In this document: in pieces, positions 1 through 64,000 of the stretch
Position numbering within the stretch: the first letter of the stretch is position 1
Layout of the letters: every line of letters begins with the position of its first letter
Assembly (NCBI RefSeq): GCF_009914755.1
Contig: NC_060933.1
Direction: 5' to 3' (one strand)
From: the human T2T-CHM13v2.0 reference genome, Homo sapiens
DNA length: 64,000 nucleotides
Position numbers and translations under genes: made by a program
Notes under the pieces: generated by a model
The model's input: only the letters and a program-made list of their open reading frames with translations
What the model was told of the DNA's origin: nothing
The model's database searches: none

Positions 1-719
1 ATAAATGTAAAACCCAATTTTATCACTATGAAATTAAATATAGTCATGAAAATAATGCAAAAATTCTTGCCCATCTGTTGCCTCTGGTGAACTCCCTACT
101 AGCCATCTATCATGATAAGGAGGGACAAAACTGGGCCAACAAGGGTCTGACAGTTTATGAATGAGCAAGGGCACAAAGCTTCACTAGTGAAGGTTTCATT
201 CTTCCCTTATAATCATTTCATGTTATGACCAACCTCAGGGAGAGGGAGAAGGCAACCTTTTCCCTTTGGTAAGTGTCTTTCCATTTACATTAACCACCTT
301 AAATGAACAACCATCAACCACAGAGCAGTTATGAGAAACGAGGATGTTGAATAGGTGAAATACAAAAGTAGGCCACATTTTTGCCATTTCTTTCAATATT
401 CTTCTTATTATATATTAGCCAGGATGTTTTTAAAAATAGCAACAGTCTGTGGAAAAGAAGAGGCATTTATTTTCATTTTCTTCTTTTCACTGTTTAGGTC
501 TTACATCTGTAGGATTCAAAATGTCCCCAGTTTAGACAGTGACAGGAAGAAGGAACAAAATGTCAGGATTAGACAGTTTATCAGCAACAGGGCAATCTGC
601 TCTTGGGTTACCCACTAAGAGCGTGGAGTAAGAGTGCTTGCTATCCAGGACACAGAAAAGTTTTGCACATGTGCTGTTGGTAATTCTCATGCATCACCAT
701 GAAAATCTCAAGAAGGCAG

Positions 720-1086
720 TGATACGGTTTGGTTGTTCCCCCGCTCAAATCTCATCTTGAATTGTAACTCCCACAATTCCCACATTTCGTGAGAGGAACC
801 CAGTGGGAGGTGACTGAATTTATGGGGGCAGGTCTTTCCTGCGCTTTTCTCATGATAGTGAATGAGTCTCATGAGATCCAATGGTTTTAAAAATGGGAGT
901 TTCCCTGCACAAGCTCTCTTTGCTTGCTGCCATCCATGTAAGAGGTGACTTGCTCCTCCTTGCCTTCTGCCATGATCATGAGGCTTCCCAGCCACATGGA
1001 ACTGTAAGTCCATTAAACCTCTTTCTTTTGTAAATTGCCCAATTTCGGGTATGTCTTTATCAGCAGCCTCAAAATGGACTAATACA
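720..1086 (+). mobile_element. THE1-type MaLR solo LTR
   Basis: tgatacggtttgg...ggactaataca termini; near-TSD ggcag/gggag. Confidence 0.9.
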
Positions 1087-1625
1087 GGGAGGAATTAATG
1101 CTTGGAGTTTTGATGAACCTAGGGTACAAAAGATCAGGGACATCCTCCCTTTTCAGCAGACACTCTGGTCAAATCTGCAGAGCTCTGTGGTTGCCATTAT
1201 TTCCCGTTTAAAAATGACAAGGAAAATCTAGAGATTATATTATTGAGCAACCAAGTGTTCAAAGGATGAGAAAACTGGGCTTAAAAGGAAAAACCGAATT
1301 GAAGTTGAGAGAATTAGAAAGAAACAATCAGCCGTCAATGTGAGAAAGAGTCAAAAATAAGAGACCTCTCACCTATTCATATATCTAAAATGCAAATTGG
1401 CTTAAAAATGTGTTCATTAGTAATTCACTCAGTAAATATTTATTCAACACCTACTGTGTGATAATTAGTGTTTCCAGCACACCAGCAGAGAAAAAGGCAC
1501 ACATTTTGGAACTTTCAAAAGACATTTCAAAAGAATGTCAAATGTCAAAAGACCACACTATGCGTCAGGCACTGATACTGTCTAATGGTAGAGAAGGAAA
1601 TGCAGTGTGGTTAGAATAGCACAGA

Positions 1626-1652
1626 TGTATGTATGTATGTATGTATGTATGT
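1626..1652. repeat. (TGTA)n microsatellite
   Basis: direct inspection. Confidence 0.9.
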
Positions 1653-2203
1653 ATTATGTAGAATCACATGAAATTGCTACTATTAAACCATTTTTTACCT
1701 GTTAAATGGCAATTTTATGTATTCCGGCCTGATCGTGTGCAAGGTGCTGAGGGTGAAAGAAGATGAGTTTTAGCTGACAATGGCGTAGGGGCAGGGCATA
1801 CGTGCCAAGGAAAGTCAGCAAAGTTTCCAGATGCCTTTGCTGGCTTTGTGCTGAGCATTAAAGGATGAGTAAGAGTTTGCCAAGCAGATAAGGTAGAACA
1901 TTGGGACAGATGGGATAGAAGATCTGTAGGGAGAGGCAATGGGGGAGAGAAATGAAAAGTCACTCTAGAAAGAGAAGACAGCTTTAAAAACAGAGAAGGC
2001 AAATTGCAAATTGAGTAACCACAATTTCTCTATAATGGAAGCATAGGATATATTTACAGAAATAGCTGGGAAAGCAGGCCAAATATTAAGCCACTAAAAA
2101 GCCTACAACATAGGTAGTGAAATTCTTTACCTTGAAATGGAATATAGCCTAAGGACATGATTGGTACTTAAAAATGTTAATCATAGTGTTATTAAAAAAA
2201 AAT

Positions 2204-2331
2204 TTGAGGGAAGACAGGGTCTCACTCTGCTGCCCAGGTTGGAGTGCAGTGGCATGATCTTGGCTTACTCTAGGTTCCACCTCCTGGGCTCAAGCGATCC
2301 TCCTACCTCAGCCTCCAAGTAGCTGGGACCA
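2204..2331 (-). mobile_element. AluJ/FRAM-like monomer fragment
   Basis: gacagggtctcactctg...ctcctgggctcaagcgatcctcc. Confidence 0.8.
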
Positions 2332-4530
2332 GATAATGTTAATTGGGGAATAGCAAATTATTAATGGACTTTCATATAGTAAGATGTTATTCTATTACTA
2401 AAACATCTTTATAATAACTTTCTAACATTTAATATATATTTTAATAAACATTTCAGGTGATAATCTAAATGATAAAAGTAATCTGCAAAGCTGCATATGT
2501 TACAACATAATTGCAACTATGTTAAAATTATGGCCAGAATAAAGAGAATAAAATACTATAATACTGAAATGTGAACAGTGACTCTTTTAGATATGTAATA
2601 AGGTGATTTTTAAAAACTTCATTGTACTTTTCCATTCCTTCCAAGTTTTCTGCAATGAGTGTGTATTATTTTTATACTTATAGAAAGCAAATAAAGTAAT
2701 GCTAATAAAATTATTCTTAGGTGGCCTCTAAATCAACACGTAGAAGCAAGAGAAGGGCCAGAAAACTCACTGAAACCTCAGATCCTACAATGCTGTGATT
2801 CTTTATCCTGATCTCAGCCCAGGGCTGGGTAACTACCAATTGAATAAGTGAGTAATCATTACAAGAAAACGTTAACATTCAAATACCAAAATACCCTTTG
2901 AATCGAGTATTCCTTCTAACTTAGTAACATAACCAAAAGCCGTCTATTTGAAATAATTTGCCCCAATGTCCTACTGGGTTTTATTTTAAAAAAAAATTAG
3001 TTAATAGTCCCGTCTATGGCTGTTACACTACAGGAGATTTAGAAATTTGTATACCTGTTGTTTAGCACTTAGAACAAGGCACTGGAAAAGAAGACAGATT
3101 CTTCTCACCCCTAATTTACCTGTGCTGCATGAGCCTGCCAGAGATGTTAAATAATTAAGCAATAAATAACAATCATTGGTCTTTGGATCCCTTTTCTGCC
3201 AGTCTATTTCAGATCCACTGGGGAAATCAAAAATGAGTACCTAGTGGTGAACTCCTGAGGGACATCAAACATACGAACTACGCTCCTCAGGACAAGGTAA
3301 TCACCCAGGAAAGCTTTCCTAAGACTAAACACAGATAAGAGGATAGAGAGATACCATTTAAAGAAAAAAGATGTCTGGTGAAGTGATTAAAATGTCCCGA
3401 GACATCTGGTGTTCCAATAAATCACTGTTTTCCAAAGTATATAGGACAAATATTATTTCAGAATGTTTTCTCCCATTTCTGAATTAATCCTTTGCTATCT
3501 CCATCCCTCCTCCTTGAATTTATTTCATGCCTCACTGCTTGAATCTCTTCAAATAAGAAAATGATTTGAATTCTGAAAGTTCTTATTTCCTATACCACTC
3601 ACCTGGCCTTACATACTTGATCATACTTCCTGCATTGGAACTTGCAGTTTAAAGAGGCATATGGATGAGTAGACAGGAAATTGCACTACAGTACAGCAAA
3701 AGCCAGCAGATGAAATATGCAGCATTGTTACCAAGGAAGTTTCCCCAACCCAGACCTCAGAAGATGTGCAAGGTGAGATGATGTGATGATGTGCAGTGTG
3801 TCAGTGTCAGTCACACTGTCATCTTTGCATGCAAATGGGTTTTGTCTACCCATTTAAGTTCAAAGTCTTTCATAGCAGGGTCTAGGTCATATTCCTGTGT
3901 ACCCCACAGTGCTTAGTGCTATAAGTTACAGATATCAGATGTTGAATTAATATTTTTTAGTGGAACAAATGCCACCTGGGTGACAACATAAAGCAATGCC
4001 AAAAATGTAACTGCAGTGCTAATAAATGAACATTTTCTGTACATCTAACCTGTGTTCACGCTGTCATTTGCTGTGGGCAAGTCATATACTGGGTAAGACA
4101 TTATCGTTACTTTTCAGGAACTCAAAAAGCAGACCAGTTGCTTCTTAGGAGCTAGGTGGTGATCAGTAAGCTTTGCAAATTAATAATGTAATTACCTTAG
4201 GAGCTTGCTTCAGGCATTTCTGTCATGATTTATAGACCCACCAACTACGATGATCAAACTGACCAAAAACGCTAAGGAGAATCATAGGGTGAATGGAAGG
4301 TCTGTGTGGTAGCGTCAGGAACAAAGCAAGTAATATCTGCCTTTCTCCGCTGTTTGAAATTCGTTATAATAACACAATCAGAAATACTTCCATATATGGT
4401 GATCATGCTGGAAAAATGGAGGCCAGGCTGCAGCTGCTTCTTGTTTTTAATGGAAGTAACCATTCTGACTGTTTGATTATGGGAGCCCACACTGAGGAGT
4501 GGAGACTCTCATGTTGCTTGCATTCCCTCA

Positions 4531-4806
<276 letters not shown>

Positions 4807-5599
4807 CTAGGCAATGGAAAAAATGCATGTTTTCAGAAAAAGAAAGAAATGACAAATTCTTTGACAGGTAATCCATTGCTCATAGTCAGAATGACAGGCA
4901 TTTTCATCTTACAGACACATGAAACAACAGCCGTGAAATTTGGCCAAGTAATCTGTGTCTTTTAACTTTTCCCATGTAAACCATCTTGCAAGAAATGCCC
5001 CATGTGACAGACATTTTAGGTAGGAATGGGGGAATATGGTTATGGTTCAGGACTCAAAACTCTCATTTGTTTCTAGACAGAAAAAATACAAATGTAATAT
5101 AAGGCATTCTTCACCAAAGCCCCTATCCTCTTTCATTAAACTCACACATATTCCAGAAGAATTCTGGTCCTTGTGGTCCAAGGCATTTTCATTTACTGCA
5201 TCAAAGTTATTTTTGTTTCAAATTACTTGGTGATTACAAAGCTTTCCTCCACCCTCAACTTCCTGCCACCCAGGAAGTTTCTCTGGACTTATAATAAGCA
5301 GCAGCTGCATTTCAAACAGTTTGAGTTAAATATGAAACTCCGTAACTATTCAATCAATGCCAGGTTTCATCCCGACAAAATGTTTTTCTCTCACTTTCAC
5401 GAAAATAAAACTCCAAGTAAAAAGGAAAGAAAAGCGACATGGGATCACGCTGGCACTCTAAATTTAAAAAGATCGTGTAGAAATCTGGAAAAGCATATCT
5501 TCTAAAAGGGAGTGAGGACAACCCCCCTCTGAGTTCACAGCCACAACTTGGTGTGTGCTGCAAGGCTGCCACGTCTGCCCTGTGAATCCTCTCAACCCT

Positions 5600-6170
5600 A
5601 CACCTTCTTCCCTAATGCTCAGCCAAAGTGATCTTTTTAACGTGTGGACTTTAAGTCACTGCCTTTCGGAGACCTTCAGTGGCTTCCCATTGATTCTGCT
5701 AGTATTTCTCTGGCCTTATCCCATGCTATGGGGTGCCTTTGCCACTCCACTCCAGTTTTATCCCGACACACATTCCCCACCATCACAGGGTCTCTGCATC
5801 ATCTCTCTCCCCACTGCCCACGTCTCTTCCCCCTGGGAATTCTGTCCCCAACTCTTTGCTTGGTTAACTCCTCCTTCAGGTTACATGGGGATTCCTCAGG
5901 AAATCCTTCCTTAACTATTCAGCTAATTTAGGGGCTTCTATTATTTACTCTATTTTAGCATCCTATTTACGTATAGAACCATCTAAATTTTAATCAATTA
6001 ATTATCTTGGTGATAATCTGTTTAATGCCTGTCTTCATCCCTGGCCTGTGACCTCTAGAAGAACAGTGACTTTGTTTGTCTTGTTCATCATCATATTCTA
6101 AATATCTGGCCTAAGGCTTGGCAAAGAAAGCACTTATTAAATATTTGCTGAATAAATGAATGAGTGAATG
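5600..6170. mobile_element. L2 LINE fragment, degraded; boundaries approximate
   Basis: L2-like 3' end (...aaatatttgctgaataaatgaatgagtgaatg). Confidence 0.55.
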
Positions 6171-7318
6171 CAACTATGTATATGTGTCCTGACTACCTTG
6201 TTATTTAAACAGGCTAAAACTCTAAAAAAAATATACATGAAATTTAATGGATAGAGGAATGGGTAACAAAAGCTCCAGGCTAGTTATTTAAAGACTTTAA
6301 AAGCCTATAATATTCTCTACTTTTCTATTGGCTTATTAAGAAAAAACCATCTTTGTTCAAGTCCCCTGAGTGAATTCATTTAAGACCTTCTCCAGTATTG
6401 TTCTTGACCCTGAGGAATATCACCAACAAATTCAGTGATGACCATCTTGCAGCCGTTCACAAAAGAGTCTCAGCTTTCAAATGAATAATAAAGTCCAAAG
6501 GCAATAGAATTAAGAATATTCCTTCTGGGTAAAAAAAAAATCACAAACACTTGTCAAAAAATTGGCTGTGCCTCTGTTTGGCTTTTAAAGACCATCCTCT
6601 TGTGTTTAAAAAGAAACAATAAACAGATTGTTTTCCCAAAATGCACTGCCTATTGTCATGGATGGAAGATAGGGTTGGGGTTTTTTCCCCACAAATTTGC
6701 TTTTCAGACAAAAAAAGTAACTCAGAAAGTTTTGTCTCTCTGTAAGTCTGCCAACAAAGAAAACTGTCCTTTTTGAAGCTGCAATAACATACTGCTCTTT
6801 ATTCAGATCCCAAAGGCCATTATGAGGACTAAGTGGGAAAACGAAAGGAAGAGATTGCCTTGTTCCTGGCATAGAGAGGTGCACAGGAACTACTGGCCAG
6901 TATGATCATTATAATCACCTAGTGATGTAGAAGTGTGGCAGGGTGAGGAGGAAAGAACACTGACCTAGGTAACAAAGAGTGGAGATGCCAGCCCAAGACT
7001 ACACTGTCTAGTCAATGATTTTGGGCAAGTCATTGAACCTTCTTGTACCTAAATATCCTTAGCTATAAAATGGGGATAACTCCTTCACTGCTTCTTAAAA
7101 TTATAGATGTGAACATCCTTTATTAGTTACTAAAATATCTTACAAAGACATTATTACCAATATAGTAATGAGTTCATATCACAAAGATCTGAAAAATTCC
7201 AACAGAAAGAAAAATAATCTAGAACAATGAAAATAATTAGTGGCTCTTCAGGGAACATGGTATATTTTTCTTCAGACCTTCTTTTGTTACCAACTATAAA
7301 TACCTGCAAATCCTCTGA

Positions 7319-7756
<438 letters not shown>

Positions 7757-8161
7757 TAGGACTATATGGTACAGGAACTCACAAAGAGGCACCACACACA
7801 CATATACATGGCTTTATCTGTAAACAGGAAAACCCCAGTGATACTAGCCTAACCTGCCCCACTGCTAAATAAATATTTCTGAGTTTTATAGTTCAAAGAT
7901 ATTAGAAATAATTTATACATAGAATAAATTACTTTTAAAATTAAATATCTATGTTTGAAGTCAGAGTAATTCTACCTCTAAATAGATTAGAGAGAGACAA
8001 TAGCATAGTACTACTACTTCATCATTACAACTTTGGTTTCTATTGGCAGGCCTGAGACATACAAGGATCGAAGCAGGTATCCTCTCACTTTGGAGGCCGT
8101 AGGTTTCAAGTTCTGTCAGGACCTGAGAGTTTTCCAACAAGATCCTCTATGTCTGTATGAT

Positions 8162-8642
<481 letters not shown>

Positions 8643-10857
8643 TTAGGAACAGTGTGAGAGTAAATTGAGATGCATGATACATGAGCTCTTCCAAGGCTTT
8701 GGCCATGTGTTCACTAAATAAATAAATAGCAACAACAACAACAACAAAAACCCAGCATAATCCTGAAGTCACATATTTAACTACTTATACATCCTTGAAT
8801 GTAAAATTGCTCCACCCTGGAAAAATGTGTTATATGCATTTCTAATTTGTCCTCAAATTAAAAAGCAGCCCTTCAAATGCCACTGTGACAACAGGAACCA
8901 TTTGGTATAGGTCTGTACGCTTGCAGAATACACTGACTAGGGCCAGGAGAACCCTCAGACTGAGCAATAGATGAGGAAAAGTGGGACACTGTGGATTTGA
9001 TCTTTTTCTCCCCTTTTCTACTTCTAAGGCTAGGCTAATCCTTCCACCTGTGCTCTGGATCTATTCAGCTTTTCTCTAAAACCTTGATCAATGAATTATG
9101 TATTGCCTCTTTCCTGTCATTTCTCCTCTTCCATTGACTAGCTATCTTCCTCTCAATCTATATGAATTCTTAAATCTCTTAGACTTAAAAAATACCTTTC
9201 CTTTGTCTAGCCTTAGCCCTATCTTCCACTAATTCTCAGCCACATTTCTTGAAGGCATTGTCTAATTATAGGCCCTCCACATACTCTCCAGCCCATTGCA
9301 GTGATGCTTGGAAAGTTCTAAGGAGCTGCTGAAGTGAATTGAGCCAAATTTTAAACATATCAATGAGTCCTAGGAATGGAAAATAAAAGTTGTATTAAAA
9401 AATAATATAATATATTGAACATGTATAATCTTTAACTATGGGGAAAAAGTCAGAGCTGAAAGGTATTTTACTGAGGACTAGTTTCACCCATAGGCAGGGT
9501 AGGAACTGAGGTTGAGGATTCCCTTCCTATGGTGGGGAAGTCCCACATCCTCCCCACCCTCCATGATCCTCTCACGCACTACCCGCTATGCTTTATTTTG
9601 CCATGCTCCCTGCAATTTTCATCAAAACTATATTGGTGAGTGATAATTCTTTTTTACTAATTCTATTTTACTATGCTAAAATCCCTAAAAGGATCAAATG
9701 GCCCTAAGAGTACACATCCAAAGGATGACTGGAGTCAAACAGATATTCTTTCAAAATCTGACCCCTCCATATACTAGCTGAATGAACTTGGGCAAATTCC
9801 TCAATCTCTTTGTGCTTAGTTCTTCAATTAAAATATGAGAATGGATACCTTGTCAGACTTGATTACTATGCAGATTAAATTTTCAAAAACCATAATTGTA
9901 AGCCTCTGACAGTATGCTTGAACAGATAGTTCTAGCAAATATTGGTACTGTTTATCCATCATTCACTCCGTAGCAAGAATTACCTAAACAGGGCTCTCTA
10001 TCTAACAGACAGCTGAGAGCTGAAATCTCAAAAAACATTTTTTTAACAAGGATAGGAGTGCGAGTGCAAAGATCAAGATATCGTGGACTGTAAATCAATG
10101 GTGGAACTAAACTGTCAGGATTAAACTCATCTTCTTCTGTACAAATCTTAGTTTCTGGTCAACTTTCTAGTCAAGTGCAGAGCTAAGCATCTGATGTATA
10201 ATATCTCCTATCATACTTTATCTAAAGGGCTAATGCTCCCATTTATAGCTTGAATTTACAGGTGAGAAGTGAGTGTGTGGGTCTACCCGACCATTGCTTT
10301 TGAATAGCTTGTATTGTTTTCCAGAGAAGTTGTTTCACTAGATTTTGTAGGAAAGTTTCTTACAGAACTGCATTAGGTAGAGGAAATGAAAGACCTTCAG
10401 GTAAGGGCAGTTTCTCTAGGACCATGAGGCCAGGGATTGTGCCATCCCTGTTGGAGACTCAAGTATTAGTTTACGCCCTGCCTACTCAGCTCACCCTGCT
10501 TGTTTGCCTGCAGATCCCTGCCCTAGTAGAACGGAATAAGTTTACATTAAGGACATTGATCAACAGAGTTCTATCCCAGAGTTTCTGGGTTATGAAATTT
10601 GCTTCTCTGGGACACAAGTTCAATTATGTACATTAGCCTCACAGATTATTTCAGTCTCTCTTTATCTAGTTTGACTATTACCTCCTGTGATATGTGCAGT
10701 TACTGCCAATTTAATATTCACGGCAATTAAATTTTTATTGTTCAAATATCCATAAAGTTATTTCCACTGGTATAGCAAGTCAGATGGAAATAAAATGTCT
10801 GGAGGGAAAGGAAAAATTGATCATTTGTAATTTTCAACTGACCCGTTGAGTGTGTTA

Positions 10858-11184
<327 letters not shown>

Positions 11185-13657
11185 CTAGAAAGAAGAAAGG
11201 AAGGAAACATTCAAAGCCTTTTTCCATGACCCCTGAAGACAGAGCTCATTACATCACTGTAAAACTTCCAGTATTATCTTCACATGCAAACTAATTTTTC
11301 AAGAATGTGGTAAGAGGATAAGTTCATAGCTAGACATTTTGACTGAAAAATTTTTTTTTACTATTTCTAATTCTAAGCATTAATGTGTTACAAGGAAACA
11401 AGGCAGATCTCTAAGATTGAAAGTATCTACTTTTCATTTATTGCATAGCCTGTATAGTAGAATTGGCAATCATTACTATCTGTGCTGCTAAACTGAGGAA
11501 ATAATAATTTTCATCCTCAGGTCCATTCCCATCACTGTTCAATACACATACAGCTTAGTCTAAAAAATACACAAAATCTATGTCAAATTCCCCTGAAGGA
11601 AAGGTTTCATCTACTTTTCATCCTAAAAATTCTTAAAGGCTTGGGAAATGGATTGGAGCTTTAGAACTTCAGTCACAGTGAATATTTTAGAAATGGAAGT
11701 AGTGTGGCAAAATTGAAGATTCCAGAGGAAATAGATTTATTCAAACATTAGACTTAAATATTAAAGCCACAAAGATAATTTGCTATAATAGAAAAACTCA
11801 CTGCTCGACTAATAATTCATTTGTAAGTTAAAAGCAAGTTGAATGGCTTGGGATATTTTATCACCTCATTGGGAGGGAGCAATAAGTGTTCTATGGCCAA
11901 ATAAGTCTAGAAAGAAGTTACATAAAATATCCTTACCATGGAGGTTTATAAGGGACATAAGCATATCCAAGGCTCTGAGATCCTGCAGGAGGAAAACCTG
12001 CTAACTTTGTTTAACCTATCATTACCCCCACGCTTGTATTGCTACGCAGAAGTGAAAGCAAGCAGATACAGTGGGGTACCAAATCACGGGCTCTGAGGAC
12101 CCCTCCCAGGTGGTCTAGTAAGGTGCCCTGTCCATGGGAGGATGCAGCAGTTCTCCTAGGAAGCACCTACTCTTCTCAGAGCAGCTGCTGGTCCCAGCAG
12201 GGAGGATGTTCCCTGAAGAAAGAGCTGGTAAAGGAGGATGACAACAAATTGGAAGAGGAAAGGGAAGGAAGCAAGTGAAGCTGCAGCCTCTGCTCAAGAG
12301 CCTGCTGTGTCCTTCTGGACACCACGGCACAGTGCTGGTACCAACTCCAGGCCACAGCCACCTGGGGCATTCATGGTGCCACAAGGGCAGCCCCTTGCAT
12401 CATGGAAATTATGAGACCTACAATTCTGAGACCACTGCCTTCTATTCTTTAATCAACTACCAATGCAAAAACATAGACTTCTCTCCCTACAACTACCCCC
12501 ACCCTGACCTCTCCCAAGTGTCTCATTTTCACTTTGCTAAACCTATATTTTCACTGTTTGTAGGAGAAAGAAAGAGAGGGAGCTCTTACTCAGAGAGGAG
12601 TGTTGTCTTCGAACAAAGGTCCATGCTTGCCAACCTCATTTTTCTGAGCTGTATTGAATTAGTATCCCAATATGGAATCTTCAATTTCCAATGTTTCAAG
12701 GAATATGCTTTGCTACATTAGGTGATTTTTTAAATATATATTTTAGGGCAACTTTCAAAAAAATAAAAGCATAAGGCTAATTTCCCCCGACTCATTAGTC
12801 ATTAGCTTTTTAATTCTTGCCCAGATCCAGTGCTCAGGTTTCTGGGACTCAGGTTAGCATGGTGTCAACATCCTCCCGTGGTTATCACTTGGCCAGCTCT
12901 CTGCAGGAATTCTACATAAGGGATCAACTCCTGTGGTGGGTCTCACTGAAGCTGCTAATTTAATTTTGTTTCTAATATCCTCAGTTTTTTGAGGGACTAT
13001 TTCATTTGCCCCATATACTGTAAAAAGTAAAAATAAAAAAAAAGAGAAGCTACCCTGCCATTCTTTCCTCAACTCCCCAAAACTATTCAGTGAAATTAAC
13101 TTTTTCCTTTACACTTTTTAGTTTCCTTCTCAGATCATCATTCTCCATCAAGAGGCTTGAATAACTTTGCATAAAGGAGCATTTCTCCATGATTGTTTTA
13201 GAGAAAACTTTGGCTTCTTTAGTGCTAGGCTATTTCATGGCCTGTATCTCATACATAAAAAAGAATGGTCTGAACAAAATCTAATCAAGTTGACTCCATA
13301 AGCATTCTAAACTATTTCACCACCGGGAATATGATCTGGTCCCTGATAGGAAAGGTGTCAAAGAATGGAGTTAGTTTAAAATCCTCCGTGTGAGCCCTTT
13401 GGCAGGTTTTCTACCAAAGATGGCAAGTCCACAGGTGTGGGAGGTCAGGCCAGTGATAGAAATAAGTGTGGTGAGTTGGATGGGGGCTTAGATGGTCTGG
13501 AGAGCACACCCTATGGAATGGCTGCTGTAGGGTGTGCGGGTTAAATTTTATTAGATCTGCCGGAGTTTCAAGGGAGGCTAGGAATCAGCCTTGATGGAAA
13601 ATCTTCTGATCTTTAAATGTCGGCAATTCATTATTTTCATATATTGTTTTGACCTCT

Positions 13658-14012
13658 TCACGTGGTTTGGCCGTGTCCCCACCCAAATCTCACCTTGAAT
13701 TGTAATAATCCCCATGTGTCAAGGATGGGGCCAGGTGGAGATAACTGAATCATAGGGGCAGTTTCCCCCATAGTATTCTCATGGTAGTGAATACATCTCA
13801 CAAGATCTGATGGTTTTATAAATGAGAGTTCCCTGCACAAGTTCTCTTGCCTGCCACCATGTAAGACGTGACTTTGCTCCTCATCCCCCTTCTGCCATGG
13901 TTGTGAGGCTTCCCTAGCCACGTGAAACTGTGAATTCATTAAACCCCTTTCCTTTGTAAATTACCCAGTCTCGGGTATGTCTTTATTAGCAGCGTGAGAA
14001 CAGACTAATACA
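13658..14012 (+). mobile_element. THE1/MSTA-type MaLR solo LTR
   Basis: gtggtttggccgtgtccccacccaaatctcaccttgaattg...gactaataca. Confidence 0.9.
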
Positions 14013-14846
14013 CCCATCAAAACTTCTGCAGGTTGGGCAGCCCTTTTAGGCCCTCAGGGTAAGACCTCTGCCCCACAACCTTGGGCAGGTATAGAGATGA
14101 TGAGGAGTCAGGAAAGAGAACGCCAGTGCAGGCTATAGTCCAAGTAGGCACCCGGGAAAGTGACCTCTTTCCTTAAGGATGAGGCATGTGTAGGCTGTGG
14201 TCCCTTCTGGTTGATAATGAATGGGTAATGCTATTTTGTCTTCCTGCTTTTAAGGGAAATAATAAGAATAATAATGACCATACTAATTAAGCCTAGCATT
14301 GTGAAGGTGGGCAGGGGAACCGGGTAGGTATGGGACATACTCTCAATGCAAATCCCAGCTTCCCAGAAAAAATGCACAAGGTAGCAATGCCTTTGTAGTT
14401 CGGTTTTAATGAAAAGACCCAAGTCCTTTCAGGCTTACACAAACACAGGGCAGTGGGGCAAAGTATGACAGAAGGGTCCATCTTGATTCATTTTGGAAAA
14501 TTAAAGAGCTTCTTTAGATTACAGAGCAGCATAGTTGGGCTGCAGTGAGGGTAAATAAGCCCTTCCAGTGGCTAAGAGACCCATAATTTAATCCCCTTCC
14601 CTTGATCAACACGTGAAACTCAGCAGAAAGAAGAGGAAGTGAAAAAGAATTTGATAAAGCTTTGAAAATAATGTTAAATTTAGTAGCTGAAAAATCTCAC
14701 CTTTTACATAGAAAGTCCCATGGGAGTAAAAGACTCCCTTCTCCCTGCTTTTTTCTTCTTTTTTTTACTACACCATAGATGGAAATTTCTTTTATAAGTT
14801 TAAAAAACTAGCCTAAAGGAAAGTTACCATTTCTAGTAGGTCTTCA

Positions 14847-15149
<303 letters not shown>

Positions 15150-15213
15150 TTAATTGATATTGAACACTGTAAATGCCACCATCATCACTTTGAAGATTAC
15201 CAAAAGCTCTATT

Positions 15214-15260
15214 TTTACTTCAATGGCAAAAACTGCAATAACTTTTGCATCAAACTAATA
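15214..15260. mobile_element. Half MADE1 / Hsmar1 terminal inverted repeat
   Basis: ttacttcaatggcaaaaactgcaataacttttgcatcaaactaata matches one arm of MADE1. Confidence 0.8.
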
Positions 15261-15443
15261 GAAGCAAGGAAGAATTCTCCTACAGGGTTTCAGAAGGAGC
15301 ATGGCCCTGCCAACACCTTGATTTAAGACTTCTAGCCTCCAGGACTATGAGAAAATAAAGCTCATAGTCCTTTATGTCCTGGCAGTTTATTTTAAACCAC
15401 CCAGTTCATGGTATATTGTTGTCAGCCCTTGGAAACTAATACA
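15261..15443 (+). mobile_element. MLT1-type LTR 3' fragment
   Basis: ggagcatggccctgccaacaccttgatt...ggaaactaataca. Confidence 0.75.
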
Positions 15444-15762
15444 GTAAGATACTGAATAAACTGAATTTTGTGGAATAAAAACGTATACACCAGATACCCA
15501 AACTAGAGTCCTGCTGATGGCAAAACAATACAAAAGTCTGTTTTCAGTAAAATTACTGAAAAGATTGTGAAACCATATTCAACTTGATCAAGTACTTTGA
15601 AATAGATGCCACACACTTAATGGAAACATACAAGTAGCAAGTATAAAGATGTCAAGTCTTTGTGGATGTCAAAGACCAACATTCTCAGGCACAATACTAG
15701 GCATGCCATACCTTCTAAGGGCACACTTGCATCATGTTTGTCAGCATTTTAGCATATCCTCA

Positions 15763-15987
<225 letters not shown>

Positions 15988-16508
15988 TTATGTTGGGAGA
16001 TTCTAGCATTAAGTCCAGTTTCATCAACATCATCCTTGTCATGACTGCAAAAGGTATGTACAGAATCTTTTGCTTGGCATCATGTAAGGGAATTGTTACA
16101 CTCATGTTAAAAATGGTTTCTTGCTCTCATGCATACGATACTAGCATAACGTATATTCATGCCATTTTTCTAGATTGAGATCATAGAATGTAACGATTTC
16201 ATGGCAGTAATATGCAAAACTAATGTTAGGAAGACCTCAATAAATTGTACTAAAAGAAAAATAAGCATTGTCTTTCAAAAAGTGGATTAAAGACTGTTTT
16301 AAGCCTACCAATGCTGAAGACACTACAAGCTGCAGATCACTTACCAACTAATACAGCTTTCAAAGGGAGATAGGAAGTTGTTTGAGAAAAAAGTAAACGC
16401 TTAATTGAGTATAATTTCATGCCTGACCAATGGAGCAAGTAAACCACAGTACTATATATATATATATTGCTCTATATTGACACTTTCAACTTTGCAATCC
16501 TAGAACTA

Positions 16509-16808
<300 letters not shown>

Positions 16809-16912
16809 TCACAGTTAAGATAATTTCTAAAACTGTCATTTATAATATACTTCTGTCAAATGATTCAGGAGCTATTAAGAATATAAGCCAAAAAATGGAA
16901 ATCCTCTACTCA

Positions 16913-17245
<333 letters not shown>

Positions 17246-17270
17246 GTATATATATACATACATATATATA

Positions 17271-17333
<63 letters not shown>
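17246..17333. repeat. Compound (TA)n(TG)n(TA)n microsatellite after the Alu tail
   Basis: direct inspection. Confidence 0.9.
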
Positions 17334-17334
<1 letters not shown>

Positions 17335-17861
17335 CCACAATTATAGTGAATCCAGTCATGAGTGCTACAGAATGGGCACATAAAACACAAAATATGTTCC
17401 TGGTTTTATTTTTACATCTCTCTTCTACCAACAACCTGTGCTTTCTTTAATACTTCCCTATATTCAGTCATCAATCTTAGAAACCTTGACATGAATTTTG
17501 GTTCCTCCTTCTCCACCCACATATAACACATCACCAAGTCCCAGACTTTCTACTTATAAAATTTCCTATGCAGTGACCATACTCCACATCCCACGCCCAA
17601 GTGTCATTCCCATTGCTACTGGCCTACCTTTCATAATTTCATCCTTACATTATTGCAACTGCTGCCTGTTAGCCCTAAATCCAAGAGCTAATCTAGACTT
17701 TTCATACCTCGTGTTATCTTCAAAAAAGTACAAATGAAATAAGTTAATTTACCCCTTCAAAAATCTTAAAACAACTTCTCAGAAAGTGTGGAATTATTTA
17801 TAGAATATCCAAACTCCTTAGCATGGCATCCAAGACTTTCAATATACACTCTTTCTCAACC

Positions 17862-18198
<337 letters not shown>

Positions 18199-18363
18199 TA
18201 ATTATACACAATGGACTGACCATGTACTGGTCCTTGACCACACTTCTAGAATGCTTTCCTCCTGTTTTATCCAGCAACCTGAGTCTTTCTCACCCTTAAC
18301 GGCTCTTCTTAGACCTTTCTCCAATTTTTCAGTTGGAATTGTTCCTGAATTTTACTTACCCCT

Positions 18364-20527
18364 TGGTATGGTTTGAATGTTTGTGTTTTCTCTGGAATTT
18401 AAGTTGAAACTTAATTTCCAATACAAGATTAGTAAGAGGCAGGGCCATTAGTAGTGATTGGACCATGAGGTTGAATTCATGAGGGTCTAATTACCCTCAT
18501 GAATGAACTTGTGCCTTATAAAAGGGCTCGAGGGAATGAATTCATCTTCTATCCCTTTCGCTGTGTGAGGACACAGCATTTGTTCCCTCTGGAGTATACA
18601 GCAACGAGGCACCATCTTGAAAGCAGAGAGCAGCCCTCATCAGACACAAAACATGCTGGCAACTTGGTCTTGGACTTCCCGGCTGCCAGAACTGTGAGAA
18701 ATAAATTTCTATTATTTATACATTACCCAGTCTCAGGTATTTTGCCATAGCAGCACAAATGGACTAAGACAGAGTTAGGTACTGAAATACCTGAAAATGT
18801 GGAAGTAGCTTTAGAACTGGGTAATGGGTACGTACAGACTGGAAGAATTTGGAGAAGTAGGCTAGAAAAAGCCTATATTGCTGTGAATAGATCATAAAGG
18901 GCAATTCTGGTGAGGGCTCAGAAGAGGTGTGCTCTAGACAGAACCTCAATCTTCTTAGAGATTACCTAAGTGGTCATAATCAGAACATTGGTAGACATAC
19001 AAACAGTAAAGGCCCTTCTGATAAGGTCTTAGATGGAAATGAGGAATATCTTATTGGAAACTGGAAGAAAGATCTTCCTGTTATAAAGTGGCAAAGAACT
19101 TGGCTAAATGGTGCCTGTGTTCTAACACGTTATGTGAGGCAGAACTGAGCAGGGATGAGGTAGGATGCGTGGTGGAAGAAATAACTAAGCAAACAGTTGA
19201 GCACGTTGCATGGCTTTTCTTGACTTCTTATAGTAAAATACTAGAAGACAGAAATGAACTAAAGCCAGAATTTTTTGTCAAAGGGGAAGCAGAACTTAAA
19301 GATTTGAAAAATTCTCAGCCTGACCATATAAAGAATAAAAAAGCATCTTTAGGAGAGGCCACAAAAGGTGTGACCAAGTGCCTATATGATAGAGAGATTA
19401 GTATGAATAGAAAGAAACCAGCTGCTATTTATCAAGACAATGGAAAAATGACCCTGAAGGTATTTTAGACATCAGGCCACCATTCCCATCACAGGTTCAG
19501 AATGCCAGGGCCTTGAGGACAGAATGGTTTCAAGGGAGGGACCTGTGGGGTCTCTGCCCAGCACTGCCTCAAGTCTCTGCTCCCTGCATTCTGATGCAAT
19601 CCTTGGCCATCCCAGCTGTGGCTCAAGCAGGCCCAGGAACCACTTGAGCCACCACTCTGGAGAACACAAGAAGTAGGCCTTGGCACAAATACCAACTCTG
19701 CCTGTGTGCAGAGTGCAAGAGCTGTGAAAACACAGCTGCCTCCACTTAGATTTCAAGAGATGCCTCAGAAAGCCTCGGGACTCAGGCAGAGAGTTGCCTC
19801 AGGTGCAGGGCTGCTGCAGACAGTACCCACTAGGGCAATGCCCAGCAGAGCCATGGGGTCAGGGCCACCCCAGAGACCACCAATGTGCAACGCCATCCAG
19901 GAAAGCCTCAGGCACCTGACGCCAACCTCTGACAGCTGTTGCCTGGGCTGTACCCAGAAAAGCCATAAAGGTGGAATTGCCTGGGGCCTTGGGGGCCCAA
20001 TCCTAGCCTCAGCATGTCCAGAAGGCAGGACACAGAGTCAAAGAAGATTATTCACAAGCCTCAAGACTTAATATTGTTTGCCCTGTTGAGTTTTGGATCC
20101 TTTCTTCTTTCCTATTTCTCCCTCTTGGAAGAGGAATGTCTATCCTATACCTGTCCCACCATTGTATTTTAGAAGCATATAACTTGTTTGATTTTATTGT
20201 GCTCACAGCTCGAGGGGAAATTTGTTTCAGGATGAATTGTACCTAAAGTCTCACCCATACCTGATTTAGTACATAAATATGTACTAAATGAGATGTTAGA
20301 CTTTATTTTTTTGCATTGATGCTGAAATGAGTTAAGACTTTGGGGGCTGTTGAGATGGAATTAGTATATTTTGTATGGGAGAAGAACATAAATTGTGGCG
20401 GGGGCGGGGGGGTGCCGGGGTAGAATGTTATGGCTTATTTATGTATAAATTTATTTATGGAAATAAATTTCTATTATTTCTAAATTAGTCATTTATCCCG
20501 TTATAGCAGATTAAACAAACTTAGACA
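18364..20527 (+). mobile_element. Near-complete MaLR (MST/MLT1A-type): 5'LTR 18364-18771, internal region, internally deleted 3'LTR 20426-20527
   Basis: LTR termini tggtatgg...taagaca; typical MaLR-int start (aatacctgaaaatgtggaagtagctttagaactgggtaatggg); G-rich PPT before 20426; near-TSD cccct/tccct. Confidence 0.85.
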
Positions 20528-21175
20528 TCCCTCAACTAGCATACTTATTCTAATGTTTTGTATTGTTAGTTTACAAATGAGTCTCTCTCCCAGACTGAAA
20601 GTTCCATGAGGCCAGCATTACAATATGGTGTAAACCACATGGAATTTGACAGTACAGTTATAGTCCTGAGTATACCACTTACTAGCAGCTATTTAACCTT
20701 GAACAAGTTACTTAACCTTTTAGTGTCAATTTTCTTATTAGTAAGTTAAGCATAATACAACCTCACAGAGCTGTTATAAGGATCAAATATTACTATGTAG
20801 GTAAAATGTCTGGCACATAGTAGGTGCCCAATAAATACTACATTCGTCTCTGTATCTCCACAACATCTAGCACAATTTTTTTTGTAGGTAGGAGGCACTT
20901 TATTAATGTTTGCAAACTGAGTAAGTCATGTCCTGTTTGAGATTTTAAGTCTTAAAACTACACTTACAGGTTGGTATCATGCTAGAGGGTAAGGAGGACT
21001 TGCCAAACAGCTTTTATTATAACATTTCTTTTATAATAATCCATCATTGGTTGTGGAAAAGCTATTAATTACTGTCTGAAAATGGTGCTTTGCCTGGCAT
21101 CATGGGTCTTTTCCACAGCCTGCTCCATGAACTTTTTCTATCTTGGTTGCCATGACTGTCATCAAATAAAGTCTC

Positions 21176-21528
21176 TGATATGAACTGAATGTGTCTTCCA
21201 ACAAGCATATGTTGGAAACTTCATCACCAATGCAACAGTGTTTAGAGGAGGGGCCCAATGGTGTTTAGGTCATGAGAGCTCCACCCTCATGAATGGGTTA
21301 ATGATCATTATAAAAGGGCTTGAGGCTGCAAGTTCAAGCTCTTGCTCTCTTCTCATCCACATGATGTTTTCCTCTGTATTATGATGTCATAAGAAGGCCC
21401 TCACAAGATGTAGTTCATTGATCTTGGACTTCCCAGCCTCCAGAACCATGAGCCAAATAAATTTCTATTGTTTACAAATTACCCAGTCTGTAGTACTCTG
21501 TTGTAGCAGTACAAAATGGACTAAGACA
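21176..21528 (+). mobile_element. MST-type MaLR solo LTR (same family as 8162-8490)
   Basis: tgatatg...ggactaagaca. Confidence 0.85.
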
Positions 21529-23790
21529 GCTTCACTCACTCAACTTGCTTTTGAAAAACATTTCCAACTCTATTCTACTTGGTAGACAGCTTTATAGACC
21601 TTAAGCCTTAAGAGATCTTAATCCAGGAGAGAGTAATATTAGAAGAAAAAGGGAGAATAAAAATAAGGATAGATGAGAGATGCAGAAAGAGGACCAGAAA
21701 ACGAGGAAAGAATGGAAGAAGGTGACACAAAAGCACATGGGTGAAGTGGAAGGGAGAAATGAAACATGCCCAGAGGAGAGAACAGGTACCTGGGGGGTGC
21801 ATATTTACCACAAGTCAGAGAAGAAAGTGGGTGGGCAAAACTAACAGTGTAAGTAGTTCCTGGGGGTGAGAAATAGCACTGGATAGTTTCAAGGGAAGAT
21901 GCAAAAGAAAGAGCTAGCAGAAATCAAAGAATCAGGGCAGAGAAAGGATTAAGAACCCATTCCCACAAGAAAGTCAGATACCAGCTGGTGGAGTATTATA
22001 TTGTGAGCCTGAATATGAAGACCAAGGCCAGGTTTTGTCATTTTGTGTACTGATTTATCACTTCATATTCTGATTCCTTATAAGTCTGTAGCCATAAGCA
22101 GGCTGGAGGGACACGGGGGAAGGCAGCAAGCAAGAGCCCAGCAATTGATTTGAGCACTAGTTTTCTACTGTTTGCCTGGGATTGGGTGTTTAATAATGCT
22201 TTTGTTACAATCAGATTTCAGTACATTGAGAACACTTTATTTCTCAATGGAGTTTGTTAAAATGGGACTTTTCTCACCCACAGAATAATAATTGTTTGAA
22301 CATGCATAAATATGTAAAGACATATCAACTTAGGCCATCATAAAGCATGTTAAAAAAATGTGCCCACCGGAAGACCTCCTCCTCTTTCGGCTTTGGAGCC
22401 CCCCCCGCTCTGTTTCTGTATGGGGGAGCTTCTTCCTTCTGTCTTCTCCCTTCCTTCTTGCCTATTAAATGCTCCACTCCTTAAAACCACTCCACGTGTG
22501 TCCGTGTCGTTTTATCTAAACCGGCATGAGGGCCAAGACCCTTGGTGTTCCTTCACTCATCGAAGCCATATCACTTTGGTGCATTGAGGTACAGGAATCT
22601 GAGGTACAGCCTTCCTTCATCAGAGTGGCGACTGTGGGAGCAAGCTTAAAATCTGTTCTGTCATTCCGAGGCACTCTTCGCCTCTATATTAAAATAAATC
22701 AAATAACTCAACAGGCATCCATCAACCTAGTATATACGCTTATTGTTGGCTGCCGTACTCAAGTCTCGGATATAAGGCTTGCTGGGGAGAACTTGGAGAA
22801 CCCCCCATTACCCACAGGTATTGGGAATGTTGGTCATGCTTGAAGTAGCTTCTTTTCACTGGTGACCTTGCCATCACGTGAGGCTGGGAAAAGTTCTGAG
22901 GCAACTGAGAATTTCTGGCCAGGTGTGATTCAAAGGCCTCTGGACCGGACACAGCCTCCAACAGCCCATTCTGGGTGTTGGCAGAGAACCTCAACTATCC
23001 TGTTGCAAAACTCTTCTTCCCTTTCTGTCCGCAGCCTCTTACTCTTTCTCTGCATGAAATGTGCAAAGATTTTTACAGTCTAGGAACAAGGTTACAGCGA
23101 GGTTACTTGATACCACTTCTCTGGCGAGCACATGGTATTTCTAAGCCACCTGGTAGAAATCAGGCTCTAGGCCTCTTCTGTGAATGGAAAGTTTCTGCTT
23201 TTAACAATTAAGAGTAAAACGTCTTCTGCAGCCAAATTTTAATCTCGATATTGTCCCACTGGCAGGAAAATGGCCATTTGGTTCCTACATTCCTTTAAGG
23301 CACCTATTTTGTCTCCTATTAAGACAGTACTTAATTAGGAAGGGTATTTTAATTCTGGAAGTTAACCAGAACCATTTTTCTATGGGTAAATGCTTTAGCC
23401 TGGGCTATAATAGCAGGATACAGAGTTCAATCTAGCTTGCTCCCTCCCTTAAAGGGGCCTTGCCCAATTACATGATTTTTCTTGGAATCTATTTTTTGGA
23501 AGGCACACAGGCCACGCAAGTCTAGGAGGTCAAAGGGAAATAAAAGGCAGAGAACTGATTGCTTGGGGACAGAGTGACTAAGGCCCAAAACTCAGTTCCT
23601 CTGGCGCCATGACTCGGAGGGTCACGGCTGCAAGTCATGTGCGGCACATTTAAGCGGGTGCCGGGAATCCAAGAGCGACGGACAGAGAATAGCTGGGGGG
23701 ACGCCCTCTACTGTTTTCATCTCCATCCTGGATCACATACCGAAAGGAAGGAGACGAAAACGACGCTTTTATTCTCACTTCTCTTTCTAG

Positions 23791-24100
23791 ATGGGTAACA
23801 GATTGTCTTCAACATGCACTCCCCTGGAACATATTTTGAAGCACTGGGACTCCTTCGACCTTGAAACTTTGAAGAAAAAGTGGTTTATTTTCTTTTGCAG
23901 CCATACTGGGCAGGCCCAGGGAAAACAGTTTCCCAAAATTAAAAAGGTAACTTTCAGGGAAGTCATCTGAGGGTCCCCCTTATTTGGGGCCCCTTCAAGT
24001 TCCCTTCTCATTGCAGGACCTTAGGCAAGTAAAGGCAGACTTAGGCCGATTTTCTAACTACCCTAATAGGTATATAGAAGCTTTCCAAAATGTAACTTAG
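23791..24100 (+). pseudogene. Degraded retroviral gag remnant (matrix N-terminus and capsid piece)
   Basis: Manual translation MGNRLSSTCTPLEHILKHWDSFDLETLKKKWFIFFC and DLRQVKADLGRFSNYPNRYIEAFQNVT*, resembling HERV-W/ERV9-type Gag; disrupted. Confidence 0.75.
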
Positions 24101-24844
24101 GTATCTGACCGCACACAGAGTTGGCAAACCCTCACTGCAGCTAAAACAGGCAGCTCTGCACGCAGAAGAGAATTTTGGAGATAAGCAACATGTCTCCTAT
24201 AGTAGGCTAAAAGGGAAGAGAAAAAATAGGGAAGGCAAAGAAACAGGGGAAACACAATTCCCAATAGGAAGAGAGGCAATACCTCTTAACAACCCTAATT
24301 GAATTCCTTTCTACAATGCTTTTCCTTCTTTTGCAGTTTAAAATGGCTTCTATCTCTTTTATAATGTTCTTCCAACCTGGGAAAAACTAATTTTCCAAAC
24401 CTTAAAATGCTTGATGTAGAGTTGAGCTAGCGGGGAGGGAACCCAGAAGCCTGATGCCTGATATGCTGGCAAAAGGGTAAAAATTTCTCACCAGTTGGGC
24501 TTTTGGCTTCTCTCCCTGTGCAAACCTGAAAAAGGGGTAATAAGGATCACTGCTTATGTTCTCAGTAAATGTATAATTAATAAAAAAAGGATTTGTAAGG
24601 TTGGTCTTAAGCTGTAAACAATCTTGTATGCTTTGCGTGTCTTTCTGTATGGATCTACCGAAGAAAGGGTATCTTAGGTTAGGATGCAGGCCCAGGACCC
24701 CATAGGCCTGCTGTTCCAGCCAGCCCAGCAGAACGGTCAGTAACAAACTTGGCTATGGGCCTCCAACTTGTTTCATGTCCTTAGGAACATAATCGGTAAC
24801 CATGTGGCAATACTTTGTTTTAGTCTCTGCCATTTTACCGTGGT

Positions 24845-25273
24845 GGCTGTCTTCTTGTGCTAAGTCAGTGCCTGGGTAAGGGCCACAAAATCAAATAAGC
24901 CAGTTTGTCACTCTGGGTGGTGCCAGCCGATCCATCAAGGGCAGGGTTTATAAAATATCTTAAGCACTGATCTTAAGAGTGGTTTAGGGAGGGTCAAAAT
25001 CTTGTAGCCTCCAGCTGCATGGCTCCTGGGCCATGGTTTCTAATCTTGTGGCTAGTTTCTTGGTCTTCCCCAGGCAAGAGGGAAGTATATCTTGGGAAGC
25101 GGCTGTTATCATCTTTGTTTTAGACTACAGCCTATAAACCAGGCTCCTTCCAAAGTCGGTTCAGCCTACACCCAGGGATGGTCGAGGAGAGCTTAGGGGC
25201 TAAAAATAAAATGGAGTTGTTTGGGTCGGATCTCTTTCACTGTCTCAGTCCCAATTTTGTAATGGTAGTTTCA
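24845..25273 (-). mobile_element. LTR8-like LTR 5' fragment nested inside the ERV
   Basis: Minus strand begins tgaaactaccattacaaaattgggactgagacagtgaaagagatc, like the LTR8 start; truncated near gacttagcacaagaagacagc. Confidence 0.7.
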
Positions 25274-28219
25274 AAAGCTGCCTATCACTCCTTTGAAAAT
25301 ACCTTGCACACTCATGGTTAAGTCATAACCTAATTAAGGCTCATTGATTTCATCTGTGAGGTTACTTTTTTGTAACATTCAAAAGCTGAAAATCTTTACT
25401 GCTTGGTGTAGCTAAAGTCAAGTAACAAGGGATTTAAAAGGATTTTCTTAAAGAGTGCTCAGCTTAATTAAGAGTGGATATTCAAGTTAGAGGTATATTT
25501 AAAAGGCCTTTATGTTTTTCTTTTTTTGGATGTTGTTTTTCTGGAAAAAGGCTCTTTTCTTCTCAGTCAACTGAGTTATTTTTCTCCATTTTTTGTCTTA
25601 CCACTCTTAATGCATGCCTGAAAGGCTCTAAGATAACTTCTGGTAGCATGGGACTCCTTGGGAAAAACAGAGGAGGTGCCACAGACCCCGTTTTGTGGGG
25701 CAGTTGGGGGGGATCCTCTGTTTTCCTCATAAAACCCCAGGAATTAAAAGGAAATTATCCCTCTCAAAATCAAAGGCTCTGTTCTGTTTTGCATTGTGTT
25801 ATCTGATGGTTTTGAGTTTTGGGAGTATCAGAAATTACTTCGCATTATGAGAGAGCTTTGGTGAGTAATAACTAGGTAGAAAATACACTGTAAGAGATGG
25901 CTAATAGTAGTTATGAATCAGAGAAGCACGCTCTGAGCCACCTGGAAAATAAGGCAACATCTCCACCCCACACTGAGGGATGAGACTCCCATCAGGGATG
26001 GGCTGATTACAAAATAAGCCAATTGGCTTTGGGTTGCCTTGAAATGAAGTGCATGGTAGAAGCACTACACCGTCTTCTCCCATGGTATCTATATGGTCTT
26101 TTCTTAAATTAAGCATTGAAATAAAAGCATAGCAAGAAGGTCTTAAGACACTACTCTGTCCTTTAGTAAAAGGGTTACAAAAGGTTTGTAAAAATTTCAC
26201 CTCATGGTCAAATTGATAAAGATAAAATGGAATAATCTATAACGTTTCACTTGAACAAATAAACTAATGCAAGGGTAAAATTTAGCTTTAAACCGAATTT
26301 TCATGTCATAGTAAAGACTAATAAAATGTTTTTGCCTTTTGAGTCATCATTTTGGCAAAATAATTTATGGCAATCTGGAAATTATCCTTCCTGATGCCTG
26401 GCTTTTTGAATGGTTCAGAGGGCCCCTGAAACATTCAGAAAAGAGGTAAACAGGATTATCTGACATATTTAGTCACATGAGATTGCCAAAATGATGTCCA
26501 ATCTTTTTTAAGTTATATTTTGGTGAACACTAATATATGTTCAAAAATTGTATGGGTTTTCTAAAATTCTAATGCCTAAGTATGTGCTATCAATCATAAT
26601 TAAGGGTAAAGTTATTGTAAACCACGAAGATAAATAAAGTTCTTTGCCAGTCATGTTTTTAACTGTTAACTATCCTGGGAATGTTGCCATTCACAGACAA
26701 TTGTTGTCTTGCTTTGTTCCTTCTCAAAAGATGGTTTATAATCAAGCTATATTAAGGACTTTAACAGGTGTTCTCAAATGCAGGTTTGTAATAGCTTTGA
26801 AGATTGTAACACTGAAATAGAGGGAGAATCTACAGGACTCCTAAGAAACTGACATGTTCACAAATATCAAGCAAAACAAAATTTAACTAAGTGGACTGCA
26901 CTCAGAAAGTTAAAGCAAACTTTTTAACTTTCGCTTGGAATATTGCTGATCCTTGTTTAGTTTTTCAGAGTCAAGGAAACTTATTTTAAACTATTTACAG
27001 CCTTTAATAATTGAGTAAGGTATACTCCTGTAAACAAAATTTGGAGCATGTTCATTTTTCTCCGCCTGATTCCTCTAGAATTTGGAGACTATCTGTAAGT
27101 ACTCTTATGGCAATACAGTTGTTTGCATCAGTGCAATAAGAATCAATTTTTCTTTGTCAACAGGACACAGTTGGAAAACTGGTTATCTTATCAAGGCTTT
27201 GACTGAAGGGGTGTGTCTCCCTTTAAGGAATCAAGCTCGACATGTACAGCCAATTAAAGCCCCTTAGGGAGAACTGGCCTACCACCTTGTCTATACAGTT
27301 CCTAACCTGTGGTCAGTGAAGAATGTCACTTTCTAATAGGTCTGGAAGCTATGAGTTTATCTTGGGACCTCAAGAGGAAAGGATCACCCAACTCACAGGT
27401 ATTAGAGGATACAAACCCATGGCTGGGCTCGGCTTTAAAAGTCTTACCTGAAATTCCTTGTGAAACAGCGTTTCATCAAAGCCAATCCAAAAGGCCTATG
27501 TAAAAATAACCATTCTTGCTGCACTTTATGCAAATAATCAGGCCAACTATAAGACTAAAGTTTACTGATAATTACTTTTTACCAAAAGTGAAGACTGAAG
27601 AGAAAAATTTTGCTCCAAAACTTATCATACATTTGTCATTAAATCCTAGTCTCTTGTTTTTCAGCTTTTTGCCTACGTTTTAGACGAACCCTGCTTATTC
27701 CTGTGAATCAACTGGTGATCTGCAGCTTGGAAAAAAGAAAAAAGGGACGGGTAACGTCAAAATGTGAATCAATATGCTAGTTCTGGGCAATTATCTTGCA
27801 ACTTCTGCCGGGTAATGAAAAGTGAGTAAGGTGCCCATAACTCTGAGCTTTCTTTGTTTGGGAAAATAAAACCAAGGAACTTCATAGACCCCCAAAGGGG
27901 AGTTCTCTATCTTGGCAAGTAAAATTTTAGATGGAAATTATCTACCACACCACACTTGTGGGAATTGCTGTCCTCACTCTACTATTTGCAATAGGGTTAT
28001 ACACGGTAGCACCTTCAAACTAAAATATTGGACAGAGAGTTTTCATTGCTGTAGTATTTTGCTTAATTATTATCCTTATAACTGGGATAATAGTTACTGA
28101 CAAAAAGAAAGCGTAAAAGTTTTACTGTCACTAAGTCTGCTAGGATTTTTTATTGGATTTAGTGATGCACTTTTAAATGAAACATGCTGCTTTTGGATTA
28201 ACACCTAGTAAAGGAAAGG

Positions 28220-28536
28220 AAAATCTACAGGTACTTAAAAATCAAATCAAAATTATTAACAGGCTCAGGGAAAATGCCGGCTTCAGCCCTGGGCGGCTAC
28301 AATCCCTCTTTAATAAATTCCAGTCTTCTTTCTGGAATTGGTTAACCCCTTTATTAAGCCCTCTCTTGCTTATATGTCTTGAATTGATATTTGGACGTTG
28401 TATATTCAGTACTATGACTCAAATTGTTTCTTCTCGCCTAAAAGCAATCAAACTCCAAATGGTGCTGCAAACTGAACCGCATGTGGACATGCCATTCTTC
28501 CGAGGACCCTTAAATCAATCCCAGGAGGAGCCCTAA
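28220..28536 (+). pseudogene. Gamma-type env remnant (TM anchor and cytoplasmic tail)
   Basis: ORF 28177..28536: ...FWNWLTPLLSPLLLICLELIFGRCIF...VSSRLKAIKLQMVLQ...RGPL, just upstream of the PPT. Confidence 0.8.
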
Positions 28537-28641
28537 CTGCTGTTCCCCATTCAACGCCCCTTTTAAGTAGGAAGTAGCCAGAAAGAGTCTTCGCCCAAAA
28601 CCCCCTAACTGCAGTTAGTGTGATATTGCCGCAGGGAGGAA

Positions 28642-29207
28642 TGTGGTAGGAGTTATTAAGAAAAAGAAATTATTTTATGCAGATAGAGAGGAAAAGGGGT
28701 CCTTGGGTAGTTTTCGTCTTTTAAAGCATATCCGGAAAAGTTTCTTGTAAAGCCCCAGCTCTTAGTCAGGTGGGCAACCTTTGATATGCAAATGCCGGCC
28801 ATTAGAAACTGGGTCCACCCAACATGGCGATTCCCTTGGCCTTCTTGCCCTTGGCCCATATGCTCCTGGCAACATGGCCGCCCCCACATATCCCCACATG
28901 TGTAGAAATCAGGGTGCCCACATTTGCATATTAAAAGGCTAGGGTGGGAGGACCAGCTTTTTCGCGGGCTACATGAATGACATGCCTGGTCAAACCTATT
29001 CCCTGAGCCCTATGCAAATCAGACACCACCTCCTCCAGCCTCTGCATATATACCTGGCTGGTGTCCACCATACTTGGGGACCTCCTCTTTCAGCTTTAGA
29101 GCCCCATTCCCACCTCTGTCTCTGTACAGGGGAGCCTCTTCCTTCTGTCTTCTCCCTTCCTTCTTGCCCCGTCTTGTATATTAAACTCTCTCCACTCCTT
29201 AAAACCA
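28642..29207 (+). promoter_or_regulatory. ERV 3' U3-R with octamer cluster, YY1-like motif, TATA and ATTAAA
   Basis: ATGCAAAT 28786-28793 and 29012-29019; ATTTGCAT 28922-28929; AACATGGCG 28821-28829; TATATA 29047-29052; ATTAAA 29180-29185. Activity not demonstrable from sequence. Confidence 0.6.
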
Positions 29208-32086
29208 CACACACACACACATACACATACACACACACACACACAAATGTGCCCACTAAGAATTATTACAGGGGTATAAAAAAGCATGCTGTACATTCTT
29301 CTTACACAAAGAACACATTGGAGAATAAATTAGCATGGAAAATGGTCTCTTTGAAGGCACAATAACTATTGTTTCCTTATTAAATCCAGTTTTCCAATTA
29401 AGTGGAGCCTCACTGATCCACACTATGGCTGGGAAGTCCCACAGAGAATTTCTGAACTTTGTAGATTAGCGAAACACTGTAATTGGGGGGAAAAAATCAT
29501 GACACAGACTGCAGGAGAATAGAAAAATGACTGCCATTGTGTTTATTTTGATAACCGGATTTAATTTTTAATTATTGAAATGCTTCATAATGGATAAACA
29601 TGCTGTAAACTTTGGCAACAGTCATGAAAGGATAGAGACAGGGAATTAATTTATTGAGCACCTACTAAGTACTGAGTACTCACTGTGCTACTAGCTATCT
29701 TGAGTGATCCAGATAGCACTTCACTAATAATAGCCATGGTTATTATTCCCAATGTTCAGAGAAAAAAACCTGAGCCCCAAAGGGGTTAAATGATTTGCCC
29801 CAGGGAGCACAGCTTGTAGGTGGCTGAGCTGAAGTTCTAGCCTTTTTTATGTCATAGAAAAAGCTTAATCATAATTTAGTTTTGCTGTGTGTGTCAATTT
29901 CAAAAGGAATTCTCATCATTTTCAAATTGAGTATTCTGAATGCCATTGTTGTAGACAAAATTGGCATTGCTCATCTGTACTTCCATTACAACGTCAAAAT
30001 AAAACAAAACCATGGAATATTCTGATCACGAAAGCTACCATCAAGTAATCATTTTATCTGGACTTCTAGTTGAGCAGCTGAAAGTTATGAATTTTGTTGA
30101 ATATTTTAAATCTATTTTTATCTGTAGGACATGACTAGATACTTGTCCAAATTGAGAATGTAAACATCAAACAGACCAGGTAATCATTTGAGTTCCTCAA
30201 ATATTGAAGTTTCACTGATATCGGAGTTTTAAATATAAAAATGCTTGCCAGCACACACACACACACACACACATACACACAATACTTGTTTCATTGGCAT
30301 GCACACACTTATTTCTAGAAACTCTGAATAAAGCTTTACACTTATTACCGCCCCATCTCACTCCCTCCCTAGTCCCTACCAAATGTTTGGGTCTTATTTC
30401 CTCCTAGTTTCAGTAAATGTTGAAAGAACCAGAATTCATTTGGTGATCAATAAGCAGTTTGTAAGGGTCTACAATGAGTCAGATACCTAGGTCTAGAAAC
30501 ATTGAAATGAATAATTCCGGGTCCCTACTGTCAAGGAGATCAGAGCTGATCCAATAAAAGAAATAGTGGTCTTACTTTACAGAAAGTTCAACAACAAAGA
30601 TATGTGTAAACAGATGCCAGAGCATATAAAAGGACAAGCTGATCCTGCCTGAGGGTTTGTGGAATGGGGTCGTCAGAGGATTCTTGGAACAGCTGATGTT
30701 AGAGCTGACAGCAAGTCCATAGTCTGGAGAGGGACTAAGACAAAGTTACCACCAACCAGAAGAGGGAGAATGGGAAAAACAGATGCTAGATTAATTTCAC
30801 TAAGAATACTGCTACTATATTAATGAGTTTTAATTTATCGCAACTATAAGGATTTGGTTAATCACCTCTATTTGTAAAAGGCCATGGGAGGGGTTGAGGA
30901 TAATCTAGCCCAGAAAAGATGAAGGTTGGAGCTGAAGCAATGGCAGTGAGGTGGGGAGGTAGAGATAGATCAGAAAAACTCGTCAAGCAGATTTAGTAAA
31001 CCTGCTGACTGATTGGTTGTGCTGACATTAGAGAAAGGAGTCAGGGATGACTTCAGAGATTCCAGCTAGTTATTTTGTGCAAGTTTTTAGGGACACATGC
31101 TAGATGTATTTTGGTCATAAGTTTAAAACGCTGATGATACATACATGTAAAGATGTCAGATAGAGAGGTAGGACACACATCTGAGCTGGATAAACATTTA
31201 GGGGCCAAAGATATATGGTAATGAAGAGAGCAAATTTGTAGATCTCCCTCTGTCCCCTTCTCTTTCTCTTTCTAACATAAATTAAGAAGATGAAAGCAGA
31301 GAAAAACATGATAAGCATCTTTAGAAACCTATCCATCACAGGGAATAAACTTATAACTAGATCTACAGAGTTTAGTTTGACCAATTTGCCCAGATTCAGA
31401 AATAATTATGCTGCACTAAAGTTTTCATTACAGAGAAATCTGACATCTATACTTGTGTATATGAAGAGCATGATTTATAAAATATATAACAACGAAAGAA
31501 GAAAAAAGAAGTCCTGAATTTTTCATTTTTAAAAAGGCCCATAGGCTACTAAAAGTGATACGGTATCCTAGTCAGAAACATAACTCAGATTGGATAGATA
31601 CACAGAAGACTTAGAAGTAAATCCTATTAACTGTTACCTTTTTGAACTATCAAATAAACTAAGGTTTCAAGCAAAAACTTAATCTAGAAATGACATATAA
31701 TACATTGATAAAAAGAGGGAGGTGTTATTTGAAAAGGAATTGACCTGTTAGTCAAAGAGCAGATGAACTGAGTTTTCTCATTCATTCTCTATTCCTTCTT
31801 AATAGGGATTACCTATTGCCTTCCATTTCTGAGCTCTCTGGAATCATTCTTCCTGATCATCTCCTTCTGTTACACTCTTCTTAGCACACAGATCAATAGC
31901 TCAATCATCTATGCATTAGCTAATGTCAGTGTCTATGACATTATGGGAAGGCATTATGTGACAAATAGGACCCTTGCTTTAAGCAGTCATTCTAGAACAG
32001 GTTGGAAATTTGCTTGGATCCATATACAGGCTATCTTCCAAGATAATAGGTACAAAATGCCTAGGAAAATGTACGTACATAGTAGG

Positions 32087-32463
32087 TTTATTAGCCTGTT
32101 CTCACACTGCTGATAAAGACATACCTGAGACTGGGCAATTTACAAAAGAAAGAGATTTAATGGATGTACAGTTCCACATGGCTGGGGAGGTCTCACAATC
32201 ATGGCAGAAGGCAAAAAGGATCAAGTCTCGTCTTACATGGATGGCAGCAGGCAGAGAGAGAGCGCGCAAGCTTGTACAGGGGACCACCCGTTTTTAAAAC
32301 CATCAGATCCCGTGAGACTTATTCACTATCATGAGAACAGCACAGGAAAAACCCACCCCCATGATTCAATTACCTCCCACCAGGTTCCTCCCATGACACG
32401 TGGGAATTGTGGGAGTTACAATTCAAGATGAGATTTGGGTGGGGACACAGCCAAACCATATCA
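32087..32463 (-). mobile_element. THE1-type solo LTR
   Basis: Exact 5-bp TSD gtagg at 32082-32086 and 32464-32468. Confidence 0.93.
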
Positions 32464-33195
32464 GTAGGTGATTACTTAATTTCAGCTGTCCTTTTTTAAA
32501 ATCTCTATTATCAACCAGCCTCTCCTTTCAAGGAGTCTACTCTATTATAGTTGTCCAGACACTACCCTGACTCCACTTTCTGTAATTTCTATATGGCAAT
32601 GTTTGCTTAAACTTCTTTCTGCATTCTACACATTTAAATTATATCCTCTAGTGGTAGAAGAGACTCTTAGATCTTTAAAGGCAACAATAAATAATAGCTA
32701 ATGTATTTATTGAGTGTTTCCCATGAACCAAAATGTTCTCAGTACTTTATATGCATTATCTCACCTTCACAATAACTCTAAAGGAAGGTTCTATTATTAT
32801 CTGTTTTACAGACAAGGAAACTGGAGCATGGGTTGACCAGTCAGTCAGTGTCAAGATCAAGAGGGAAACTCATGCAACCTAACTCTAGAGCCTATAATTT
32901 AATCACCACATATAAAATAAATGTTTTCTTGAGTGTCGGGAGACAAGCAAATTTTGTGAGTTGCTCTACATAAAAGGGTCCCATAGTTAAATGACCTTGA
33001 AACACTGAATACATAGATATCTATAAAAGTCTTTCAAAAAGGAAACATTTGAGTAGTCCTATTGCAAAGAAATCTGCTTAATTTTGTTTAATCGATTGTT
33101 TTTCAAATTTTAAACCTTGAAACCTATTTTCATGTGGTTTCTAACCACATCTCCTAGAATTGACACCTGTGCACAAGACTTTGGGAAAGTGTTCA

Positions 33196-33447
<252 letters not shown>

Positions 33448-34053
33448 CTAGTACATTCTATGTACCCAAGGAATCTGCATTAAATGTTTTCATCAAAGAT
33501 AAATAATAAAGCAGAAAAATAATAAATAATAAAGCAGGAAAACTAAAGTCACTATATCTGTCTTGATATATGGAAAAATTAGCATTAGAAAAATATTTTC
33601 AAGAAACTTACTCTTATTTCAAATATACAAAGTAACACTAACTACTTACTTGATCCCTATTTTGTCAAACTCCGGATCTACCTACTTTAAGAAGTAGTTA
33701 CAAAATGATTCTAACAAAATGTAAACAAATGTTATTCATGAAATTATCAATAATCTAGAATAGTCAAAAAATCTCCTTTTAGACTAATTTGTTCTATCAC
33801 CTTGCTCGGCTGACTTAATTTTTCATAGTGTAATGGTTACTTTGAGGCTCAGCTCTGGAAATCTGTAGATGCACAACCTTGGACAGATCAAATTAACTTT
33901 CCTAAATCTCAGGCTTCCTCATTATGAAATGGGAATAAAAATACTATCTTACTTCAGAAACTTGATGTTCACCTTAGGACAAACTCGGACACAATTTCAG
34001 CAAACCCAGAAGGATGCATAGAAGGTTCTCTATGGAAGAGTGAATTCCATTCA

Positions 34054-34563
<510 letters not shown>

Positions 34564-34684
34564 TTAGTGGGTTCTGGGAGAACATATCTAGTTTTGAATA
34601 CTGGCTCCAACATTTATCAGTTGTGCAGATTTGAGCAAGGTATTTAATTTATGAAACTCATCTATAAAACATGGATAATACTAC

Positions 34685-35354
34685 TGTGATGGTTTTAACT
34701 TTTTCCATCAACTTAACTGGGCTAAGGAATGCCCAGACAACTGGTAAAATATTATTGCTGGGTGGTTCTGTGAAGCAGTGTTTCTTGAAGTGATTAGCAT
34801 TCGAATCAGCAGACTGAGAAAAGATCACATTCATCATTGTGGGCAGGCATCATCCAATCCATTGATAGACTGAATAGAACAAAAAGGAAGAGGAAAGGGG
34901 AATGCTCTGTCTCTTCTGGAGCTGAGACTTCCTTCCATCTTCTTCCCTCTGACACTGGAGCTCCTGGCTCTTGGGCCTTTGAACTCTGGAACATAAACCA
35001 GCCATCCTCTAACACCCTCATTTGTGCCTCCACCCTCCACCTTCCCTACCCCACTCACCCCTCTCCACTCCCCTTGCCCATCTTCTCAAGCCTTTGGCTT
35101 TGGACTGGGTTACACCATCAGCTTCCCTGGTTCTCGGGCCTTCAGACTAATACCCATGACTTCCTGGGCTTTCCTGGTTCTCCAACAGCCTAACAAGGAA
35201 CCTCTCAGCCTCCGCAATTACATAAGCCAATTCCCAGAATAAATCACCTCATAGATAGATAGGTAGGTAGGTAGGTAGGTAGGCAGATAGATACATACAT
35301 ACATAGATAGACATTCTGTTGGTTTCATTTCTCTAGGGAACCCTTACTAATACA
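34685..35354 (+). mobile_element. MLT2 (ERVL) LTR with internal GATA/GGTA/CATA tetranucleotide run, apparently inserted into a MIR
   Basis: tgtgatggtttt...ctaataca; near-TSD actac/aatac. Confidence 0.85.
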
Positions 35355-35459
35355 AATACTTACCTCATAATCCACAGCAAGAATGAGAGAACTTAAGCAA
35401 CAGTAAGCCTACAATAAATGTTGGTTATTCTTCAGCTAATTGCTACCATCTTACATGGC

Positions 35460-35627
35460 AGCAGTTCTTAGAGGAGTGGTCTCAAACCAGCAGCCTCAGT
35501 ACCATCTGGAAAGTTTTAGAAATGCAAATTCTCAAGCCTTACCCTGGACCTGCTGAATCAGAAATTCAGGGGTGGGTGGGAGGGAGGCAACAACCAGTGT
35601 TATCAAGCCTATTTGAAAATTACTGGC
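35460..35627. mobile_element. MER5A-like hAT DNA transposon
   Basis: ttagaaatgcaaattctca...tgctgaatcagaaattc core. Confidence 0.7.
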
Positions 35628-35639
35628 TCAAAGACCAAG

Positions 35640-35870
35640 AGCTAGAGCTCTAATATCTAACAGTCTGGGTTCAAATCCCAGTTCTGCCATTTTCTAGGTG
35701 TGCAACCTTAGATAAATCAGTTGTTCTAAGTCTCAGGTTACCCATTTGTAAAATGGGAATAATAATAGTATCTAATATCATAAAGTTGATATGAGATAAC
35801 AAGTTAAAGTATACAGAATGCTTTCTACAGTGTCTGTCACAAAGTAAAGCTTAATAAATGATCACACTAT
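35640..35870 (+). mobile_element. MIR
   Basis: ctgggttcaaatcccagttctgcc...tgtaaaatgggaataataatagta. Confidence 0.75.
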
Positions 35871-35886
35871 TTTGTGTCTCCTCTGA

Positions 35887-36299
<413 letters not shown>

Positions 36300-37043
36300 T
36301 AATGGCAGGTGCACCCCATTATTCTCTTCACACCACGTGGCTGTGTTAAAGACCTTAGAGGAATAAACGATTTAACACTGTCTTGACCAAGATCCACTTT
36401 ATGCTTCTTCCTCACTACCAGAATCCTAGTTGTATTTGGCATAGCAATATGGTCATTTAAAAATACTCAGGCTTCCCGACTTGCTTGCACTGAGGAGTTG
36501 TATGTGACATAGTTTGATAAAGAAATCTAAGTGGAAATTGTTGTATTGTGCTCCTAGGAAAACTTGTTAGATACAGCAAACTTAGATCATGACTTCTTTC
36601 ATTGTTCCTTCTGGGTCTTCAAGCCTCAAATACATGAAGAAAATAACTAATTTTCAAGCCACTACACTTGGATTTCTCTTACATACAAGCGAACACCCAA
36701 CCTGACTGGTATACCCAGATTTAAACTGGCCTCCCACTGTCCTGAGATTAAGCAGGAGGATTTATCATACATTTATTATTTTGTTTTTGATTCCAGAATT
36801 CCCTGCTCACAAATGATGGTGAGAGTTATCTTTCTGCATTACAGTTAGGGAAACTAAGAAGATAATTGAATTAAATCCTCTGAGTTCATTATAAGGAATG
36901 ACTTATTTTATCATAAAGTGTAAATATTACTTTTATTAGATTATTACCTTGTTAACTATCATCCCATAGAATTATAAATTTATTTCTTTTAAACCATGAC
37001 AACTACTACTAATAACATAACATCATTATTACTAAAGTATTAA

Positions 37044-37397
<354 letters not shown>

Positions 37398-37713
37398 TAA
37401 AAAACATTCTGTCCTCCAACTGGGAAAAAAATAACTAGTTAAGGAGTATACTTACAAGAAGCCATGCATGGCATCCAGAAAGCAAAACTGAGGTTTAAAC
37501 AATGAGCCACGTACAAGGTACCATTCATAAATGGTTAGACATTGATCTGAGCATTTGAACACAAAAGTCAATGATTTCAAGATCTCCAGATTTTCTGCAT
37601 TTGACAATTTCATTGAGAAATTGGGCCCAAGAGATGCTACATATATCTGTTAAATATATCTACTTTTGAAGAAAATACTTTTGGATTCTTTGCTAGGTTA
37701 CCAAGTTGGATCA

Positions 37714-38296
<583 letters not shown>

Positions 38297-38709
38297 AGAA
38301 AAGGGTATTGGCAAGTTCTATGACATGCCAACGTGCCTGCTTAAGAAAAGATGAATGAATTTCCACTCATGAAACCATCTGAATATTGCATCTATAAAAG
38401 CTTTTCAAGAAACTGGAATGTAGCTTTTATTTTTAGTACTATTTTTATTTTTAGTACTATTAACTCCAATATTACAACAGATTACAGATAATCCTGAAAG
38501 GGAGCAGAGCAAGCTGGTCGAATTGCAAGGTAGCGTGCTGCTGGACTTATCTTATGCTTCTCTCACATCTGCCAGCTTCACCTGCCATCCCGGCCTCGAC
38601 CAACTGACTGTTCTCTAGCTGCAGCCGCCCCATGAGGGTTCCCAGTCTCCAAAATTGTAAAGCCCTCCTGCCACCACTGCCTCATCTTCTGATGCAGCCG
38701 GCTACCTCC

Positions 38710-38728
38710 ACTGCCCTCTAGTGGCGGC
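38710..38728 (-). promoter_or_regulatory. Candidate CTCF site inside an old ERVL-type LTR (~38520-39131)
   Basis: Minus strand GCCGCCACTAGAGGGCAGT matches the CTCF core; LTR-like 3' end ctagggaaattgggctaataca. Confidence 0.6.
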
Positions 38729-39139
38729 AGGACCAACCTTGTGGCTGATCAGGCCCTGCACCAGGGGACCCAGGAAGTGTGTGCAATGGCTGCTAAGAGG
38801 GGCCAGATAACACAATCTGGGCATGTGGGGAGTTAACAGCCAGTGAAGTAAACTTTAACCCATTAAACACAGGAGATGGGAAATAACTGACCATTAATAG
38901 ATTGTTGACCTTTTCCCAACCCCACTTCCAACTCTTACCAGACACAGCAGTTGCATCTTCTCCCTGGAGACATCAACACTGCAGAGCAATCTGCTTTATC
39001 TTATTGTAAAGCTGTGACACCAGCTCAGCCATGCGTTTTTATTTGCTTCTCCCCTTACTCTTGCTTTTAGTATAGGGTTAGTACATCTGATCTGCCTCGG
39101 GGTCTGTTTTCTAGGGAAATTGGGCTAATACATATATAA

Positions 39140-39252
39140 AGGAGAGGGAGAGAGAAAAAGAAGGAAGGAAGGAAGGAAGGAAGGAAGGAAGGAAGGAAGG
39201 AAGGAAGGAAGGAAGGAAGGGAGGGAGGGAGGGAGGGAGGGTGGGAGGGAGA
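39140..39252. repeat. (GGAA)n-(GGGA)n polypurine tract
   Basis: direct inspection. Confidence 0.92.
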
Positions 39253-40427
39253 AGAAATGGACAGAAGTGCATAAGAAGAATCTCTGTGACTGGCAATAAG
39301 GGTTTGGAAGCCAGGAGTGCATAGGACAAGGCATCACGGAGCACAGCAGAGGAACAATCGAGAAGCCTAGAAATATATACAGCAAAATATTAACATTGGT
39401 TATATCTTCACGGCGAAATAATAATTTTAGATGCATTCTCCAAATTTCAACGATGGCACAGATCAAGTTCATAATAAGCAAACATTTATTTTAAAAGGGA
39501 TTCTGATGTTCAAAGCAGCCAAAATGACATTGAGCAAACCTGGGTGTCACCGATCACACATACACGTACAGACTATTCCATCTCTACACTCAGGCAGGAG
39601 CCCATGCAACATGTGATTATTCCTAAACTTTAGGTTACTGATTCCATCTTTTCTCTCATTACCCCCTTGACAGAGGTACAGTAGGATGTATAGCCAGAAT
39701 TATAAATCAAGGCTGCTCACCTGATGTTCTCTATCTCTGCTGAAACTCACACACATACAAACACATATCTATGTGTACACACACGAGGCAGCTCGTTTAA
39801 GCTGCCACCTGAGGATTTAAATCAGACACAGATATTTTTTCCTTAATACTATCTACCACCACTGCTTATAAGTATGTTTCAAATGGTATTGATGGGATCA
39901 GTGAGAAGGAAAAGATCTCCATTTACATTCCACATTTACATCTGATCAACATATACATATATATATCACATAAGTCCACTCAGAATTGAGAGGCATAGAA
40001 AGCCATATTTTAAAGCAGTTAAAGCTCTTATTTACATATTTTAGTTTCCATGCAGCCCAACATAAAAATAGACTATAGATTATAAAAGCTAAACCTTTCT
40101 CCAATCCCTTGGAACAATTTGAGTTGGAGATTTCAGTCCCACTACAGCTCAATATCACAAATAGTCAGTTTTTTGCTTCATTCAGTTGAAAAGTGTCCCT
40201 TTGTCTTATCTCCGGCAGAGGAAAGAACTTGGCCTCAGGACGCAGAAATCCTGGATTTAAATTTCTCACGCTGCCAGGAGGAATAAAAAAACAACAACAA
40301 AAGCTACTATGTGATGCCCTTAATCTGTCTGGGTTTCAGTTGCCACATGTATGACATAGGAATAAAACTACCTTTCTTTCCTGACCCATCTACTTTCTTG
40401 TATTCCCTTCAGGGCTATGTTGCTCTA

Positions 40428-40625
<198 letters not shown>

Positions 40626-40892
40626 TTATACCCACACACAGTGGATTCAGTTTTCTGCGGGGATTCACATTTCTGCGGTTCCCACATCTCATTTAGACAA
40701 CCTGATTTGACTTTTTCAGGTTCTAGATCTTGTTCCTTACTTTAACGGTATTTTTAAATTTTCTTCTACATAAAAGAATTTATTAATCTAAAATTGGTAA
40801 TATGCTGGAGAAGTGTCTCTGCACTTGCTTAGGAGACCAACCCCTTCCCACATTCAGTCACTTAAATCTTTCTCAAAGGTGGAGGATCTAGA

Positions 40893-41115
40893 GAAGTGGT
40901 TTTCAACTAGGGGTGATGTTGTCCCCCTAGAGGACTTTTGGGAATGTCTGGAGGCATTTTTAATTTCAGAAGTCGGTGTGTGGGAAAATGCTATTGTCAT
41001 CGAGTGGGTAGAGGCCAGGATACTAACATCCTACCGTACACAGGACAACCTCCCAAACAAAGAATTATCTGATACAAAATGGCAATTGTCGTACTGCTAC
41101 TATCAAGAAACCCTG
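40893..41115. mobile_element. MER20-like DNA transposon
   Basis: agtggttttcaactagggg...gtgggtagaggccaggatact...aagaaaccctg. Confidence 0.75.
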
Positions 41116-42211
41116 ATCTAGAGACATGTATTTCACTAGACATATTTTTAAATATCTCAACTTTATTTGCTTTCATGAAATTCATAACTAATAAGTAAGT
41201 AGGGGCTGCGTGATAAGTTTTGATCTTTATTATGTGCTGTGTATGTATTGCACCAGATGTTGACAGAGAAGAATGAGGTATAACACAGAAATGCAAGGCA
41301 TACTCCCTACTTTTGAAGAACATGTGGTCCATGGAAGAGGATAAGATAAATAATCAAACAGCACTATATCAGCAAACACTAAATAACAAAAGAAACTGAT
41401 TCAAGGCTGCCAAAGCAACAGACTGAACAGGAAACTACATGGGCAGGAGGTGTCTTTTTTGGAGGGGTAATGCATTCGGTTGGGCCCTGGCCCAGGGCTT
41501 CCAGTCCACACAACCTGAAAACTGTGTGATCTCCACTGAAAAAATTGAGAGTTACTGTCTAACGAAAAAAATCACACATTCGCACAGGTTCTGCTTTAAG
41601 AGTACATTATACAATGCCAGAAACTACACACAGGAAGAGGCCAGAAAAGCAGTGCTCTAAGATTGGATGTGCAATGAGAAATTACTTCCTAACAGGGAAG
41701 GCATGGGGGGCCACAGACTATGATGAAAAGGGGGAAATAAAAGCAGAAGGCAAAGCATAGCGTTTATAGCCTGAAGTCCTTTGTCTTCCCTTGAGGCTAC
41801 ATGCTGAAAATGCCGAAATTACAATAGAGATAACCCCAGGGACGCTCATTTTCCTTAATAAACCTGAGCTCAAGTCTCTATCAGTCTGCTCGTTTACAAT
41901 TTCCACCCTGTTTGAATCAAGTTGCTGGTAGTTCTTTAAGCATGTGAAGCACTATTATGTGGAAGACTTTAACCAGCTGTCCTCCCCTCCCACTAACTAC
42001 AAAACAGAGGAGAGAGGTGGAACCTGCAGCAAAAGGAAATTAGATAGAAGTAGGACCTTCCCGATGGACTGTGTTTCACTGTGAAATTAGTTATCAAATA
42101 AGACTACGGAATGTCCTATCCTGAGTCCGTGTTATTAATTAAAATTAAGGATTCCCATAAAAAGCTCTCACAAAAAAAAAGAATAAAAGAATTTATTAAT
42201 AAAAGAATTGT

Positions 42212-42317
42212 GTGCTCACCTTGGCAGCACATATACTAAAATTGGAATGCTACAGAGAAGATTAGCATAGCCCCTGCACAAGGATGACACACAAATTCGG
42301 AAAGTGTTCCATATTTT
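42212..42317 (+). pseudogene. U6 snRNA retropseudogene, full length, fused to an L1 3' end
   Basis: gtgctcaccttggcagcacatatactaaaattggaatgctacagagaagattagc...gttccatatttt; 106 nt; ACAGAGA box intact. Confidence 0.95.
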
Positions 42318-42527
42318 GGGTGAACAACACACACTGGGGCCTGTCGGGGTTGGGGGTGGAGGGAGAGAGAACATCAGAAAAAATAGCTAATGCATGCTGG
42401 GCTTACTACCTGGGTGATGGGTTGATAGGTACAGCAAACCACCATGGACATGTTTACCTATGTAACACACCTGCACATCCTGCACATGTACCCCAGAACT
42501 TAAACACACCAAAAAAATTTTGTTAAA
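42318..42527 (+). mobile_element. L1PA (about PA8-11) 3'UTR half of the U6/L1 chimera
   Basis: gaacaacacacactggggcc...ccccagaacttaaa; TSD aataaaagaattgt flanks U6 and L1 together. Confidence 0.9.
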
Positions 42528-43015
42528 AATAAAAGAATTGTAAACAAAAGTCATCTCTAACTTCAATGGTCTCTGTGATTCAGGAAGGCTGTCGAAGGCT
42601 ACTGCAGTTCTCAAACTGGTGAGCCCTGGGTCAAATGTGGCCCTCAGAAATATTTGGTAGCTAGCACAATACGTTTCACTACAAGTTTTAATTGTTTTCT
42701 ATATTCAAGAATTTAAGCATTTTACCAAAAATGTATCATTTTCCAATTTCTCTTGGCACATGAGTGCTACAGCAACAGTGGGCACACTTGTATCCTTGCA
42801 GGGCAGTGGTGGGCATGAGCTGAGTGGCAGCTGCTTCCTGAGGGGATGGCTCTTTCTTCAGTTTGCCACAGTGCCCCTCAGTGGGGTTTGCTCATTGACC
42901 CCACCTGCCTGGCTCCTCTGGGCAGTGAGTGTGCATCCTGATTTACAGTGATTGATTCTTTTCTGAGGCAATGAATGTACAAAGGAACCTGAGGGTTTAG
43001 GGTAGGGGGTTCTTA

Positions 43016-43453
<438 letters not shown>

Positions 43454-44187
43454 CTAATAGCATAATATTTAATACAGCCACAGCCTAACGTCTAGCAGTG
43501 ACCTGAAGCCTGGCTGCATATTGGAATCACCTGGGGAGCTTTAAACACATGCTGGTACCTAGGATCCGTCTCCAGAGGTTCTTGTTTAATTGTTCCAAAA
43601 AGGGGACCAGAAAACCAGTATTTCTCGAGCTCCCTGGTGACTCTTACATGCAGCCAGGTGAAGAAGGGAGCACCTACTTTGGCATCAGAAGGAACTGTGT
43701 TTATCATTCTATCTCCAACACTTTTAATTTGTGTGATTTTAGACAAGTTACTTAACTCTTCAGTCTCATTTTCTTTCCAGCTGTAAATGAAAATATTAAT
43801 ACTAGACTACCAAGAATTAAGTGAGGACAAATGAAATAGCCAAAGTAGGCACTTAGCAATCTGGCACTCACCAACAACCTCCTCCAGCCGCCTTCCTCAC
43901 CTCCTGTCATGTAGTTTTAAAGGGGACAGGAGAAGGATGAAGGAAATATGTCTTTATGATTTGGTTCTCATGCAAATGAAGAATAGTTGCTTGGTTGTCT
44001 AGCTAGTTAAGACCCTGGATCTTCAAGCAAGGGTTGGGCATTGGGGATTGCAAGTGGCCACTGAGGCTAGGCATGCATCCTCCCAAAATGAGAGCACTAT
44101 GAGCAAGAGACCCTCCAAAGAAACCATGAAATTGTGCCACAAGATCTAAGATCTCAACAAGTGCTATGGGCAGAAAGAATCCTCACA

Positions 44188-44480
44188 GGGTGAGGTGTGG
44201 TAGCTCACGCCTGCAATCCCAGCACTCTGGGAGGCCGAGGTGGGAGGATTGCTTGATGCCAGGAGTTTGAGACCACCCTAGGCAACAGAACGAGACCCTA
44301 TCTCTACAAAAAAAGTAAAAATAATAAAATTAGACAGGCATGGTGGTGCACACCTATAGCCAATTACTCGAGTGGCTGAAGCAGGAAGATCACTTGAGCC
44401 CAGGAGTTTGAAGTTATGGTGAGCTATGATCATGCCACAGTACTTCAGCCTGGGCAAGAGAGTGAGACTTTGTAAAGAAA
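44188..44480 (+). mobile_element. AluJ
   Basis: ggaggattgcttga, cttgagcccaggagtttga diagnostics; TSD aaagaatcctcacag/aaagaatcctcatag. Confidence 0.9.
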
Positions 44481-45999
44481 AGAAAAGAATCCTCATAGCT
44501 GTAGATGCTAGTTCTCACAGGATTTGATCTAGCCCATTGCTGAGAGAACCAGGCTCAGTTACCAAATTCACATTAGTCCCATACTGCTGAACACTTGCCA
44601 TTGGGCTAGGAGTTGTAATCTGTGTATAACAGAATGCTAAAGTTCCAATAAAAGAGATTAGATGTGCAACTGAATGTAAGACAGGTAGTAAAATATGCAG
44701 AATTTACAAAGCAAGTTGTCTGGAACTAATTCCAGACTCCAGAACTTTCTTGCCCATATAAGAATATAAAAAGATTGAGAAAGGTAAGAAAAAGATTGAT
44801 TAGGAGAGAGGAGTGCTTTGCTGCGTTGTGTTCAGTCACTTTCCTGACCTTCAACACCAAACATTGGCACGGAGCAGGAAGAGCAGAGCAATGCCATATC
44901 TCCTGTCCCTTAAAATGTGTTTCTTGCAGTTGAAACACACACAGAGAGCTGATGCAGGGCTCATATCTGAGGAAGCTAACTGGCTGGAAGCAAAAAAAAT
45001 GATGGCTGTGCCAAAATCAGTCTGTTCTTGTTTGTGGCAACAAGGGACATATAAATGTTTCCAGTTAAGGGCCTAGTGGGCAGAGGGCTGGTCTGGGATC
45101 TCCTGGACCCTGAACTTCAGAGTGCACTCTTGAGAGGACAAAAATCCAGTAGGAAAATGCTGGAGATAGAATCAAATCCTAGGAGCTGCAGGAGAAATTG
45201 CAAGTGATCACTCAGGTTAGAAATAATCCTCTTAAGAGAGCTATGAGTGATAGATCAATGAATGGGACTCTCCAGAGAAACCATAAATTTGTCCCTAAGA
45301 CAAAGATGCAGCTTGAGACATCTACCAGGCTCAGAGAGCATGAAATCATATGTCATCAATGCCTGATCAAATAAGATCCCTCTCTCCCATTCCCCAAAAC
45401 CACCCCTGCCACCAGTCTGAAAATTAAGAAACTAACCAGCAATGCCCAGAGAAAAGAGAATTGCAAGAGAGGAATAGAGGAGAAGACAATCAACCCCTTC
45501 CCTTCCCACTGCATGGTTGATGAAGGCAGGTGAACGATACTGAGATGTCCCAGGGTTTAGAGTATCTAATCTTCGTGTGTCACTGGGAAGAAGTATTATT
45601 TGAAGATGCATAATTAGAAAACTCAAGAGGGGTAAATTGTGATTTAGAAGGACTGGTGCTTAATGCTAAGACCAATTGAGTCTAGAGTCAAGTCTAAATA
45701 AGTACGTTATTTTAAACATGTTAATAAAGTGGATACAAATGATGAAAGAGCTTACTGCTTGTAATAAAGTATAACAATCATATGCTAGAACTGAAATTGC
45801 AAATTATATAAACAAAGCAATTGCCAGGAGAAAGGATCAATTGGATCAGTTATCATTATACATAGGAAGGAGCCAAGAGAGCTCACTTCATTTTTTCACC
45901 GTACATATTACAAATATAGGCTTAAGAATATTTTTAAGTTTAGAATTAAGTCCAAATAAAACATCAACTGTGATAAGGAATTGTCAAATAAGATAAAGG

Positions 46000-47330
46000 C
46001 AAAGAAAACATCATTTATTTTGCAAGACAAATTTTTTTAATTAGCAAGAAAGCATAAAACATGATAGAAAAAAGTGTATCTATTACTACCACAAATATAA
46101 AGTTTATATTTCCTTATTCAAGACAAATAGTCTGAAATTCAACAAAAATGTCCAATTATATGTACCTTACAAGAAAGGCACTTAAAATTACATAGAAAGA
46201 TTAAAAGGAAAAGGGTGATACAAATTGATCATTAATGGAAAAAGCAGAGAGACCACATAATTTCAAAGATGAATTCAATGTGGGCAGTTGATAAAAGTAA
46301 AAAATATAAGACAAAGATTCTTACAAATAACATTATATTTAATATTGTTCTTCTCAAACCAGTGGGGAATAGAGCAAAAATAAGAAGAATAATTACAGGA
46401 AAAGAAAGAACAAAATTATCATCACTAGTGAAAGATATAATTATGGTCTTTAAAAGCCCAAAGAATTGAGAACTTCTTAAAATAATTGAATTCAGGAAAG
46501 AAGCCAGATAAAAGAAAATTATTCCAAAAATAGCTTTTCTGTTTATCATCAATAACCATTGAGAAGATATAATGGGAGAAAAATATTCTATTCACCATAG
46601 GTTCACAAAAACAAAGTGCCTAGGACTGGACTTAATAAGTATGCTCACCTTACATGAAGGAAACTACGAACTTTACAGAAACCTATAAAAGAACCTTTGT
46701 TCAATAAAGTGAGATACTTCATTTCTGGATGAAAAGACTTAATATTGTAAATGTTCCATTATTCTAATTTTCCCCAAATAATTTATAGTTCTAATTGGAT
46801 ACTGATAAAAATCCTTAGGGGCTTTTTTTTAAACTAACATAAATGATTTAATTATATTTATTTGGAACTAAGTCTAGGTGATAATGGCCATGAAAATTTT
46901 GAAGAGAAGTGATAAGGAAGAACCTGTCTGTAAGAAAATTATAGGCCTATTATGTTTAGAATAATATGAGACTGACAAAGAATAAGTAGGTAAATCTAAG
47001 AAATAAAAGAGCTAGCCTTGAAATTGTATACGTTATATCCTTATATACAATAGAAGATCATCTAAAATCAATGGGAAACAAGTTAATTGTTCAATGAATA
47101 GTGTTGAAAATTTGGGCTATTTGGAAAAAACTGTTCCTTGTATTTCATCATATAATAAAATTGTATTTGAGGTAGATTAAAAAGGCAAATGTAAGGAAGA
47201 AGACCTTTAAAAATCTAGAAGAAATTATGAGTGAAGGATCATTTGGTCACTTGATGAGAATTGACTGTACAACCATAAAAATAACAAAAGAACAAGATAC
47301 AAAACTTCACATATAGTATAAATGCGATTC
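46000..47330 (+). mobile_element. Old L1M ORF2-derived fragments; boundaries approximate
   Basis: A-rich with degenerate ORF2 motifs (caaaattatcatcactag, tggatgaaaagacttaatattgt, tgttcaatgaatagtgttg). Confidence 0.55.
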
Positions 47331-48370
47331 CATAAAACAAAACCAACTCTGGCATGCACTCATGCACATGTGTGTGTATGTAAAAATGGTAAAAATACAG
47401 CTATATTTATTTTCTTCTTATCTTGCTTTCTGTGTTTTTTTTAATATTCTCTGCAGTGAGCCTATTACTTTTATATTCATAAATGAATCTGTTTTATGAC
47501 ATGCCAAATAAGCTATGGAATAGGTTAATGATAAACAAAGCAAGAAGGTAAAGGGATAAACTCCCAATAAAACAGATTTTAAAATATAAACAAATAAAGG
47601 CGTATTCAATATAGTAAGAAAAAAATGAGAAAATTTGATCAAAAAGAAAAATGGCTCCAATTTTTTTTCAATGGATATAATAAATCATTAAAAGTGAAAG
47701 GAGTTTTGTGTTAAAACAAACAGAAAACATCTATTAGTTGTCTATAGACCTAGTGTTTAGGTCTGTATGAACAAGGTATGTCACTTCTCGGGGCCACCAC
47801 TATAAAATAGGAAGCTTGAGCTAAACCCAGCCTGGTTTTGCAAACCTGGCTAATGAGTTTTTTACTGGGTGACTTTTAAAACCAGCAATATGCATAGTGC
47901 TACTATGTGCCAGGTTTTATGTCAAGCACATAATAAGTATTTATCATTTAATCCTCTCAGTTACTCTAAGAAATAGGTACTATAAACCCACTTTAAGTTG
48001 AAGAAAATGAGACCAAAAGTCACACAGTTAGTTAAGTGGACGTTTGAACCCAGGCAATCTGGGCCCAGCGTCCATGCTCTTAACTATTATTTGGACTCAG
48101 AAATTTATCCTTGAAAAGCTACCCAAGTGATTTACCTGATCAATTTGACTAGTCTGCCTCACAGTTTTTTTCCAGATCTTAATTCTATGATTTTGTTTTA
48201 TCATTTCTTTATGATTCCTTGTCATATCAATTCCTTGGGGTAATAATGTTCAATATTTGACTGGGCCCCTTAGGAGAAATCCCAGTGAGAAGCCAGATTG
48301 TGAAAGATAGAAGTATTTCCAAACATCATCTTGGATCATCTTTCCTCAGCACAAAATCTCAGCTGTTTCA

Positions 48371-48641
<271 letters not shown>

Positions 48642-49293
48642 TCAGCTGTTTCAGCAGGTGCAGTTTCCCCGGTTTCCCCAATAAACAAATTATAGAGTTC
48701 ATGAATCAGCAGCACTGCATGTTAAATATTTCAAATAAATGGAATCCACTTTCTGTCATTATTTCAATATATAGAGATCAATAGGAGAAAAACAAGAGAA
48801 TTAAAAGAGATTGGAAGACGCAGGAGGTCTTTGGGAGCCTGTCTCCTTGATGAGCTAGCCCTTCATCCCAAAGCCTGGAAGAGTGACAAATCTGTGACAA
48901 ACATAACCATGGGACTGAGATTCTCCTCCCTCCCCCTAGTTTCCTGTGACCTTGCAGAGTGGACCCCCTGATTTCAAGAAGGACAAAAGGAAGCATCAAA
49001 GAGAAGGTGTTATAAAAGGTCAAATGACAAGCTGAAGAGTATTGGGAGTAAAGGAGGAAGAAGGTTAGCACGTAACTAGCCCCAGTCCTTCCCAAGTTGC
49101 TGTACTGATGGTGGACCTAGAAGAGAACCAGAGAAGGGAAATTTTATACAAAACCTACTGTTTTAAGCACTTACTAGCAGAACCAACAAGCCTGCAGTTC
49201 CAATGAGTCGCTGGCAGTTTTACCCCCAAAAGCACAGGAACTCTCCCTGGCATGGGGGCGAGCATGAGTAAGCCTGTGTAACTGGCTCTCTTA

Positions 49294-49587
<294 letters not shown>

Positions 49588-50161
49588 TTAGAAACCAGTA
49601 CTCCGTCCCATGAATACTTATTCCCTCTCACTGCCTCAGGAACACTCATGTACCTTCCAATCATTCACTGAGTGGGTTGTCATTATTCTGAAAGCTTGTA
49701 GTTTCCTTTACTGAAAAACGGTTGACCAGTTGTCTCATCGTGCCCTCACCCACCAAAAGTTAAACTGAGAGAAAAAATAATAAAATATGTTGTCTGAGGC
49801 TTGAACATCTCTGACAAATAGACCAGTGACTCACTGCAGGCCTTCCACAGTCTAGCTCCAGTCTTTCCTTTACAGAATCAGCTTCCATGTCTCTATCATA
49901 CAATCTCTACTAGGCTGTCTACTCACTGAAATCCCCTCCCCATGTGGCTATCACGCACTCAAATCCTGCGTATCCTTCCAGGTCCACCTGGTCTTTTTAC
50001 TAAGCCTTCCCTTAAACATTCTTTGACCACCTGAACCAACATGCTCTTTCTCACTGAAAACCATAATTGTCTCTCCAACAGTCTTCACATCTCTAACCAA
50101 ATGTATTTCCACTCTTGTTTAGTATATAATACTCATAAGCCACTTTCAAATTAAAAAAAAA

Positions 50162-50282
50162 TTGTACAGATGAGGTCTTGCTAGGTTGCCCAGACTGGTC
50201 TTGAAACCCTGGCCTCAAGCAGTCTTCCTGCCTCAGCCTCCCAAAGTGCTGGGATTATAGGTGTGAGCCACCATGCCCAGCC
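50162..50282 (-). mobile_element. FLAM-type Alu monomer
   Basis: single left-arm monomer. Confidence 0.8.
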
Positions 50283-50873
50283 ACCCACTTTTTTTTTTTT
50301 TTTTTGGAGTCTCATTTCTCAGACGTACAAAATAGAACAAATGTGCCGTTAACTGTCATTCTGTCCAAAATTCAAAGTATTACTACTATTGCTATGATTA
50401 TCCCTTATATTTCTTGGCTTCTCATAGTTTCTAGAGAGAACAGGAGGTGCCCAAAATAGGTTGATTGAGTGAATAGCAGAAGGAATGTTACCCATAAACT
50501 CTTCCTAATTTCGTCTATCACTGCTACCCACTAGCTTTACTTCAAATTTGCTCATAATCCAATAATACTCCATAAATGCACCAACTACTACTGTTGCTAT
50601 TACTAATAACAGCTGACAATGAGTACCTACTGTGAGCCAGACACTGTGTTAAGTACTGTGTGTATGTATAACCTCATTTACTCTTATCCTTACCCAACCC
50701 TACAGGGCAGCTATTTTCCTTTCTCATTTTAGAGAGGCTTAGACAGGTTAATAACTAAAATTACACAGAAAATAAAGAACAGATGAAGTTCTCAAAACCA
50801 GGTCTTTCTGATTGTAAAGTCTGTGCTCTTAACCACTAACTGACACTGTTCAGCCAGCTAAAATGACTAGTTA

Positions 50874-51440
<567 letters not shown>

Positions 51441-52313
51441 TTACCCTGGTGTCAACACCTTTTCCTGCCACTTCTTCCTCCCAACATCTTTCTTTCAACA
51501 CCTGCTCTCAAACTCATCATGCACGTGGATATTTAATGACTGCTGAGATCTCAGAGTCTCACTTCTAGCACATGTGTAATTTAAGAGTCTCAAGCCTATA
51601 TAATTTCTGGATTGACTTTTAATTCAGGAGTGAAGGGGTGAGTGGTTTCTGAAGCATTCAGGCCTTTTTGCCCTTCAGAAATACCACTACATAGGTGGTC
51701 ATTTGCAGCCTAGTTTGGGTGCCCAGCTCAGTGCTTGGCATGTAAAAAGCATATTCAGCAATTGCCACTTCCATTCCCTCCATCCACTTAGCAACTTTAA
51801 TCTCAGGTTGTTTGAAGAGTCTAAAATAGAGGGGTGTCATTTTTTTTGAAGGGAGAAGATTAATGAGTGATATGCATGCATCAATAATGCAGCTTCTAAT
51901 TGATGTGCTCTTATTATGGCCCAGGCATTATGCTAAATTCTCTATGATAGTATATAACATAATCCTTATAAAAACCTAGGATATCCAGACATTGTTAATC
52001 CCATTTTATGGAGGAAGAAACTCAGGCATAACGGGCTCAGGTAGCTTGCCAAAGGGGCTGGAGAAGGAGAAGCAGTAAGAGGGGAACAAACATGCTCCCT
52101 GTTTTCTGCTGCCTACTCCCCTGAATATTTTATTTCAAATGTGCTGAAGACCAAGAGGGGAAGAAGCTCCTCTAACCCTGCATTTCATGTATACTCTTCC
52201 AGCCTCCCAGCAGCCTAGAAACCCAAGGAAGGAGTAGAAGAAGCAAGCATTCATCAGCTTTTTTTCTTTTTTAAATTTATTTTTACTTTTAATTTTGTGG
52301 GTACGTAGTAGGT

Positions 52314-53182
52314 ATGTATATATATACACATATATATACACACATATATATACACATATATATACACATATATATACATATATACACATATATACACACA
52401 TATATATACACATATATACACATGTATACATATATACACATATATACATATATACACACATATATACACATATATACACACATATATACACACATATATA
52501 CACATATATACACATATATACACATATATATGCACATATATATGCACATATATACACATATATACATATATACATATATACACATATATACATATATACA
52601 CATATATACATATATACGTATATATACATATATACGTATATATACACATATATATACGTATATATACACATATATACATATATACACATATACACATATA
52701 CACATATATACACATATACACACATATACACATATACACATATATACACATATATACATATATACACATATATACATATATATACACATATATACATATA
52801 TACACATATATACATATATACATATATACATATATACATATATACACATATACATATATACATATATACACATATATATAAACATATATACACATATATA
52901 TACATATATACACATATATACATATATACACATATATACGTATATACACATGTATGTACATATATACACATATATACATATATACACACATATACATATA
53001 TACACATATATACACATATATACACACATATATACATATATACACATATACACATATATACATATATACATATATACATATATACACATATATACATATA
53101 TACACATATATACATATATACACATATATATACATATATACACATATATACACGTATATACATATATGTACACATATATATG
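52314..53182. repeat. ~870-bp compound (TA)/(CA) purine-pyrimidine alternating repeat
   Basis: tatatacaca/tatacata units; explains the YIHT- and VYMC-rich ORFs in the track. Confidence 0.97.
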
Positions 53183-53244
53183 TAATGGGGTACATGAGAT
53201 ACTTTCATACAGGCAAGCAATGTGTAATAATCCCATCTTAATAA

Positions 53245-53592
<348 letters not shown>

Positions 53593-54269
53593 TAACCTTT
53601 TTGTTACAAACAATCCAATTATAATCTTATAGTTATTTTAAAATGTGCCATTGAATTGTTACTGACGGTAGTCACCCTGTTGTGCTATCAAATACTAGGT
53701 CTTACCCATTCTAACTACTGTTTGTACTCATTAACCATCCCCATGTTCCCTGCAACTCCCCACTACCCTTCCCACCCGCTCCGCGCAAGTTCTTTGAAGT
53801 TATTTGTTTTTTAACTCTAAAGTCTTAGAAAGATCAAATGGCCCTGTATGCTGATTTCATATCTTCCTAAGGAATCCTTGAGTGCCGCTTCATTTTCTCA
53901 ACACAGCATTTTGTGACTCTCTTTTGGCGCTTGTTCTGCATCATAATTACCTGCTCATCTTTTGCCTTAGACTACAAGCACTAAAATAATCTGTGTATTC
54001 TCATCCTTTTGTTGATTATGCTCAACGTACAGCCTGGCCTGTAATAGGTGGTCATAAATGTTTGTAGAATGGTTCACTGTTCCAATGTCTTGTACAAAAG
54101 TCTTTTACATTAGTCTAATGCTTAAAGGAAATTCACACCAACATATCTAACCAAATATTCTTAAAAGCAATAAAAACCAAATAAAAAACCCTATAAAGGC
54201 CTACTCCACATACATCAGTTCTCAGTGACTTTTATGAAGTCAGATATACCATAATCGTGAGCTTAAATT

Positions 54270-54820
54270 TAAAATTAATTTTCACTGGGATATAATTCAT
54301 ATACCACAAAGTTCATCTTTTAAAAATATACAACTCAGAGTTTTTTAGTGTAGTCCCAAGGTTGTACAACCATCATGACTACCTAATTCCAGAAGACTTT
54401 CATCAACCCCAAAAGAGACATATTTCCCTTCCCCAGCCTCTGGCAACCACTAATCTACTCTCCGTCTCTGTGAATTTGCCAGTTCTAGACATTTCATACA
54501 AATGGAACAATACAATATGTGACACTTTGTGCCTGGCTTCTTTTACTTGGCATAATGTTTTCAAGGTTCATTCATGCTGTAGCCTTTATCAGTGCTTCGT
54601 TGTTTTTTTATGGCTGAATGATATTCCATTCCATGAATATACCACATATTGTTTATCCATTCATCAGTTGGATTTATTCCATTTTTTGGCTGTTATGAAT
54701 AATGTTGCATTGAACTTTAAGTGCAAGTTCTTATGTAAAACATAAGTTTTCATTTTTCTTATATATATGCGTAGGAGAAGAACTGCTGTCTCCTACGGTC
54801 ATTCCATGTTTAACTCCATA
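54270..54820 (-). mobile_element. L1MB-type 3' fragment
   Basis: ggcaaccactaatctact...gacatttcatacaaatggaac. Confidence 0.75.
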
Positions 54821-54841
54821 GTTGATTTTTAAAGAATTTTA

Positions 54842-55227
<386 letters not shown>

Positions 55228-55589
55228 TCATTTTTGGAATATATTTTCTCCCTGATTTTCATTAAGAATTTGTAGTTTATAATTTCCATTTTCTACCATA
55301 AGTGGTGGGTTGGAACACCAGAGATACCTATATAAGGACACTAGAGGGAAACAGGATACGGCTAAAAATTTGCCACAGAAGAATCCTAGGGAAGATGACA
55401 CAAGTGGAAATAACTGAAAGTTGGCTACAAATCTTGCCTGATCCACTCAGGCCTCCAGTTTCTGTTGATTACTTTCTTGTCTGGAATCTATTAACTCCCC
55501 TCATGACAATACATATCCACAAGAAAAGCCCTCATAAGAACACAGAATGGTTACTTGGCAGCAAATGAGCGATGTTCCCGTGCCGCTTA

Positions 55590-55685
<96 letters not shown>

Positions 55686-57442
55686 CTAGTTCACATGAAG
55701 AATTGGATAAATATCTATGAGAAAATTGGTACAAGATTTAACATTTTGCCAGGAGAGCACTGCCTGGAGAAAATATGCTCTGTTAGTAATGTGTGTATGT
55801 GTGTGAGTGTGTGTGTCTTCACCACCACCACCTCTACCCTACCCCCATACCCAGTCACCATCCTACTTATACAGCTGTCTCTTGTTTTGAGAATATCTAA
55901 GTTGTGAAAACCAAAGCAGTTCAAGAAAATTAGTTAAGGGATGATTACGTCTCTAAATAAGTGTCTTTTTACCACCTAGAGTGCATTTAAAACATACTTT
56001 CATTTTTCGAAATTTTATTTACCCCTTTCAGGGGTTCACAGCAATTGAGTTAGAGAGTTCTTTCTGTGTGTCTGCATGAAAAGGCATGCTTTAACCCACC
56101 CACAAACACACTGTATTCTTTCTGTATATCTGTGTTCTCCTTTCATTTCTTTTTTTTTCCGAATAGTATTCTCATATTCAAAGATGAAGCCACTGACTAT
56201 GGACACTACTGTGGTTAATCAGAGCCTAACATGACCCAGAGTTGTGTCTTGCATACTTGCAAAAAACTGCTTTCATTAGTTAGGCAATAGCAGAAATGGC
56301 AGATGAGAAAAACAGAAATCTAAAAGCAATTTCCTCTATTCAAATAAAATTATAATGAACTGTCTCAACTCACTCAGAATTATTAGGAGATTGTTAACTG
56401 TTATATTTTGGGAACCTGATTTTTAGAGGAAGAATCATCTCTCCCACCCATATCATGCCCTTCATTCTGCCCAATCTGACTCTGGTAGAGTTCTAATACC
56501 CTTGAGGTATGCACGCATGTCCACCATTGTGTTCGTGGTGTTTCGTCTGTACCTTTTCACAGCCTCAAACATTTTCAGACAACATAATTCACTCAGAGAA
56601 GACTTTACCACTAATACAAACGATTTTCTTTTCCCGCAGATATCATTGATTCCTCTTTTAAATTGACAACTAGGAAGGAGATAAAGCAAAGACCTTCCCC
56701 ATATCATTGACAAATAGTCATGGTAATAAAGAGACAGTCTGCTTTGTTAAAAGAAACATCTGTTTTATGTTTCATAATATGTTTTCCTTTTATAAAAGGC
56801 GACAACCATAATTGTCCATAAATTTACTAACTAAAACAAAGGAGAGCTAAATCCTTTTCTAATTACTGTCTAGCTTTGTTTTTTTCCACTTCAACTGCTT
56901 TTCAATTACAATTTATAATTAAATTGTCACACATTCCTAGCTCATTACTCACTTTAATGACAGTAAAATGGTTCAAAGTAGAGATACTTTCTTACCGCTA
57001 TATTTCCTATTCAAAAAAGCAAGTTTAGTGCTAACCTGGGGTGCTTTCCACCCAGCAAATTTCTTGCTTTGGGCTAGGTGTGAGAAGTGCCATGTGTGAG
57101 GGAGTCTTGTCCTAAAACATGAGGAAAACATATTGCCATCAACCTCATCTAATTGACTATATCAAGAGGGTTATCTGAACAGAAGGCACTGGTGTGCATC
57201 AACTGAAATCCCTTTCCAAATATTCAACAGGAAAATGAACCTGTTGATCCTAAGACAAACTTCAGTAATGAAATGAAAACACTAATTGAACAGATGTTAA
57301 ACAAAACATTTTCTGTGCAAGTCACATGAAACTGTTCATTACACAGCAGGGTGTTGTTAATACAGTCGTCTTGCTAGAAATGGGTTCACATAAGCTTGGC
57401 TTTCAGCTTATTACTAAGCTCTATTAAAGAATAATGTTTAGG

Positions 57443-57443
<1 letters not shown>

Positions 57444-57483
<40 letters not shown>
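57444..57483. repeat. (TG)~20 microsatellite
   Basis: direct inspection. Confidence 0.95.
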
Positions 57484-57484
<1 letters not shown>

Positions 57485-58533
57485 ACATGCACTTAGCTAT
57501 GCTTAATTTCTAAAACTCCATAAGGAACGAACCCCTAGGGAAGGACTGAACCAGCCTGCGTTAAAAACCAAGCACAAATTCAACAAAACAAAACAGACTT
57601 AGGAATCTTGTTTTTGTTGAAATTATGAGAATAACAAATAGGAACAATCACCTGGCAGTTTGAGAAACAAAGTTCTCCCATGATATAGATTTCTCTCACA
57701 CACAGTTTTAATATTTGGCCAAAAAAAGTACTGAAACTCCATATTTTAATGAACTCCTTTACCACAGAATAAATATTAGAAGATATAAATCCCATACCGA
57801 CTTTAGAGGCTATAAATCCATTTGAGATGTCATATTTGCCTCTGGAAATACATACACTAAGTATTCATGACTTGATTCTACTTTTTCTTAATGAGCAATA
57901 GCAGGCTAGGGAATCAGTATATTCAGAGGTGTTTCTCAGCAACCAAGGCAATTTGTGGTTTCTCCTCTATACTGTCTTTCTAGTAACTGGAGTTTTACCT
58001 TAAAATCAGAGAGTGTGAGATGGAGATGACTTGCAGGCCTATTCCAATCCTTGATTCTTGTGAACAAATGTTTTTTACCTAGTTCTAGTCACTTGGATCC
58101 CTTTTTGCTCCTCAGTGCCTTGGAGCAGGCCAAGCAATCAGGACCATTAAAACATCACTAAAGATATATAATGGGGACAATTTTATTTCTCTCAGAGAGA
58201 CTGCCATATACGGTAAGGAGTCATAGGCCATTTGAGGTAGGGAGAGGAGAGCTCTCAGAGGCTGGCTTAGGTAACAATAGATTATCTCCAAATTGCCTAC
58301 TAAGGAGAATCTGGTCATCTGCAGGGCTTTTGTTTTGCTCAGTTGGGCATGCATGCTTGAGGTCCAAACTGGAAGACAGCTTAGACAGCTTGCTCCTGCG
58401 AGCTACCAGTGGGAATTTTCCTTCTTCTCTTTTTCACAATATACTCAGGCCCACTTCTAAATAAATGTTGAATGATTTTTAAAAATATATTGATTGGAAG
58501 AGGTACCATATTATCAATCACCAGTCTTTATAA

Positions 58534-58943
<410 letters not shown>

Positions 58944-60371
58944 TGCATTTTCCTTTCGACCCCAGTCCCTGTAGTTGGGTCTCTATCACCCACTCCTGAG
59001 CTTATTTGTATTGCTTCCTCATCCTATGTAGCACATTGGGGTTCTAGTATGAGCAATCCCAGGTATCTTCTTTTTCCCTGACTCGTAAGTGCCAATCAAA
59101 ACACATTCAGAATGCAAGTATAATTGGGAGTAACTGAGGAGACACTGCAACTACCAAACACTTGGGAATACAATGGCTAATATGTGGAGCCATTGTTGAA
59201 TTCTAACATGTTTTAGATACCCATCTAAAGCTCTTTGACTGACGATAAAATCTTACAAGCAACTAGGCAGAGACATTTGGTTACTACCACATCAGAAATA
59301 CCTGCAAAGTGAGACCCTCTTCCAAAGAATTCTGATGTGTTTCAGAATGGGTCTATAACTTGAAGTGTGGTAAATGGAGTGTCTAGAGACACCAGTTGAG
59401 CTAGTATCCATCTAAGTCTTTTTTTCTCTCTCTGTAATACCTAGTACCACTTTTCAATAACCTCGTGGATTAGTTTTCTTTAGCCAAATGAAAAGGAAAT
59501 AAAGTTCATAGTTCAGCAAAAGAGAATGGTCCATTTTTCCAGAAGCAGCAGCAGCATCTAGTGTTGAATATTCTCAAGATTGTTTGCACTGGGAGCAAAG
59601 TTACAGGACAGTGGGAACAAGTAATAAAATCAGAAGCAATTTTTTAAAATTATGTATAGTGGTAACTCCTACTTTAAGCAAAAACAGTGTTAGAGAATAT
59701 AGACTTTTTAAACCCAATGAATTAGGAGGTAACTCTTCACTCTACAAGAAGATTGACAATAGAATACCCTTAAATATAAAGGTCTCCAAGATTTTGATTA
59801 AAAGGAAAAAAATTAAGCAGATAATTTCAAAGAACAGTGAATATTTAAAGTGAAGTATCTTCACATCTCTTTTCTACTTCTTTTCCCTTACTCAGAAAAA
59901 ATGTTTAAGTGATGTTAATAGATGAAACATCTTCAAGTTTTACCTTTGCTATGCTAAGGTCACAGGTATGTCCTAAAAATGTCTTGAAATCTTGATCTCT
60001 TATCCAAAGCCACTCTGACTGGCAATGGATGTGATAACTCGGGGCAGGAATAACTCCAATGTAATTCTCTTACATGATGCTTTGCGCTTTTTCCTGTATA
60101 ATTAGCTACTCTATAAGGTCAAGCAGCTGGTGAGATATACCAGAGTTATCTTCAGGAAAGAGGAGAAATTGGAAAGACTTACTGAAACAGTGCATTATTA
60201 AGAAAAAAATTACATGCATCCATATTAGTTTGAACCTGATTTCCTCTATAAATGTTATTATAATCAGGATTAAATCCTGCTGGTTTCAGGCTTGTAATCT
60301 GAAGTCAGCCAAGAATGTTTAAAAATAGGTTTCACCTCACATAGAAAAGCAGCGCAATACTATGCCTACTA

Positions 60372-61028
<657 letters not shown>

Positions 61029-61225
61029 CTGCAAATGGGAGAAGGGGTTGGAGTAAAGCGAGAGAGAGACCAAAAGGTTTATGTGGCTATTCAAAAGATC
61101 GCTACCAACAAAGGGATCTTTCAACCAGCCTATGAGTTCAGCTAAATTAAAAACAAATAAACTAACTTGACCTCTAGACCCATCTGAAAGGCAAAGCAGC
61201 CATTTCATTACCCTGCTTATAGCTC

Positions 61226-61265
61226 CTGCTTCCGGACTTGACATACCGCTTCCGGACTTGACATA
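61226..61265. repeat. 20-bp tandem duplication c(t/c)gcttccggacttgacata x2
   Basis: direct inspection; 19/20 identical. Confidence 0.9.
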
Positions 61266-62419
61266 TCCCAACCGGGATGTCAACTGTGTGGTCCAGGAGG
61301 AAACAGCCAGCCTTATTGCCAACAAGTGTGGCTTTTGTTCACTGAGTTCATAGACAGTTGTCAAACTCTTTGCTTCCCTTTCCTCATTTGTTAAATGAGG
61401 ATTATAATCTAATTTTTTTCAGAGAGCTGATAGGATTATTAACACATTGTTTGAAAACATGATTCATTCTAAATCAGTGCTACTTGGATAAGAAAGAAGT
61501 TTAATGATTTATCACACTGGGCACACTTCTGACTTTGCTGGGCAATGAAGACACCTAAGAAACATTTGAGTGGTAATTACAGAAAATATGCTTTTTTCTA
61601 AGTGAACATTCAAGTTTCTGTTTATGTGTGAAAGGGACTACGAATGAGGTGACATAGCTTCAGCACGCACAGCTAATGACACAGCATATGGACATGCGTA
61701 TTTATACTATCTACAATGCTAATTACATTCCCATGTACTCAACTTGCACAAATAGAGTCTTTGTTTCCACTTTATCCACTTAGAATTTCATGATGATTTC
61801 TCTGTGTTCCATAAGAAATGAAAAGATTTTATCTAAAGTAAAATGCACTGAAATATATCCCTAAATTCCCAGTATAATTAGGTGAACAAATAGTGGTTTG
61901 TTATGCCCAAAGAAAGGCCTTCCATGTTAATAATTTCAATAAATTTCTGTGCATAACCAGTAGATACCAAAATGAATGTTTGTCAGAAGGTTGTAGAAGA
62001 ACAAATGCCTCCATTATCCACATCTAATCTATTTCCATTCCCTTGTCACTGTTTGCAACCTTTCACTTTTGAGGCAGTGCCTGACTTGTGTCACCTGATA
62101 CCTGAGGGGTGTACACTTTACAGAGCAGCCTGTTTTTTATGGTATCAGTCCCAGAGTAAAACTGTTCTCACACTCCAACTGACTCTATTGTCCACAATCA
62201 AGCTGACTTAGGTTGGCTTATTTGGGCAAGAATGCACATCTGGTTGTTTTGTTTTTTGTTGCTGTTGTCTTTGTTTTTTTTCTTAAATTTAAAATGCCTT
62301 TTATTATGCTCTGCAAAATGTAAATGTCACACACTTGGTAATATTCCTGTTACATAATCAGTGTATCCTTTTATCAATAGAAAAAATACCCTTAGAAAGG
62401 CTATCAATTTAATATGGTT

Positions 62420-64000
<1,581 letters not shown>

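What the first reader, a model, noticed from the sequence alone, without database searches (positions are those of the whole stretch)
22350..29256. ~6.9-kb endogenous retrovirus that appears to be an L1-retroposed mRNA (processed ERV) rather than an integrated provirus
Seen: the left end has only R-U5 (no U3) and the right end only U3-R (no U5). The 5' end aligns ~28 nt downstream of the TATATA in the 3' U3, where a TSS is expected. The 3' end stops ~22 nt after ATTAAA and runs into a (CA)n tail. Both ends carry an exact 12-bp repeat, aaatgtgcccac (22356-22367, 29245-29256), and the left copy sits in tt|aaaaaaa. Established: retroviral integrase gives complete TG..CA LTRs and 4-6 bp TSDs, whereas L1 target-primed reverse transcription gives TT/AAAA sites, longer TSDs and tails. 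Processed ERV copies are well known for HERV-W. Inference: a full-length transcript of a non-HERV-W, non-autonomous ERV1 was mobilised by L1, and its poly(A) later decayed into a CA microsatellite.
Basis: partly seen in the sequence, partly recalled or inferred. Interest (0 to 1): 0.8.

Follow-up and report, generated by a model that had tools for sequence, protein, structure and literature searches.

The report
L1-copied transcript of ancient retrovirus
This 6.9-kb stretch in a FREM1 intron is a DNA copy of a full-length RNA of the old LTR9B/HUERS-P3b retrovirus family, pasted in by the LINE-1 machinery, and roughly a hundred sister copies carry the same signature, a behaviour that reviews credit only to HERV-W.

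Summary
The element (22368-29208, + strand, antisense in a FREM1 intron) runs R-U5 ... U3-R. It starts about 27-29 nt after the TATATA of its own U3 and stops 22 nt after ATTAAA. A (CA)20 tract follows. It is bracketed by an exact 12-bp repeat, up to 16 bp if the A-run is counted, at a TT|AAAAAAA site.

The truncation points are the family's real transcript ends. Ten independent U3-less copies start within about 5 nt of the same G-run. 18 of 19 other internal-bearing 3' ends stop at the same R end and lack U5. All ten solo LTRs keep U5. A genome-wide pattern for "R end + A-tail" gives 107 hits (control 0). Siblings also have 8-13 bp duplications, and at least five are copies of a spliced RNA.

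The family is LTR9B/HUERS-P3b, named indirectly through the table of Vargiu et al. 2016; it is not HERV-W or MER41. Its primer-binding site fits tRNA-Gly(GCC).

My literature searches found no account of L1-made copies for this family. A 2017 review calls HERV-W the sole such group. I therefore rate it a new member of a known kind, of moderate to high interest. The orthologous empty site could not be checked.

The parts
22350..22351 (+). TT immediately 5' of the A-run: the L1 endonuclease-type target TT|AAAA
   Evidence: read directly
22352..22367 (+). 5' target-site duplication. The exact 12-mer AAATGTGCCCAC is 22356-22367; it reaches 16 bp if the A-run that would merge with the tail is counted
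22368..22490 (+). 5' R, beginning at the family's transcription start. It contains ATTAAA at 22464-22469
22491..22573 (+). U5, ending TATCA as in all solo LTRs of the family
22577..22594 (+). Decayed primer-binding site. 11 of 18 positions fit the family's tRNA-Gly(GCC)-complementary site
22620..22635 (+). Remnant of the family's leader splice donor (exon 1 ends at 22627); the motif is degraded in this copy
   Evidence: by comparison with L034, L049 and L053
22574..28641 (+). Internal region of HUERS-P3b type. It has no Pfam-detectable gag, pol or env domain. The only open stretches that look (from recall) like a gag start (23791-23970) and the tail of an env transmembrane part (28177-28536)
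28426..28449 (+). Pyrimidine tract plus remnant of the tandem splice acceptor used by the spliced sister copies (junctions after 28441 or 28444); degraded in this copy
28630..28641 (+). Polypurine tract directly before U3
   Evidence: LTR start confirmed by solo LTR matches beginning at query 101-103
28642..29075 (+). U3 of the 3' LTR (starts TG), with TATATA at 29047-29052
29076..29208 (+). 3' R with ATTAAA at 29180-29185. It ends 22 nt later at the family's poly(A) site; no U5 follows
29206..29245 (+). (CA)20 tract in the position of the poly(A) tail, inside the duplication
   Evidence: parallels in L014 and L020
29245..29256 (+). 3' copy of the target-site duplication

Best explanation
A full-length, unspliced, polyadenylated transcript of an LTR9B/HUERS-P3b element was reverse transcribed and inserted by LINE-1 target-primed reverse transcription. 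HUERS-P3b is a non-autonomous ERV1 of the HUERS-P group. The transcript began at the R start of the source 5' LTR and was cleaved at the R end of its 3' LTR. Insertion was at a TT|AAAAAAA site in what is now a FREM1 intron.

Shown:
- The R-U5...U3-R layout.
- The agreement of both ends with the family's transcript ends.
- The 12-16 bp duplication and the target motif.
- The same signature in many siblings, including copies of spliced RNA.

Inferred:
- That L1 ORF2p was the enzyme.
- That the (CA)n arose from the junction of ...ACCAC with the poly(A) tail.
- That the event dates to early anthropoid times.

The copy has no promoter at its 5' end and is a dead retrocopy. It keeps a U3-R at its 3' end that points into the flank.
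For: 1. Layout and junctions.

2. 5' ends. In 10 distinct places, including this one, R-U5 is not preceded by U3. All start within about 5 nt at the same G-run, 26-29 nt after the TATA motif, and the upstream DNA is unrelated and A-rich (loci).

3. 3' ends. The U3-R search gave 30 loci.
- 20 have internal sequence before U3. Of the 19 other than this one, 18 stop within the last 5 nt of R and run into A-rich or simple-repeat tails, up to A24. Only L027 continues into U5.
- All 10 loci without internal sequence keep U5.

4. Genome-wide pattern counts.
- R end plus A-tail, up to 3 mismatches: 107 hits, reversed control 0.
- R-U5 junction: 284 hits, control 0.

5. Duplications. Of 8 pairs examined, exact shared words sit at both junctions in four:
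- this element: 12 bp
- L046: 12 bp
- L033/L013: 10 bp
- L010: 8 bp

L056/L014 share 13 bp with one mismatch, read by eye.

6. RNA intermediate. At least 5 places join the leader donor (...ACTG|GTGAGT in unspliced siblings) to a pyrimidine-tract acceptor 200 nt before U3. They still begin at R and end at R plus tail.

7. CA-type tails recur: L014, L020 with (CA)22 then A8, and two more rows.
Against: - The tail here is (CA)20, not poly(A).
- No orthologous empty site could be examined.
- The first five bases at the 5' junction fit the U3/R boundary only loosely.
- In 3 of the 8 sibling pairs no convincing duplication was found.
- The sampled siblings are the best-scoring 40 candidates of each search, so they are biased towards close relatives of this copy. 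In the 5' search 19 of 30 loci do have U3, so true proviruses and solo LTRs of the wider group are common.
- The family name rests on matching my loci to rows of a published hg19 table, not on RepeatMasker.
Confidence: 0.92

Rival explanations
1. An ordinary integrase-made provirus that later lost its 5' U3 and its 3' U5 through two independent deletions.
For: Old proviruses are often damaged, and true proviruses of the group exist (L027/L050, L032, L034-L038).
Against: - Both deletions would have to end exactly at the transcript start and the poly(A) site.
- They would also have to leave a 12-bp direct repeat at the new edges.
- They would have to recur in 18 of 19 sampled 3' ends and in 107 pattern hits.
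- No 4-6 bp duplication next to TG..CA ends exists here.
Confidence: 0.02
2. A cDNA made by a retroviral reverse transcriptase without strand transfers, or any free cDNA of the transcript, was captured at a chromosome break by end joining rather than by L1.
For: It would also give an R-U5...U3-R layout. Capture of reverse-transcribed RNA at breaks is reported (title and abstract of PMC4516963 seen in the listing only).
Against: - End joining does not make 12-16 bp duplications.
- It does not select TT|AAAA. Siblings also show T-rich|A-rich sites and 8-13 bp duplications.
- The tails sit exactly where L1 priming needs them.
Confidence: 0.04
3. A DNA-level (segmental) duplicate of another processed copy.
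For: Some family copies are duplicated at DNA level; one example is the mirrored pair on contig 24 (L042/L043).
Against: - The best sibling matches to the internal region are only 88-90% identical.
- The flanks are unique.
- The duplication brackets exactly the transcript.
Confidence: 0.01

Closest known systems
HERV-W (HERV17/LTR17) processed pseudogenes made by L1
   Same: R-U5...U3-R layout, 3' tail, long duplications, T|A-rich targets, and many copies per family. HERV-W has 135 of 213 loci of this kind (passage of PMC5537654 seen); here there are at least about 100 3' ends.
   Different: - Different family and supergroup (HUERSP, LTR9B).
- tRNA-Gly-type primer-binding site instead of the W type.
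- The source is a non-coding, non-autonomous element.
- Copies are older: 72-90% identity among them.
- Spliced-RNA copies are present.
- No 9p22 or 9p23 locus appears in the main text of the HERV-W catalogue paper.
Ordinary processed pseudogenes of cellular mRNAs
   Same: Same inferred enzyme and the same hallmarks: a start at the transcript start, an end at the poly(A) site, a tail, a duplication, and loss of introns in the spliced siblings.
   Different: The template is a retroviral genomic RNA. The copy therefore carries its own promoter (U3) at the wrong end and mimics a damaged provirus.
Spliced HERV-H elements in genomic DNA (Goodchild, Freeman and Mager 1995; recalled, not seen)
   Same: Genomic copies of spliced retroviral RNA.
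   Different: As I recall, those keep complete LTRs and were made by the retroviral route. The spliced copies here begin at R and end at R plus tail.
MER41 (HERVW9 supergroup)
   Same: Non-autonomous ERV1 of similar size and age. This was my first guess, from recall.
   Different: Rejected. MER41 rows of the Vargiu table carry a different primer-binding site, of type W. This family's site retrieves HUERSP3 / LTR9B / HUERS-P3b rows.

Membership tests
L1-mediated processed pseudogene (retrocopy) | 5' end at the transcription start of the source gene | tested here: met
   The start is 27-29 nt after TATATA. Ten independent U3-less copies start within about 5 nt of each other.
L1-mediated processed pseudogene (retrocopy) | 3' end at the poly(A) site, 10-30 nt after the signal | tested here: met
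   The end is 22 nt after ATTAAA. The same end is seen in 18 of 19 sampled siblings and in 107 pattern hits.
L1-mediated processed pseudogene (retrocopy) | Poly(A) tail | tested here: inconclusive
   This copy has (CA)20 in the tail position. Siblings have tails up to A24, and L020 has (CA)22 then A8.
L1-mediated processed pseudogene (retrocopy) | Target-site duplication of about 7-20 bp | tested here: met
   12 bp exact, up to 16 bp. It occurs only at the two junctions in 64 kb, and no shuffle had a match.
L1-mediated processed pseudogene (retrocopy) | Insertion at a TT|AAAA-like site | tested here: met
   gcatgTT|AAAAAAA. Siblings show T-rich|A-rich sites.
L1-mediated processed pseudogene (retrocopy) | Empty site with one copy of the duplicated word in species that lack the insertion | not testable with these tools
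   No primate genome other than the window's own is held.
Integrase-made provirus | Two complete LTRs (U3-R-U5, TG...CA) | tested here: not met
   No U3 on the left and no U5 on the right.
Integrase-made provirus | 4-6 bp duplication next to the LTR ends | tested here: not met
   The duplication is 12-16 bp and lies next to R and the tail.
LTR9B / HUERS-P3b (HUERSP group, ERV1) | LTR and leader homologous to copies annotated as LTR9B / HUERS-P3b | tested here: met
   Indirect. The leader is 81-83% identical to L037 and L034. Their primer-binding-site strings, strand and approximate positions match the hg19 rows chr16:29720443 and chr2:229164609, labelled LTR9B / HUERS-P3b.
LTR9B / HUERS-P3b (HUERSP group, ERV1) | Family primer-binding site, complementary to the tRNA-Gly(GCC) 3' end | tested here: inconclusive
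   Siblings fit. This copy keeps 11 of 18 positions.
LTR9B / HUERS-P3b (HUERSP group, ERV1) | RepeatMasker/Dfam assignment | not testable with these tools
   No repeat library is on hand.
HERV-W | Listed among the 213 catalogued HERV-W loci; W-type primer-binding site | tested here: not met
   No 9p22 or 9p23 locus appears in the main text of PMC5016936 (its supplements were not read). The primer-binding site differs from the W-type string seen.

The most novel reading that the evidence does not exclude
LTR9B/HUERS-P3b is a second human ERV lineage that L1 amplified on a scale like HERV-W. It has roughly a hundred or more retrocopies of both full-length and spliced RNA. This has gone unreported because catalogues did not separate processed copies from proviruses. 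It contradicts the published statement that HERV-W is the sole HERV group mobilised by L1.
Probability: 0.55. Interest if true: 0.7.

Novelty: new member of a known kind. Interest (0 to 1): 0.6.

Why it matters
Reviews state that HERV-W alone among HERV groups was mobilised by L1 (PMC5537654: abstract, and the introduction passage seen). A second, older and unrelated family with the same habit has several consequences.

- L1 capture of retroviral RNA was not a peculiarity of HERV-W.
- Many "damaged proviruses" of this group are really promoterless retrocopies. This matters for copy counts, for LTR-LTR dating and for reading HERV expression data.
- The retrocopies record the exact transcript start, poly(A) site and a splice pattern of a virus-like element that was active tens of millions of years ago.

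Tried and rejected
- **MER41 as the family name.** This was my guess from recall. It was rejected on the primer-binding site.
- **Pfam on the three forward frames, with X at stops.** No family at E up to 0.1, so there is no domain-based classification.
- **Vargiu supplementary table 1, searched by hg19 position 1482x-1483x.** No chr9 row. That program needs coding motifs.
- **Locus-style names at 9p22.3 in papers.** No paper.
- **Fetching 10 kb upstream of 14 processed 3' ends, to map 5' truncation.** I used table-only searches instead. These tie gag-region and 3'-region matches to the same places for several copies with U3-less 5' ends and tailed 3' ends: contig 12 at 43.66 Mb, contig 6 at 22.24 Mb, contig 13 at 80.75 Mb and contig 23 at 72.69 Mb.
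- **Earlier scan notes.** Closed.
- **Pavlicek et al. 2002.** Not held. Costas 2002 was not looked up. Either may mention other families.
- **Literature searches for this family together with processed pseudogenes or L1**. No description found. Passages read in PMC5753468, PMC3597737 and PMC11359688 do not mention it.
- **A second splice form** suggested by L010 and L056 was not resolved.
Full report
**What is in the sequence**

The left flank reads ...gcatgTT|AAAAAAATGTGCCCAC, and the element begins at 22368. From there to 22490 the sequence matches the stretch 29076-29208 at the right end. The match is 107 of 118 ungapped positions, with four gaps. This shared segment is R.

On the left, R continues into 83 bases of U5 that end TATCA at 22573. 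A decayed primer-binding site follows.

On the right, R is preceded by 434 bases of U3. U3 begins with TG at 28642, directly after a purine tract, and carries TATATA at 29047-52. There is no U3 on the left and no U5 on the right.

The right R stops at 29207/8, 22 nt after ATTAAA (29180-85). It runs into (CA)20 and then into AAATGTGCCCAC. That 12-mer occurs only twice in the 64-kb window, at the two junctions, and in none of 100 shuffles. Counting the A-run that would merge with a tail, the duplication may be 16 bp.

**Are the truncation points the family's transcript ends?**

The window's own genome could be searched. I used the 3' internal/U3/R piece as query (40 of 853 candidates scored, 30 loci kept).
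- 10 loci lack internal sequence, so they are solo or 5' LTRs. All 10 continue from R into U5 and end TATCA.
- 20 loci have internal sequence before U3. Of the 19 other than this one, 18 stop within the last five bases of R and run into A-rich or simple-repeat sequence. The tails range from A24, A19, A17 and A14 down to a few A's in L026.
- Only L027 continues into U5.

I then used the R-U5-leader piece as query (30 loci).
- 19 loci have U3 directly upstream.
- 3 are unclear.
- 8 have none.

Adding the short elements from the first set gives 10 distinct places, including this one, where R-U5 is not preceded by U3. All ten begin within about five bases at the same G-run. In this element's own U3-R that run lies 26-29 nt after the TATA motif. 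The DNA upstream of each is unrelated and A-rich.

Two genome-wide patterns were counted, each allowing up to three mismatches.
- The last 26 bases of R followed by A's: 107 matches, none for the reversed control.
- The same R end followed by the first U5 bases: 284 matches, none for the control.
- One of the 100 listed rows is really an R-U5 junction and appears in both lists.

Both ends of the element therefore lie where this family's RNA starts and ends.

**L1 hallmarks in the siblings**

For eight elements with both ends in hand, exact shared words sit at both junctions in four:
- this element: 12 bp
- L046: 12 bp
- L033/L013: 10 bp
- L010: 8 bp

L056/L014 share 13 bp with one mismatch, read by eye. 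For L053/L021, L060 and L029 nothing convincing was found. The duplications begin with A's and are preceded by T's, as here.

**Proof of an RNA intermediate**

Several short siblings consist of three parts: R-U5, then about 45-50 bases of leader, then the last 200 bases before U3 followed by U3-R and a tail.
- In unspliced siblings the leader breakpoint reads ...ACTG|GTGAGT.
- The downstream breakpoint follows a pyrimidine tract and a tandem TAG|AAG| acceptor, which 10 of 13 unspliced siblings keep.
- Four places carry one junction (control 0). L046 uses the acceptor three bases further on.
- Both motifs are degraded in the window's copy, which is a copy of the unspliced RNA.

**The CA tract**

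R ends ...AAAACCAC.
- L014 has a short CA run and then A's.
- L020 has (CA)22 followed by A8.
- Two further rows begin CACAC or CATACAC.

CA-type tails at this junction are therefore recurrent in the family. That supports an origin at the junction between R and the poly(A) tail. This step is inference.

**What family is it?**

Pfam finds nothing in the three forward frames read with X at stops. The only recognisable open pieces are a gag-like start and an env transmembrane tail (the resemblance is recalled).

The primer-binding site in siblings is the exact complement of the 3' end of tRNA-Gly(GCC) plus CCA. I checked this against a tRNA gene found in the same genome.

I searched that string in the hg19 master table of Vargiu et al. 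2016 (PMC4724089, supplementary file 1, selected rows only). It retrieves rows of the HUERSP3 group whose Repbase similarity strings read LTR9B / HUERS-P3b / HUERS-P3. Two rows match my loci L037 and L034 in primer-binding-site string, strand and approximate position. The leader of this element is 81-83% identical to those loci.

MER41, my first guess, has another primer-binding site. The HERV-W catalogue paper has no 9p22 or 9p23 locus in its main text.

A passage of PMC3597737 describes HUERS-P3b as replication-defective, mosaic and flanked by LTR9B. It also reports one insertion shared by New World and Old World primates. That places family activity before that split. The best siblings of this copy are 88-90% identical. 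The age is inferred and not measured.

**Mechanism**

The best explanation (0.92) has four steps.
1. A source element was transcribed from its 5' LTR.
2. The RNA was cleaved and polyadenylated in the 3' R.
3. L1 ORF2p nicked the bottom strand at TT|AAAA and primed on the tail.
4. The copy was fixed with a 12-16 bp duplication.

The rivals fail on the precision and recurrence of the ends, on the duplication, and on the lack of a near-identical donor. These rivals are two deletions in a provirus, capture of a free cDNA at a break, and a DNA-level duplicate.

**Comparison and novelty**

In kind this is what is known for HERV-W: 135 processed pseudogenes among 213 loci (passage of PMC5537654). That review states that HERV-W is the sole HERV group mobilised by L1. 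Vargiu et al. say they did not separate processed pseudogenes from proviruses.

My searches found no report for LTR9 or HUERS-P3. The library lacks most subscription papers. Pavlicek 2002 was not held, and I could not see the notes in Repbase or Dfam.

I therefore file the locus as a new member of a known kind. I put the chance that the family-wide phenomenon is unreported at a little over one half.

**Limits**
- The samples are the best-scoring hits and not a census.
- The family name is indirect.
- The orthologous empty site is untested.
- The 5' start is placed to within about 3 nt.

Noticed in passing
L022, L029, L046, L060 (same place as L019); contig 10 near 98.36 Mb: About 1-kb retrocopies of a spliced RNA of the same family: R-U5 and a short leader joined to the last 200 bases before U3, then U3-R and a tail. 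The donor and the tandem acceptor are canonical in unspliced siblings.
   Followed up: partly
L032-L038, L049, L053 and others just after U5; window 22577-22594: The family's primer-binding site is the exact complement of the tRNA-Gly(GCC) 3' end. However, the group is named HUERS-P, and most rows of the Vargiu table that I saw label the site P (one row G).
   Followed up: yes
L010 and L056, downstream of the leader: Both share a different sequence after the leader. It may be another splice form or a common internal deletion.
   Followed up: no
L014, L020; contig 2 near 58.90 Mb; contig 1 near 241.82 Mb: CA-type tracts sit in the tail position in several independent retrocopies. L020 keeps A8 behind (CA)22.
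   Followed up: partly
L042/L043 and two further mirrored hits on contig 24 near 19.5-19.6 Mb: Identical family copies lie in opposite orientation about 60-90 kb apart. They look like DNA-level duplicates in an inverted repeat.
   Followed up: no
L022, inside R-U5: The R-U5 of this spliced retrocopy is split by about 330 bases of foreign sequence, presumably a later insertion.
   Followed up: no
window 42212-42543: The hub's table lists a U6 snRNA pseudogene directly followed by a masked repeat. It may be another L1-made insertion in the same gene. I did not look at it.
   Followed up: no
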